Source: Spirochaetota bacterium
GTDB lineage: Bacteria; Spirochaetota; UBA6919; CBDBPB01
DNA: 64,000 nt
Direction: 5' to 3'
Assembly: GCA_965208615.1 (NCBI GenBank)
Contig: CBDBPB010000002.1
Coordinates: 104,054 to 168,053 of the forward strand
The notes beneath the pieces were generated by a model. That model was not told the DNA's origin, made no database searches, and saw only the letters and a program-made list of their open reading frames with translations. The translations under genes were made by a program, and so were the position numbers. Below are positions 1-64,000 of this stretch, piece by piece. Positions within the stretch are counted from its first letter, which is position 1. Each line of letters opens with the position of its first letter.

Positions 1-189
1 TATAGGCTAAACTCTTTGGATGAGTTTTTAGACCTTGGTATTGATGATTATATTAGTCCGAAGTCTGTTATGGTGATAGAGTGGGGTAATAGGTTTATTG
101 ATGAGTTTTTAAGTTATTATGCCATAATAGAGCTAAAAATTATTGACAATGGCTATAGGGAAATTATTATCACAAAAAAGCCTAACTAA
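1..189 (+). CDS. tsaE: tRNA threonylcarbamoyladenosine biosynthesis ATPase, C-terminal part (truncated by window edge)
   Basis: Frame 1 reads YRLNSLDEFLDLGIDDYISPKSVMVIEWGNRF...YREIIITKKPN*; YRL...LG..DY...VIEW is the TsaE/YjeE C-terminal signature. Confidence 0.85.
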   Translation, partial: YRLNSLDEFLDLGIDDYISPKSVMVIEWGNRFIDEFLSYYAIIELKIIDNGYREIIITKKPN

Positions 190-214
190 TTAAACAAATC
201 AAAATTGTTTTAAG
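186..214. repeat. 29-bp direct repeat, left copy
   Basis: CTAATTAAACAAATCAAAATTGTTTTAAG, identical to 664-692. Confidence 0.95.
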
Positions 215-306
215 GAAGTTTATTTATCTAAATACTGTTTTATAATAATTCTTTATTTAACTGTTAGAATAATAGCTACAACATTATTAACTATTAGTAT
301 AAGGGT

Positions 307-645
307 ATGAAAATGATAAGTGAAGAGTTAAAACAAGAAATAAAAAAGGAAGTGGCTATAGCTGTCCATGAGATTGAGATTACTGACATTAAAGTCGAGA
401 AGCTTAGGAATGAGATAGCTAATGTAAAGTCAGAGCTTAAAAATGAAATAACTGGAGTTGAATCAAGGCTAAGAGTAGAATTAAAAGCAGTAGAAAACAG
501 ACTTGACAATAAAATATCAGATGTTAAAATCACTTTCGAGAATAGAATTAGTAAGCTCGAAGGTATGATGAAAGTTATTATAACAATAACATCAGCAACA
601 GCAATAGGTATTGTAATGCTAATGCTTAAAGACATTTTTAAATAG
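307..645 (+). CDS. Bdr/DUF1640-like coiled-coil protein with C-terminal membrane anchor
   Basis: ~11-aa periodic coiled coil (LRNEIANVKSE/LKNEITGVESR/LRVELKAVENR/LDNKISDVKIT) and hydrophobic C-terminus. Confidence 0.6.
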   Translation: MKMISEELKQEIKKEVAIAVHEIEITDIKVEKLRNEIANVKSELKNEITGVESRLRVELKAVENRLDNKISDVKITFENRISKLEGMMKVIITITSATAIGIVMLMLKDIFK

Positions 646-663
646 TTATTGTTAAGGATTATT

Positions 664-692
664 CTAATTAAACAAATCAAAATTGTTTTAAG
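664..692. repeat. 29-bp direct repeat, right copy
   Basis: Identical to 186-214. Confidence 0.95.
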
Positions 693-696
693 TTAA

Positions 697-1509
697 ATGA
701 TTAAAATTAATGAACAGTTTATAGAGTATAAAAGTGATATAAGCCTTTTTGACCTTAGGGATAAGTTTAAGCCAGAGGCTGATATTATGATATACAACGG
801 ATTCCCTATTAGTGAAGACAGGTTTTTGGCTGATGGTGATGAGGTTGTATTTATTAAGCGGGGTGAAGTGCCTTCTAAAGACGATCTTGAAGGTTTAATG
901 CTATCCCGTCATACACCTGGTGTACATAAAAGGCTTAAGGCTAGTGTGGTTGGTGTCGCTGGCATAGGTGGATTAGGTTCATCTGTGGCTATTGCATTAG
1001 CGAGGATAGGCATTGGGAAGCTTATATTAGCTGATTTTGATATAGTGGAGCCTAGTAATTTAAATAGGCAACAGTATTTTATTAATCAGATTGGTATGCC
1101 TAAGGTTCATGCTATGCGGGATAATTTAAGGCAGATTAATCCTTATGTTGAGGTTGATATATATCAGGTAATTCTTGATGAGGCTAATGTACCTGATATT
1201 TTTAGTGGGGTTAATGTATTGGTTGAGGCTTTTGATAGGCCTGATATGAAGTCTATGTTGATTAATTCTTTTTTGGATAGTTATCCAGAGGGATATGTAG
1301 TTAGTGCATCTGGCTTAGCTGGCTATGATAGTGCTAATTTAATTAAGACCCATTGTTTTGGTGATAGGCTATTTGTTGTGGGGGATAGGGTATCGGCTGC
1401 TATGCCTGGTAGGGGGCTTATGGCTCCTAGAGTTGGTGTTGCTGCACATCATCAGGCTAATAAGGTTTTAGAGATAATATTAGGAGATGGTTATGAACAT
1501 AGTGGTTAA
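697..1509 (+). CDS. thiF: Sulfur carrier ThiS adenylyltransferase with N-terminal ThiS-like domain
   Basis: GIGGLGS, DFDIVEPSNLNRQ, APRVGVAAHHQAN; thi operon context. Confidence 0.92.
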   Translation: MIKINEQFIEYKSDISLFDLRDKFKPEADIMIYNGFPISEDRFLADGDEVVFIKRGEVPSKDDLEGLMLSRHTPGVHKRLKASVVGVAGIGGLGSSVAIALARIGIGKLILADFDIVEPSNLNRQQYFINQIGMPKVHAMRDNLRQINPYVEVDIYQVILDEANVPDIFSGVNVLVEAFDRPDMKSMLINSFLDSYPEGYVVSASGLAGYDSANLIKTHCFGDRLFVVGDRVSAAMPGRGLMAPRVGVAAHHQANKVLEIILGDGYEHSG

Positions 1510-1690
1510 CGGAGAGGATAGATTGATTAAGGGTTTAACGGTTAATGATCTTTTGGATGAGCTATGTATTTCCAGGGTAAATATAGCTGTGGAGCTTAAT
1601 AAGAGTATTGTTCCAAAGGGTCAGTTTGATAGTGTTAACTTGGCTGATGGGGATAAAATAGAGATTGTACAATTTGTTGGTGGTGGATAA
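1493..1690 (+). CDS. thiS: Sulfur carrier protein
   Basis: Small protein ending IEIVQFVGGG; GGAG RBS before ATG 1493. Confidence 0.95.
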   Translation: MNIVVNGEDRLIKGLTVNDLLDELCISRVNIAVELNKSIVPKGQFDSVNLADGDKIEIVQFVGGG

Positions 1691-1709
1691 ATAGATTAGG
1701 GAGATATTT

Positions 1710-2486
1710 ATGTCGAAAAAAGATAATTTAGTTATTGCTAACAGGGAGTTTAGTTCAAGGTTATTTGTGGGTACTGGAAAGTACAATAGTTTTGAGCTTA
1801 TGAAGGAGGCTTTTGAGGCCTCAGGTTCTGATGTTATTACTGTTGCTGTACGAAGGATTGATCTTAAGGCTAAGGGTGATAATTTACTTAGTCATATTGA
1901 TCTTAGTAAATATAAGCTTTTGCCAAACACTGCTGGATGCTATACGGCTGAGGATGCCATTAGATATGCACGGCTGGCAAGGGAAGTGGGCATGAGTGAT
2001 ATGGTTAAACTTGAGGTTATTGGTGATGAAAAAACATTATTCCCTGATAATGAAGCTACATTAGAGGCCGCCAAGGTATTAGTGAAAGAGGGTTTTATAG
2101 TGTTGCCTTATACATCCGATGATCCCATTATGGCTAAGAAGCTTGAGGATATTGGATGTTCTGCTGTTATGCCATTGGCTGCACCTATTGGTTCTGGGCT
2201 TGGTATAAGAAATCCATATAATATTAAGATAATACTTGAGACTGTTAACTTACCTGTTATTGTGGATGCTGGAGTAGGTACTGCTTCTGACGTTGCTATT
2301 GCTATGGAATTAGGTTGTGATGCTGTACTTATGAATACGGGTATTGCTGGTGCTAGTGATCCTGTTGCTATGGCAAGGGCTATGAATTATGGTGTTAAGG
2401 CTGGTAGGCTTTCATACTTAGCTGGACGTATCCCTAAAAAGCTTTATGCAAGTGCCAGTACGACATTTGAGGGTATGCTTAATTAG
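1710..2486 (+). CDS. thiG: Thiazole synthase
   Basis: [37 protein letters not shown] motifs. Confidence 0.97.
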
Positions 2487-2489
2487 TGT

Positions 2490-3104
2490 ATGACTTTACC
2501 TAAGTTATACCTCATAACCGATAGAACCCTTTGTAAGAATATCTTTTACACTATTGAACAGGCTCTTATTGCTGGTGTCAGGATGATACAGCTTAGGGAG
2601 AAGGATTTATCATCGGCTGAGCTTTATAATATGGCGTATAAGATGAGGGAGCTAACCAATAAGTATAATGCCATGCTTATAATAAACGATAGGGTGGATA
2701 TTGCTTTATCCGTTGATGCTGATGGCATTCATGTTGGGAAGGATAGTTTGAGTATACCTATTATAAAAAATGTGCTTTATAGGGCTAATAAACAGCTACT
2801 TATTGGTTATTCTGCTCATTCTCTAAAAGAAAGCATTATGGTTGAGGATCATGGTGCAAACTGGATAACATTTAGTCCTATTTATTATACTAGGTCTAAG
2901 ATGCTTTATGGTAGGCCTCAGGGGATAGATAGATTAATTGAGATTACATCTAGGATAAGTATACCGGTTTATGCTCTTGGAGGGATAAACAATTTTAACG
3001 CTGTTGAGGTTTCTAAGGTTGCCTATGGTATTGCTCTTATTTCTCAGATAATCGGTTCTACGGACCCTAAACATAGTGCAGAAGAGATGTTAGACATTAT
3101 TTAA
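2490..3104 (+). CDS. thiE: Thiamine phosphate synthase (ThiE/TenI family)
   Basis: LYLITD, IQLREK, INDRVDIA, DGIHVG, PVYALGGI. Confidence 0.88.
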   Translation: MTLPKLYLITDRTLCKNIFYTIEQALIAGVRMIQLREKDLSSAELYNMAYKMRELTNKYNAMLIINDRVDIALSVDADGIHVGKDSLSIPIIKNVLYRANKQLLIGYSAHSLKESIMVEDHGANWITFSPIYYTRSKMLYGRPQGIDRLIEITSRISIPVYALGGINNFNAVEVSKVAYGIALISQIIGSTDPKHSAEEMLDII

Positions 3105-3208
3105 TATATCATACTAATTATTCTAAAATAGCTTATAATACTTTTGACCTATACTATTATAACAATTAATAATACTTCTATATAAACTTTTTATATAAAT
3201 AGTAATAA

Positions 3209-3841
3209 TTAGAATTCTTTAAGAAGTGCCTTCCTAACCCTTATATCATTACGAAACTCTTTTTGAAAGTCCTTTTTTACCTTTTCAAAGTCATCAATAA
3301 GCGTAGTCTTGGTTATACTATAAAACTCATTATGGTCAAACTTAAGAGTACCTATATATACAGCTTTGTCATTAGGCTTAATCTTAACCATAGCCCTAAT
3401 AGGAATTATAAGTTTGTTCGTATTTAAATTCCGAGTACCCTTATTAACATACTCACACTCCTGTAAGATAAACATCTCAAGTATATAAAAAGATTTTCTT
3501 TTAAACTTGATATAAAAATCATTGTTAAGCCTAGCAATAATCCTATTAGTAAAATAGAATCCCATAGATGAATTATAAGTTTTTTCTGTAGGAGGATCTT
3601 GTATTTTTTCATCAATCCAAATATGAATCTTATCTTTAAACTCGTAAGGAAAACAATTACGAGAGTCGCTAATATTATAAAAGCTATCCCCAAGAGGAGG
3701 GTCAAAAATAATCTTTCCAATAACTAAAACTTCATTATCCTTTAAGTTGGAATCTTTCTCAAAATGTTCAACTTTATTAGGTAAGCTTGAACAACCCATA
3801 AATACTAATAAAACTAAACATATAAACTTTATCTTATTCAT
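3209..3841 (-). CDS. Hypothetical lipoprotein
   Basis: 210-aa ORF, signal peptide with FMGC lipobox, KAVYIGTL near C-terminus. Confidence 0.7.
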   Translation of the reverse strand: MNKIKFICLVLLVFMGCSSLPNKVEHFEKDSNLKDNEVLVIGKIIFDPPLGDSFYNISDSRNCFPYEFKDKIHIWIDEKIQDPPTEKTYNSSMGFYFTNRIIARLNNDFYIKFKRKSFYILEMFILQECEYVNKGTRNLNTNKLIIPIRAMVKIKPNDKAVYIGTLKFDHNEFYSITKTTLIDDFEKVKKDFQKEFRNDIRVRKALLKEF

Positions 3842-3845
3842 AAAA

Positions 3846-4427
3846 CTAACCTTCAGTTTTTAAATTATCAGTAATCATTTTAATTTGTTTAGAATACTTA
3901 TTCTTATCCATTTTTATAAACATAGTCCTTAACCTAATTAATAGATCCTTCTTTGATGGATTGGTAATAGTTATAAGGTCATAATCACTTCTTTTGTTTT
4001 TTAACATTACATATCTATATGAACCCATAAAATAAATACCAGGCTTTTTAACTCTTATAGCAGTTTTATTTTCACTAATAGAAAAATTATATACATAACT
4101 ACCAAATTCCAAAGTCTCTTGAATAAAATCATAAGAGTAAAACTCCTCAATCTGATAAGGTCCAGGCTTAACTACAGAACTATACCAAAATAAATTACCT
4201 TTATCTATCTCAAAATCAAGATATATCTTTGGCTTAAAAGGATATCTACGAGCATGTATACCAGTTAGCTCTTTTCCAGGTGCATTTTTCATATCAATAT
4301 AACCAAAAATAAGGGAACTCTTAAGAGAACTATTAGTATTATGAGATTCCTTTTTAGACACAGAATTACTGCAGTCAATAATAAAAAACGCCGCTATTAG
4401 TATTATAACTATTAGTCTGAAATACAT
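3846..4427 (-). CDS. Hypothetical lipoprotein
   Basis: 193-aa ORF, hydrophobic N-terminus followed by Cys, KPGIYFMGSY motif. Confidence 0.7.
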   Translation of the reverse strand: MYFRLIVIILIAAFFIIDCSNSVSKKESHNTNSSLKSSLIFGYIDMKNAPGKELTGIHARRYPFKPKIYLDFEIDKGNLFWYSSVVKPGPYQIEEFYSYDFIQETLEFGSYVYNFSISENKTAIRVKKPGIYFMGSYRYVMLKNKRSDYDLITITNPSKKDLLIRLRTMFIKMDKNKYSKQIKMITDNLKTEG

Positions 4428-4828
4428 TTTATCTCCAAAATAAGTAAAACTATACTTAATAGTTTATCTATTAGGATTCTCACATTTTTATAGCTAAAAA
4501 CTTACTAAAAGCCAAGTAAATAGTTAATATTAGACATACTTTAAAAATATGCCTAAGCTTATATTTAATAGATAATAACTTAAGTATTCTAATATGTAAA
4601 ACCTTGCCCTACAGATAACGTCAATCTATAAAAGTTTAACAATTTAAACTAGTTCTCTTTTTCAAAGAGATGTAAAATACATTTATCTGAAGTTATATGT
4701 TTTATCATAAGATATATACTTTTTAATCGACCTACTAAGAAATTAAAATAATATTTTTTTTATTATAAAAAAAGTGTTTACTATTGTTAACTCGATCTTA
4801 AAATAAGATTAAATGAGGGTATAAAGTT

Positions 4829-6646
4829 ATGAATATTATTAGAATAGTTCTTTGTTTTGGACTAATTGGCATACTACAATGCAATACCAGTAAGGTTAAT
4901 TCAAAACAAAAAAAAGTTATAAGTGGTAATAAACATCTATTTGAACAGCTTGTTAAAGAAAAAGATGGATCAAAAACAAATATAGAATACATAAATAGAG
5001 AAGGAATTATTAGAACCGATGTAATTGTAACTAATCCTATTACCAATGTTAGCGTTAGAGACTTTAATGTTAGAATAACTCAAATTGATAATAGTAGATT
5101 TCCAGAGGTTACCCTACTAGTAAGCGTAACTGATAAATATGGTAATCCCCTTATTGTTAGCAATAAAGACTACTTTCAGATTGAAGAGCATGGTTTACCT
5201 GTTAAGAAAGATAATATTATAAGAATTATCCAAAAGAAAGATATAAATGAAAAAGCAAATAAAATACCACTAAATACTGTACTCGCAATAGATAAAAGCG
5301 GTTCTATGAATGGAGGGCTAACCGAAGAAGAAAAACAACCTTTATGGTTTGCTAAAAGGGCCGCTGTTGACTTTATAAATAAGGTAAAGGATGATGATCT
5401 TGTTAGAGTTATAGCTTTTGATGGTGATATACACTCCCTAGGGTCAAATAAAGAGGCTGTATCAATGATAGACCTGCTAAAACCTAAAGGTTCAACCGCC
5501 TTATATGGAGCATTATTTATTGGAGTTAAAAAGCTTGAACTTGGATCTGGTATAAAAGCTATGATATTATTGAGCGATGGTAGAAATGATACAAGGGGTA
5601 CTGTTAGTAATACAATAAAGAAGATTACCTTGCAATATGGTATACATGCGGCTGAACAGTTTGCTATTCCTGTTTTTACGATAGGCTTTGGACAAGACTT
5701 TGATGAATATACCTTAAGGAAAATCGCTAATGATACTCATGCACTATTCTTTAAAACCGCTAATAAAGAAGAAATAAATAAACTATATACGCAAATAAGA
5801 CAAATTATTACTACTCAATATTTAATTACTTATAAGTCTGAGTCATTAGAAGCAGTGACTAATGTTACCGCAAGACTTGGTAAATATGAAGATCACAGAC
5901 AGTTCATCACTCCGGAACACGTTATTGAGAGAGAAAAAAAACTTATAAAAGAAATTAATATTGTTGCCAAAGAAAAGTTCCGCTTGGGAAAGGCCAATGA
6001 GGATATAAATAAACAGATTGCTAACCTTAATCATAGAATGAAGGAATTGGATAAAAAAATACTTATACTAAAAGAAAAAGAGGATCTACTATCTTTAACC
6101 TCTAATAAAATAAACGAAAGAGAAAGTAGGCTAATTAGTTATAATAAAAGTATTAAAGAACTAGAAAATAAGACTAACGAAGATAAAATTAAGCTAAAAC
6201 AAGAAAAGCAATATCTGGATAATATAAAATCCCAGCTAAATGAAAATAAAATCAGACTGGAAGAAAGAAAGGAAGCATTAGCACAACGTGAAAAAGATAT
6301 TGATAATAAAACTAATCAGCTAAATAATAAAGAAAATGGTTTAGAACAAAAGCTATCAAAACTGGATCAAAAAGAAAATAAAATTAAAGAAGAAGAAGCA
6401 AGAATCACCCAGCTAAAGGCTATGCTAGAAAGCAAAGAAATTGAGTTAAATAGCAAATTAAAAAAGAACGAAAAAATAGAAGTTAATCTTGAAAAAGAAA
6501 ACAAAGAAATTAAGCTAAAACAACAAAAACTAAATGAACTAAAAAAACTAATAACTAGCCTATTAAAGCAGATAAAAGTAGAATATGAAGAGTCAATTGA
6601 TGACCTAGTAAAACAAAAAAAAGAATTGGATACAATTAAACCTTAA
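4829..6646 (+). CDS. VWA-domain secreted/lipoprotein with long C-terminal coiled coil
   Basis: MIDAS DKSGS, GSTALY, LLSDG, FTIGFG; ~240-aa K/E/N-rich coiled coil. Confidence 0.85.
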   Translation: MNIIRIVLCFGLIGILQCNTSKVNSKQKKVISGNKHLFEQLVKEKDGSKTNIEYINREGIIRTDVIVTNPITNVSVRDFNVRITQIDNSRFPEVTLLVSVTDKYGNPLIVSNKDYFQIEEHGLPVKKDNIIRIIQKKDINEKANKIPLNTVLAIDKSGSMNGGLTEEEKQPLWFAKRAAVDFINKVKDDDLVRVIAFDGDIHSLGSNKEAVSMIDLLKPKGSTALYGALFIGVKKLELGSGIKAMILLSDGRNDTRGTVSNTIKKITLQYGIHAAEQFAIPVFTIGFGQDFDEYTLRKIANDTHALFFKTANKEEINKLYTQIRQIITTQYLITYKSESLEAVTNVTARLGKYEDHRQFITPEHVIEREKKLIKEINIVAKEKFRLGKANEDINKQIANLNHRMKELDKKILILKEKEDLLSLTSNKINERESRLISYNKSIKELENKTNEDKIKLKQEKQYLDNIKSQLNENKIRLEERKEALAQREKDIDNKTNQLNNKENGLEQKLSKLDQKENKIKEEEARITQLKAMLESKEIELNSKLKKNEKIEVNLEKENKEIKLKQQKLNELKKLITSLLKQIKVEYEESIDDLVKQKKELDTIKP

Positions 6647-6650
6647 CTTT

Positions 6651-8288
6651 TTATTTATCTGTGATAATTTGTGGAGAAGCTCCATAAAGTTCTCCCTCGG
6701 TTAATAAATACCTGAAATATGCTATAAAGCTATAACAATAACTTATAGCTTGAGAAGAGTTTGTTCCTTCCAATCTTTTTTTGCCGTCGATGGTATCAAA
6801 ATATAGTTTTTCACTACTATTTTGCGTTACAGAATCACTATTGTTAATCCAGGATAGTATTTTTTCAAGTTTTTTAGTTATGTCTGTTAGCCTTACACGG
6901 ATAATATTACTAATTCTGGTTTGATTATCTTCGAAGGTTAATAGCATCTCATTCTTTTTATAAGTGGATAAGCTAGAATTAATTTCTATATCATTTATCT
7001 CTTTTAGTATAGTAGTATAATCTTTAATTAGGTCATGGCATGAGTTAATGCCTAAGTATAGGTCGCTAAATTCTTTTTTAGTGTCAACCTTTTTTCCATC
7101 AAGAAGATCAATATTAAATTTTATTTTATTTGAGGTTAGGATAAAGGAGAACTCTTTTTCAAACTCTTCTAAAATAACATAAACTTTGAATATCTTATCG
7201 TTTTTATTAAAATAAGCTATATTTCCTTTATCTTTAACAGTTTCATTTGTATAGTCGAGTTTATCTATCCATTCTTTTCCTTCTTTAAGTGATTCTGGTA
7301 GTTCTTCTTGTTTTTTTTCTTTTAGTTTTTCTTCATCATTTTTGTTTGTGGATAATGATTTTTGTTTATTAGTTTTAGTTTTTTTTCTTTCTTTTATTGC
7401 CTGTTTAATACGATATTCAACTGTCTCACCTTCGTGTATATGCAATAGACCATATATTCTGCTTTGATCTTGGATATAAATATGTTCCATAAAGAGGTTA
7501 GAAATAGCATAGTGTAGTTTGTGAAGGCAGTTATGATAAATAATATCAATAGCTTTTTTTGATTTAGCCATATAATCTTTATAGCTTTGATCGTCTATAA
7601 GTTTTAAATCTTTTTTAATACTTAATGCTAGTTCAACTGCGTCTATAAGTTCGCTATAATAATGTCTAAATAAGTAAAGCCTACGATAAATCTTTTTTAT
7701 AGGTTCTTCAATAGCAATAAAGTCAATATTTCCTATACTATTTTCAGCTATTTTAGAGAAATGTTTAACGTCCTCGGCATTATAAAGATGGCTAGATATT
7801 CTTAATAGTTCATATAGGTATATATTTTTTTTTATCATAAGAGTTATAAAAGTTTTATATTTAGCTTTTTTGGGATTTAAAATAAATTTTATTACATTAT
7901 CAAGGTAATATAGTTCAGTGTTTAATAGAGTTTTTTGTTCGTTAATAAAAGTTTCTTTAAACTGATCCCCAAAAATAGTTTTTACTCCAACAAAAGTCGA
8001 AGCCAAATAAAGTGCAAGCTTATCAAAGAAGCTGTTGTGAGCAATAACTGGAACTCTATCTTCACTTTTTTGTTCTTCTTTATTTTCTTCACCTGCTAAT
8101 TCTTTAAGTTTTCGTTTTTCTGATCCACCTATAATATGTTTACTATCTTTTACCTTTGTTTTTTTAACAGGAGGTTTAATAATCTTTCCACCATGATCAA
8201 TAAATTTATCAAATAGTTTTTTTTGTTCTTTTTTATTGAGTTTATCAGCTCCAATTTGTTTATGCAGTTTATCAAATTCGTTTTCCAT
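6651..8288 (-). CDS. Hypothetical protein
   Basis: 545-aa ORF with no recognised motif. Confidence 0.75.
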   Translation of the reverse strand: MENEFDKLHKQIGADKLNKKEQKKLFDKFIDHGGKIIKPPVKKTKVKDSKHIIGGSEKRKLKELAGEENKEEQKSEDRVPVIAHNSFFDKLALYLASTFVGVKTIFGDQFKETFINEQKTLLNTELYYLDNVIKFILNPKKAKYKTFITLMIKKNIYLYELLRISSHLYNAEDVKHFSKIAENSIGNIDFIAIEEPIKKIYRRLYLFRHYYSELIDAVELALSIKKDLKLIDDQSYKDYMAKSKKAIDIIYHNCLHKLHYAISNLFMEHIYIQDQSRIYGLLHIHEGETVEYRIKQAIKERKKTKTNKQKSLSTNKNDEEKLKEKKQEELPESLKEGKEWIDKLDYTNETVKDKGNIAYFNKNDKIFKVYVILEEFEKEFSFILTSNKIKFNIDLLDGKKVDTKKEFSDLYLGINSCHDLIKDYTTILKEINDIEINSSLSTYKKNEMLLTFEDNQTRISNIIRVRLTDITKKLEKILSWINNSDSVTQNSSEKLYFDTIDGKKRLEGTNSSQAISYCYSFIAYFRYLLTEGELYGASPQIITDK

Positions 8289-8731
8289 AATGAGTTGTCC
8301 TATGTTTATGATATTAAAAAAGCTAAACTATAGTTGTAGATACTGTAACATATAATTTTATAATAACAACTTTTCATTGCAAAAAAGTTTATTATATTAT
8401 AATTTTATTATAAGTAAAAACCAATATAAAATTAGTAATTTATATAAAAGTTGTTAGATTTTATACTATATTATATTTAAATATTTTGATAGCTATAAAG
8501 AGTTAATTTCAGTCATATTCAAGGCATATAACCCATTTAAAATCCTCAATAATAAAGATAAAAATAATAAATAAACATCTTTTTGATAAGGTGAAGTTAT
8601 TATTTTTTATTCATATTTTAATGTCTTTTATTTTAATGTCTTTTATTATCAGGTTATATTTTAATAATTATAGTATTAAAGTTTAATAGTTTTCCGAAAA
8701 TTAATTTTAGAAATTATGGAAAGGGATTCTT

Positions 8732-9821
8732 ATGATCATAAGTAGCAAAGGGAATAGATTAAATATTAGAGCTTTGTTTTCTTTAAACAAGATTTTTATA
8801 TTTGTCTTTATTTTTTTTATGTTTGTGTTAACCATGTTATTCTTCTCTAAGGAAGTTTTATCTCAGGATAGACACAGAATAGATTTTTTAAATAAAAATA
8901 TAGTCAAAGGTATTAATATAGGGGATAATTATTATAGTGAAGATAATGAGAATCTTTTGTATGCCTTAGCTCGTTTTGAGTTGAAGAACAAACAGTTTTT
9001 AATTGACGATAATATTGTAGACTATAAAGGATATTTTAAACAGTTAAAGTTCCGGACTTATACAATTAAAAAGCGTGATACTCTTAGTAGTATTTCAAGG
9101 AAGTTTAATATAAATATTGCTACTTTAGTAAGTTTTAATAACATAGAGGTTGATAAGGCTTTAAGGATTAATAATCAGCTTTTTATTCCGAGTATGGATG
9201 GGATTTTATATTCTGTTAAAAAAGAGGATAGTTTAAGAGGTATTGTAAAGAAGTACTCAAAATATAATGTTAAGTTAGGCGACATAATTTATTTAAATAA
9301 TATAGTAAATAACAAGATAATAGAGAAAGAGCGTCTTTTTATTCCTGGAGCAAAAATAGCTAAGAATCTTCTTATTAAGAAGTTAGAGCATACTTTTGCA
9401 ATACCGGCAAAAGGTAGGATAACATCATTAGTGGGGATGAGGCCTAGTATTTTTAAGGGTCCCCAAAAAGGGTTATGAATTTCATCCAGGGGTTGATATA
9501 AAGGCCTATTATGGTTCACCTGTGAGGGCGGCCAAAAGTGGACGAATAAAGTTAGCAGGTAGAGTTAAGGGATATGGAAAAGTAATTTTCATTAACCATG
9601 GTAATGGTTTACAGACTAGATATGGTCATTTATCCCGGATATTGGTAAAACGTGGAGAGAGGGTAAGGAAGAGGCAGGTAATTGGGAAGGTAGGCAGTAC
9701 TGGCAATTCTACAGGTCCACATCTTCATTTTGAAGTGAGAAAGTATGGTAAGGTAGTTAATCTTACTCGTAAGTTTAAGGGATTAAGGTTAAAGCGTGGC
9801 GGATACTGGAAGTGGAATTAA
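8732..9821 (+). CDS. LysM + M23 peptidoglycan metallopeptidase (frameshifted ~9460-9500, probably sequencing error)
   Basis: Two LysM repeats (YTIKKRDTLSSIS, YSVKKEDSLRGI); FHPGVD in an alternate frame; TRYGHL and STGPHLHFEV. Confidence 0.85.
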
Positions 9822-9849
9822 TTTTATAATTTGTAGACATATTATAGTT

Positions 9850-10098
9850 TTTACTCATAGGGGATTAGGCATACTTTTTTTAGATTTACTGTGTGTTATC
9901 AAAGGTATTACTATGCTATTGTAAAGAGGTTTTGCTAGTTTACTTTTTATAATTGTTGTTTATTTATAGGGGATTAGGCATACTTTTTTTAGATTTACTG
10001 TGTGTTATCAAAGGTATTACTATGCTATTGTAAAGAGGTTTTGCTAGTTTACTTTTTATAATTGTTGTTTACTCATAGGGGATTAGGTATACTTTTTT
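9850..10098. repeat. 109-bp tandem repeat, ~2.3 copies
   Basis: GGGGATTAGG at 9860, 9969 and 10078 with near-identical intervening sequence. Confidence 0.93.
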
Positions 10099-10470
10099 GA
10101 AGTTTTACACATAACGTCAATATCTAATATTTAAATAATCCGCTCTACACCTTTATGGAACTGCAAATCCGTTAACACTTAATAAGGGTCTATAATCCTT
10201 AGTCTCAGTAAGGGATTCTTAATAGCTCCCGTAATGATGACTACTTGCATAAAAAGTGATATTTTGTGTTAATTACTAAGGCATTTAAACAGCACTTAAA
10301 GAGCATATAGGGATAACCTGCTTGACACAGGAAAATAACTTTTCCATAAATATTTTAACTTTCCTGTTCCACAAAGAGATATAAAATACATCTGCCTTTA
10401 CGTTATATGTCTTGCTTTTTACCTTGTAGACTTTGTCATAACTATGTCATAAAATGACAACTGAATTATT
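10045..10470. repeat. Conserved non-coding block, copy 1
   Basis: Aligns by eye with 46757-47180 with only scattered substitutions. Confidence 0.92.
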
Positions 10471-10475
10471 AAATA

Positions 10476-11321
10476 ATATCCCTTTAGCCTTAACAAAAAA
10501 TAAATATACTTACTCGTCTGACTTAAAGTCTAAGCGTACAAGTTTATATGCATGTCTATTTTCAACAACCTAAACTTGATGGAGTATCCGTTATACTAAA
10601 CCATAAAAAAGAAAAACTATATTCCCTTTAACCTCAACAAAAAATAAATATACCTACCAGCCCTAACTCAAGGTCTGAGCGTACAAGTTTATATGCATGT
10701 CTATTGTCAACAACCTAAACTTGATAGAGTGCCTGTTATACTAAACCATAAAAAAGAAAAACTATATTCCCCTTAGCCTCAACAAAAAATAAATATACTT
10801 ACTCGCCTGACTTAAAGTCTAAGCGTACAAGTTTATATGCATGTCTATTGTCAACAACCTAAACTTGATGAAGTATCCGTTATACTAAACCATAAAAAAG
10901 AAAAACTATATTCCCCTTAGCCTCAACAAAAAATAAATATACTTACTCGCCTGACTTAAAGTCTAAGCGTACAAGTTTATATGCATGTCTATTGTCAACA
11001 ACCTAAACTTGATGAAGTATCCGTTATACTAAACCATAAAAAAGAAAAACTATATTCCCCTTAGCCTTAACAAAAAATAAATATACTTACCCGCCTGACT
11101 TAAAGTCTAAGCGTACAAGTTTATATGCATGTCTATTGCCAACAACCTAAACTTGATGGAGTGCCTGTTATACTAAACCATAAAAAAGAAAAGCTATATT
11201 CCCCTTAGCCTTAACAAAAAATAAATATACTTACTCGCCTGACTCAAGGTCTGAGCGTACAAGTTTATATGCATGTCTATTGTCAACAACCTAAACTTGA
11301 TGAAGTATCCGTTATACTAAA
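10476..11321 (-). repeat. ~144-bp tandem array, 6 units; each unit is an inverted copy of the Cys-repeat gene 3' end plus terminator
   Basis: GCGTACAAGTTTATATGCATGTC at 10534, 10679, 10823, 10967, 11111, 11255; reverse complement matches ~50290-50420. Confidence 0.95.
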
Positions 11322-11416
11322 TTATCACATATTATGTATAGGTATGGCAATTGGGAATATTAAAACCTCTTATTAAAATATAGCTATCCCCTTTGAAATA
11401 GGTTTAAGTACTTTTT

Positions 11417-14136
11417 CAGGATGCGGAGAGGATGATATATCCTGTGAGGCTCTGGGTGATTGTGATAAAAATGTTGAAAGTCAGCTAGAGAAAGCAAAAG
11501 ATGAGGTTACAGCTGCAAATAAAGAGGTTAACGATGCAAAGAAAGAGGTTAAAAAGGATAAAAAATTAACGCCTGAAGAATTAGAAGAAGCAAGAAAAAA
11601 ATTAGAAGAAGCAAGAAAAAAATTAGAAGAAGCAGAAAAAAGATTAAAAGAAGCAAAAAAGATATTAGAAAAGCTAGAAGATATGTTCCTTAAGGTTTGC
11701 AAGGTAACAAGAACTACGGATGCTTATATTAACGCTGTTACTTGTAATAAGACTCTCGAGGATAAGTGTAATGGTGAGTGGGATTCACAAGACTGTATAG
11801 CGTCTCTTGGTACGGCAATTGGGGTATGTAGAGTAGAAAAAGATACAACTACTCGTACTGACGTTGTTACTTGTAATACGATGGTTCAAAGTGAGTGTGA
11901 TGACAAACTAGGTGAGTGGGGCTTGCAAAGCTGTACTACAAATCCTGGTACTAAAAGGCTAAAAGCAGTGCCAGAAGCAATATGCAAGGTAATTAGAGAT
12001 ACAGCTTCTCATGCTAATGTAGTTACTTGTAATACAATGGTTCAAAGTGAGTGTAGTAAAAGTAAAAGAAAAGGTAATTGGAATCCACAAATCTGTAATC
12101 CAGATATTGGTACGCCAATAAGTAAAACCTGTAAGATAATAAAAGATTCGGATACTCATACTGATGTTGTTACTTGTCAGACTACTACTAAGGCTGATTG
12201 TCCAAGTCCAAGTGTGTGGGATCCAAAAACCTGTATTCCGTCTATTGGTAATACATGTAAGATAACAGAAAATACGGATAGTCATACCGGCGTTGTTACT
12301 TGTAAAAAAACTACTAAGGATGATTGTCAAGGTGAGGGGCGTGCGTGGGGTCTACTAGCCTGTACTGAGTCTATTGGTACTCCAATAACTAAGACATGCA
12401 AAGTGGAAAAAGATACGGATAGTCATACCGGCGTTGTTACTTGTGATAAAACTACTAAAACTCAGTGTGATACTGATAAGGGTACCTGGGACCCACCAAG
12501 CTGTGAGCCGTCTGATGGTACAAAAAGGCAAACACCAGTGGAAGAAAAGGTTTGTAAGATAACAAAAGATACGGATACTCATACAGGCGTTGTTACTTGC
12601 GATAAGAATATTAAGACTGAGTGTGATACTAAACAAGGTGAGTGGGATCCACAAACCTGTACTCCGTTTACTGGTCAGCCCAAGACTAAGATTTGTAAGA
12701 TAACAACAGAGACGTATACTCATACAGGCGTTGTTACTTGTGATACAACTACTAAGGCTCAGTGTGATACTGATAATGGTGATTGGGACTCACAAAGCTG
12801 TACTACAAATCCTGGTACGCCTAAGACTAAGGTTTGCAAGATAACAGAAAATACGCCTACTCGTAGAGGTGTTGTTACTTGTGATACAGCTACTAAAACT
12901 CAGTGTGATACTGATAAGGGTGAGTGGGGCTTAAAAAGTTGTACTCCATCTAAGGGTAAGGCAATTAAGGTTTGTAAGATAACAACAGAGACGCCTAGTC
13001 ATACAGGCGTTGTTACTTGTGAGAAAACTACTAAAACTAAGTGTGATACTAAACATGGTGAGTGGGACTCAACAAACTGTACTCCGTCTGCTGGTACGCC
13101 CATACCAAATGGTACGCCCATACCACCTGGGGTTGTTTTTGTAAAAGCTGGAACTCGTACTACTAAAAATGGGAAATCCTGGAATACTGCTTATAGTGAT
13201 CTTCAAAAAGGTATTGAGGAAGCCTCAGAAAAGTTTAAGTCTACTAAAAAACCTGTTAAGGTATATGTAGCCCAAGGGACTTATAAGCCTCAGAGTAGGC
13301 CAAATGGTGGTACTAGTGATCGTCATAACCATTTTTCATTAAGGAATGGTGTAGAGGTTATTGGGGGTTTTCCTGGTCTAATTACTGGTGAGTCTAATAA
13401 TCCTAACTACTATAAGACTGTCCTAAGCGGTGATATCAGAAGAGTGGGCGATGATAGTGATAACGCCTATCATGTTTTTTATCATCCAGCTACTGCAAAG
13501 CTAGATAACACTGCAAAGTTAGTAGGGGTTATAATTACCAAAGGCAATACTAATACTAGTAGTAATTCCCATAGTTCTGGAGGAGGCATGTTTAATTATG
13601 AGAGCTCTCCAACGTTAACAAATGTGGAGTTTAATAGTAATACGGCATCATACGGAGGGGGCATGGATAATACTAGTAGTAGCTCTCCAACGTTAACAAA
13701 TGTGGAGTTTAATAGTAATACGGCATCATACGGAGGGGGCATGTTTAATTTTAATAATAGCTCTCCAACGTTAAAAGATGTGACTTTTACTAGTAATACG
13801 GCTACTTATAGAGGAGGGGGCATGTATAATTATAATGAGAGCTCTCCCACTTTAACAAATGTGACTTTTACTAGTAATACGGCTAATAGGTACGGAGGGG
13901 GCATGGTTAATTGGGGTAATAGCAAGCCCACTTTAGATAATACGGTGATTTTTAATAAAAACATTGCTGGTAGTGTTGCTAATAGCCAAATAGGCAAAGG
14001 CGGGGCTATTTATAATTATTCCTCAAGCATAACAGGCACACCAACCTATGGAACGGGTACTAATGAAAATAAAAAGGTTGTCAAAAATAATAATGGCACA
14101 TATAAACTTATAAAGTCAAACCTTGACTCAGACTAA
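11417..14136 (+). pseudogene. Cys-repeat/beta-helix surface protein copy 1, 5'-truncated (no RBS, start codon or signal peptide; first in-frame ATG at 11683)
   Basis: Frame open from 11377; GCGEDDISCEALGDCDKNVESQL identical to the 47689 gene; 10 four-Cys repeats and 5 GGGM-x-N repeats. Confidence 0.8.
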
Positions 14137-14248
14137 TAAGTATATTTATTTAGTCCGTTAAAATTAAGGGGAGTATAGCTCCTCTTTTTTTTATGGTTTT
14201 TATAACAAAGTAGCATAAATAGCAGTTATAGCATAGATAGACTTGACT
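14134..14248. repeat. 115-bp direct repeat after gene 1
   Basis: Identical to 15746-15860 except one base. Confidence 0.95.
14167..14192 (+). terminator. Rho-independent terminator
   Basis: AGGGGAG-tatag-CTCCTCT followed by a T run. Confidence 0.75.
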
Positions 14249-14374
14249 TATCCTTCTATAAATATTATCCTATGTGATAGAACAAGTTAATTTACTTTTA
14301 ATTCTATAGTTTTTAATAAAAAGTTGTTTTTTGTTTAGTTTGAGTTATCTTATAAAAAAACAAGGAATTAAGTT

Positions 14375-15748
14375 ATGACAAAAAAGAATTATTTAAACAT
14401 TTTAATAATACTATTAATTAGTATTTCGTTAGTTAGGGGCAAGTGCGATTCCGATAAGGTAATAAGTCCTCCTTCTGATGGTACAGAAAGGCCAGAACCA
14501 GTGGAAGAAAAGGTTTGTAAGATAACAACAGATACGGATACTCGTAGAGGTGTTGTTACTTGTGAAAAGAATACTACTAATTGTCAAGGTGAGTGGGTCG
14601 TAGGATGTCGTCCATCTAACGGTATACTTATTCCAAAAGCTCAAAAAGATCAAATTTTTGTAAAAGCTTTAAACCAAGATGAAAGGCGCTCTAATGAAGA
14701 TGGAAAGTCCTGGACAACTGCCTTTAGTGATCTTCAAAAAGGTATTAAGTATGCTTTTGAGAATAATAAAAAGATGGTATATGTAGCCCAAGGGACTTAT
14801 AAGCCTACTAGTTATCCAAATGGTGGTAGTGGTGATGATCGTTATAAGCATTTTTCATTAAGGAATGGTATAGAGGTTATTGGAGGCTTTCCCGGTGAAA
14901 AGCTTGATGAGCCTAATAATCCTGAGCAATATGAGACTATTCTAAGCGGTGATATTGGAACTAAAGATGATAGAGATAACGTCTATCATGTTTTTTATCA
15001 TCCTGATGGTACAAACCTAAATAACTCAGCAAAGCTAGCTGGGGTTACAATTACCCAAGGCTATGCTTATTTTGCGTCTCCTGATGTTAATGAGCCTCGT
15101 AAGTTAGGAGGGGGCATGTATAATTTTAAGAGCTCTCCAACGTTAACAACTGTGACTTTTCGTAATAATACGGCTAGAGATGGAGGGGGCATGTATAATT
15201 TTAAGAGCTCTCCAACGTTAACAGGTGTGGCTTTTACTGAAAATACGGCTATTACCGGAGGGGGCATGCGTAATTATAAGGATAGCTCCCCAACGTTAAA
15301 AGATGTGACTTTTACTAAAAATGAGGCTACTGTTAACGGAGGGGGCATGCATAATTGGGATAATAGCTCTCCAAAGTTAACAGATGTGACTTTTACTAAG
15401 AATAAGGCTACTATTAACGGAGGGGGCGGCATGTATAATTATTATTATAGCTCCCCAAAGTTAACAGGTGTGACTTTTAATAGTAATACGGCTAGTAGGT
15501 ACGGAGGGGGCATGTTTAATTTTGTTGGTTGCTCTCCAGAGTTCATAAGTAATGTGGTTTTTAATAAAAACATTGTTGGTAGTGTTGGTAGTGACCTAAT
15601 AAGCTACGGCGGGGCTATTTATAATAGTAAGACTTCAGCCATAACAGGCACTCCAACCTATGGAACGGGTGATGATGAAAATAAAAAGGTTGTCAAAAAT
15701 ACAGATGGCACATATAGTTTTGTAAAGTCAAACAGTTGGCCATGGTAA
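14375..15748 (+). CDS. Cys-repeat/beta-helix surface protein copy 2 (signal peptide, 1 Cys repeat, 6 Pmp-like GGGM-x-N repeats)
   Basis: AAGGA RBS; DGKSWTTAFSDLQ, VYVAQGTYKP, IEVIGGF, TILSGDIG beta-helix N-cap; intact ORF. Confidence 0.85.
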   Translation: MTKKNYLNILIILLISISLVRGKCDSDKVISPPSDGTERPEPVEEKVCKITTDTDTRRGVVTCEKNTTNCQGEWVVGCRPSNGILIPKAQKDQIFVKALNQDERRSNEDGKSWTTAFSDLQKGIKYAFENNKKMVYVAQGTYKPTSYPNGGSGDDRYKHFSLRNGIEVIGGFPGEKLDEPNNPEQYETILSGDIGTKDDRDNVYHVFYHPDGTNLNNSAKLAGVTITQGYAYFASPDVNEPRKLGGGMYNFKSSPTLTTVTFRNNTARDGGGMYNFKSSPTLTGVAFTENTAITGGGMRNYKDSSPTLKDVTFTKNEATVNGGGMHNWDNSSPKLTDVTFTKNKATINGGGGMYNYYYSSPKLTGVTFNSNTASRYGGGMFNFVGCSPEFISNVVFNKNIVGSVGSDLISYGGAIYNSKTSAITGTPTYGTGDDENKKVVKNTDGTYSFVKSNSWPW

Positions 15749-15860
15749 TAAGTATATTTATTTAGTCCGTTAAAATTAAGGGGAGCATAGCTCCTCTTTT
15801 TTTTATGGTTTTTATAACAAAGTAGCATAAATAGCAGTTATAGCATAGATAGACTTGACT
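15746..15860. repeat. 115-bp direct repeat after gene 2, including terminator at 15779-15804
   Basis: Matches 14134-14248. Confidence 0.95.
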
Positions 15861-15905
15861 ATATATTTAATTTTGATATATATTTTTATAGTGCATAGAA
15901 GACTA

Positions 15906-16100
15906 TTAAGCTTTAAGATTTATCATATTGCTTAGCCAAGGAATGATATTACTATTAATTTGTGGGGCTTGAGCCTGTTTTTTTATAAGGTGCAAAGCAA
16001 GGTCATGTTTAATTTGGATAGCTTTTTCAATTGTATTTAGTTGAGCTTGTTGATGGGCATTTTGCATAGCTACTGCATTAGTTGTTTGTACAATATTCAT
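15906..16100 (-). CDS. Small YjfB-like (putative motility) protein
   Basis: 64 aa, AAAGGAG RBS, Q/A-rich helix and C-terminal ...LSNMINLKA pattern. Confidence 0.55.
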   Translation of the reverse strand: MNIVQTTNAVAMQNAHQQAQLNTIEKAIQIKHDLALHLIKKQAQAPQINSNIIPWLSNMINLKA

Positions 16101-16300
16101 TTTAACTCCTTTTTATAATTAAAGTATCGGTAATATATAATTTAATACAAGGATTATAATATAAAAATAAATTTTATATACTTGTTAAATTATGTTTAGA
16201 TAGCTTATAATAAATCTTATTTTTTTTTAAATTAACTTGTATTATGTTGTATTTCTTTTTATAATTTACGAGTTAAGTAATTTTAAATATTATTGTATAC

Positions 16301-16345
16301 AAAGCTATTTAACTATAATAAAGCTATTTAACTATAATAAAGCTA
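16301..16345 (+). promoter_or_regulatory. 19-bp tandem repeat containing TATAAT, directly upstream of nuoA
   Basis: AAAGCTATTTAACTATAAT x2 plus a partial third copy. Confidence 0.5.
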
Positions 16346-16364
16346 ATATGAGTTAACAGAGTTT

Positions 16365-16722
16365 ATGAGAGAAGAATTTATACCTATTGTTATATATACG
16401 GCTTTAGTTGTTGGTTTAGGTCTTTTATTTTTACTTATGTCGAGGTATATTGGGCCAATAAAAAAGTCTAAGCAGAAGTATGATCCTTATGAGTGTGGAG
16501 TAGAGCCAATAGATTCTTTAAGAAAGAGGTTTCATATAAGGTTTTTACTTAATAGCTGCGTTATTTATTTTGTTTGACATTGAAACTGTATTTTTATTGC
16601 CATGGGCGGTAACTTTTGCTGATATGACTATATTAGCTATAGTTGAGGTTGTTGTATTCATAGGTATTTTGGCTATTGGACTATTATATATTATTAAAAA
16701 GAAGGTATTTCAATGGGATTAG
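16365..16722 (+). CDS. nuoA: NADH-quinone oxidoreductase subunit A (frameshift ~16545)
   Basis: PYECG; LFDIETVFLLPWA in the alternate frame. Confidence 0.9.
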
Positions 16723-17199
16723 AGTCTCATTTACATGGTTTTATTACTACTAAGCTTGACAAGCTGGTTAATTGGGGACGAAAGAACTCATTATGGGCCT
16801 ATGCCTTTTGGGGTAGCATGTTGTGCAATAGAGTTTATGGGTTTACTTTGTTCACGGTTTGATTTAGCTCGATTTGGAGCTGAGGTAATACGTTTTTCTC
16901 CAAGACAGTCTGATTTACTTATTATATCTGGTAGGATATCTATCAAGATGTTGCCTGTTCTAATAAAGATTTATGAGCAGATGCCTGCACCAAAGTGGGT
17001 TATTAGTGTTGGAGCTTGTTGTTCATCTGGGGGAGTGTTTGATACATATACTCTTATACAGGGTGTGGATCAGTTTATACCTGTTGATTGTTATGTACCT
17101 GGTTGTCCACCAAGGCCAGAGGCATTTATAGAGGCTCTTATGTTCATTCAGAAAAAGATAGACAGCGAAAGAATACAGGATAACATACACGGAAAGTAA
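16713..17199 (+). CDS. nuoB: NADH-quinone oxidoreductase subunit B (frameshift ~16795)
   Basis: NWGRKNSLW then FGVACCAIE, SPRQSD, PGCPPRPE. Confidence 0.92.
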
Positions 17200-17201
17200 T
17201 T

Positions 17202-17732
17202 ATGGATAATGATTCGGTAATTCAGCTATTAAAGTATAATTTAAACGATAAGATTATTAACCACTCTATATTTAGGGGGCTTTTGTCTATAGATATTATG
17301 GCTAGTTCTATTTTAGATATGGTATCTTTACTTAGGGCTAATGAGAAGTTAGATTTTTCTATGTTGATTGACATATCTGGGGTGGACTATTCTGACTTTA
17401 CTGATGATTTACCTGTTAACAGTCGTTTTGGGGTTATTTATATATTTTATTCTTTTGCAAATGATTTAAGGATTAAGGTTAGGGCATTTATACCTGATGA
17501 TAAGCCTGAGATAGATTCTATTTATGGTGAGTTTAAGGGTGCGGATTGGACTGAGAGAGAGATTTATGATATGTATGGTATTAGTTTTAGGGGGCATCCT
17601 AACTTGGAGCGTATACTAATGCCAGATTATTATAAACATCACCCACTACGTAAGGACTATCCTCTTAGGGGATTGGGAGAGAGAACTAACTTTCCTAAAT
17701 ATAACATATATGACAAGTTGAATAGAGAGTAA
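17202..17732 (+). CDS. nuoC: NADH-quinone oxidoreductase subunit C
   Basis: EREIYDMYGI.F.GHP, HPLRKDYP. Confidence 0.95.
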   Translation: MDNDSVIQLLKYNLNDKIINHSIFRGLLSIDIMASSILDMVSLLRANEKLDFSMLIDISGVDYSDFTDDLPVNSRFGVIYIFYSFANDLRIKVRAFIPDDKPEIDSIYGEFKGADWTEREIYDMYGISFRGHPNLERILMPDYYKHHPLRKDYPLRGLGERTNFPKYNIYDKLNRE

Positions 17733-17733
17733 T

Positions 17734-18947
17734 ATGAGTGGTTATATTTTTTGACATAGAAGAAGAGATTGACTCTACCATTACAATTAATGTTGGGCCT
17801 AATCATCCTGCGACTCATGGTACTCTTAGGCTTAAGGTTGAGATGGATGGTGAGCGTATTATAAACTGTGAGCCAGAGATAGGTTTTTTACATACTGGTT
17901 TTGAGAAGCTTGCAGAGGATCGTAGTTACAATCAGTTTATAACTATGACTGATCGTATGAATTATATATCCCCTCTTAATAATAACATAGGTTTTGCTAT
18001 TGCTGCAGAGGAGCTTTTAGCTATTGAAGTACCTGAGAGAGCCCAAATTATACGGGTTATTATGGCGGAGCTATCTAGGATATCTGATCATATAATATGC
18101 GTTGGTTTACAGGGTATGGACCTTGGTGCATTTAGTGTATTTTTATGGACTATGGTAGAGAGGGAGAGGTTATATGATATATTTGAGCTTGTTACTGGTG
18201 CAAGACTGACTACTAGTTACACTCGTGTAGGGGGTTTAGCTTTTGATGTACCTTCTGACTTTGCTGAGAGAGTATTAAAGACCCTTGTTACTATAGAGAA
18301 GTGCATTGCCGAGATTGAGCTTATGCTATCCAAGAATAGGCTTTTTATTGACCGTTGCAAGGGTATTGGTTATTTGTCTAAGGAGGATGCTCTTAGTTAT
18401 GGTATTACTGGTCCTATATTACGGGCTAGTGGCGTAAATTATGATATTAGGAAGGTTAAGCCTTATTCGTCTTATGATAGGTTTGATTTTCTTATACCTG
18501 TTGAGCATGCTGGTGATAGTTATGCACGTTATATTGTTCGCATAGAGGAGATGAAGCAGAGTGTGAGTATTGTAAGGCAGGCTTTAAAGGTTTTACCTGG
18601 TGGAGAGGTTAATTATTTTAACAAGAAGCACATATTACCGAATAAGGATAAAACTTATAATGATATGGAGTCACTGATTCATCATTTTAAGGTAATAATG
18701 CCAGATGGAGATCATGGTATACATCCACCTATTGGAGAGGTATACTCATCTACTGAGGTACCCAATGGAGAACTAGGTTTTCATGTTGTTAGTGATGGGA
18801 CTTATAAGCCTTATAGGTTAAGGGTTAGGCCTCCATCTATTTTTAACTATCAGTGTTTTGATAAGTTATCAAAAGGACATTTAGTTGCAGATATACCTGC
18901 TATTCTTAGTAGTTTAAAATATCGTAGCTGGCGAATTAGATAGATAA
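17734..18947 (+). CDS. nuoD: NADH-quinone oxidoreductase subunit D (probable homopolymer indels at both ends)
   Basis: GPNHPATHGTLR, GFLHTGFEK, GELG, terminal IVAGELDR* in shifted frame. Confidence 0.95.
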
Positions 18948-18960
18948 AGGTTTTAGGACG

Positions 18961-19434
18961 ATGCTAAAAGAGTTTTCCAAAGAGATGAGAGAAGAGTTAG
19001 ACAGGCTTATAACTGTATTACCTAATAAGAAGGCGGTGTTATTACCTGCACTTCGTATTGCTGAGGAAAAGTTTGGCTTTGTTGATAGTGAGTCTTGTAA
19101 GTTAGTGGCTGGTATTTTAGGCTTATCTCCTTCTTATGTATACGGTACTCTTACCTTTTATACTCATTATAAGAGGGAGTTTCATGGTAAGTATAGGATT
19201 ATGGTATGCAGTACTTTGATGTGTTCTTTAAGGAATAGCAAGGGTATTTTAGAACATATAAAGGCTAGGCTGGGTATTGATGTTGGTGAAAAGACTGAGG
19301 ATGGTAAGTTTTCTATAGAGAAGGTTGAGTGCCTAGCTAGTTGTGGTACTGCTCCTTCCATACAAATAAATGATGATTTTTACGAGAATATGACTATAGA
19401 GAAGGTAGATGAGATATTAGATAGTTTGGATTAG
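18961..19434 (+). CDS. nuoE: NADH-quinone oxidoreductase subunit E
   Basis: TFY, CSTLMC, ECLASCGTAP. Confidence 0.95.
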   Translation: MLKEFSKEMREELDRLITVLPNKKAVLLPALRIAEEKFGFVDSESCKLVAGILGLSPSYVYGTLTFYTHYKREFHGKYRIMVCSTLMCSLRNSKGILEHIKARLGIDVGEKTEDGKFSIEKVECLASCGTAPSIQINDDFYENMTIEKVDEILDSLD

Positions 19435-19485
19435 TGGGTCATAGTTTAATTAAGTTATGGTGATATTAGTTTTGAGGTAATAGAG

Positions 19486-20730
19486 TTGGCATTTGAACCT
19501 ATTTTATTAAAGAATATTAAGCTAGGCGGGGCTTTAGGCATTGAGTCTTATATGTCAGGTGGGGGATATAAAGCGGCAAAGAAGGCTATAGCAATGGACC
19601 CTAAGGCTGTGACTAAAGAGGTTAAAGACTCTGGCTTAAGGGGACGTGGTGGTGCTGGTTTCCCTACTGGTATGAAGTGGAGTTTTGTTCCTGATAATAT
19701 TAAGCCTGTTTATCTTGCTTGTAATGCCGATGAGAGTGAGCCTGGAACGTTTAAGGATAGGTATATAATAGAGAAAGACCCTCATCAACTTATTGAGGGT
19801 ATTATTATTTGTTGTTGGGCTATACAATCTAACACGGCATTTATATATATACGGGGTGAGTTCCCTTATGGTGCTAGGGTATTAAAGAACGCTATACAAG
19901 AGGCTAAAAATAAGGGTTTTGTTGGTAGTAATATATTTGATAGTGGTTTTGATTTAGATATTATTGTTGTACGGGGTGCTGGAGCTTATATTTGTGGTGA
20001 GGAGACTGCATTATTGACGTCTATAGAGGGTTCAAGAGGTTATCCTAAATTGAAGCCTCCTTTTCCTGCTGTAGTGGGTTTATTTAAGAAGCCTACAATT
20101 ATTAATAATGTTGAGACTCTTGCCAATCTACCTCATATTATTAACAATGGGGCAAAGTGGCATAAGAGTTTTGGTACTGAGAAGAGTCCTGGCTTTAAGA
20201 TATTTTGTGTTAGTGGTCTTGTTAATAAGCCTGGGGTATATGAGTTGCCATTGGGTACTCCGTTAAGAGAGATTATATACGATCATGCAGGGGGAGTATT
20301 AAACAACAAAAAGATTAAGGCGGTTATACCAGGGGGATCATCCACACCTATTCTTACTGAGGATCAGTTAGATACAGCTATGGATTATGAGTCTTTACAA
20401 GAGGCTGGATCTATGTTGGGTTCTGGTGGTATTACTGTTTTAGATGAGAGCAACTGCATGGTGGATGCAATTTTTAATTTAATTAGGTTTTACCATCATG
20501 AGTCATGTGGGCAGTGTACCCCTTGTCGTGAGGGTACTGGTTGGCTTGAGAAGATTATATCCAGGATAAAAAATGGAAGTGGTCTTAAAGAGGATATTGA
20601 TCTAATACTGGAAATATGTGATAATATGGAGGGTAAAACTATTTGTCCTTTATCTGATGCTGCGGTTATGCCGACTAGGAGCTATGTTCAAAGGTTTAGG
20701 CACGAGTTTGAAGCGTATATAAAAGAATAG
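19486..20730 (+). CDS. nuoF: NADH-quinone oxidoreductase subunit F
   Basis: GRGGAGFPTG, NADESEPG, GAGAYICGEET, ESCGQCTPCREG. Confidence 0.97.
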   Translation: MAFEPILLKNIKLGGALGIESYMSGGGYKAAKKAIAMDPKAVTKEVKDSGLRGRGGAGFPTGMKWSFVPDNIKPVYLACNADESEPGTFKDRYIIEKDPHQLIEGIIICCWAIQSNTAFIYIRGEFPYGARVLKNAIQEAKNKGFVGSNIFDSGFDLDIIVVRGAGAYICGEETALLTSIEGSRGYPKLKPPFPAVVGLFKKPTIINNVETLANLPHIINNGAKWHKSFGTEKSPGFKIFCVSGLVNKPGVYELPLGTPLREIIYDHAGGVLNNKKIKAVIPGGSSTPILTEDQLDTAMDYESLQEAGSMLGSGGITVLDESNCMVDAIFNLIRFYHHESCGQCTPCREGTGWLEKIISRIKNGSGLKEDIDLILEICDNMEGKTICPLSDAAVMPTRSYVQRFRHEFEAYIKE

Positions 20731-20748
20731 CGTTAAGGGTTTGTTTAA

Positions 20749-22307
20749 ATGCCAGAGGTAAATAAGTTATTAAGTGTTACAATTGACGGTCAGAAGTATG
20801 AGGTTAAGGAAGGTTTAACTGTACTACAGGCATGTTTAGATTTTGGTATTGATGTGCCTTATTTTTGTTATCATCCTTGTTTATCTACTGCTGGTAATTG
20901 TAGGATGTGTTTAGTTAAAATAGATAAAATACCTAAGCTTGCTATATCATGTGCTACTATGGTTGCTGAGGGGATGAACATATACACTAAAGACCCAGAG
21001 GTAATTAAGGCTCGTAATGCTATTATGGAGTTTTTATTAATAAATCATCCACTTGACTGTCCTGTATGTGATCAGGCTGGTGAATGTACTTTACAGGACT
21101 ACTCATACCGACATGGGAGAGATTCGGGCAGGTTTACCGAAGAGCGTAATGTTAGGCACAAAAAAGACTTTGGGCCAAATGTCAAATATTGGGGTAGTCG
21201 GTGTATTATGTGTACAAGGTGTATACGTTTTTGTCAGGAGGTTAGTGGTACTGACGAGTTATACGCTTTTAACAGAGGGGATCGTTCTGTAATTGATATA
21301 TTCCCTGGCATAGAGCTTAATAATCCATTATCTATGAATGTGGTTGATATTTGTCCTGTTGGAGCTTTAGTTAGTTCTCATTTTTTATATCAGGCACGGG
21401 TATGGAATATGGAGCAAAGGCATAGCCTATGTATAGAGTGTTCTACTGGATGTCATAACTAGGGTTGATTCTTTAGGCAATAGGATTAAGCGTATAGTAC
21501 CTAGTTCAAATGATCGATTTATGTGTGATCATGGTAGGCTAAGTTATGGATATATGTATTCTGAGGATAGGCTTCGTTATCCTTTGGTTAATGGGGATAA
21601 GTTAGCTTCGTGGTCAAAGGTAATGTCCGTATTTAGGGATAAGATAAGACGGTATGCTAGTAAGTCTAGTAGGTTAGCTTTTTTGATTTCTGCATGGAAT
21701 ACTAATGAGGCTATGTTTATGGTTAACAGGCTTAAGGATAGTTGCTTAGACAAGAGTGACGTCTATTTGTATTATAAGCCTGATGAAGAGGATAAGGTTT
21801 TTCCTAAGTTTAGGATTAGTGGTGATCGTAATCCTAATATAAATGGTTTTAAGGCGGTTTTTAAAACGGGTGACATTAAAAAGCACTCAGTTAATTTATT
21901 AGTAGATAGGGTTAAGGCTAAAGAGGTTGATGTAGTTATAATAATAGGGGGTATATCCAGTGGATATATGCCTGAGAGTATTACTAATGTTTTATCTGAT
22001 CTTAAAGATGTTATTGTAATAGATTATATTAGTTCATCTTTTAGTAAGGCTGCGAGTTTGGTTTTACCTTCACTTAGTTATGCTGAGAAGGCTGGTAGTT
22101 ATGTTAATGATCAGCTTAAGGTTAAAGCTGTTAAGCCTGTTATCAATCCTTTTACCCCTGGTAAGTCAGAAGATGTTATTTTACAAGAGCTTATCATTGC
22201 CCTATCAGAAAAAGGTGAGGTTTTTATCTACTGCTGATATATTTGATGAGATGAATAGACAAGGAGTTTTTGATAGTTTAGTTAGTGAAGTAGGAGTAAA
22301 GAGCTAG
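20749..22307 (+). CDS. nuoG: NADH-quinone oxidoreductase subunit G (frameshifts ~21460 and ~22220)
   Basis: CRMC, NHPLDCPVCDQAGEC, RCIMCTRC, CDHGR, LVLP..YAEKAG. Confidence 0.9.
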
Positions 22308-22347
22308 CATTAAGTATTTAATTTTTGTTATATAGGGGTTTAGTAAC

Positions 22348-23971
22348 TTGGGACAACAGTTAAACTTGTTAGATATTGATAATGATAATAATTATATAAC
22401 TATTAGTGAGGCATCTAAGTGGGCAAGTGAATACTTGAACAGAAGTGTGACTAAGTCTCAAATATCATATTTAATAAATTATGCTAGGGTAGGGTCAATT
22501 AAGATTGATAGAAAAAATCATATAAACCTTAATGAGCTAAAAAATTATTATGACAATAGAAGTGAGAATGAAAAAAATAAGATTCTTAATGGGTTAAGTA
22601 AAGACGTTAACCTGTCCCTTTCATTTTCTGAATATAATGAATATGAGAGGACAAAGCATGTTCATAGGTTGCATCCATATAAAGGCAAATTTATTACTCA
22701 GCTGGTGGAGTATTTTTTAAGTAATCATACTGACGGCTTTAAAAAAGAGGTTTTCTTTAAACAGGGAGATATTGTATTAGATCCTTTTGCAGGCTCTGGA
22801 ACTACTTTAGTTCAAGCTAATGAGTTAGGAATACATTCTATTGGTATTGAGCTTTCTAGTTATAATGCTATTATTTCTAGAGTAAAGACTGAAAGCTATG
22901 AAATGGACAAAATGAGACAAGAAGGTGATAGAATTATAGAGCTATTATATCACCTTAAAAAAGAGACTACTGCTTATTATGATGAGTTAGATAAGCTTAT
23001 TAGGTTATATAATGAAAAGTACTTCCCATCTCCTAAATATCGAAAGGCTATACATGCTAAAGAGATTAATGAAAAGAGCTATGGGAAAGAAGTATTAGGT
23101 AAATTTAACTTTGATTATGAAAAAGCTATTAAAAAAGTTTAATAAAATACACCCAGATAAATTATTTGAGAATAAAAGTCATCATAGTTTTTTAGAGTAT
23201 TGGCTTACAGAGGATATCCAAAAAGAGATTAAAGTTATAAAAGAGATAATTGAGCTTATCAAAGATGAGAAGTTAAAATATCTTTTTATGGTTATATTGG
23301 GCAGGGCTGTTAGATCGTGTAGAGCAACAAAACATATAGATTTAGCAACTTTAACAAAGCCTCAATTTGCTCCTTATTATTGTGAGAGAAAGCATTTTAA
23401 ATTGTGTAGACCAGTAAATAGTTTATTAAGTCATTTTAAGAAATATTATTTGGATTCGATTAGAAGGATTAAAAGTTTTAGTATGCTTAAAACTAACGCT
23501 TTAAATCTTGTTTTAGAAGGTGACTCATATAGTATTGAGCTTGATAAGGTGTTGGAGGTTAAGTCTTTTTTTAATAAAGCAGGTAAATATAAAATTGATG
23601 GGATATTCACATCACCTCCTTATGTTGGTCAAATTGATTATCATGAGCAACATCTATATGCTTATGAGATTTTTAATTTGCCTATGAAAAAGGATAGAGA
23701 AATAGGGATATTAGGTCTTGGTAAAAGTAAAAAGGCAAGGGATCAATATTCTAAGGGTATTACAAAAGTATTTAGAAATTTGAAATCTTATTTAAAACCT
23801 TATGCTAACTGCTTTATAGTTGCTAATGATCGGTTGCAATTGTATCCAGATATAATAAATAAGTCAGGATATGAGCTTGTAAATGAGTTTAAGAGACCTG
23901 TACTAAATAGAGTTGAGAAAGATAGACGAGTATATGAAGAAAGTATTTTTCATATAAGGCCTAAAAGTTAA
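22348..23971 (+). CDS. Amino (probably N4-cytosine) DNA methyltransferase with N-terminal HTH-like region (frameshift ~23135)
   Basis: HRLHPYKGKF, VLDPFAGSGTT (motif I) and TSPPY (motif IV). Confidence 0.88.
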
Positions 23972-23973
23972 AT

Positions 23974-24456
23974 ATGTCATTATCAGGTGAAACACATTAT
24001 CAGATTGCTGGGCTACTTAAAAAGGCAGTTATAAAAAAGTTAGATAGTTATGCGATGTATTCATTTATTCACTCGATGAACACAACCCTTGGAATGTCAA
24101 TATGGGAGCAGATAGCTAAAATATTAGCTAAAGGTGCTGGAATGGAAGTTAAACGACAATATAAACTATTAGGTGAAATAGATAAACCTACTGAAGCTTT
24201 AATTGATGACAATGCACAAGTTGAAACGAATTTAGCTATTCCCTATAATCCTTATCATCCTAAACCTTATGAAAGGTGGACTCTTGTTGGCCTTTTTGAT
24301 TTAGACAGGGAACTGTACGCAGGAGAAGATTTCTGGAACTTTGTAGCTAATGATGACATTTATAATGAATTATTAAATGTTTTTGAAGAAGTTGGTAATG
24401 AGTTAAGGCCTAAAATTGATAATAGATTTGCCCAATTTAGAGTCAATTACAATTAA
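23974..24456 (+). pseudogene. TdeIII/MjaII-family type II restriction endonuclease, apparently internally deleted
   Basis: HSMNTTLGMSIWEQIA, AIPYNPY, GEDFWNFV; only 160 aa and no PD-(D/E)xK core visible. Confidence 0.65.
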
Positions 24457-24480
24457 GTTTTGGGGATAAAGTGAGGGATA

Positions 24481-25518
24481 ATGCTTGAATCAGTATTAAT
24501 TATGTCAATAAAGCCCTTATTAGTGGTATTTATGGTGGTTAACACTTGTGCGGTGGGTGTTTATCTTGAGCGTAGAATATCTGCATTTATACAGATGAGG
24601 CTTGGACCAAATAGGGTTGGCCCTTTTGGTGTACTACAACCTTTAGCTGACGTTATCAAGTTTATTTTTAAAGAAGACATAATACCAAAAGACGCTAATA
24701 AAATATTATATAATTTAGGTCCTTTTATAGCTTTTGCACCTGGTTTAATTGTTTTTGGTGTAATCCCATTTGGCACTATTGATTGGTATGATCCAAGTGC
24801 TAGTTTAGCTGTAGGTGATATTGGAGTGGGTTTATTATTTGTTCTTGCCATAAGTTCTTTGACTACTTATGGTTTGGCTTATGGAGGCTGGGCATCATAT
24901 AGTAAATATTCGGTTTTAGGTGGGCTAAGGGCTTCGGCACAGATGATTAGTTTTGAGATAGCTATGGGGCTATCGTTAATAAGCATAATTATGACAGCTG
25001 GGTCGGTTAATTTAAATGAGATGGTTATCAGTCAGACAGGTACTATTTGGGGTTTTTTACCTAATTGGCTTTGTTTTAAGCAGCCGCTTGCATTTTTAAT
25101 ATTTTTTATAACTGCTTTTGCAGAGACTAACCGCTTACCTTTTGACATGCCAGAGGCTGAACCAGAGATAGTGGGGGGGTATCACACTGAGTATAGTGGA
25201 CTTAAGTTTGCACTTTATATGCTTGGTGAGTATGCCGCTATGGTTACTATGTCTGCGGTTATTACGACGTTATTTCTTGGTGGATGGTCATTACCTTTTG
25301 TAGATAGTTTATTTTCTTCATCTGGTCCTGTGGTTATTGCTATTGTATCCATAAGTATTTTCTCAGCAAAGACTGGTTTTTTAATATTCTTTTTCATGTG
25401 GGTCAGGTGGACTCTACCACGTACCAGGTGGGATCAATTAATGAAGTTAGGTTGGCATATATTAATTCCTTTGGCACTTTTAAACATAGTGTTAACGGCT
25501 ATCTTATTGAAGGTTTAG
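24481..25518 (+). CDS. nuoH: NADH-quinone oxidoreductase subunit H
   Basis: RLGPNRVGP.G.LQPLAD, AETNRLPFDMPEAE. Confidence 0.97.
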   Translation: MLESVLIMSIKPLLVVFMVVNTCAVGVYLERRISAFIQMRLGPNRVGPFGVLQPLADVIKFIFKEDIIPKDANKILYNLGPFIAFAPGLIVFGVIPFGTIDWYDPSASLAVGDIGVGLLFVLAISSLTTYGLAYGGWASYSKYSVLGGLRASAQMISFEIAMGLSLISIIMTAGSVNLNEMVISQTGTIWGFLPNWLCFKQPLAFLIFFITAFAETNRLPFDMPEAEPEIVGGYHTEYSGLKFALYMLGEYAAMVTMSAVITTLFLGGWSLPFVDSLFSSSGPVVIAIVSISIFSAKTGFLIFFFMWVRWTLPRTRWDQLMKLGWHILIPLALLNIVLTAILLKV

Positions 25519-25528
25519 GTAAGGATTT

Positions 25529-26002
25529 ATGGCAAATAGTGCAACTTATAAGAGTAAAGATCATGAGATGGCTTTTTGGGAGAAGTTATATATTCCTGCT
25601 ATAGTTAAAGGGCTTATAAATACTTTGCGTCATCTTTTCATGAAGAAGTTTACCACACCTTATCCAGAGAAGCGTTTAACCTTTTCTGATCGTTTTAGAG
25701 GTGAGCATAGGCTTAAAAAGGATGAGAAAGGACGTATTAAATGTGTTGCTTGTTATATGTGTTCTACGGCTTGTCCGTCAAATTGTATTATTATTGAGGC
25801 GGCGGAATGTCCTTCTGACTATGGTGATGATAGAGAAAAGTATCCATCTTCGTTTATAATAGATGAGTTACGGTGTATTTACTGTGGTTTTTGTGAAGAG
25901 GCATGTCCTAAGGATGCCATAGAGTTAACGAGGAAGTTGCCAAGGGTATATGGTTCACGGGCTGAGTTTATGTATGATAGAGAAAAGCTTTTAAATAACT
26001 AA
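25529..26002 (+). CDS. nuoI: NADH-quinone oxidoreductase subunit I
   Basis: CVACYMCSTACP and CIYCGFCEEACP. Confidence 0.96.
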   Translation: MANSATYKSKDHEMAFWEKLYIPAIVKGLINTLRHLFMKKFTTPYPEKRLTFSDRFRGEHRLKKDEKGRIKCVACYMCSTACPSNCIIIEAAECPSDYGDDREKYPSSFIIDELRCIYCGFCEEACPKDAIELTRKLPRVYGSRAEFMYDREKLLNN

Positions 26003-26017
26003 ACGGAGACGATTAGC

Positions 26018-26548
26018 GTGGACATTTTACTGACTGATATAATATTTTTAATTTGTTCGGTACTGGCTATTATTTTTAGTCTTTTGGTTGTAATATCTAG
26101 GAATCCTATTTATAGTTCACTTTTTTTAGTTGGATCATTTATACCCATTGCTGTTATATATATACTTATGTACGCACCATTTATTGCGGCTATTCAGATA
26201 ATTGTATATGCTGGTGCAATTATGGTACTTTTTACATTTGTTATAATGATGGTCTATATTGACAGAGAGAATATAAAGATTGATAAGAGTAAGGGATTTA
26301 GGATATTATCGATTTTTTTTGTAGTGGGTTTTTTGTTAACTTTTTTACTGAGTAATATAATTAGTGATAAGTCTTACAATCCTAATCCTGATGAAGACTT
26401 TGGATCAACTAAAGCAATAGGAAAGTTAATTTTTGGTTTACCTGATAACACTTTAGAGAGTACACAGGTTATTTCTTTTGAGCTAACTTCAATTTTGATA
26501 ATGGTTGCCATAATAGGTGCTTTAGTTCTTGCTAAGAAGAGGACATAG
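26018..26548 (+). CDS. nuoJ: NADH-quinone oxidoreductase subunit J
   Basis: QIIVYAGAIMVLF. Confidence 0.95.
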   Translation: MDILLTDIIFLICSVLAIIFSLLVVISRNPIYSSLFLVGSFIPIAVIYILMYAPFIAAIQIIVYAGAIMVLFTFVIMMVYIDRENIKIDKSKGFRILSIFFVVGFLLTFLLSNIISDKSYNPNPDEDFGSTKAIGKLIFGLPDNTLESTQVISFELTSILIMVAIIGALVLAKKRT

Positions 26549-26551
26549 ACT

Positions 26552-26872
26552 ATGACATTTTTCACGCTTACCAACTCATTGATATTGGGTTTAATATTAT
26601 TTAGTATTGGGATTTATGGGGTATTAGCTAAAAGGAATCTTTTGGTTATCATGATGTCTTTAGAGATCATGTTTAATTCGGCTAACATAGTATTTATATC
26701 GTTTAATTATTTTAAGTATAGTCAGGCTGGTAATGAGTTTGGTCATTATTTTGTACTTCTTGTTATAGCGGTGGCTGCTGCTGAGGCGGCTATTGGTTTG
26801 GCTATATTAGTTACTATTTATAGAAACAGAAAGAAAGTTGATTCTGCTGATCTTACTGAGATGAAGGGATAA
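26552..26872 (+). CDS. nuoK: NADH-quinone oxidoreductase subunit K
   Basis: SLEIMFN, VAAAEAAIGLA. Confidence 0.95.
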   Translation: MTFFTLTNSLILGLILFSIGIYGVLAKRNLLVIMMSLEIMFNSANIVFISFNYFKYSQAGNEFGHYFVLLVIAVAAAEAAIGLAILVTIYRNRKKVDSADLTEMKG

Positions 26873-26875
26873 ATA

Positions 26876-28825
26876 ATGTCTGACTTTATTAGCCAACTTG
26901 ATAATTATATTTTTTTAATACCTCTTGCGCCGTTAATAGGTTTTTTGATTAATGGTATTATTGCTAAGAAGTTAAACCGTAGGGCAGTACATTTTGTAGG
27001 AGTATTTTCTGTTTTTATATCGGCTGTTATATCGGCGTTGGCTTTGTATAAGGTGGTTATTACTGATAATGCCATAGTTTATAATGGATATACATGGTTT
27101 TCGTCTGGCGGATTAGATGTATCTGTTGGGTTTAGGGTTGATCAGTTATCGGCTATAATGATAAACATAGTTAGTGGGATAGGACTGCTAATTCACATAT
27201 ACTCTGTTGGGTATATGAAAGAGGATAAGGGTGGAGCAAGGTTTTTTGCATATATGAACTTATTCACTTTTGCCATGTTGATATTGGTTATGGCGGATAA
27301 TATATTGTTATTATTCCTTGGTTGGGAAGGAGTAGGGCTTTGTTCATATTTGCTTATTGGTTTTTGGTATAAGAATGAGGAGTATGCCTCAGCTGGTAAG
27401 AAGGCATTTATAGTTAATCGCATAGGGGACTTTGGTTTTTTATTGGGTATATTTTTAATTTTCATTCACATTGGGACACTAACATTTTCGGAGATGCCTG
27501 CGGCTATATTTGCTAGTTCAGGGCTTAGTAGTTTAAGTAGTGAAACAGTTACGATTATAACTTTGTTATTATTTGTGGGAGCAGTAGGTAAGTCTGCACA
27601 GATACCGTTATACGTATGGTTACCTGATGCAATGGCTGGACCTACACCTGTTAGTGCATTGATCCACGCGGCTACTATGGTGACTGCTGGGGTTTATATG
27701 ATAGGCAGACTGCACTTTTTATTTGTCATGTCAGAAGTGACAATGCTTATTATATTGGTTGTTAGCGGTTTTACGGCACTTTATGCTGGGACTATTGGTA
27801 TAACCCAGAATGACATTAAGAAGGTATTGGCATACTCTACTGTTAGTCAGTTGGGATATATGTTTATGGCAATGGCGGTTGGTGCATTTTCTGTGGGGAT
27901 ATTTCATTTACTTACCCATGCTTTTTTTAAGGCATTATTGTTTTTAGGTTCTGGATCGGTTATTATAGCCTGTCATCATGAGCAGGACATGACCAAGATG
28001 GGGGGTTTAGCTACGAAACTACCAATAACCTATAGGGCAATGTTTATAGGGATGCTTGCTCTTAGTGGCGTTGTACCGTTTATATCTGGGTTTTTGAGTA
28101 AGGATTTGGTATTAGAGAAGGTATTCGAGTTTAGTGTATTCAACATAGGTATTGGCCCTATATTTTGGATAGTTGGAGTTTTAGCTGCTGCTTGTACTGC
28201 GTTTTATAGTTTTAGGTTATTGGGTATGACATTTTGGGGCAGGACTAACATGACCGATGAAGACTATCATCATGTAAAAGAGCCTTCTAAGAGTATGTCT
28301 GGGGTATTAGTTGTATTAGCTATACTATCGGTTTTTGGTGGATTAGTTGGTGTACCTGCCTTACTTGGTGGTAATAATTATATTCATTCATTTTTGGGTG
28401 GTGTATTTGGAGAGACTGTCCAGGCTGGCCATCATGGATATTTACCTTATGTACTTATGGTTATATCCACGTCTATAGGGATTATTATTGCTTTTAGTGC
28501 TGCTAAGATTTATGCTAGCAGTTCGTCCATACCTGATAGCTTTGTTCAAAGTGGCATTGGCAAGTTATTGTATAAGTTTTCGTACAACAAGTATTATGTG
28601 GATGAGGTTTATGATTTTCTTATAGTTAAACCTTTTACTAGGGCGTCTTATTATTTATGGAAGTTTTTTGATGTGCTAGTAATAGATGGTATTGTAAATG
28701 GTTTGGCGTATATTTCAAGGGGTTTTGGGGATATTGCTAGAAAGATGAACACTGGTAGTATAAATACTTATGCACTATCCATATTGATTGGCGTAATTGC
28801 TTTACTGATATATCTTATAGTTTAA
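26876..28825 (+). CDS. nuoL: NADH-quinone oxidoreductase subunit L
   Basis: GKSAQIPLYVWLPDAMAGPTPVSALIHAATMV. Confidence 0.97.
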   Translation: MSDFISQLDNYIFLIPLAPLIGFLINGIIAKKLNRRAVHFVGVFSVFISAVISALALYKVVITDNAIVYNGYTWFSSGGLDVSVGFRVDQLSAIMINIVSGIGLLIHIYSVGYMKEDKGGARFFAYMNLFTFAMLILVMADNILLLFLGWEGVGLCSYLLIGFWYKNEEYASAGKKAFIVNRIGDFGFLLGIFLIFIHIGTLTFSEMPAAIFASSGLSSLSSETVTIITLLLFVGAVGKSAQIPLYVWLPDAMAGPTPVSALIHAATMVTAGVYMIGRLHFLFVMSEVTMLIILVVSGFTALYAGTIGITQNDIKKVLAYSTVSQLGYMFMAMAVGAFSVGIFHLLTHAFFKALLFLGSGSVIIACHHEQDMTKMGGLATKLPITYRAMFIGMLALSGVVPFISGFLSKDLVLEKVFEFSVFNIGIGPIFWIVGVLAAACTAFYSFRLLGMTFWGRTNMTDEDYHHVKEPSKSMSGVLVVLAILSVFGGLVGVPALLGGNNYIHSFLGGVFGETVQAGHHGYLPYVLMVISTSIGIIIAFSAAKIYASSSSIPDSFVQSGIGKLLYKFSYNKYYVDEVYDFLIVKPFTRASYYLWKFFDVLVIDGIVNGLAYISRGFGDIARKMNTGSINTYALSILIGVIALLIYLIV

Positions 28826-28843
28826 GTTAAAAGTGAGTGTAAG

Positions 28844-30352
28844 ATGAGTTTTCCATTAATTAGTTTAGTTCTTTTTCTACCTGCCGTTGGGGGATTATTA
28901 ACTGTACTCATACCATCTGACAGGGAAAGGGCTATTAAGATAAGCGGTATATTATTTTCTGTTATAACTTTTATTTTATCCATACCGTTATTCACCCAGT
29001 TTGGCATTGATAATGGTCTTTTTGAGGAGAAGTATTATTGGATTGATCAAAGTATTATTAACACGTCTTATCACTTAAAGGTTGATGGGATAAGCTTATT
29101 AATTATACTACTAACAACTTTCATAACGCCAATAACCATTTTAGCGTCGTGGAACTCGATTAATATAAGGGTTAAAGAGTTTATTATATCCATGCTTGTG
29201 TTAGAGACGGGTATGATAGGGGCTTTAGTTGCATGGGACTTATTATTATTTTACGTATTTTGGGAAGTTATGCTAATCCCTATGTATTTTATTATTGGTA
29301 TATGGGGTGGTGAGCGTAAGATTTATGCGGCTGTCAAGTTTTTTATATATACGATGGTTGGCAGTTTGCTCATGTTTTTGGCCATATTGTGGATATATAT
29401 AGAGGTTGGTTCATTTGATTTTAATGCTATATACAAGGCTGATATTGTAGCTGATGTTCAGACGATACTTTTTATTGCATTTGGATTATCTTTTGCTATA
29501 AAGGTACCTATATTCCCATTTCACACGTGGTTACCTGATGCTCATGTTCAGGCGCCTACTGCTGGCAGTGTAATATTAGCTGGGGTACTTTTAAAGATGG
29601 GTACCTATGGATTTATTAGGTTAGCCATACCTATTTTCCCTGATGCTACGGCTGAGTATTCTTATGTGCTATCTATATTGGCTATAATAGGTATTATTTA
29701 TGGTGCTATGATGGCTTTAGCCCAGACTGACATTAAAAAGCTTATTGCATATTCGTCCATAAGTCATTTGGGATTTGTTATGCTTGGACTTTTTGCTTTT
29801 AGTTTAGGCGAGATGGGCAGGTATGAGATAGCTTATCAGAGTATACAGGGTGCTATTTACCAGATGATAAATCACGGTATTAGTACAGGGGCTTTGTTTT
29901 TGTTAGTGGGGATGATATATGAAAGACGGCATACAAAAGAGATGAGTGAGTTTGGTGGTTTAGCAAAGGTTATGCCCATATATGCTGTTGTATTTATGAT
30001 TACGACATTGTCGTCTATAGGATTACCTGGCTTAAATGGTTTTATTGGTGAGTTTCTTATTTTGATTGGTAGTTTTAAGGCTAATTGGGTATATGGTACT
30101 TTAGCATCTAGTGGAGTGATTTTAGGTGCTGTTTATATGTTAGTTCTTTATCAGAAGGTTTTTTTGGGGGATTGTACTAATGAGAAGAACCACTCATTAA
30201 AAGACTTATCCATAAGAGAGATTGTTATAATGTTACCCTTAATAGTTATGATGGTGGTTATGGGAGTTATACCTGGGTATTTTCTTGATAAGATAGAGAT
30301 TAGTTTAAACAGTTTTTTTGATAATATAGCGAATATTGGGTGGATGCCATGA
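28844..30352 (+). CDS. nuoM: NADH-quinone oxidoreductase subunit M
   Basis: PFHTWLPDAHVQAPTAGS, LLKMG. Confidence 0.97.
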   Translation: MSFPLISLVLFLPAVGGLLTVLIPSDRERAIKISGILFSVITFILSIPLFTQFGIDNGLFEEKYYWIDQSIINTSYHLKVDGISLLIILLTTFITPITILASWNSINIRVKEFIISMLVLETGMIGALVAWDLLLFYVFWEVMLIPMYFIIGIWGGERKIYAAVKFFIYTMVGSLLMFLAILWIYIEVGSFDFNAIYKADIVADVQTILFIAFGLSFAIKVPIFPFHTWLPDAHVQAPTAGSVILAGVLLKMGTYGFIRLAIPIFPDATAEYSYVLSILAIIGIIYGAMMALAQTDIKKLIAYSSISHLGFVMLGLFAFSLGEMGRYEIAYQSIQGAIYQMINHGISTGALFLLVGMIYERRHTKEMSEFGGLAKVMPIYAVVFMITTLSSIGLPGLNGFIGEFLILIGSFKANWVYGTLASSGVILGAVYMLVLYQKVFLGDCTNEKNHSLKDLSIREIVIMLPLIVMMVVMGVIPGYFLDKIEISLNSFFDNIANIGWMP

Positions 30353-31806
30353 TAGATGTACTAGAATACACAAAGATACTCATACCGGTTATAATACTGA
30401 CCATTTCTGCACTTTTAGTTATGGTAGTGGAAGTTTTATTTAGTGAGGCATTGAAAAGGATAGTATCATTTTGCTTATCTATATTGGCTATATTTTTAGC
30501 TTTAGTGGTTTTATTGATTCAGGCGTTTGAGATTGGGTCTAGTGAGGTTATGATATTTGGTGGGTCTTTGTTGATAGACAAGTGGGCTATTGGATTTTCT
30601 ATAGTTATAGTTTTGGGTGCATTTATGGTACTTGTTGCCTCATACGACTATATTGGGCGTATAAACAGTAAGTTGGGGGAGTATTATAGTTTAATATTGT
30701 TTGCTGTTGTGGGGATGATATTTTTGGTTATGTCCAATGATATGATGACATTTTTCATTAGTTTTGAGGTTATGTCCATAGCAGTTTTTGTATTAGCTGG
30801 ATTTAATGTTGTTAATATAAGGTCTAACGAGTCGGCGTTCAAGTATTTTATATTGGGGGTATTTGCAACGGCTTTTATGATTATGGGCATTGCATTTATT
30901 TATGGTGCTACTGGTGAGATGAGATTCCAGGAGATTAGTCATATACTTGTTGGTATAGATGGGGTTGATTATTATTTTGGTTTATTTGGATTAGGTTTAA
31001 TATTGGTTGGATTTTTATTTAAGGTTGGCACTTTCCCTTTTCACCAGTGGATACCTGATGTATATGAGGGTGCACCTACATCGGTTACTGCATTTATGTC
31101 TACTGTGGTTAAGGTTGCTGGTTTTGCTATTATTATAAGGGTACTATTTATAGTTTTCAGTTATGAGGCTTACAGTGAGAAGTGGATTAATATTTTGACT
31201 GTTGTTAGCATTTTAACAATGATAGCTGGTAATTTTATGGCACTTGTACAGGATAACATAAAGCGTCTTTTGGCCTATTCTGGTATTGCACATAGCGGAT
31301 ATATACTTTTAGCTGTTATTGCTGCTAAGGTGGGTGGTGGTGATATTAGTCCTGTTATATTTTATTTATTGACTTACACGATAATGACAATTGGTGCATT
31401 TGTTGTACTTATTGGTGCTGGGGATAAGGGTTGTGATGTTGAGAATATTGATGAGATAAGGGGTCTTGGATATAAGAATAAGTTTTTAGGATTTTCCATG
31501 TCATTTTTCTTTTTTTCATTAGCGGGTATACCGTCTACGGCTGGGTTTATGGCTAAGTTTTTTATATTTAAGAGTGTTATAGGTTCTGGCTTATATATGC
31601 TTGCGGTTATAGGTATACTTACTGCCATAGTTTCGGTTTATTATTATATTAGGGTAGTTGTTTATCTTTACATGAAGGATGAGGCTAGTAACTTTACTTA
31701 TCACAAGCCATCTTTTGGGTATAGTTTTATTACTTTTATGGCTATAATTTTAACATTTCTTTTTGGTATATTACCCCAGTTTGGTTTTTATTTTCTTCAC
31801 ATTTAG
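30349..31806 (+). CDS. nuoN: NADH-quinone oxidoreductase subunit N
   Basis: ESAFKYF, PFHQWIPDVYEGAPT, KRLLAYS. Confidence 0.95.
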   Translation: MIDVLEYTKILIPVIILTISALLVMVVEVLFSEALKRIVSFCLSILAIFLALVVLLIQAFEIGSSEVMIFGGSLLIDKWAIGFSIVIVLGAFMVLVASYDYIGRINSKLGEYYSLILFAVVGMIFLVMSNDMMTFFISFEVMSIAVFVLAGFNVVNIRSNESAFKYFILGVFATAFMIMGIAFIYGATGEMRFQEISHILVGIDGVDYYFGLFGLGLILVGFLFKVGTFPFHQWIPDVYEGAPTSVTAFMSTVVKVAGFAIIIRVLFIVFSYEAYSEKWINILTVVSILTMIAGNFMALVQDNIKRLLAYSGIAHSGYILLAVIAAKVGGGDISPVIFYLLTYTIMTIGAFVVLIGAGDKGCDVENIDEIRGLGYKNKFLGFSMSFFFFSLAGIPSTAGFMAKFFIFKSVIGSGLYMLAVIGILTAIVSVYYYIRVVVYLYMKDEASNFTYHKPSFGYSFITFMAIILTFLFGILPQFGFYFLHI

Positions 31807-31981
31807 TAACTTCACTATTACTTTGTGGCTAACAGTTAATTAAGCATATCATTATTTTTTTATAAAATGTAGAATGTATAGCATAAATAGCATAACTAAA
31901 CTTGCCTTAGTGTATTTTTCTGTTAGCTTTTATATGGGTTATGTGATCTTTGGATTTATATTTTATTAAAGGTTAGATTTT

Positions 31982-34397
31982 ATGAGTGGTGTTAGTTGTA
32001 GTCATTGTTTATTACCTTTCCCAGAGAGGGATGCGGTTTATGCTAATGGGGATGATAAAAAGGTTTTTTGTTGTCATGGATGTTTAACTGTGTATGATAT
32101 TATTAATAGTGAGGGGCTTAGTGATTTTTATGAAAAGAGGGATTGGGATAGTAATACTATTAAGTTTGACTTTAAGAAGGATATTGATATAAAGTCTTTT
32201 GTCCAATATGTTATAGACAAAGGGGATAAAAAAGAGATAAACATATTTATTGAGGGTATACACTGTTCATCTTGTGTTTGGCTTAACGAAAAGATACTTA
32301 CCAGGACTGATGGTATTGAGTATGCTATGGTTAACTATGCTAGTCATAGGGCGAAGATTATTTGGGATCCTAATATTATAGGGCTTAAGGCTATTTTAGA
32401 TAGGATTATGTCCATAGGTTATGTACCAAAGGTTTATTCTGAGTCTGAGAAGATTAAGCTTCAGAAAGCCGAAAATAGGACTTTGTTGATAAGGTTGGGT
32501 ACGGCTATTTTTCTATCCATGCAGCTTATGTTGTATAGTGTTGCGTTGTACGCTGGTTTTTTTCATGGTATTGATTATAGTTATAAGCTTACTTTTGAGT
32601 TAATAGCTTTAGTTATAACAACGCCAATATTGTTTTATTCTGGTATGCCGTTTATGAGGTCTACGGTAAGGGCGTTTAGGCGTTTAAGGTTTAATATGGA
32701 CTCCCTTATTGTGATAGGTTCTGGTTCTGCATATTTGTATAGTATATATCAGATAACTGTGGGGGGAAAGGTATATTTTGACACATCTGCAATGATTATA
32801 ACGTTAATCCTTGTTGGCAGGTATTTAGAGTCATTGGCTAAGGAGAGTGCGTCTAAGACAATAGAAAAGCTTATTAATCTTAGTCCAAAGGAAGCTAGAC
32901 TTATTAGTGGTGATAAACGGGATATGGTACTACTCACTTTCCTTAAGGTGGGGGATGTAGTTGAGGTTTTACCTGGTGAGAAAGTCCCTACTGATGGGGT
33001 TATAGTTAGTGGTGAGTCTGAGGTTAACGAGTCTATTATCACTGGGGAGTCTAAGCCTATACAGAAGGTCATTGGGGATAAGGTTATTGGTGGTACTATA
33101 AACATGTATGGGGTTATAAGGTTTGAGGTTAGCAGTGTTCTTGAGAATACAGTACTTTTTGGTATTATTAGGGCTGTTGAGGATGCTCAAGCACGAAAGC
33201 CTAAGATACAGTCTATTGCTGATCGTATAGTGGGAGTTTTTGTACCCTTTATATTAATTTTGTCGTTATCTACTATTATTACTTATATTGTGCTTGGTAC
33301 TACTATTCACGAGGCATTACTTACGGGTATATCTATTTTAGTTATTGCATGTCCGTGTAGTTTGGGATTGGCCACTCCATTGGCTGTATTGGTATTTACT
33401 AACTCTGCGTCATCAAGGGGTATACTTATTAAGGGTGGTGAGGTTATAGAGAATGTTAGTAGGCTTAGTCACATTGTTTTTGACAAGACTGGTACCATTA
33501 CCTTAGGCAAGCCTAAACTAAAAGAGATCATATTATACGATGATAATATAAATCAGGATTATCTTTTATCTATTACGGCATCTATAGAGAGGTTATCCGA
33601 GCATAGTATTGCTCATGCTATTAATGACAGTGCTTTTGATGTTGATTTATTTGATGTGGATAGTTTTAAGGCTTTACCGGGTAGTGGGGTACGGGGTATT
33701 GTTAAAGGCAAGGAAGTTTTTATTGGTAATAGGGAGCTTATGGATGGCATAGGTATTAATAGTTCATACTTGGATAGGGATGATATTATACATAATTTTG
33801 AGTCTTGTGGTAATACTGTTATATTTACGGCATGGGCTAATGTAGTTAGGGGAGCATTTATTATATCTGACGTTATTAGGGATGAGGCTAAGGCTGTTAT
33901 TGATGATCTTAAGCTTAGATTTAATTTATCCATAGTCAGTGGGGATAATAGACTAACCACTACTGCTATTGCTAATGAGGTTGGTATAAAGAGTATTATA
34001 TCTGAGGCTTCACCTATTAAAAAAAGGGAGTTTATTCATAATTTACAGGCTGATAAACATAGGGTTATGATGGTTGGGGATGGGATTAATGATGCACCTG
34101 GATTAACTGAGTCGGCTGTTGGCATTGCAATGGGTCGGGGTACTGATATTGCTATGGACAGTGCTGATGCTGTATTAATTAGGGATAGTCTTTCAGTTAT
34201 TCCTTATTTTAATTAGGTTATCGTCATATACCTTTGGGATTATAAAGCAGAACATATTTTGGGCATTTTTTTATAATGTTATAGCCATACCTTTAGCGGT
34301 TATGAATATATTGCATCCAATAGTGGCAGCAGCCGCTATGGTGACCAGCTCATTATTTGTGGTATTCAATTCTCTTAGGATCAGGTTAAAGGATTAG
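31982..34397 (+). CDS. ccoI: Heavy-metal P1B ATPase, CcoI/FixI type (frameshift ~34212)
   Basis: N-terminal CSHC...FCCHGC, CSSC, CPC, DKTGT, GDGINDAP; IIKQNIFWAFFYN continues in alternate frame; ccoS follows. Confidence 0.88.
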
Positions 34398-34417
34398 TTT
34401 TATTTTACGGAGGTTGT

Positions 34418-34558
34418 ATGTGGACAATATTTTATTTAATAGGGGTTTCGTTAGTACTTGGTATAGGTGTATGGTTATTTTTCATGTGGGCGGTTAAGAG
34501 TGGTCAGTTTGAGGATTCTGAGGATGCAAAGTATAGGATGCTTGATGATGATGATTGA
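34418..34558 (+). CDS. ccoS: cbb3-type cytochrome oxidase maturation protein
   Basis: MWTIFYLIGVSLVLGIGVWLFFMWAVKSGQFEDSEDAKYRMLDDDD; GGAGG RBS; below the ORF-track size cutoff. Confidence 0.93.
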   Translation: MWTIFYLIGVSLVLGIGVWLFFMWAVKSGQFEDSEDAKYRMLDDDD

Positions 34559-34601
34559 CATTATATAAGTGGGTTTATAACTATTTATTAGAGTAGTTTT
34601 T

Positions 34602-34856
34602 ATGAATGATAGTTTATTATTAGAACAGTAGGGTGCTGATGTTGTTATTGCAAGGGATAGTAAAGTGTTTATAGCTGATAAACTATCAAAAGTAAATAAA
34701 AGACAACTAAATGAGCTTTTTGTTCTTTGAATTGAACTTCGTGGTAATAGCGGTTACAAGAGGTTTGGAGAGGTGCTTGACAAGCTTAGCATTCCATATA
34801 ATAGTTTAGATAATGGTCTTAATTCATTAGATAGTATATTTACTAAAGTTTTTTAA
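34602..34856 (+). pseudogene. Short degenerate ORF with two in-frame stops
   Basis: MNDSLLLEQ*GADVVIARDSKVF...ELFVL*IELRGNSGYKRFGEVLDKLSIPY...KVF*. Confidence 0.35.
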
Positions 34857-35014
34857 ATAGTTGTTTTCTTTATTATATTGACCTTTTATATAGATATTAC
34901 TATCTTTATTTTTCAATAAATAGTATTTGAAAATATATTCTTTATACTATATTTTATATATTATTATTCATTTGCATAATTTATTAACTGCATAAGGCAG
35001 GGGCGAGAGTATTT

Positions 35015-36700
35015 ATGGAAAAGACAGGAGCACAGATTACCATAGACTTTTTAAAGCATCATAAGGTTGAGGTTATATTTGGTATACCGGGTGGAGCTAC
35101 CTTACCTATTTATGATGAGCTTTATAAGGCTGATATAAGGCATATTCTAACGAGGCATGAGCAGGGTGCAATACATGCGGCTGAGGGTTATGCTAAGGCA
35201 ACTGGTAAGGTTGGAGTTTGTTTAGCAACATCAGGTCCAGGGGCTACTAATTTAGTTACTGGATTAGCTGATGCTAAAATGGATTCTGTTCCTATATTGG
35301 CTATTACTGGACAGGTTGCAACGGGGTTTATAGGGACTGATGCCTTTCAGGAGGCTGATATTTATGGTATTAGCACTCCCATAACTAAGTATAACAAGTT
35401 GGTTAAGGATGTGGATGAGTTGGCATCCACTTTAGAAGAGGCATATTTTATAGCTGGTTCGAGGCGTCCAGGTCCTGTTTTGGTAGATATTCCAAAGGAT
35501 ATTCAAATTGCAAAGACCAGGAAGGTTAAGTATGTTAATGCTTTACCATTTGTTATACGTGAGCGTTATGAGAATATTGAGCCTGTGGGTAATTTTAAGG
35601 CTCTTGCTACGGCGATTAATGAGGCTAAGAGGCCTCTTATTTATGTTGGTGGTGGTGGGGTAATATCTGGTGCTGATAAAGAGATTATTGCTTTGGCTGA
35701 GAAAGCTAACATACCAGTTACTACAACCTTAAAGGGTTTGGGTGCTTTTCCTAGTGCACATAAACTGTATCTTGGTATGCTTGGTATGCATGGTACAAGG
35801 GCCGCTAATAATGCTGTATGTCAGTGTGATTTATTAATTGCTTTAGGGGCTAGGTTTGATGATAGGGTTACTGGTAAGTTGGATGCATTTGCTAGGCAGG
35901 CTAAAATTATTCATATTGATATTGACAAGGCTGAGTTAGGTAAGCTTATTACCCCTACTTACTCTATTGTAGGGGATCTTAAAAAGGCATTATATATTAT
36001 TCTTCCTTATATTGATCTTAAGGATAGGGCTGAATGGGTTGCTCAGACTTATAAGTGGAAGAGTGATTATCCTCTAACCTATGACAGAGAGGATAAGGAT
36101 AATATAAAGCCTCAGTATTTTTTAGAGGAGCTTAGTGAGACTATAAAGGCTGATAACTTTATTATATCAACGGATGTTGGACAGCATCAGATGTGGTCAG
36201 CACAGTTTATTCAGTTTTCCAATACCAGGACTTTTTTAACATCAGGTGGATTGGGTACAATGGGTTATGGGTTTCCAGCGGCTATGGGTGCAAAAGTGGG
36301 TTGTCCTGACTCTAATGTTATTCTTATTGCTGGAGATGGTAGTATTCAGATGAACATTCAGGAATTAGCCACAGTAGCTAGCGAGAATATAGCTGTAAAA
36401 ATAGTTATTTTGAATAATGGTGTTTTAGGCATGGTTCATCAGTGGCAGGATATGTTTTTTGAAAAGCGTTATTCTCATTCGGAGTTTAAGGGTATACCTG
36501 ATTTTGTTAAGCTTGCTGAAGCTTATGGTTTAAATGCTAAGCGTATAACTAATAAGAGTGAGGTTAAAGAGGGCATTGACTTTCTTTTAAACTCTGAGAA
36601 AACGGTTATATTGGATGTAATTATACCTTCTAATGAGATGGTTTTTCCTATGGTACCTGTTGGAGCCTCTTTACACGAAATGATTGATTATCAGGAGTAG
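35015..36700 (+). CDS. ilvB: Acetolactate synthase large subunit
   Basis: FGIPGGA, RHEQGA, TDVGQHQMW, GDGS, LNN. Confidence 0.96.
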   Translation: MEKTGAQITIDFLKHHKVEVIFGIPGGATLPIYDELYKADIRHILTRHEQGAIHAAEGYAKATGKVGVCLATSGPGATNLVTGLADAKMDSVPILAITGQVATGFIGTDAFQEADIYGISTPITKYNKLVKDVDELASTLEEAYFIAGSRRPGPVLVDIPKDIQIAKTRKVKYVNALPFVIRERYENIEPVGNFKALATAINEAKRPLIYVGGGGVISGADKEIIALAEKANIPVTTTLKGLGAFPSAHKLYLGMLGMHGTRAANNAVCQCDLLIALGARFDDRVTGKLDAFARQAKIIHIDIDKAELGKLITPTYSIVGDLKKALYIILPYIDLKDRAEWVAQTYKWKSDYPLTYDREDKDNIKPQYFLEELSETIKADNFIISTDVGQHQMWSAQFIQFSNTRTFLTSGGLGTMGYGFPAAMGAKVGCPDSNVILIAGDGSIQMNIQELATVASENIAVKIVILNNGVLGMVHQWQDMFFEKRYSHSEFKGIPDFVKLAEAYGLNAKRITNKSEVKEGIDFLLNSEKTVILDVIIPSNEMVFPMVPVGASLHEMIDYQE

Positions 36701-36706
36701 AATATA

Positions 36707-37198
36707 ATGAAACACACTATATTATTGAGGGTTTTAAATAGTGCTGGGGTAATGTCTCATGTAGTTGGTTTATTTGCAAGACGTGGATATAATATTGATA
36801 GTATTGCTGTTGGAGTATGTGATGACCCTAGTGAAAGTGTTATTACCTTTGTAGTGGATGATAAGGGTAGTTATGATATAATAAAGCAGGTTGATAGTCA
36901 ACTTCAGAAGTTACCTGGGGTAATAAGTGTTAGGGACTTTTTATATAATGAGTCTGTTAATCGTGAATTAGCACTTATACTTGTTAGGTTTAAGAACAAA
37001 GAGGAGCAGTTAGAGGCTCTTGAGATTGTAAATGCTTTTGGGGCTAATGTTGAGGATATGACTGAGGATACTCTTTTAATAGACATAGCTAGTTTGAGTA
37101 GAAAGGTACGTGCACTTATTGGCATATTGTCTAAGAAGTTTGAGATTATAGAGATGGCAAGAACGGGTGAGATTGCTCTTCCATATCAGACTGGATAG
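36707..37198 (+). CDS. ilvN: Acetolactate synthase small subunit
   Basis: LFARRGYNIDS, EMARTG. Confidence 0.94.
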   Translation: MKHTILLRVLNSAGVMSHVVGLFARRGYNIDSIAVGVCDDPSESVITFVVDDKGSYDIIKQVDSQLQKLPGVISVRDFLYNESVNRELALILVRFKNKEEQLEALEIVNAFGANVEDMTEDTLLIDIASLSRKVRALIGILSKKFEIIEMARTGEIALPYQTG

Positions 37199-37199
37199 A

Positions 37200-37604
37200 T
37201 TATTTAATTCCTTTTAAGTGTAAGAATGATATATATTGTTTATCTACTACTTTTATATGGTTTAGTAGCCAATCTATTAAGAACCTTCCGATTTGTGGTA
37301 TTAGGAATTTGTTATCTCCGTTATTAAGTTTACTTTTAAAGTCTTTTATTTTGTTTTTAAAGGTATTATGGATTTCTTTATGCTCGTCAAATTCGGGATA
37401 GTTATTTTCAGATAATAGATTTTCTTCGTACGCAAGGTGATAATCCATATAATTAAATAAGGAGTCTATTATATTTTTTATTTTACTATTATTATGTCTA
37501 CTTATTAGTAATTCATTAATTAACTCTACTAGTTTTTTATGTTGCTTATCAATTTCTTTTATATCGATGTTATAACTTTTATCCCAATCGATTACTAGTT
37601 TCAT
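37200..37604 (-). CDS. Bacteriohemerythrin
   Basis: IDKQHKKL, H...EE, H...H, WLLNHI..VD. Confidence 0.92.
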   Translation of the reverse strand: MKLVIDWDKSYNIDIKEIDKQHKKLVELINELLISRHNNSKIKNIIDSLFNYMDYHLAYEENLLSENNYPEFDEHKEIHNTFKNKIKDFKSKLNNGDNKFLIPQIGRFLIDWLLNHIKVVDKQYISFLHLKGIK

Positions 37605-38016
37605 TTATTAGTTGCCCTCCTTTTGCGGTTTAAAACTGAACTTAGTATTATATTGAGTTTTTAAAATTATAATTTTGTTTTTGTATTAGGAAATACAATA
37701 TAATAACTAAAAAAAGTAAATCAATATGATCATTGTTATTTTATAAAATATTTGTTAGTCAATCTATTTTTTTATTAAATGTTATAGATATTAAAACGTT
37801 TACATAATATTTACATCTACCACCCAATAACTAAATCATTAACCAATACTAACTCTGAATTGTTAAATTATCCTAAAACATTTTTTATTATATTTATCCG
37901 CAATCTTGTTAAAAAAAGTGTTAATTAAAATATAGTAAAAATGCTTTAATTAATAACTATATCCACTTGTTTACTAAACCAATTTATAACTATAAAATAA
38001 CTAAAGGCTATCAACA

Positions 38017-39633
38017 ATGAAAAGTAAAATAATTGCTTTAAAATTAACTATACTACTTATTATGGGATGTAGTGATACTAAACATTCTCCAACATATTAT
38101 TCTCCTAAAAAAAAAGATAGTAGTGCCTTATTTAGTAATAGATATTCTGAAAAAAAAGCATACCTCAATGAAAAAAGAGTCTTGCCCCCTGAGCTAAAGG
38201 ATAGAGAAAAATATGAGTATTACGGCGAGAACCCCAGAACCAGTCCACTGATTAATCCTGTTAGCACTTTCAGCATTGACGTGGATACTGCTAGCTATAC
38301 AAATGCAAGAAGATATATTAATAGAATGAATAAACTACCTCCAAAGTCGTCTATCAGAGTGGAAGAGTTCATAAACTATTTTGACTATAATTATCCTCTA
38401 CCAAAAAGTAATAATCCCTTTTCGATTAACTTTGAACTTGCTCAGTCCCCCTTTGACAACAATAGACTATTACTGCATATAGGCCTTAAGGGCAAGGAAA
38501 TACCATTCGAAAAAAGACCTGCATCTAATTTGGTATTTCTTCTGGATGTATCTGGATCTATGAACTCAGAGTTTAAGCTGGGACTGCTTAAAAAAGCACT
38601 TATTATGCTTACTGATCAGATGACTGAAAAAGATAAAGTTAGTATTGTTGTATACGCTGGTTCATCCGGAGTTGTTCTACTACCCACTAATGGTAATAAA
38701 AAAGCTGAAATTAAAAATGCTCTTAATAGGCTAAGTGCTGGTGGTAGTACTGCTGGATCAGAGGGTATTCAGTTGGCGTATAAAATGGCTGAAAGGGCTT
38801 ATATAAAAAACGGCATTAATCGTGTTATCCTTGCCACTGATGGGGATTTTAACGTTGGTATAACAGATCACAAGGAACTTATTACTCTTATTGAAAATAA
38901 AAGAAAATCTGGGATAGCCTTAACTGTTTTGGGTTTTGGTATGTGGAACCTTAATGATAGAACTATGGAACAGCTAGCTAATAAGGGTAATGGTAACTAT
39001 TTCTATATTGATAGCTCAAACGAAGCAAAAAAAGTATTGGTTAATGAATTAGGCTCTACCCTTCAGATTATTGCTAAGGACGTTAAAGTTCAGATCGAGT
39101 TTAATCCTAAGTATATATCCTCTTATAGGCTTATTGGATATGAAAATAGAAAGCTATCCAAAGAGCAGTTTGACGATGACACCGTTGATGCTGGGGATAT
39201 TGGTGCAGGACATAGTATAACAGCTATTTATGAGCTTACTATGACCAGTAGAGCTAAGGATCAGATGAATCTACGCTATGGTGAGGAGCATAGCACTATT
39301 AAAAAAGGTATTAAAAAAACTAATACCACCTTTAAAGATGAAATTGCCTTTTTTAAACTTAGGTATAAGCCTGATAACGGCAAGGTTAGCAAGTTGATTA
39401 CAAAACCTTTGTTAAAAAGTGATCTTATTACTAATAAGCCCAGTAATAATTTTATTTTCTCAGCGTCTGTGGCATACTTTGCTCAAAAGCTTAGGGAGAG
39501 CAAGTATTCTAAGGGTATAGGTTATAATAAGATTCTTAATATGATGGCTAGTAGTAAAGGTGAGGATAAATGGGGATATAGACAAGAATGCGAAAACCTT
39601 ATTAGAAAAGCAAAGACTATATCAAAGGGATAA
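38017..39633 (+). CDS. YfbK-like VWA-domain lipoprotein
   Basis: STFSIDVDTASY, RVEEFINYF, DVSGSM, LATDGDFNVG, YRLIGYENR; IMGC lipobox. Confidence 0.92.
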   Translation: MKSKIIALKLTILLIMGCSDTKHSPTYYSPKKKDSSALFSNRYSEKKAYLNEKRVLPPELKDREKYEYYGENPRTSPLINPVSTFSIDVDTASYTNARRYINRMNKLPPKSSIRVEEFINYFDYNYPLPKSNNPFSINFELAQSPFDNNRLLLHIGLKGKEIPFEKRPASNLVFLLDVSGSMNSEFKLGLLKKALIMLTDQMTEKDKVSIVVYAGSSGVVLLPTNGNKKAEIKNALNRLSAGGSTAGSEGIQLAYKMAERAYIKNGINRVILATDGDFNVGITDHKELITLIENKRKSGIALTVLGFGMWNLNDRTMEQLANKGNGNYFYIDSSNEAKKVLVNELGSTLQIIAKDVKVQIEFNPKYISSYRLIGYENRKLSKEQFDDDTVDAGDIGAGHSITAIYELTMTSRAKDQMNLRYGEEHSTIKKGIKKTNTTFKDEIAFFKLRYKPDNGKVSKLITKPLLKSDLITNKPSNNFIFSASVAYFAQKLRESKYSKGIGYNKILNMMASSKGEDKWGYRQECENLIRKAKTISKG

Positions 39634-39638
39634 TTAAC

Positions 39639-40706
39639 CTATCTTATAAATCCTTTAGTTTTGTTAAACTCTTTTATAAACATGGATATTCCTTTTGCTA
39701 TACCTGATGCACTATTATTTTGGTAGGTTCTAGTTTTTATATATTTAGCTTCTTTTTTATTTGATAAAAATCCTACCTCTACTAGGATAGAAGGAAGATT
39801 ATTATAGGTGATAACAAAAAAAGGTTTACGAGCCTTAATACCGCGATTAATAGTATACCTTTTTACTTTTTTATATAGCTCATTATTAACAAGCTCTGCT
39901 AATCTGTATGATTCTTTACTAATTTCCAGATTATACATTTGAGTAATGATACTCCTAGCTTCTTTGTTATAGGAAAGAGGTTTTACTAGTTTTGTTATAT
40001 AAGTTATCCTGTCTTTTCTCTTATCATTAACTTTGGAAGAATAAAAAAAGGTCTCAATACCGTAGCTATCCTTATTCAGTGAGGCATTGGCGTGTATGCT
40101 TACGAATAAACCATGGTTATTTGACTTAGTAAGTTTAATTGCCATAAGGTTTCTTTTCTCTAAGGACAAAAATCTATCATCTTGTCTGGTAAGGATTATT
40201 GGTATATTTGGATTAGAACGTTGTAAAAGCTTTTTTACCCTTTTTGCTATGGATAAATTTATATGTTTTTCTTTTATACCGTTATTAATGTTACCTGGGT
40301 CTTTACCGCCGTGTCCTGGATCAATTAGTATAAACTTGATTTTAGTATTTTTATCTTTTGCTTTATAAGCCGGATTAGCATATTTAGTTTTTAGAGACTT
40401 TAACCTATGAATAAACATCTTAGGTAGTATTATTCGTCCATTTTTAGTGGTAATGGGGTAGTCTAATAGCCATATTTGTTGTTTTCCATTTAGACCTTTC
40501 ACAATGGTGGATCTTGAGTTTAAAAGAAAGTGTATTTTGTATAAGTTATTTTTTAGGATAAAGCTTTCTTTTTGGATGTTAATTTCTAGTTTAAATCTGT
40601 TTTTTTTCAAAAAAGCTTTTAGGTATATATAACTGCTATTTTTGCCTTGTACTACATTTACCAGTAATAAAGTAATAATGATTAAGGTTATCTTTTTTAG
40701 AACCAA
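39639..40706 (-). CDS. N-acetylmuramoyl-L-alanine amidase (Amidase_3)
   Basis: IDPGHGGKDPG, FVSIHAN, LVEVGFLSN. Confidence 0.93.
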   Translation of the reverse strand: MVLKKITLIIITLLLVNVVQGKNSSYIYLKAFLKKNRFKLEINIQKESFILKNNLYKIHFLLNSRSTIVKGLNGKQQIWLLDYPITTKNGRIILPKMFIHRLKSLKTKYANPAYKAKDKNTKIKFILIDPGHGGKDPGNINNGIKEKHINLSIAKRVKKLLQRSNPNIPIILTRQDDRFLSLEKRNLMAIKLTKSNNHGLFVSIHANASLNKDSYGIETFFYSSKVNDKRKDRITYITKLVKPLSYNKEARSIITQMYNLEISKESYRLAELVNNELYKKVKRYTINRGIKARKPFFVITYNNLPSILVEVGFLSNKKEAKYIKTRTYQNNSASGIAKGISMFIKEFNKTKGFIR

Positions 40707-40837
40707 TTATAATTCCCCTTATAAAATAAGGGATCGGGATTTTATCTTGTTAGTTTAAGGCGTGAAGGATATTTTAACTTAAATATATAAAACTATAGCT
40801 TAATATTAAAAGATATTGCTAGCTTTATACTTATACA

Positions 40838-41419
40838 TTAATCATGGCTATACATTCTTTGTTCTTTATCTATTTTTGGTAGTCTTAATAGTTGTTTTTC
40901 TATTGGTTTTTTTAACTCAGCTTCTATATACTTAGCACGATCGGCAATAGTGGGAGGATCTTTATCAATACCCCTTAGGAACTTCCATAGCCATCCTGGC
41001 CCTTCACTAATTTCTGGATTTAATTTTATAGCTTTCTTATAATCTGCTACTGCGAGTTTGTATTCACCCATATAGTCGTTTACTATACCCCTATTGGCAT
41101 AGGCGCCAGCAAACTCACTATCAATATCTATAGCCTTATCTATGTTCTTAAGAGCCATATCAAGCTTATTTAACTTTAGATAAGCTATACCTAAACCAAG
41201 ATAGGCATTAGGATGTTTAGGATTAACTTTAATAGCTTCTTTAAACTCGTCTATTGCCTCGTTAAAATTACCATCTTCTAAACGATGATTACCAGATTTA
41301 ACATGATAATCTCCTGGTGTATCGTCTCTGTTAACGTAAAAATAAGCCACAATTCCAATACCAATTAATATAATAACAGCTAATATACCGCTATATGAAC
41401 TTTTACCAAAACCAGTCAT
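40838..41419 (-). CDS. Membrane-anchored TPR protein
   Basis: N-terminal TM segment and three TPR units (AYLGLG, AYANRG). Confidence 0.85.
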   Translation of the reverse strand: MTGFGKSSYSGILAVIILIGIGIVAYFYVNRDDTPGDYHVKSGNHRLEDGNFNEAIDEFKEAIKVNPKHPNAYLGLGIAYLKLNKLDMALKNIDKAIDIDSEFAGAYANRGIVNDYMGEYKLAVADYKKAIKLNPEISEGPGWLWKFLRGIDKDPPTIADRAKYIEAELKKPIEKQLLRLPKIDKEQRMYSHD

Positions 41420-41665
41420 TTAGTTTGAACCTCCAAAGGTTTTATAAATTATTACTCGGGTAAATAAAAAAGCAAATGTCATTGATATAATAGCAGCAAA
41501 ATATAAAGCTCTTTTTGTTACTTTTTCTAATTCTTCCTTAGATATTGCCCTATTATTCTTCTTCTGAAACCGGTTTATGCCCATATTAGTTATAAGCTTT
41601 CTAATAGGAAAAAATAATGCAGTGCCTAATAAAATAGACGAAATTGTGTACCATGCTGTTAGCAA
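41420..41665 (-). CDS. Small two-TM membrane protein
   Basis: AAGGAG RBS, two hydrophobic segments, abuts the TPR gene. Confidence 0.7.
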   Translation of the reverse strand: MLTAWYTISSILLGTALFFPIRKLITNMGINRFQKKNNRAISKEELEKVTKRALYFAAIISMTFAFLFTRVIIYKTFGGSN

Positions 41666-41756
41666 TGAAATCTCCTTTAGTTTTATTATTTGTAATAAGT
41701 ATAATAAAAGATTTAATATTAAGAAGTGAAAGTGTAAGGTAATAAAAATGTTTAGA

Positions 41757-41779
41757 TAAGAGGGGCTAAGCCCCTCTTA
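41757..41779 (-). terminator. Hairpin/terminator downstream of the symporter
   Basis: TAAGAGGGGC-taa-GCCCCTCTTA, perfect 10-bp stem. Confidence 0.75.
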
Positions 41780-41790
41780 ATTATAGTTTA

Positions 41791-43755
41791 TTATGGTTTA
41801 TCAGTATCCATTCTAGCGGAGTCTACATCTCCAATATCTTCAACCATGGCTACAACCTCTGTATCAGGAACAGTAGATAGTTGCATTTTATAGGCTAAGA
41901 ACCACATCATAAAAATACCAACAAATAGCCAAATAATGTGCCATACCCATATAGAAGGCATACCAAATACCCATGTGCTATAGTTATTAGGATCACCAAA
42001 AAGAGTATTACCTATAACAGCACCAGGCCCTATTCCAAAGAAGAACCATACAATAGTTATGATCCATGCAGTAGGTACCAACGATTTTTTCTCAGCAGGT
42101 ACACCAGCATGCTCTTTAAGATAGTCATGGTACTTCATTCTGTGTTTTGTTTCGTTATTATCTTGAGTAAAGAAACTAACAATTACAGCAGTACCAAAGT
42201 TAAAGAAAAACCCCCAGAATGCAGAGTGCATAGTAAGAGGCCATCTTCCCCATGGGTTTATTCCAATAGCTTTAAACAAGCTAGCACCAATGCTCTCAGT
42301 TAAGGTAACAGCAATTAACCCAAGAATTAGACCAAGAGTAACTCCTTGTCTTGTTAGCCATGGCCACCAACATATTCCAATAAGAGCAGGCCACATTTGA
42401 AAGCCATAAGCTACAGCTAAACCACCAAGTAGCACCAAAGCGTCTTTAGAGAATGTCGCCACAATAAGAGCTAGTCCAGTAATAATAGCTACACCTATTC
42501 TACCAAATAGTTTTTGTGTTCCATGACCAGCCTTAGGATTAAGGAACCTTTTATAAATATCTCTGGTTAACATACCACCAGCGGTTGACATATAAGCCGC
42601 ACCAGTGGACTGCATTGCCGCAAGAGCACAGACAGCTAATAAACCAACTAACCATGGAGCGCCAGTACTCATTAGGTGTATGAGTTCTGGTACTAATTGT
42701 CCTTGTTTACCCCATGGAAGGTCTTTTATTACATTAGAAATACCATTAGCCGAAGCCCATTCTATCATGCTTTTATCTGCGCCAAGTAAGTGAGCTCCCA
42801 TACCCTGAATAGCAGTAAATACTATCAATATAATACCAATACCAGCAGAAGAAGCCCATACTTGCTGAGGAGCAAATGGCTTTGGATTCTTATTGGAAAA
42901 AGACCACATTGAGAACGCAGGAGCTGATTGAATACCCATAAGAGCAAACATATATGTTAATACCATAACTCCAGTCCATGCACCTCCACTAGCTTTGGCC
43001 AAGCTTGCACCAGACTTGACAAACTGTATCACCCCGGGTATGGCAATATAATGACTATAACCATCTATAGTTCTATTTGTGTCTACTTTTGCTAGTTCAG
43101 CAATACCTATGTTTAGCTTTTCAAAGCCACCAACAAAGGTTAGGGTAATAATACCTATTGCCACAATACCAAGAGCTAATAATACCCCTTGAGCAGTATC
43201 CACATATGCTACAGCTCTTAAGCCTCCTGAAGCAACATAGATTACAACTACAATAGATAAAAGCCACATTCCAGCGGTAACAGGGAATAAGCCATCGGTT
43301 AACACGTTAAAAAGGAACCCAGATGCACGTAACTGTAGTCCTAAATATGGCACAGAAAATATTAACGCCACAATTACAGTTAGAATACGCATTGTATCAG
43401 ACTTAAAGTAGTCAGAATACATCTCACCGGGAGTAATGTATCCAAAACGTTTACCTAATATCCATTGTCTCTTTAAAAAGAGTACCCCAGTAAACGGAAT
43501 GGTGATAGCATAAAAAGATGCGTATGCATATTGAAAGCCGTCACGAAATACTAGACCAGGGTGTCCAACAAAAGTCCAGCCTGAAAAGGACGTTGCTGTT
43601 GCCGCTAATACAAATACCCATATTGGGATAGTTCGCCCTGCAATAAAGTAGTCAGAAGCTGTTTTTGCAGTTTTGGCTCCCTTAAAACCCCAGTATAGAC
43701 AATATGCCCAATACAAGATAACAAACACAAATAACCAAATTACATGTGCTTTCAT
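41791..43755 (-). CDS. Sodium:solute symporter (SSS family)
   Basis: DYFIAGR, ATSFSGWTF.G.PG, GGLRAVAYVD, AAMQST; many TM helices. Confidence 0.92.
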   Translation of the reverse strand: MKAHVIWLFVFVILYWAYCLYWGFKGAKTAKTASDYFIAGRTIPIWVFVLAATATSFSGWTFVGHPGLVFRDGFQYAYASFYAITIPFTGVLFLKRQWILGKRFGYITPGEMYSDYFKSDTMRILTVIVALIFSVPYLGLQLRASGFLFNVLTDGLFPVTAGMWLLSIVVVIYVASGGLRAVAYVDTAQGVLLALGIVAIGIITLTFVGGFEKLNIGIAELAKVDTNRTIDGYSHYIAIPGVIQFVKSGASLAKASGGAWTGVMVLTYMFALMGIQSAPAFSMWSFSNKNPKPFAPQQVWASSAGIGIILIVFTAIQGMGAHLLGADKSMIEWASANGISNVIKDLPWGKQGQLVPELIHLMSTGAPWLVGLLAVCALAAMQSTGAAYMSTAGGMLTRDIYKRFLNPKAGHGTQKLFGRIGVAIITGLALIVATFSKDALVLLGGLAVAYGFQMWPALIGICWWPWLTRQGVTLGLILGLIAVTLTESIGASLFKAIGINPWGRWPLTMHSAFWGFFFNFGTAVIVSFFTQDNNETKHRMKYHDYLKEHAGVPAEKKSLVPTAWIITIVWFFFGIGPGAVIGNTLFGDPNNYSTWVFGMPSIWVWHIIWLFVGIFMMWFLAYKMQLSTVPDTEVVAMVEDIGDVDSARMDTDKP

Positions 43756-44159
43756 ATGATAAAGTACCTCCTTAGAAGTTTTACTATAATTAATGTATTT
43801 AATGATTAATTTAGAGATACTGATTATATTTTAAATTTTAGCTAAGACTATTTTTTATGGTGAGTTTGATTAATTTGCTTAAACCTAAAATCACATCAGT
43901 ATAACTACACAACTTATACAATATAATATAAAATATTTATTTATACAAGTAAAAAAGAAAAAATGTGCTTTAGGTTAGGGCTGACATGTGATTATTTTGA
44001 TTAACATAAAAAAGGGATAACTATTTATATTTTATAATATAAATTTAATAAGTTTTGGTATATTTAAAGCTTTATTTTTTTTGGTAAAAAAATATTATAT
44101 CGAATAATTGACTATTAATTTTGAGTTATTAATAGTATATAATCATAATTTAGCAGAGG

Positions 44160-46004
44160 ATGTCTATGAAAAATACTAAATCTACAAACAGGAGATCATT
44201 TATATTATCTGTATCACCGTTTAACATATTAAGTAGTTCAGAAGTTGAGCTACTTATACCTTCTATAAAGGAATTTACCTTTGAAGAAGATCAAATTATT
44301 GCAAAGGAAGGAGGAGAACCTGAGTTTTTTTATTTAGTTGTTTATGGAGTAGTTAAAAAGCGTTGTGATAGGGATGACATTTTGTATTACTATCCAGGGG
44401 ATAGTTTTGATGTTACCTCACTTATTAATAATATAAATGAACATACCTTCGACGCTGACGAAAAGACTTTATGTATTGCTATACCTAAGGATACATTTCT
44501 TAAGTTGATGTCTATCAACAGTGCTTTTGAGAAGTACTATCTTCAGGACTTATCACAAAAGATACACTCTATGATAAACAAGGATGTTAATCAAGAGCTG
44601 GCATCATTTATGGCGGCTAAGGTGGAGGATAGTCTTATACACCCTGCAATTTGTGTTAGTGAGAAGACATCCATTTATGATGCTGTTAAGAAGATGAGTG
44701 AAAATCATATATCTAGTATATTGGTCGATTGTCCAAACTGTAAGGGGGGATATGGTATAGTTACTGATACTGATCTTCGTAAAAAGGTGATATTAGAGAA
44801 TCGGTCTTACGAAGATGATATAGGTAATATTACTACTAATAAGTTAATCAGCATTGATAAAGAGGATTTTCTTTATAATGCATTACTGCTTATGACAGAA
44901 CACTCAGTAAAGCGTCTTATTGTTAAGGATGACAATAAGATAGTGGGTACTTTGGAGCAGATAGATGTACTTAGTACAATATCTCATAGATCTAGATTAT
45001 TCCACGTTCGTATTAACAGGGCTACTAGTGTTGAGGAGTTAAAGACAGCTAGTAAGGAGTCTATTTATATGATTAAGGCTTTGCTTAGTCAGGGAGTTAA
45101 GGTAATTAATATAACGAAGCTCTTGTCTCAGTTGTACTCTCAGTTATTTAGGAAGCTTTTTGAGATATTGGCACCTAAGGATTTGATTGATAATTCATGT
45201 TTAGTAGTTTTGGGTAGTGAGGGTAGGGGGGAGCAGATTCTCAAAACTGATCAGGATAACGCTATTATACTAAGAGACGGATATAGAAATGATAATTTTA
45301 GGGAGATAATGAATGCTTTTACTAATGCTTTGCTGGAGTGTGGTTATCCAAGGTGCAAGGGTAATATTATGGTATCCAATCCATATTGGGCAAAGTCTCT
45401 TAGGGAGTATGAGACTGAGATTAAGAACTGGATGGTAAATCTAAAGAATGAGGATATAATTAATATAGCGGCTTTATACGATGGTATTGCTGTAGCGGGG
45501 GACAAATTACTTTTGGATGAGTTAAAGGAGAGGTTTTTGCTATTGAGGAAGGATAAGAATTTATTATCCCAGTTTGCTTATCCAACAGTATATATAGCTA
45601 CACCTCTTTCATTTTTCAACAAGTTTATTTTGGATAAGGGTCACAATGATATGCTTGATATTAAGAAGGGTGGGATATTTCCGATAGTTCATGGTATTAG
45701 GAGTTTTGCGTTGGAGGCGAATCTTAGTGAGACTAATACTTTTGAGCGTATTGAGAAGATTAGTGAAATGGGGATTATAAAGAAAGACATAGCAGATGAG
45801 CTTATAGAGGCATTAAACTTTTTATTAACTATTAGGTTAAGGGTTAGGCTGGATAAGACGGATAAGGGAGAAAAGCTTGATAATTATATTGATCCTAGGG
45901 TATTATCCAAGTTGGAGCAGGATGTATTAAGAGATATTTTAAAGATAGTCAAGCGTTTTAAGGAGTTAGTTAGTTATCATTTTAGGTTAGACAGTCTTGG
46001 ATGA
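44160..46004 (+). CDS. cNMP-binding + CBS + DUF294 nucleotidyltransferase-like signalling protein
   Basis: CBS pair (GIVTDTDLR), LGSEGRGEQ..TDQDNA, CKGNIMVSNP.W, DIKKGGIFPIVHG. Confidence 0.92.
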   Translation: MSMKNTKSTNRRSFILSVSPFNILSSSEVELLIPSIKEFTFEEDQIIAKEGGEPEFFYLVVYGVVKKRCDRDDILYYYPGDSFDVTSLINNINEHTFDADEKTLCIAIPKDTFLKLMSINSAFEKYYLQDLSQKIHSMINKDVNQELASFMAAKVEDSLIHPAICVSEKTSIYDAVKKMSENHISSILVDCPNCKGGYGIVTDTDLRKKVILENRSYEDDIGNITTNKLISIDKEDFLYNALLLMTEHSVKRLIVKDDNKIVGTLEQIDVLSTISHRSRLFHVRINRATSVEELKTASKESIYMIKALLSQGVKVINITKLLSQLYSQLFRKLFEILAPKDLIDNSCLVVLGSEGRGEQILKTDQDNAIILRDGYRNDNFREIMNAFTNALLECGYPRCKGNIMVSNPYWAKSLREYETEIKNWMVNLKNEDIINIAALYDGIAVAGDKLLLDELKERFLLLRKDKNLLSQFAYPTVYIATPLSFFNKFILDKGHNDMLDIKKGGIFPIVHGIRSFALEANLSETNTFERIEKISEMGIIKKDIADELIEALNFLLTIRLRVRLDKTDKGEKLDNYIDPRVLSKLEQDVLRDILKIVKRFKELVSYHFRLDSLG

Positions 46005-46725
46005 CAGGGGTTAGTAAAAAGGTTATATCTTTGCATTGTATGTTATATATATATAGATATCGCATGGGTTCAATTATCTTTGATGTTGGAGCAGGATGTA
46101 TTAAGAGATATTTTAAAGATAGTCAAGCGTTTTAAGGAGTTAGTTAGTTATCATTTTAGGGTTAGACAGTCTTGGGATGACAGGGGTTAGTAAAAAGGTT
46201 ATATCTTTGCATTGTATGTTATATATATATAGGTATTGCATGGGTTCAATTATCTTTGATGTTGGAGCAGGATGTATTAAGAGATATTTTAAAGATAGTC
46301 AAGCGTTTTAAGGAGTTAGTTAGTTATCATTTTAGGGTTAGACAGTCTTGGATGACAGGGGTTAGTAAAAAGGTTATATCTTTGCATTGTATGTTATATA
46401 TATATAGGTATCGCATGGGTTCAATTATCTTTGATGTTGGAGCAGGATGTATTAAGAGATATTTTAAAGATAGTCAAGCGTTTTAAGGAGTTAGTTAGTT
46501 ATCATTTTAGGTTAGACAGTCTTGGGATGACAGGGGTTAGTAAAAAGGTTATATCTTTGCATTGTATGTTATATATATATAGGTATCGCATGGGTTCAAT
46601 TATCTTTGATGTTGGAGCAGGATGTATTAAGAGATATTTTAAAGATAGTCAAGCGTTTTAAGGAGTTAGTTAGTTATCATTTTAGGGTTAGACAGTCTTG
46701 GATGACAGGGGTTAGTAAAAAGGTT
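45911..46725 (+). repeat. ~175-bp tandem array (5 copies of the DUF294 gene 3' end separated by 4 near-identical ~60-bp linkers)
   Basis: GTTGGAGCAGGATG at 45911, 46085, 46261, 46436, 46611. Confidence 0.95.
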
Positions 46726-46756
46726 CTATCAGTCATTTTATTAGTGAAGATTTCAG

Positions 46757-47180
46757 TAGTTTACTTTTTATAGTTGTTATTTATCATAGAGGATTAGGCA
46801 TACTTTTTTGAAGTTTTACACATAACGTCAACATGTAATATTTAAATAATCCGCTCTACGCCTTTATGGGACTGCAAATCCGTTAACACTTAATAAAGGT
46901 CTATAATTCTTAGTTCCAGTAAGGGATTCTTAATAGCTCCCGTAATGATGACTACTTGCATAAAAAGTGATATTTTGTGTTAATTACTAAGGCATTTAAA
47001 CAGCACTTAAAGAGCATATAGGGGTAACCTGCTTGACACAGGAAAATAACTTTTCCATGAATATCTTAACTTTCCTGTTCCACAAAGAGATATAAAATAC
47101 ATCTGCCTTTACGTTATATGTCTTCATTTTGCCTTGTATCCCTCGTCATTACTACGTCATAAAATGATAACTAAATTATC
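46757..47180. repeat. Conserved non-coding block, copy 2
   Basis: Paralog of 10045-10470. Confidence 0.92.
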
Positions 47181-47469
47181 ATAAAAAAGAAGAGCCGTCC
47201 TCCCCTTAATTTTAACAAAAAAATAAACTATACTTACTAACTTTACTCAAAGTCTAAGCGTACAAGTTTATATGCATGTCTATTTTCAACAACCTAAACT
47301 TGATGGAGTGCCTGTTATACTAAACCATAAAAAAGAAAAGCTATATTCCCCTTAGCCTTAACAAAAAATAAATATACCTACCAGCCCTAACTCAAGGTCT
47401 GAGCGTACAAGTTTATATGCATGTCTATTGTCAACAACCTAAACTTGATGAAGTATCCGTTATACTAAA
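47180..47469 (-). repeat. ~145-bp tandem array, 2 units (inverted gene-end copies)
   Basis: GCGTACAAG at 47258 and 47403; same unit as 10476-11321. Confidence 0.93.
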
Positions 47470-47688
47470 TTATTACATATTATGTATAGGTATGCCAATT
47501 GGGAATATTAAAACCTCTTATTAAAATATAGCTATCCCCTTTGAAATAGGTTTAAGTACTTTTTTTAGTTGTATTTTTCTTTGAGATTGATTACCTTATA
47601 GTAGATTTATTTTTAAATGATATAGCTTTATATGCGTTGGCCTATTAGAGCTTAACGTTTTAAGCTAAAAAAAACAATAGGGGGAATC

Positions 47689-50355
47689 ATGAAGAAAGTA
47701 TTCTTTATTTTACTAACTTTAGCTTTATTAACAGGATGCGGAGAGGATGATATATCCTGTGAGGCTCTGGGTGATTGTGATAAAAATGTTGAAAGTCAGC
47801 TAGACAAAGCAGATAAAGATGTTGCAGCTGCAGAGGAAGAGCTAAATAAATTAGAAGTAGATGGGATAAATGATGGAAATAAAGAAGAGGTAGTAGGAAA
47901 AGTAGAAGATATAGCAACAGGAGTACAGAAAGCAGTAGATAGCTTAAAAGATGTAGTCGAAGAAGAAAAACTAAAAAATATAAAAAATAAACTTATAACA
48001 ATATTAAATAGTTTAACAGACGCAGACACAAAAAAAGTAAGAGAAATAGTAAATGTGCTAAAAACAGCAGTAAAAGGCCTAAAAACAGCAGTAGAAGCTT
48101 TAAAAGGCTTAGTAGACGAGGGAAAAGGAAAAAAGACCTGTAAGGTAACAAGTAATACGGATACTCATAGAGGCGTTGTTACTTGTGATAAAACTACTAA
48201 AACTAAGTGTGATACTGATAAGGGTACCTGGGACCCACCAAGCTGTGAGCCGTCTGCTGGTACAGAAAGGCAAACACCAGTGGAAGAAAAGGTTTGTAAG
48301 GTAACAAAAGATACGGATACTCATACAGGCGTTGTTACTTGTGATAAAACTACTAAAACTAAGTGTGATACTGATAAGGGTACCTGGGACCCACCAAGCT
48401 GTGAGCCGTCTGCTGGTAAGGCAATTAAGGTTTGTAAGGTAACAAAAGATACGGATACTCATGCTAACGTTATTACTTGTGATACAATGGTTCAAAGTGA
48501 GTGTAGTAAAAGAGATGGTGAGTGGGGAGTGCAATGTACTAAATCTAATGGTATGCCTAAGATTAGGCTTTGTAAGGTAAAAAAAGATACGGATGATTAT
48601 ATCGGCGTTATTACTTGTGATACAACTACTAAGGCTAATTGTCAAGGTGAGTGGGATTCACAAGACTGTAGGCCATCTGATGGTACTCCAATTAAGATAT
48701 GTAAAGTAAAAAAAGATACGACTACTCATATCGGCATTGTTACTTGTAAGAAGACTACTAAAACTAAGTGTAATACTGATAAGGGTACCTGGGGGTCCAC
48801 CAAGCTGTAATCAAAATCCTGGAGCTCTCATACCAGCTGGGGTTGTTTTTGTAAAAGCTGGAACTCGTACTACTAAAAACGGTAAAACCTGGAAAAACTG
48901 CTTATAGTGACCTACAAAAGGCTATTGATGAAGCTAAGAAAGCTAATAAACCTAAGGTATATGTAGCCCAAGGGACTTACAAGCCTACTGGTCATCCAAA
49001 TGGTGGTAATGGTGGACGTGAAAAGCATTTTTCATTAAGGAATGGTGTAGAGGTTATTGGTGGTTATAAAGGTGAAAAGGTTGATGAGTCTAATAATCCT
49101 AACTACTATAAGACTATCCTAAGCGGTGATAATAACGCCTATCATGTTTTTTATCATCCCGCTATTGCAAACTTAGATAAAACAGCAAAGTTAGTGGAGG
49201 TTACTATTACCAAAGGCAATGCTAATGGTAGTGATCCTCATGAATACGGAGGGGGCATGTATAATTATAATAGCCATCCCACTTTAACAACTGTGATTTT
49301 TGAGAGTAATAAGGCCGGATGGGGAGGGGGCATGTATAATGAGTATAGCTCTCCAGAGTTAAGAAATGTGACTTTTGAGAGTAATAAGGCCGGATGGGGA
49401 GGGGGCATGTATAATAAGGATAATAGCAAGCCAAAGTTAACAAATGTGACTTTTACTTAGTAATGAGGCCTCATACGGAGGGGGCATGTTTAATATTAAT
49501 AGTTCTCCAGAGTTAAAAGATGTGACTTTTGATAGCAATGAGGCTAAGCAATACGGAGGGGGCATGTATAATAAGGATAATAGCAAGCCAAAGTTAACAA
49601 ATGTGACTTTTACTAGTAATGAGGCCTCATACGGAGGGGGCATGTTTAATATTAATAGTTCTCCAGAGTTAAAAGATGTGACTTTTGATAGCAATGAGGC
49701 TAAGCAATACGGAGGGGGCATGGGTAATGAGAAGAGCTCTCCCACTTTAAAAGATGTGGAGTTTACTAGTAATACGGCCGACTTAGGAGGGGGCATGTAT
49801 AATAATAATAGCTCTCCCAAGTTAACAAATGTGACTTTTACTAGTAATACGGCTAATAGGTACGGAGGGGGCATGTTTAATAGTGATAGCTATCCAACGT
49901 TAAGAAATGTGACTTTTACTAGTAATGAGGCCTCATACGGAGGGGGCATGACTAATTATAAAACCTTTCCCACTTTAAAAGATGTGACTTTTACTAGTAA
50001 TACGGCTACTAAAGGAGGGGGCATGTATAATTATAAAACCTTTCCCACTTTAAAAGATGTGACTTTTAATAGCAATGAGGCTAAGCAATACGGAGGGGGC
50101 ATGTATAATAGTGATAATAGCAAGCCCACTTTAGATAATACGGTGATTTTTAATAAAAACATTGCTGGTAGCATTGAAGATAAAAAAGAAGGAAAAGGCG
50201 GGGCTATTTATAATGTTGTTGGTAAAGATAATATTCCTGACTCAAGCATAACAGGCACACCAACCTATGGAACGGGTACTAATGAAAATAAAAAGGTTGT
50301 CAAAGTGGGTAATACATATAAACTTGTACAGTCAAACCTTGAGTCAGGCCAGTAA
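47689..50355 (+). CDS. Cys-repeat/beta-helix surface lipoprotein copy 3 (three +1 frameshifts at ~48792, ~48895, ~49458)
   Basis: GGGGGA RBS, LLTGC lipobox, coiled coil, 5 four-Cys repeats, 12 GGGM-x-N repeats; colinear with copy 1 across the shifts. Confidence 0.85.
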
Positions 50356-50382
50356 GTATATTTATTTAGTCCGTTAAAATTA

Positions 50383-50408
50383 AGGGGAGCATAGCTCCTC
50401 TTTTTTTT
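50383..50408 (+). terminator. Rho-independent terminator
   Basis: AGGGGAGC-ata-GCTCCTCT plus T run, same as after genes 1 and 2. Confidence 0.75.
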
Positions 50409-50471
50409 ATTGGTTTTAATAACATTGAAATATTTATAGATGTAGGTTATATTTACTTAATGGAGGAGCTT

Positions 50472-51009
50472 ATGTTTAATATAAAAAACAGTATCTTACT
50501 TGTAATAGATGTACAAACTAGACTAGCTAATGTAATGCATGATCTAAACATCTTAATTCATAATTTAAAGCGGATCATTAATGGAGCTAAAATTCTTGGC
50601 TTACCTATTATTGTTACTGAACAATATCCTGAGGGTATTGGCCATACTATAGAAGAAATAGAACAGCTTTTACCTAAGAATCCTATATCAAAGTTAACTT
50701 TTAGTTGTTGTGAGGATCAAAGGTTTATAGAAGAACTTGAAAAACATAATAGAAAACAGGTTATTGTATGCGGTATAGAAACTCATATATGCGTATACCA
50801 AAACCGTGGTTAGCCTTATTGAGAGAGGTTATGAGGTGCAGGTTATATCCGATGGGGTATCATCTAGAAAACTGGATAATAAGATAATCGGCCTTGAGCT
50901 TATGAGAGATTGTGGGGCTAAACTTACCTGCATAGAAACCATTTTATTTGAACTTCTAAAGTTAGCATCGGGTGATAAATTTAAAGAAATACTAAAAATT
51001 GTTAAATAG
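50472..51009 (+). CDS. Isochorismatase-family hydrolase (frameshift ~50802)
   Basis: LLVIDVQ, TEQYP.GIG.T, FSCC, GIETHICVYQ, DGVSSR; GGAGG RBS before ATG 50472. Confidence 0.9.
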
Positions 51010-51241
51010 TATAGTTTTATAATTACTTAGTATTAACTTACTTAACGGTGCTTAGCTAACAGGCTTATTGCCTGGTAGATTATATGGCTTAGTGGACAAC
51101 TTAAATTATATCATTTTGATTTGTCTTAGATGGACTATTTTATTATACTAAGGGCTAGATATTTATATAATATTTTATATTCACAGAAATAGTTTATCTA
51201 TATTTATTAAGTTGTATATAAAATAGATTAGGGTTATAAAG

Positions 51242-52093
51242 TTGAGATTTAGTTATAACGTTGGTTTTGGAAAACAAAGTATCACTCCTGGTATTAAATG
51301 GATTATGATTATAACAGGAGTTTGTTATTTAATTGAATTAATATCCCCAGATTTTACTCTTTGGTGGTTTAGGCTTAATCCTGCTGGAAGTAACGAAGCA
51401 GGTACTGTTAGTAATTTTCAGATATGGCAACCTATTACATATATGTTTCTTCATAATCCTGGTAGTTTTCTTCATATACTATTTAATATGTTTGCCCTTT
51501 GGATGTTTGGTATTTCCTATGAGAGACAGTTTGGTACTAAAGATTTTTTAAAGCTATACTTTATATCTGGTATTGGAACAGGGATTATCCTATCATTTTT
51601 CTTAACTAATGTATTAGGAGCCTCAGCCGCTGTTTTTGCTGTATTAGTATCATTTGCATATATGTGGCCTAATGCACAGGTACTTTTAATGTTTGTTATC
51701 CCTGTTAGAGCTAAGACCGCTGTAATTGTCTTTATAGTCCTCGAGTTATTTTTTACCATTCAGACCGCTAAAAGTAATATTGCTCATTCGGGGCATTTAT
51801 TAGGTGCTTTAATAGGATTTATCTATTTACAAGCGGTACACAAACGCTATAACTTATTTAGTTCTTTTTTTACATGGTATCATAACTTATTTTACAAGAC
51901 TAAATCATCAGTTAAGGCCAAAAGTAAGGCTAAAATTATAAAAAAAGAACAGTGGACAAAAGATAAGGTTAATTTACTACTAGAAAAAATATCTAAACAT
52001 GGTATAAGCTCTCTCACAAAAGAAGAAAAAGATTTTCTTGATAGGGTTAGCTCAGAATACAAAAGTGATTCTTATAAAAGTGATCTAGACTAA
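51242..52093 (+). CDS. Rhomboid intramembrane serine protease
   Basis: WQPITYMFLH, HILFNM, GASAA, AHSGHLLG, C-terminal LLEKISKHGISSLT.EEK domain. Confidence 0.92.
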   Translation: MRFSYNVGFGKQSITPGIKWIMIITGVCYLIELISPDFTLWWFRLNPAGSNEAGTVSNFQIWQPITYMFLHNPGSFLHILFNMFALWMFGISYERQFGTKDFLKLYFISGIGTGIILSFFLTNVLGASAAVFAVLVSFAYMWPNAQVLLMFVIPVRAKTAVIVFIVLELFFTIQTAKSNIAHSGHLLGALIGFIYLQAVHKRYNLFSSFFTWYHNLFYKTKSSVKAKSKAKIIKKEQWTKDKVNLLLEKISKHGISSLTKEEKDFLDRVSSEYKSDSYKSDLD

Positions 52094-52167
52094 TAATGGC
52101 TCCTAATTAAGTTAAATAGCATAAGTTTTTTAATAGCTTTAATAATATCAAAAAGGAATATGAGCTT

Positions 52168-52590
52168 ATGGAAAATAAAAAAAAGCCTAAGTATATGATA
52201 CTTGTTATAGTATTCGTTGTAATATTTTTACTATCCTTTGCTATACTAATTCTTATTGAAATCAAAGACCCTAATCATGGTATTATTAAGCGTTTAACTA
52301 TATCCAAAGAGGTTTTGTTTAGTAAGGATTGGTTAAAAAAATATTATGTATACGAAGAACTTTTAAAAGAGGTCAAGGATAAAGATGCAAGGCTTAAAAG
52401 CATAGATAAAGAAATTAAAACAAAAAAGGATATTTTAAGTAATATAGACAGCTTAATCGAATTACGTGTTCCCCTTTTAAAGAGCAAGGTAGAGGTATTA
52501 AGTAACAAAGTAGACGTATTAAATAATAGAGTTCCTAGTCACAATAAAAAAAGTAGTCGTACAAAGGCTAAAAAGCCAACCAGTAAATAA
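52168..52590 (+). CDS. Hypothetical membrane-anchored coiled-coil protein
   Basis: AAGGA RBS, N-terminal TM segment. Confidence 0.65.
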   Translation: MENKKKPKYMILVIVFVVIFLLSFAILILIEIKDPNHGIIKRLTISKEVLFSKDWLKKYYVYEELLKEVKDKDARLKSIDKEIKTKKDILSNIDSLIELRVPLLKSKVEVLSNKVDVLNNRVPSHNKKSSRTKAKKPTSK

Positions 52591-52631
52591 TAACCAACTT
52601 ATAAAAGACCTATTATAAACAGACTAACAAT

Positions 52632-53462
52632 ATGAGTTCTTCATTAGGAATTATAAAAGAGATATTTATATACACGTCCAAAACCGGTAAGAGTATATTA
52701 TTCTTTTTACTAGAGTCCACAATATTTTTTATAATATCCCTGATAATAGGTTTTTTCATATCTATATCCATATTCTCTCTGGGAACAGGAGATCTAATTT
52801 CAGTCTATAAACAAGTCGTATCCTTGGGATTAGTTTTTACTGTTATCAGTTTTTTTGTATACAGGTTTATCAAAGCTTTTATAGAGGAGTGGAGGATTCT
52901 ATCTTTTTCTGATTTAACCATTAATCAAAAACGATTATTATGTTTTATTTATTCGTCATCTAGTTTAGTTCCAAGATGGTTTGCTTTTATAAGCACTCTT
53001 TTATTTTGGATATTTCTTATTATTATTAGCTCATTCATTTTGTGGATGATTAGTTATTTAGCCTTGGGATTTCTTATATCATATTTTAATATAAGCTCAG
53101 AGACAATAATTTATATTTATAATGGTCTTTTTAAGCTTGGTAATATCTTAAAAGCTTTTGCATTTAATTTATACGAAAATACTGAATCGGATATACAGCT
53201 GAATAGCTTATCCAGTACCTTTTGGTGGACAGTTATAATATTTTTAGAGACTATTTTTATTATGAGTCTTTTTGATGGAAAGTTAATATTAAAAAAGATT
53301 TTTAAGTCTAAGGACAATGATAAAGTTAGTACATCAGCGGTTTTTAGGGGATCAGCCTTTGCTATTTGGTACTTATTATTGGTTAGTTGTCACTTGATTT
53401 TTATTTATGTGTTAATTTATGTATTCATTTTTTATAGGTCTATTAGTCTTATTATAGAATAG
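52632..53462 (+). CDS. Hypothetical polytopic membrane protein
   Basis: 276-aa hydrophobic ORF. Confidence 0.6.
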   Translation: MSSSLGIIKEIFIYTSKTGKSILFFLLESTIFFIISLIIGFFISISIFSLGTGDLISVYKQVVSLGLVFTVISFFVYRFIKAFIEEWRILSFSDLTINQKRLLCFIYSSSSLVPRWFAFISTLLFWIFLIIISSFILWMISYLALGFLISYFNISSETIIYIYNGLFKLGNILKAFAFNLYENTESDIQLNSLSSTFWWTVIIFLETIFIMSLFDGKLILKKIFKSKDNDKVSTSAVFRGSAFAIWYLLLVSCHLIFIYVLIYVFIFYRSISLIIE

Positions 53463-53623
53463 GGCATTCTTAACGTTGATGATTATGATATAAAACCCCA
53501 CTTGTATAACAAAACATCTTCTACAATATACTTATATTTTTATGGAATTTTATAAATATTACGTTATAATAGTGTATTATATTATTTAACTAACAATAAT
53601 ATAATAAATTTAAACTTAAATTA

Positions 53624-54181
53624 ATGGGGACTTTAAAACTAATGAAATTAACAAGGTTGTTTTTATTGATTATAGGACTGTCTTTGATAGTCTATTCAGG
53701 CTGTGAAGGTCTAGATTTACCAGCGGAGTTCAAAGATGGTAAATGTGAAGTAAGCTTTGATGATATTAGTAGTCAAAAGAAGGTAACTATATGTTATGAA
53801 AAGGTTACATCAAGTGCTTGTAACGATTATGAGACGAAAGTAGAAACCTTTATAAAAAGTATAGGACTTACAAAAGGGGCTAAGTTGTATCACGCCTTAG
53901 AAAGCTGTTCAACTGATGCTGATGTTACCTGTACAATAGGCTCTATAAAGTTTTACACCAAAAATACTGAATATAATAATGCATTTAAAAAGTACTGTAC
54001 AAGTAAAGGGGGGAAAGCAGAGGTTAAAGTAGTTAACAAAGGTAAAGATAGAACTAATAAGAAAAAAGGTGAGAAGGATGGAGAAATAGTTAATAACAAA
54101 AATAATGGGAAGGGTGGAAAAAAAGTTAATAACAAAAATAATAAGAAGGATGGAGAAATAGTTAATAACAGAAAGGGATAG
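53624..54181 (+). CDS. Cys-rich lipoprotein with low-complexity K/N/G repeat tail
   Basis: YSGC lipobox, six further Cys, KDGEIVNN repeats; start may be 53642. Confidence 0.7.
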   Translation: MGTLKLMKLTRLFLLIIGLSLIVYSGCEGLDLPAEFKDGKCEVSFDDISSQKKVTICYEKVTSSACNDYETKVETFIKSIGLTKGAKLYHALESCSTDADVTCTIGSIKFYTKNTEYNNAFKKYCTSKGGKAEVKVVNKGKDRTNKKKGEKDGEIVNNKNNGKGGKKVNNKNNKKDGEIVNNRKG

Positions 54182-54555
54182 TGGTTAAAATACTATGGAA
54201 CACATTTAAAGAACAGAGAAAGGGCTATTTATACATTAACGATCTTGAGGAGTATATTGATAGGGTAATACGTTATGAATCGCCTTATCAGATATGTATA
54301 TTCGGGTCTTTAGCGGATAAAAACTACGACTGGAATAGTGATATAGATTTATTTATATTATTTGATAAGCCCTGTTCTTTTTGGATTATGAAGGATAGGC
54401 TTTTAGCCTATAGTACATTGGAAGAGAATATTTTTGATATATTCCCATATTACATAGACGACTTTAAAAAGCTGTCTAAGAATAAGGATTTATTTATTTA
54501 TGAGTCTATAAAGAATGCTATAATAATATACGACAAATCAGATAATAATTATTAA
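54181..54555 (+). CDS. Minimal nucleotidyltransferase (MNT) domain protein
   Basis: IFGSLA...SDIDLF motif; C-terminal I.K.AIIIY. Confidence 0.85.
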   Translation: MVKILWNTFKEQRKGYLYINDLEEYIDRVIRYESPYQICIFGSLADKNYDWNSDIDLFILFDKPCSFWIMKDRLLAYSTLEENIFDIFPYYIDDFKKLSKNKDLFIYESIKNAIIIYDKSDNNY

Positions 54556-54611
54556 CACTCCTACATAGACTCAATAATACTGCTTTTCAATTTAGATAGT
54601 CAGTAAAAACA

Positions 54612-55922
54612 TTAGAATTCTTTCATATAAGAATTACACTCGTTTTCATTTCTATCTACCCACTCCCAGTCTCTTTTTATAGCAGTTTTATCCCATTTCC
54701 ACTTTTTTATATCCCCATCATGTTTGTAGGTTTTAATAGTAGTTGCTTTTTCACAAACTTCCTTTGCATTGTCATAAGCACTTCCTGAGACTAACTTGTT
54801 AAAATTATACACTGACCAGCAGACTTTTTTATTATCAGTAACACCAATACGGCATGCTTTCTCTATGTCTTTTTCTTCACAATTAGCTCTATCTACTATA
54901 GTAGCCTTAATATGATCACCCTTATCAACACATTTTTGTTCTAATAAGTCTATGTCATCCTCAGAATTATCACAAGAGAAAACTTTATCCTTATCAGAAG
55001 TTTCACCAGGATTCTCAACATGCTTGTATTGGCATGACTTTTTAGCACCAGGTATAAAGGGATCGCTAACATCTATACACTTAGTATAGCTCCCCCATTC
55101 AGTATTATTAGCGGTGCCATCCCAATATACATGCCCACGTTTATCAATAAGTTTTGCCGTACAGGCTTTAGCTGGATTATTCAAGTTATCTTTATGATCA
55201 CTTTTACTCATTAGTAGATTTATTGCTGATTGGTCTAAGCAGTATTTATATTCCTGACCCTTTATTGTTTTTGTATATGAGCATATTTTCTCTACTCTTT
55301 CACATTCATTTTTATCTACTATAGTAGCCTTAATATGATCACCCTTATCAACACATATTTTCTTTATTGGCTCTGACCAGGCACTCTTACAAGAGAAAAC
55401 TCCATCCTTATTAGAAGCTGCTCCACCAGGATTCTCAACATGCTTGTATTGGCATATCTTTTTTTTGTCTTTCTTATAAGGGTCTTTATCAATTGTGAGA
55501 CCAGATTCATATTTTGTCCACGTACCTCCTGCCCAGTATTCAAAATCATTTTCATCCTTCTTTGCTTTTTCACAGGAGTCCTTTGCATTAGTAGATGACA
55601 GCAGAAAACCACTAGGATCTAAATATAATTTTTCTTTAGTAGTTTTACAAACTTTCTCTATTTTACAATTATTTACTGGAGTAACAATAGTATGATCATT
55701 ATTACTCAATTTATATGCAAATGGTTTCGAATATATACACTTATAAATTCCATCATCATCAGATACTTTCCCTTTTTCTTTTATATATTTGTATTGGTAT
55801 AGTAATTTGTTGTCCTTAGGATTAATTATTTCCTCAGAATTAGTTACTTTCTCAGGACAACCACTAAATACACTAAACATAAATAAAATGAAAAGCATTA
55901 TTGATATAGTTTTTATTTTCAT
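54612..55922 (-). CDS. Cys-rich lipoprotein with ~140-aa internal repeats
   Basis: FSGC lipobox; CQYKHVENPG...VFSC...CVDKGDHIKATIVD twice plus a degenerate first copy. Confidence 0.8.
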   Translation of the reverse strand: MKIKTISIMLFILFMFSVFSGCPEKVTNSEEIINPKDNKLLYQYKYIKEKGKVSDDDGIYKCIYSKPFAYKLSNNDHTIVTPVNNCKIEKVCKTTKEKLYLDPSGFLLSSTNAKDSCEKAKKDENDFEYWAGGTWTKYESGLTIDKDPYKKDKKKICQYKHVENPGGAASNKDGVFSCKSAWSEPIKKICVDKGDHIKATIVDKNECERVEKICSYTKTIKGQEYKYCLDQSAINLLMSKSDHKDNLNNPAKACTAKLIDKRGHVYWDGTANNTEWGSYTKCIDVSDPFIPGAKKSCQYKHVENPGETSDKDKVFSCDNSEDDIDLLEQKCVDKGDHIKATIVDRANCEEKDIEKACRIGVTDNKKVCWSVYNFNKLVSGSAYDNAKEVCEKATTIKTYKHDGDIKKWKWDKTAIKRDWEWVDRNENECNSYMKEF

Positions 55923-56219
55923 TACTTTTACCCTTTAAAAGGTTTTTATACTTTAAATAATAAGTAATTAAAAAAAAACAAACAATATTTATTTTAAATA
56001 AACTTTAGTTTTCGTTTAGGCTGAATTAAGTAATAAAATTATTCTTTTGTTTTTAAATTTAAGACTTTATTATTATTTTTCTATTAACTTACTGGTTTAA
56101 AATATAAGAATAAACATTGAATATTTAATTTATGCTCCTCTTATGGTTTAAGGCGATGGTTTAGCTTTAAATTGGTTGGTGTATAATTTAGAAATAATAC
56201 TTATAAGGAGAGTTATAAT

Positions 56220-58919
56220 ATGGCAAAAAAATACGTTTACTTTTTTGGAGACGGATCAGCTGATGGCAAGGCTGATATGAAAAACCTTTTAGGAGGAAAG
56301 GGTGCTAATCTTGCTGAGATGACTAATTTAGGTATGCCTGTACCACCTGGTATAACTATTACCACTGAAGTTTGTACTTATTATTATGAAAATGGTAATA
56401 GATATCCAGATGAACTTAAGAAGGCTGTTGAGAAAGGACTTAAGCGGATTGAAAAAATAATAGGCAAAAAGTTTGGTGATGTTAATGATCCCTTACTTAT
56501 GTCTGTTCGTTCTGGTGCAAGGGCGTCAATGCCGGGTATGATGGATACTGTTTTAAACTTAGGTTTAAATGATAATACGGTCAAGGGTATAATAGGCAAA
56601 ACCAATAATAAGCGTTTTGCTTATGACAGTTACAGACGGTTTATACAGATGTATTCCAATGTGGTTATGGGTATGAAGGGTGATCACCTGGAGGAGATAT
56701 TAGAGGGTCTTAAAAAAGACAGAGGTGCAAACTTAGATACTGACTTAACCGCTGAGGATTTAGAAAGTCTAATACCTTTATTTAAGGTTAAGGTTAAGGA
56801 GGTTACTGGTAAGGACTTCCCAGATGATCCATTAGCACAGATGTGGGGTGGTATTGATGCAGTTTTTAGCTCGTGGAACAATGATAGGGCTAATATATAC
56901 AGAAAGCTACACAACATCCCAGATGACTGGGGTACTGCTGTTAATTTAATGGCTATGGTCTTTGGTAATATGGGGGATAATTGCGGTACTGGAGTTGCAT
57001 TTACGAGGGATCCTGCTACTGGTGAGAATAAGTTTTACGGTGAGTTTTTAAAGAACGCACAGGGTGAGGATGTTGTAGCTGGTATAAGGACTCCTCAGCA
57101 TATTGATAAGCTTAAGAGTGAGTTTCCAAAGTGTTATGATGATCTTGTTAACATTTATAAGAAGTTAGAAAATCATTATAGGGATATGCAGGATATAGAG
57201 TTTACTATTCAAGAGGGCAAATTATGGATGCTTCAGTGTAGGGTTGGTAAGCGTACGGGTTTTGCATCATTTAGGATAGCTGTGGACATGGTAGAAGAAG
57301 GGTTAATATCCAAAGAGGAAGGGCTTTTGAGGGTAGAGCCTGAACAGCTTAATCAGTTACTCAGGCCTATTTTTGATCTTAAGAGTAAGGAGAAGGCTAT
57401 ATCCGATGGACGGGTATTAGCTAAGGGTCTTAATGCTGGACCTGGTGCTGCTACTGGAAAGGTAGTTTTTAATGCTGAGGATGCTATTAAGTGGGAGAAA
57501 AAAGGTGAGAAGGTTATTCTTGTTAGGATTGAGACATCTCCTGAGGATATTGGTGGTATGGATGCTTCTGAGGGTATATTAACTGCAAGGGGTGGTATGA
57601 CATCTCATGCGGCATTGGTTGCCAGACAGATGGGTAAGGTATGCGTTGCTGGATGTGAGGAACTTGAAATTAGTTATAAGGATAAAGAAATTAGGGTTAA
57701 GGATAAGGTTGTTAAAGAGGGAGATTTTTTATCCATTGACGGTACTACTGGTGAGGTTATAGAGGGTGAGATTAAGACTATTCCTTCGGAGATACTTCAG
57801 GTTTTAATATATAAGACTCTAAAGCCGGAACAATCCGACGTATACCACAAATATATGGAGTTAATGAGTTGGGCTGATGAGGTTAGACGTCTTAAGATTC
57901 GTACTAATGCTGATCAACCTGATCAGTGTGAGGTTGCCATATCCTTTGGTGCAGAGGGTATAGGGTTATGCCGTACTGAACACATGTTTTTTGAGGGTAA
58001 CCGTATTAATGCTGTTAGAGAGATGATCTTTTCTGATGATATTAGTGGACGAGAGAAAGCATTAGCTAAGCTCTTACCTATGCAAAAAAGCGATTTTAAA
58101 GAGATATTTAAGGTGATGGCTGGCTTTCCTGTTACTATTAGGTTATTAGACCCACCGTTACACGAGTTCTTACCTCACACTGATGATGAGCTTAAACATT
58201 TGGCTAAGTCTATGGGTGTACCTTTTGATCGTATAAAGGATAAAAAAGATAGCCTACACGAGTTTAATCCTATGCTTGGTCATAGAGGATGCCGTTTAGG
58301 GGTTGTATACCCAGAAATCAGTAAAATGCAGGCAAGGGCTATTATAGAGGCGGCTTGTGAGGTAAAAAAAGAGGGTATAGATGTTGAGCCTGAAATTATG
58401 GTACCATTGGTTGGCCATGTTAATGAGCTTAAGCTCCAGAGAGAGGTTATTGACGATATTTGCAATAAGGTTATAAAAACTAATGGTGTTGATGTTAACT
58501 ATCTTGTTGGTACTATGATTGAGTTACCAAGGGCCGCTATTACTGCTGATCAAATTGCTAAAGAGGCACAGTTCTTTTCATTTGGTACTAATGACCTTAC
58601 TCAGACGGCTTTTGGTATGAGTAGGGATGATGCAGGCAAGTATTTACCATTTTATATTGAACATGACATAATTAATGCCAATCCATTTGCTGTATTAGAC
58701 GTTGATGGAGTGGGGGAGCTTGTTAAGATTGGTATTGACAAAGGACAACAAACAAGACCTGGCATTAAAATAGGTATATGTGGTGAACATGGTGGTGATC
58801 CGTCTTCGGTTGAGTTTTGTAACTCTGTTAAGATGCATTATGTTAGCTGTTCACCTTATAGAGTGCCTATTGCGAGGTTAGCGGCCGCTCAGGCAGTATT
58901 AAAAGAGAATAACAAGTAG
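56220..58919 (+). CDS. ppdK: Pyruvate, phosphate dikinase
   Basis: [44 protein letters not shown]. Confidence 0.98.
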
Positions 58920-58932
58920 TTGGATATAAGCC

Positions 58933-59517
58933 TTGATACTATTTATAGACAACTATGATTCATTCACCTATAATTTGGTGCAATATATTGGTGAACAGGA
59001 TCCTAATTTAAAGGTATACCGTAATGATGCCATAAACCTTGATGATATAGATAAGCTATCCCCAAAAGGGATAGTTATATCTCCTGGACCAGGTACTCCT
59101 GATAACGCTGGCATATCCGTTGAGGTGGTAAAGAGGTTCTATAAGGCTATACCGATATTTGGGGTATGTTTAGGACATCAATCTATTGCCCAGGCTTTTG
59201 GTGGAGTTATAGAAAGGGCTAATGACATTGTTCATGGTAAGACTAGTCCAATAAGTCATGATGGGAAAACCTTGTTCAGCAACTTGGATAATCCCTTTAC
59301 GGCTACTAGATATCATTCTCTTGTTGTGAATAGGGATAGTTTACCCAATTGTTTTGAGATTTCTGCATGGCTAAGTGATAATACTATTATGGGAATCCGT
59401 CATAAGGACTACCCATTAGAGGGAGTACAATTTCATCCAGAGTCCATATTGACTGATGTGGGTAAGGCTATGATTAGTAATTTTATAAACTTAATCAAGA
59501 GGGTTAACTGTCAATAA
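58933..59517 (+). CDS. Anthranilate/aminodeoxychorismate synthase glutamine amidotransferase (TrpG/PabA)
   Basis: DNYDSFTYNL, SPGPG, GVCLGHQ, RYHSL, QFHPES. Confidence 0.94.
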   Translation: MILFIDNYDSFTYNLVQYIGEQDPNLKVYRNDAINLDDIDKLSPKGIVISPGPGTPDNAGISVEVVKRFYKAIPIFGVCLGHQSIAQAFGGVIERANDIVHGKTSPISHDGKTLFSNLDNPFTATRYHSLVVNRDSLPNCFEISAWLSDNTIMGIRHKDYPLEGVQFHPESILTDVGKAMISNFINLIKRVNCQ

Positions 59518-59519
59518 GC

Positions 59520-59545
59520 TAGACCATCCTAATAAGGATGGTCTA
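59520..59545. terminator. Bidirectional terminator hairpin between convergent genes
   Basis: TAGACCATCCT-aata-AGGATGGTCTA. Confidence 0.8.
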
Positions 59546-59552
59546 TTTAATA

Positions 59553-60099
59553 TTATCTTTTTTGCTTTTGTTGTTGCCAACAAGGATGATTACCATAATG
59601 CCGTCCACCACGTCCTTTCCACTTACCTTTACCACGCCACATTCCTTTACCTGCCCATACAGGAAAGCCATCTTTATTTCGTAGCTTAATAGTCTTACCC
59701 TTAACCTTAATCTCGCCAGCAACCATTAAAGGACCAACCCAAAAGTCGCCCTTATTCCCTTTAACTTCTACGGTATCATTAACATTTAACTTAATGTTTT
59801 TGTTTTGTAAATACCATATTGGAGCTAAGTGAACAATAACAGTTTCTTTTTGAGTTTTAACTTTAATAGCACCCATCATCCTGCCAAAGAGCTCTTTGCT
59901 TATTACCTTACCCTTAATTTTTGTTACCTTATTAGGATTATACATCATGTGCATACCCTTGCCAGGCCCCATCATACCAGGTCCCATCATACCAGGCCCC
60001 ATACCGCGCCCTCTTTGAGCATAGGATATAGCCATAAACAATGTTGCCATTAGAACTTACAACACTAAAGATTATAGTTATCTTTTTTCTTTTAGTCAT
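59553..60099 (-). CDS. Secreted OB-fold protein (MamS/MamX-like domain) with GM-rich leader; frameshift near start
   Basis: GPGMM repeats, YNP...IKGKV, VHLAPIWYL, LRNKDGFPVW; AGGAGG RBS before ATG 60099. Confidence 0.65.
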
Positions 60100-60250
60100 T
60101 TTAAAATCCTCCTGTTTTTCTTTTGTATAAATATGCCATAAAATATTAAACCTTATGTTAATAAAATGTTAATCATTTGTAAATACATAAAAAATATTAG
60201 CTTTTTTATCCGAAGTATGTTTAACCTCTAACATAAATTGACAAAAATTG

Positions 60251-61726
60251 TCATTTTGCTTTATTTTTATCCAAAGTATGCTTAACTTTTCTATACCCCT
60301 CTACAGCCCTAAAAACCCTTATAAAATTAGTACCCAATATCTTTTTAATATCAGAAAATGAATATCCCCTGTTATATAAACCCAAACTAAGGCTTGCTAA
60401 CTTGGATATGTCCTCTAACCCTCTTGGAGTCTTAATAAATCCGTCGTAGTCAGACCCAAGAGCAACATTATCGACGGATGACAGCTCAACTAAATAATCA
60501 ATATGATTAAGAACATCCTCTATACTAGCCTTAGCCTTCTTTTTTAGATATTTACTGTGATAAATTACCCCTATAACTCCGCCATTAGCCCTAATAGTTC
60601 TAAGCATATTGTTAGTTATATTACGTTTGTGGTTGACTAAACCTCTGGCACTAGAGTGAGACAGAATAACAGGATATGTCTTAGCAATCTTTAGAACATC
60701 GTAAAAGGTATTATCCGACGAATGAGAAAGATCAATAAGCATACCCAAACTCATCATCTTTTTAATTAACCTTCTACCCAACTTGGATAGTCCACCGTGT
60801 ATATTGTGTCCAGCCGCATCAGCAAAAGAATTACTGTTATTCCAAGTAAGACCAATATACCTAACCCCTTTGTCATACAAAACCTTAACCCTATCAACAT
60901 TACCCTCCAAAGGATGAGCTCCCTCAAGACCAATAAGACCAGATATACGACTACGACTAAAATTATTAAGTAAATCAGCAGAGCTTAATGCCAAATTTAT
61001 ACCACTATATTTATCCATTTCCTTATGGAGCCTATCAATCATATATAGTGCAAGATCAAAAGGCTTATTTTTATAACGGCTGAACCTCTTAATAATGGAC
61101 TTTTTAAACCGTACTGCATAATTACCCTTAACAAAAAAAGGAGGTACAAATACAGCATAAAAACAAGACCGTGCTCCACCTTTTTTCATTTTGTATAGGT
61201 CTATCTCTGTATGCCTATCTCCACTTTGTATGCTGATATTCCTTGTCATAACGTGTAAGATTAGGTCATTATGAAGATCAATATTAAATGTTCTATAGTG
61301 AAAGTCCCTCACCTTTTTGTTAGGGCTAAGGGAATTATCCGCCATAACGTTCTTTAAAATAATATTAACATTATTATCCCTAAGCCAAACTAACTCATAC
61401 CTAACAGGACGACTAAGCCATACCCTAATTACAGATTTACCTTTATCATTATTAATACTAAGGCGTTTAACAGTTCCAGTCAGTATATTATAAGTTTTAG
61501 CCCTAATAAGCCCTTTAACCCTAAAGGTTATAACCTTCTTAATACGGTTTTGTTTATGAGTAAGACTATCCTTATAAGCCCTTAAGCTAATAATATAATC
61601 ATCGCCCATAAGCCTGTGGGATATATCCTTGCCCTTTAACCCTGTATGATCCTTCTTATCCCCTTGACAAGCAAATATAAAAAAAGATAATGTGATAAAT
61701 ATGAATATTTTCACCCTAATCCCCAA
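60251..61726 (-). CDS. Membrane dipeptidase (M19) lipoprotein
   Basis: IDLHND, LEGA, GLTWN, IDLSH, SHS, LGSDYDG; IFAC lipobox. Confidence 0.9.
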   Translation of the reverse strand: MGIRVKIFIFITLSFFIFACQGDKKDHTGLKGKDISHRLMGDDYIISLRAYKDSLTHKQNRIKKVITFRVKGLIRAKTYNILTGTVKRLSINNDKGKSVIRVWLSRPVRYELVWLRDNNVNIILKNVMADNSLSPNKKVRDFHYRTFNIDLHNDLILHVMTRNISIQSGDRHTEIDLYKMKKGGARSCFYAVFVPPFFVKGNYAVRFKKSIIKRFSRYKNKPFDLALYMIDRLHKEMDKYSGINLALSSADLLNNFSRSRISGLIGLEGAHPLEGNVDRVKVLYDKGVRYIGLTWNNSNSFADAAGHNIHGGLSKLGRRLIKKMMSLGMLIDLSHSSDNTFYDVLKIAKTYPVILSHSSARGLVNHKRNITNNMLRTIRANGGVIGVIYHSKYLKKKAKASIEDVLNHIDYLVELSSVDNVALGSDYDGFIKTPRGLEDISKLASLSLGLYNRGYSFSDIKKILGTNFIRVFRAVEGYRKVKHTLDKNKAK

Positions 61727-61730
61727 ACTA

Positions 61731-63365
61731 TCAGCTTATGAACAAGTATCTATAACCCCTAAAATTGTATATAACATGTGAGCGTACTTTATACCAACTA
61801 TCTCCAAGTATATTAATAGAATATGTTCTGCCAGCCTTTAAAGCTTTTTTAGCGTATATAGTGTACATATACTGATCAGCACTATGATTTTTGACTATCT
61901 TATGATCAATTCTCTTATCCGATAAGCTAACTAAAACCTTTTGTATTTTAACAGACCTGTCATAAACGAATATACTAAGTAAAAAGCTATTCTCTATTCT
62001 ATAGTCAACCTTTGGCTTTGTGCAAAAACCCATATACTTTATAGTGCGTATACCATTAGTAGTAGGACTAAGCCTAAAAGGTTTATAGTAAATGATATGA
62101 GGTAACATTAATTTACTCTGCCTGCCAATAAGCATAATAGAAAAAGAACTTTTACCCTTTAACCCTTTACATCTAATATTATAATATCCAAAGTGAATAG
62201 CCCTTGGATCAAGGATAGACTGCATCCACTTATCCTTTTTGCTATTCTTAATAAGCTGTCTGATATGATTATTACCGTATACAATAAGCTCAGACACCTT
62301 ATTAGTATAATCAAAGTGCTTTCTCCTTTGAAAAGTAGTTCTACCAAAGTAACCAGCCTTTTGTTTACTCTGTAAATATAAGTTTTTAGGTTTATGCTTT
62401 AATATATACTGTCCATGCTTTTTGGCCATTGTATTAAGAGTGAGATTAGGTTTTAGCGGCTTTAGGTTATACTTATCCCTGATATGGTTGATAAACGCTA
62501 GATAAACCCTATAAGGCTTATTCAGAGGGACTCTCTTTTTTAACAACACCCTAACATACATTGCATAGTTAGACTTAGGGAAGTCTTTAACTATTTTCTT
62601 AAGATAAATATTACCCTTATCAGCCTTAATCTTGCTCTCTAAGGACGGACTAATGTTTATATTACCATCGGTAAAATAGGTATAGCTGTCATTCTTGTTC
62701 AGGCTATACTTTATCCACTTGTTGGCTAGTACGGTTATAGTTTTATTCTTGCTAAAGTTGTAATATATAATAGACTTATGATTTAGCTTTCTAATTGTTA
62801 CGCTATTATTTAGGATAGTTAACTTTTCCTGCTTTTTAGTACTAGGATAAAGTATTTTGTGATATTTATATAACTTATTACCACTGTGGGACAGCTTGGA
62901 TAAACCGTAACTAATATTAGTCATCCAAAAGTGGTGTCTAAATAAATATATATTCTTTATTTTAGTACGTCCTTTAGATAGCCCTTCGGTATACCTAAAC
63001 TCATCCTCAAGGCTATATGATAGACCATCCTTTTTAATAAAGAGCTTTTTGTCATCAATTTTAATGCCAATCCCTTTATCAGACGTATAAATCACCGTCC
63101 CATCATCGTAATATTCAAACTGATAGCCATGTTTATACTCATACCTAATGGCTATTCTATTTTTATATTCCCTGAGGGTGGATAGCAACTGTTTAGATTG
63201 ACGCTTAGCCTTTTTTAAAAGACGCTTTAGCTTTATAGCCTTAACTCTTGCCTTCTTTAGTGAGTATATAAGCCTCTTAGTCTGTCTTTTATGGCTTTTA
63301 ATATACGAAAAACCAATATCACAAACAATAACAACTATAAATACACTAAAAATAAGCTTATACAT
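61731..63365 (-). CDS. Secreted protein with CAP/SCP-like domain
   Basis: INHIRDKYNLKPLK.N..L...AKKH, ILDPRAIHFG. Confidence 0.6.
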   Translation of the reverse strand: MYKLIFSVFIVVIVCDIGFSYIKSHKRQTKRLIYSLKKARVKAIKLKRLLKKAKRQSKQLLSTLREYKNRIAIRYEYKHGYQFEYYDDGTVIYTSDKGIGIKIDDKKLFIKKDGLSYSLEDEFRYTEGLSKGRTKIKNIYLFRHHFWMTNISYGLSKLSHSGNKLYKYHKILYPSTKKQEKLTILNNSVTIRKLNHKSIIYYNFSKNKTITVLANKWIKYSLNKNDSYTYFTDGNINISPSLESKIKADKGNIYLKKIVKDFPKSNYAMYVRVLLKKRVPLNKPYRVYLAFINHIRDKYNLKPLKPNLTLNTMAKKHGQYILKHKPKNLYLQSKQKAGYFGRTTFQRRKHFDYTNKVSELIVYGNNHIRQLIKNSKKDKWMQSILDPRAIHFGYYNIRCKGLKGKSSFSIMLIGRQSKLMLPHIIYYKPFRLSPTTNGIRTIKYMGFCTKPKVDYRIENSFLLSIFVYDRSVKIQKVLVSLSDKRIDHKIVKNHSADQYMYTIYAKKALKAGRTYSINILGDSWYKVRSHVIYNFRGYRYLFIS

Positions 63366-63715
63366 TACCTCTTGCCAGGAGCATATTTAATAATTTCAAC
63401 GTTCTCTAGGGTAATAAGTCCGCCACATCCACAGTATTCAAAGGTTTTATCCATCTCATCCCTGATTATTTTAATATTATCCTCGCTGTCTACCACTTCT
63501 ATTACAATAGGTAATTCCGCATTCAGCCTTAATATCTTAGCACTATGTATTTTGCTAGTAGTACCATATCCCTCAATACCCTTTAGTACAGTAATACCAG
63601 ATAAGCCTAGTTCTCTTGCCCTTAAAACAATATATTCATATAAAGGTATTTTATTATAGCGATCACTCTCGCATACGAATATCCTAAGTAGCTTTCCTAT
63701 AGTGCTAACTCTCAT
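63365..63715 (-). CDS. DUF190 (PII-like) protein
   Basis: LLRIFVCESD, G.TVLKGIEGYG, LPIVIEVVD; follows crcB. Confidence 0.92.
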   Translation of the reverse strand: MRVSTIGKLLRIFVCESDRYNKIPLYEYIVLRARELGLSGITVLKGIEGYGTTSKIHSAKILRLNAELPIVIEVVDSEDNIKIIRDEMDKTFEYCGCGGLITLENVEIIKYAPGKR

Positions 63716-63724
63716 TAGTCATCC

Positions 63725-64000
63725 TCAATATATTAGCCTATACAAAACCTTACCCAACCATACAGATAACAACCCTATAACGCAACTTAAAAAAATGTTT
63801 AGTAATGCCCACATTAGCTCATTGTCTTCAATTAGATTTAAGGTCTCTAAACTAAAAGTAGAAAAAGTAGTAAAAGCACCTAAAAATCCAACGTTAATAA
63901 GCACCCTATAAAAAGGATCAATAAGCCTTTCTGTAAAAAGATCGTTTAAAAATCCCAATAAAAAACAGCCTAATATATTAACAACAAACGTGCCAATAGG
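63725..64000 (-). CDS. crcB: Fluoride channel Fluc, C-terminal part (truncated by window edge)
   Basis: PIGTFVVNILGCF and GFLGAFTTFSTFSLE. Confidence 0.93.
   Translation of the reverse strand, partial: PIGTFVVNILGCFLLGFLNDLFTERLIDPFYRVLINVGFLGAFTTFSTFSLETLNLIEDNELMWALLNIFLSCVIGLLSVWLGKVLYRLIY

Follow-up and report, generated by a model that had tools for sequence, protein, structure and literature searches.

A dispersed MITE-like repeat with amplified arms lies upstream of Pmp-like lipoprotein genes in an uncultured spirochaete

Results

Two loci share an ordered set of non-coding and coding parts

The window analyzed here, a 64,000-nt stretch of the genome of a deep-branching, uncultured spirochaete, contains two loci at which a left-edge tandem array, a conserved non-coding block, an array of inverted units, a short spacer, a lipoprotein gene and its terminator follow one another in the same order (Table 1). 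A sequence-only reading had described the two loci as copies of a non-autonomous, self-diversifying adhesin module, and all of the parts that it described are present at both. The loci are 91-93% identical upstream of the genes and 66-82% identical in the gene bodies: 10045-10745 matches 46757-47469 with 90.9% identity over 715 nt, 11035-11416 matches 47180-47564 with 93.2%, the mature N-terminus (11417-11526 versus 47732-47841) matches with 90.9%, and the gene end and common terminator (13579-14207 versus 49786-50424) match with 82%. As had been proposed, the mature N-terminal peptide CGEDDISCEALGDCDKNVESQL is the same at both loci, where ~72 nt of N-terminal coding sequence are identical, and the translations give 10 versus 5 Cys repeats and 5 versus 12 GGGM beta-helix repeats for locus 1 and locus 2, respectively.

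The arrays likewise bore out their description. TRF resolved the inverted array as 144 bp × 5.8 at locus 1 (10479-11321, 93% matches) and 145 bp × 2.0 at locus 2 (47180-47469, 84%), and found a different array at each left edge (109 bp × 2.3 and 175 bp × 4.7). In genome-wide BLAST searches, the 144-bp unit matches the gene ends in reverse, both at locus 1 (window ~14151-14075, E 8e-8) and at locus 2 (window ~50367-50312, E 1.5e-10). The neighborhoods determined with Pfam are unrelated (M23/LysM at locus 1, DUF294 at locus 2), and the window contains no match to a transposase, integrase, invertase or RT.

Table 1. Coordinates of the features at the two loci, as positions in the window.
Feature	Coordinates	Strand	Evidence
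Locus 1: 109-bp × 2.3 tandem array, element left arm and ~13 nt of flank	9850..10098	+	TRF, sequence
Locus 1: left arm of dispersed element (last copy), TIR-like motifs	10004..10104	+	Alignment of 33 copies, left ends
Locus 1: 366-bp conserved core of dispersed element	10105..10470	+	BLAST, copy alignment
Locus 1: right arm amplified as 144-bp × 5.8 units	10479..11329	+	TRF, tail homology, alignment
Locus 1: native upstream region of lipoprotein gene ("spacer"), up to deletion junction	11330..11416	+	BLAST
Locus 1: lipoprotein paralog 1, coiled coil, 10 Cys repeats, 5 GGGM beta-helix repeats	11419..14136	+	
Locus 1: terminator region, common to locus 2 and other paralogs	14137..14207	+	
Locus 2: 175-bp × 4.7 array, last 30 codons of DUF294 gene and downstream DNA	45911..46730	+	TRF, sequence
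Locus 2: element left arm and core	46700..47179	+	BLAST, alignments
Locus 2: right arm, 145-bp × 2.0 units, ending in right terminus ..AATTATTACA	47180..47477	+	TRF, alignment
Locus 2: native upstream region ("spacer")	47478..47564	+	BLAST, alignment
Locus 2: promoter-region/RBS/ATG/lipoprotein signal-peptide segment, missing in locus 1	47565..47731	+	BLAST, alignment
Locus 2: lipoprotein paralog 2, lipobox (LLTGC), 5 Cys repeats, 12 GGGM repeats	47689..50355	+	
Locus 2: terminator region of paralog 2	50356..50424	+	

The reading frame of paralog 1 is open from the mature N-terminus (G-CGEDD...), with the first in-frame ATG, GTG or TTG at 11683. This locus has no start codon, RBS, promoter or signal peptide, and alignment to six relatives shows a 167-nt gap there. 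The promoter/signal-peptide segment present at locus 2 was also found by BLAST at C3:3057, C8:89710, C7:47067 and C7:294073 (contig:position) and, in partial form, at C4:602875, C4:381855 and C4:182362. Locus 1, a copy without promoter and signal peptide, is most likely a pseudogene. The frame of paralog 2 is broken three times by one extra base (G5 near 48790, A5 at 48893 and TT near 49462); these breaks are probably assembly errors, each an extra base in a short run, and among contigs of a 2-4x run one does not have the extra base at 48893. Of the suggestion that the module has expressed and silent members, the observation that locus 1 lacks a promoter, start and signal peptide that locus 2 possesses stands, while antigenic variation is unproven.

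The non-coding block belongs to a dispersed intergenic element

When the conserved non-coding block (10045-10470, read as 420 bp) was compared to the genome using BLASTN, it proved to have ~45-60 copies rather than two. The core gave 60 BLAST matches on 8 of the 9 contigs, with 45 copies of at least 150 bp, and the element as a whole covers at least 1.36% of the genome. All 45 copies are intergenic, ~34 of them have unrelated neighbors (gyrA and cysS, among others), and the element shows no preference for one strand (15 versus 12 in co-directional regions), all of which speaks against an adhesin module. The sequence TAGTTTAC, taken as the common left edge of the two loci, is internal, as homology with other copies runs ~40-100 nt further left, into the left arm.

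The element is ~700-800 bp long and consists of a left arm with one to three copies of a ~25-nt motif, the 366-bp core, and a right arm ending in ...CTAGAACAATTAGTAACA; subterminal repeats are also present. Relative to the core, coverage profiles drop abruptly at ~-75 to -175 and again at ~+230 to +280. The left end, TTGTTATCAAATGTTTTAGTAG, and the reverse complement of the right end, TTGTTACTAATTGTTCTAGTAG, match at 18 of 22 positions, and thus form 22-bp imperfect terminal inverted repeats (TIRs). A degenerate pattern of these TIRs matched 25 times in forward and 25 times in reverse orientation in this genome (reversed control: 0); of 400 other genomes of the phylum, 16 had a single match each. 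Approximately half of the copies lack one recognizable terminus. Among ~20 copies that retain both ends, the flanking sequences revealed no consistent target-site duplication, and one of these copies has AGAGC(T) on either side; a duplication may measure 2-3 bp, or may have decayed.

The core has a mean pairwise identity of 88%, with long runs at which at least 90% of copies agree, and copy alignment shows that the arms are less well conserved. Many MITEs display the opposite pattern, and the conservation of the core could reflect a host function. The core has no Rfam match, and no conserved RNA fold was found on either strand (about -24 kcal over 387 columns). The only ORFs kept in the element are 20-23 aa long, and its promoter-like sites are not in excess of shuffled controls. 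Divergent, promoter-bearing intergenic regions are enriched for the element (15/44 versus a ~13% baseline), while convergent ones are depleted (2/44).

Arm arrays, a gene-tail relic and a shared junction connect the element to the lipoprotein genes

Arrays of 2-15 units adjoin about half of the cores, and 21 of 63 long-period arrays, among them nearly all high-identity non-coding arrays, are no more than 160 bp away from a core. Unit arrays, previously read as a part of the module, are a general property of the right arm at many loci. Ten arrays contain the right-terminal motif inside the unit, and in seven of these the array junction links the exact terminus to an internal point that varies (five of eight if three 74-bp arrays are taken as one). 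At locus 1, the 109-bp unit contains a left-terminus-like motif, GTTATCAAAGG; each 144-bp unit is composed of an inverted lipoprotein-tail relic, a terminator-like piece and a truncated right terminus, and alignment shows that the last unit retains the right terminus ..AATTATCACA. At locus 2, the 175-bp array, which lies at a gene matching Pfam DUF294/DUF294_C, extends to the left arm of the element, and the right arm contains a terminator-like hairpin on the minus strand (47207-47187).

Element positions 503-638 match the reversed ends of lipoprotein family genes with 66-69% identity over 136 nt (E 1e-9 to 7e-7), and the 144-bp unit reaches up to 84% identity with these gene ends. An inverted lipoprotein-tail relic and terminator lie within the right arm, and the arm is amplified in tandem at many loci.

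The ~95-bp conserved spacer, which had been counted as a part of the module, is the gene's own upstream region adjoining the right terminus of the element. At locus 1 it is 98% identical to the locus 2, C3 and C4 copies by BLAST, and at C4:182639 it directly adjoins a complete element right end. In the alignment, one junction between right terminus and upstream region is common to seven loci, and we therefore conclude that the element and the 5' cassette of the gene spread together. Additionally, the element is over-represented near the lipoprotein family, with at least four junction types in front of family genes and, at three or four terminators of the 15 family loci, inverted right ends, so that chance juxtaposition is insufficient.

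The lipoprotein family combines a common 5' cassette with differing C-terminal domains

In tblastn searches, 15 loci of the family were found in the genome. A sub-family has in common a 5' cassette that consists of upstream region, promoter, lipobox signal peptide and CGEDD N-terminus; orphan 5' cassettes occur at C4:602656 and C4:382073, and an unrelated, metzincin-like domain is also found joined to the N-terminal cassette. In Pfam searches, the C-terminal part of paralog 2 matched Chlam_PMP (E 2.9e-14), which is weak in paralog 1, and a neighboring paralog matched Beta_helix (E 7e-9); the scores of 52.1 bits for PF02415 and 35.9 bits for PF13229 exceed the cut-offs of 20.6 and 25.9 bits. 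No autotransporter family is among the Pfam matches with E up to 0.01, and a lipobox is found instead. For the N-terminal coiled coil and the 4-Cys repeats, Pfam gave no match. Relatives were found at 17 loci, in Bacillus, Treponemataceae, Akkermansiaceae and others. The highest identity between paralogs, 97.3% over 560 nt, was found in the upstream region and signal-peptide sequence, and within coding bodies identity never attained 95% over a stretch of 120 nt; self-diversification, as suggested by the earlier reading, has therefore left no sign.

The genome contains no recognizable partner transposase

In the genome, which is rated 99.4% complete, searches for rve, DDE_Tnp_1, Y1_Tnp, TnpB zinc ribbon, RVT_1 and Resolvase returned 0 matches in every case. 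A search for a recombinase, HUH or RT gene beside any copy yielded only two Xer-like genes and one broken IS1595-type transposase gene. The Xer-like proteins (~306 aa, C4:85925 and C8:117172) are the only tyrosine recombinases in the genome and neither lies beside the two loci, and the flanks of the IS1595-type gene lack the ends of the element. An invertible segment or shufflon was rejected on the Resolvase/invertase result and the positions of the Xer-like genes, and a diversity-generating retroelement on the RVT_1 result.

The core was not found in 40 relatives, except for one 31-nt match (E 2.4e-4). An autonomous partner was found neither in this genome, nor in these relatives by core, nor in the 400 genomes of the phylum by TIR pattern, nor in plasmid, phage and metagenome collections. 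With no transposase bearing the same ends anywhere in the genome, the view that the element is non-autonomous holds, and since no autonomous partner was found, the case for mobility is an anatomical one.

Discussion

A MITE-like repeat and a lipoprotein family, probably joined by one insertion

We consider it probable that the two loci juxtapose two unrelated things, a MITE-like repeat with arm arrays and a Pmp-like lipoprotein family. One ancestral insertion would have placed the element directly upstream of the lipoprotein 5' cassette, after which element and cassette would have been copied jointly to at least seven places; this joint copying would explain the "fixed architecture". Array copy number would later have drifted (6, 2, 3.8, 1...), and locus 1 would have lost 167 nt. 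The right-arm relic would be an old, inverted tail and terminator of the Pmp-like family, and the arms appear prone to tandem amplification, mostly of the segment that starts internally and ends exactly at the right terminus. The element is short, non-coding and dispersed with TIRs, as MITEs are, and two of their marks, a consistent target-site duplication and an autonomous IS with the same ends, were not found; as in BOX- or BrickBuilt-type repeats, conserved end modules enclose an internal module of variable copy number. Because the repeat has ~45 copies across the genome and happens to precede several family members, the architecture is not a dedicated adhesin-variation machine.

The spirochaete host (FlaA: 8 matches here versus 0 in 14 control genomes) brings to mind antigenic variation by gene conversion of the relapsing-fever Borrelia type, in which the 5' cassette and the tail/terminator would be homology sequences and copies without a promoter (locus 1, for example) would act as silent donors to promoter-bearing sites (for example, locus 2). 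Silent vmp genes of B. hermsii are copied behind one promoter (PMC6011951). The surface-lipoprotein family of at least 15 loci, the orphan 5' cassettes, and locus 1, which is devoid of promoter, ATG and signal peptide and has kept the shared N-terminal coding sequence and tail, would suit such a system. However, a promoter-less full-length copy was found only once, and there is no single expression site because the promoter/signal-peptide segment occurs at at least six loci. The lack of highly identical coding tracts, the repeat architecture generic to the genome, and the cassette-metzincin-like fusion, which fits evolutionary domain shuffling better than switching, further make gene conversion quite unlikely. 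A composite unit, in which an enlarged element, acted on in trans at the left terminus and at a surrogate right end past the gene, carries the lipoprotein gene as cargo, would explain why homology between the loci, in unrelated M23/LysM and DUF294 neighborhoods, spans from the left arm to ...ATAACA just past the terminator, resembling the right terminus ...TAACA. Yet that match is only 5-6 nt, locus 2 and C8:87537 have common sequence past ...ATAACA, the left boundaries of the seven loci differ, mostly at inner motifs rather than the outer terminus, and only 3-4 of the 15 family loci have a reversed right end downstream, so that we hold this composite to be very improbable.

Alternatively, the element could be a never-mobile host cis-element, such as a regulatory platform or a site for protein binding or nucleoid organization, that selection maintains in intergenic DNA, with arrays arising as by-products of replication slippage between internal short repeats. 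The core as the best-conserved part, the bias toward divergent regions and away from convergent ones, and the failure to find a target-site duplication or transposase agree with this idea, but TIRs, equal forward and reverse counts, sharp ends and the reuse of the exact terminus as array breakpoint do not. Given also the near-absence of the core from the 40 relatives, and a core with no conserved RNA fold, promoter-like excess or strand bias, we regard selection on a static site as unlikely. Similarly unlikely, in our estimation, is that the termini are active breakpoints of an unrecognized end-directed mechanism that still operates without a known transposase. Such a mechanism may re-copy from an internal point to the exact terminus repeatedly, sometimes including DNA beyond, and may thereby build long-period arrays and capture 3' ends of neighboring genes, with the DUF294 tail (× 4.7) and the lipoprotein tail and terminator now in every right arm as possible examples. 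Captured pieces may then be dispersed with the element, by analogy a bacterial counterpart of transduplicating (Pack-MULE-like) elements. As the captured piece and the 5' cassette bracket lipoprotein genes, these repeats could double as UHS/DHS-like homology for body swaps.

The reading that we prefer, of a formerly transposing repeat beside a lipoprotein family, removes a false lead and documents a lineage-specific repeat family in a spirochaete with almost no transposases. Among bacterial MITE-like elements, this one is unusual in that its own arm is amplified to the exact terminus, in that it carries a captured gene tail and terminator, and in that nearly all of the genome's long-period non-coding arrays of high identity are attributable to it. 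Such arrays would serve as ready-made VNTR markers and, if still changing, would provide a handle on the birth of bacterial minisatellites. The lipoproteins, in which a lipobox/coiled-coil/Cys-repeat cassette is combined with differing C-terminal domains, are candidate variable surface antigens.

Comparison with known systems

In eukaryotic MITE-derived satellites, a transposon arm or whole MITE is tandemly amplified, and the transposase families are known. The long-period arrays beside or inside our element are alike; unlike these satellites, the element is bacterial and resides in a genome without a recognizable partner transposase. In B. hermsii, the extragenic UHS and DHS elements are predicted crossover points for vmp (PMC6011951), in a system with ~60 silent genes, one expression site and linear plasmids. 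Vmp proteins and the present family are both spirochaete lipoproteins with a conserved 5' end and downstream sequence and a promoter-less member. The present family differs from Vmp in that most members carry their own promoter segment, with one full-length promoter-less copy; conversion tracts are not in evidence, and the extragenic repeat occurs throughout the genome instead of being confined to the family. Chlamydial Pmp proteins resemble the family in their Chlam_PMP repeats, beta-helix and many paralogs; unlike them, the family has a lipoprotein signal (LLTGC) and no autotransporter domain in its Pfam matches.

The BOX repeats follow the formula boxA-(boxB)n-boxC. Pneumococcal BOX, RUP and SPRITE are described as thought to be parasitic, mobilized in trans, products of past proliferation and missing from most relatives (PMC3049150), a history that the element would share. 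Both BOX and the element are interspersed repeats built of modules, and in both the number of internal modules varies; BOX modules are tens of nt long with strong RNA folds, whereas the units of the element are far longer and have no conserved fold. BrickBuilt, a MITE of Porphyromonas gingivalis with 19 copies, a 23-nt unit and demonstrated promoter activity (PMC4596501), is similar in form: like the element, it is non-coding, always intergenic, species-restricted and dispersed (19 versus ~45 copies), with small inverted-repeat ends and an internal spacerless tandem array. The unit is 23 nt in BrickBuilt and 74-337 nt in the element (PMC4596501), which also differs in its 366-bp core and an arm with a gene-tail relic. 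Unlike in the BOX and BrickBuilt cases, the unit of the element is the whole right arm, usually to and including the exact terminus, and its period varies from locus to locus.

The conserved block is part of a dispersed, MITE-like element

Both loci are present as the sequence-only reading had described them (BLAST of 9800-14400 against 45900-50500; matching segments in the table). Locus 1 and locus 2 encode the same mature N-terminal peptide, CGEDDISCEALGDCDKNVESQL, followed by 10 versus 5 Cys repeats and 5 versus 12 GGGM repeats, and they lie in neighbourhoods that Pfam confirms as unrelated (LysM + Peptidase_M23 and cNMP/CBS/DUF294, respectively). Tandem Repeats Finder likewise returned unit arrays of different length (144 bp x 5.8 versus 145 bp x 2.0), and the arrays at the left edges differ as well (109 bp x 2.3 versus 175 bp x 4.7). 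Gene bodies share an identity of only 66-82% (BLAST), and Chlam_PMP and Beta_helix repeats were found in the lipoprotein genes (Pfam). At E up to 0.01, Pfam has no counterpart for the four-Cys module of ~47 aa, CK(V/I)t.DTDtHtGVVTCdkttKt.CdtdkG.Wd...C.Ps.G, which could represent a domain not yet described.

The conserved non-coding block is not special to these two loci. In the window's own genome (2.46 Mb, 9 contigs, 31% G+C), the 426-bp block has 60 BLAST matches on 8 of the 9 contigs, 45 of which are at least 150 bp long, at 80-100% identity. All-against-all comparison showed that the repeated unit exceeds the block and has sharp edges, being composed of a left arm (~75-175 bp), a core (366 bp) and a right arm (~230-280 bp); no less than 33,429 bp of DNA (1.36% of the genome) derives from this element. 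By a crude ORF-based gene set, 45 of 45 element copies are intergenic, and the genes adjoining them are ordinary ones, gyrA and cysS among them. An apparent ~70% co-orientation of the element with the downstream gene vanished once counted, and enrichment in divergent intergenic regions emerged instead: 15 copies lie in divergent and 2 in convergent regions, against a baseline of 73% co-directional, 13% divergent and 13% convergent. Both flanking genes are co-oriented with the element at 15 copies and opposed at 12, giving no strand bias.

Rfam yielded no family, whether the entire window was searched at gathering thresholds or 9800-11500 at E up to 1. Structured RNA was abandoned as a candidate because the consensus fold of 33 cores reached only about -24 kcal (387 columns, either strand), and small ORFs were abandoned because the core retains only 20-23-aa frames, explained by sequence conservation alone. 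Promoter-like sites upstream of the two genes are no commoner than in shuffled sequence, and a terminator scan of both upstream regions found one terminator-like hairpin.

Coordinates of features in the window and on contigs (C2 to C8) of the same genome
Feature	Position	Remark
Locus 1 vs locus 2 (BLAST)	10045-10745 vs 46757-47469	90.9% identity, 715 nt
Locus 1 vs locus 2 (BLAST)	11035-11416 vs 47180-47564	93.2% identity
Locus 1 vs locus 2 (BLAST)	11417-11526 vs 47732-47841	90.9% identity
Locus 1 vs locus 2 (BLAST)	13579-14207 vs 49786-50424	82% identity
LysM + Peptidase_M23 gene	8732-9821	two ORFs, 8732-9478 and 9522-9821
Four-Cys module	11683-13100; 48130-48800	x10; x5
Conserved intergenic piece, ~170 nt	14137-14374; C2:90527; C2:78730; C4:588593	..aagtagcataaatagcagttatagcat..ttgacttatccttctataaatattat..
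Next tandem paralog	14375-15748	
DUF294 array	45911-46730	
Terminator-like hairpin	47207-47187	minus strand
Gene 2 frame breaks	near 48790; 48893; near 49462	one extra base each, in G5; A5; TT
Isochorismatase-like gene	50460-51009	split at 50806
Loci with one identical junction	locus 1; locus 2; C3:2837; C4:602656; C4:382073; C8:89909; C4:182639	alignment A1
Paralog with metzincin-like part	C4:181087-182337 (-)	locus L044:88-1338
Reference element	C4:559410-560136	gene-end match at positions 503-638
Inverted right termini	C4:586562; C3:4740; C7:47957	directly after or inside family-gene terminators
Inverted right terminus	C2:90527	slightly further past family-gene terminator
Right ends facing each other	C4:586374-586562; C2:90527-90790	3' of family genes
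IS1595-type gene	C3:157423-158327	one in-frame TAA

Element ends and the search for a partner enzyme

The element ends carry the motif TTGTTAYYAAWTGTTYTAG; of 22 positions, 18 are shared by the left end TTGTTATCAAATGTTTTAGTAG and the reverse-complemented right end TTGTTACTAATTGTTCTAGTAG, and both arms contain extra direct copies of the ~25-nt end motif. Allowing 2 mismatches, a degenerate end pattern has 25 forward and 25 reverse occurrences in this genome, compared with 0 for the reversed control; 16 of 400 other genomes of the phylum contain one match each, approximately the control rate. Element copies display no consistent target-site duplications.

In this genome, rated 99.4% complete, Pfam matches to rve, DDE_Tnp_1, Y1_Tnp, TnpB zinc ribbon, RVT_1 and Resolvase numbered 0 each. 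Two tyrosine recombinases of ~306 aa are present, and the sole transposase-like gene found is of IS1595 type. This gene was rejected as the autonomous partner, the element's ends being absent from its flanks; ~3 kb separate the gene from an element copy at the end of C3. A search of 40 relatives for the core returned nothing but one 31-nt match (E 2.4e-4); the window's genome is the sole member of its family among the genomes available. Two exact core 23-24-mers had 0 matches in metagenome contigs, as did the complete element in plasmids and phages.

Two pairs of right ends face each other ~190 bp apart or less, and these look like element mini-derivatives consisting of right arms only. Separately, run X3, from another sample in the same study, yields short contigs 90-99% like the element arms and gene terminator when compared with 46336-50407; one contig runs on past 50407 into an inverted right terminus, and a piece near 47561-47581 reaches a depth of ~93. 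The same repeat family may be carried by a related strain, or a related species, in this sample.

Tandem arrays and inverted gene ends

Genome-wide, there are 63 arrays with a period of at least 50, and the 21 within 160 bp of a core comprise nearly all high-identity (93-100%) non-coding arrays, the remainder being mostly coding repeats. Periods are locus-specific (74-337 bp). Ten arrays contain the right-terminal motif inside the unit, and in seven of these the unit junction connects the exact terminus, ...TAACA, with an internal arm position that varies (+29, +36, ~+60, +90 or +120); counting three 74-bp arrays once gives 5 of 8. The terminus is short by 5-6 nt in two of the ten, and in one the unit extends ~35 nt into the flank. 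That the exact terminus is so often the array breakpoint argues that the element end is or was a biochemical entity. Arrays could have arisen by nested self-insertion followed by core-core deletion, by one-ended strand transfer, or by fork stalling at a bound end.

The array units are inverted gene ends, as had been proposed, but these occur in the element everywhere and are not special to the two loci. In the reference element, a stretch of 136 nt is 66-69% identical, in inverted orientation, to the 3' ends of family genes: the arm translated in reverse reads ..DESKKVVKEVIDNGDRYKHVGLDFELG.., compared with ..NENKKVVKVGNTYKLVQSNLESGQ* in the family, and is followed by a terminator-like piece. 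The geometry of inverted right termini at family-gene terminators would permit capture of a tail by an end-spanning duplication. The DUF294 array at locus 2 offers a modern case, a gene tail in tandem copies abutting the left arm of the element.

Homology of the two loci stops just past ..ATAACA (14207/50424), the final bases of the element's right terminus, a likeness of only 5-6 nt that may be chance. A composite transposon, in which element and gene form one unit, was rejected on this slight right-boundary resemblance. The ~170-nt conserved intergenic piece lies 3' of five family genes and 5' of the next tandem paralog, of which it is probably the promoter region.

The element is linked to a shared 5' cassette

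Alignment A1 shows one identical junction at seven loci, between the element's right terminus (..AATTATTA(A)CA) and the upstream region (T(A)TTATGT.TAG.TATGCC...). The "conserved spacer" is thus the gene's own upstream DNA, and the shared junction indicates that the element and the 5' cassette (upstream region, promoter, signal peptide and N-terminus) were copied together. Several copies are incomplete. At locus 1, 167 nt are missing, and with them the promoter region, RBS, ATG and signal peptide, and the earliest in-frame ATG/GTG/TTG is at 11683; C4:602656 is without RBS and ATG and ends after 57 nt of the N-terminus; and C4:382073 ends within the promoter region. In one lipoprotein of 417 aa, the same signal peptide, the CGEDDISCEALG N-terminus, the coiled coil and a single Cys repeat are joined to a different, metzincin-like C-terminal part with HEIGHLLGLRH (Peptidase_M10, 23.8 bits against a cut-off of 24). 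Unrelated effector domains have this N-terminal cassette in common.

The loci had been proposed to form an undescribed adhesin-variation system, which is not supported as stated, since the block is genome-wide. The family has 15 loci (tblastn), 7 with a co-oriented element upstream through at least four junction types, which is above chance. A minority reading is a switching scheme like the UHS/DHS scheme of Borrelia hermsii (PMC6011951); the host is a spirochaete (8 FlaA matches here, 0 in 14 controls), so this scheme is worth keeping. Three observations speak against switching: the best match between paralogs (97.3% over 560 nt, 47180-47739 against the C3 locus) falls in non-coding and signal-peptide DNA, no coding-body tract between paralogs reaches 95% over 120 nt, and at least six family loci have their own promoter segment.

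Frame breaks and assembly quality

Read through its three breaks, gene 2 yields a continuous protein that is homologous throughout. The LysM + Peptidase_M23 gene breaks at an A5G3 run, the same kind of run as in gene 2, and removing one base restores ..KGYEFHPGVDI..; this break is probably an assembly indel. The sole public DNA run usable here provided contigs at a word depth of ~2-4, aligned to 44000-51200, which break in repeats. One short-read contig (depth 9.4 of 16.4) has one base fewer at 48893, and the sole contig over the isochorismatase-like gene (depth 2.4) has one fewer at 50800, error or a paralog being possible in both cases. Given one-base breaks in runs, a continuous protein and contigs with a base fewer, we think that gene 2 is intact and that its breaks are assembly errors. 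Several further genes look split like the isochorismatase-like gene, and +1 errors may be systematic in short runs of this assembly.

Comparison with described repeats

Pneumococcal BOX elements have a modular formula. BOX and BrickBuilt of P. gingivalis are among the nearest described repeats, both being interspersed, MITE-like repeats that contain an internal module of variable number. The element described here differs from both in that its periods are long and locus-specific, its array units reach the exact terminus, it holds a captured gene tail, and it resides in a host genome without a recognisable transposase.
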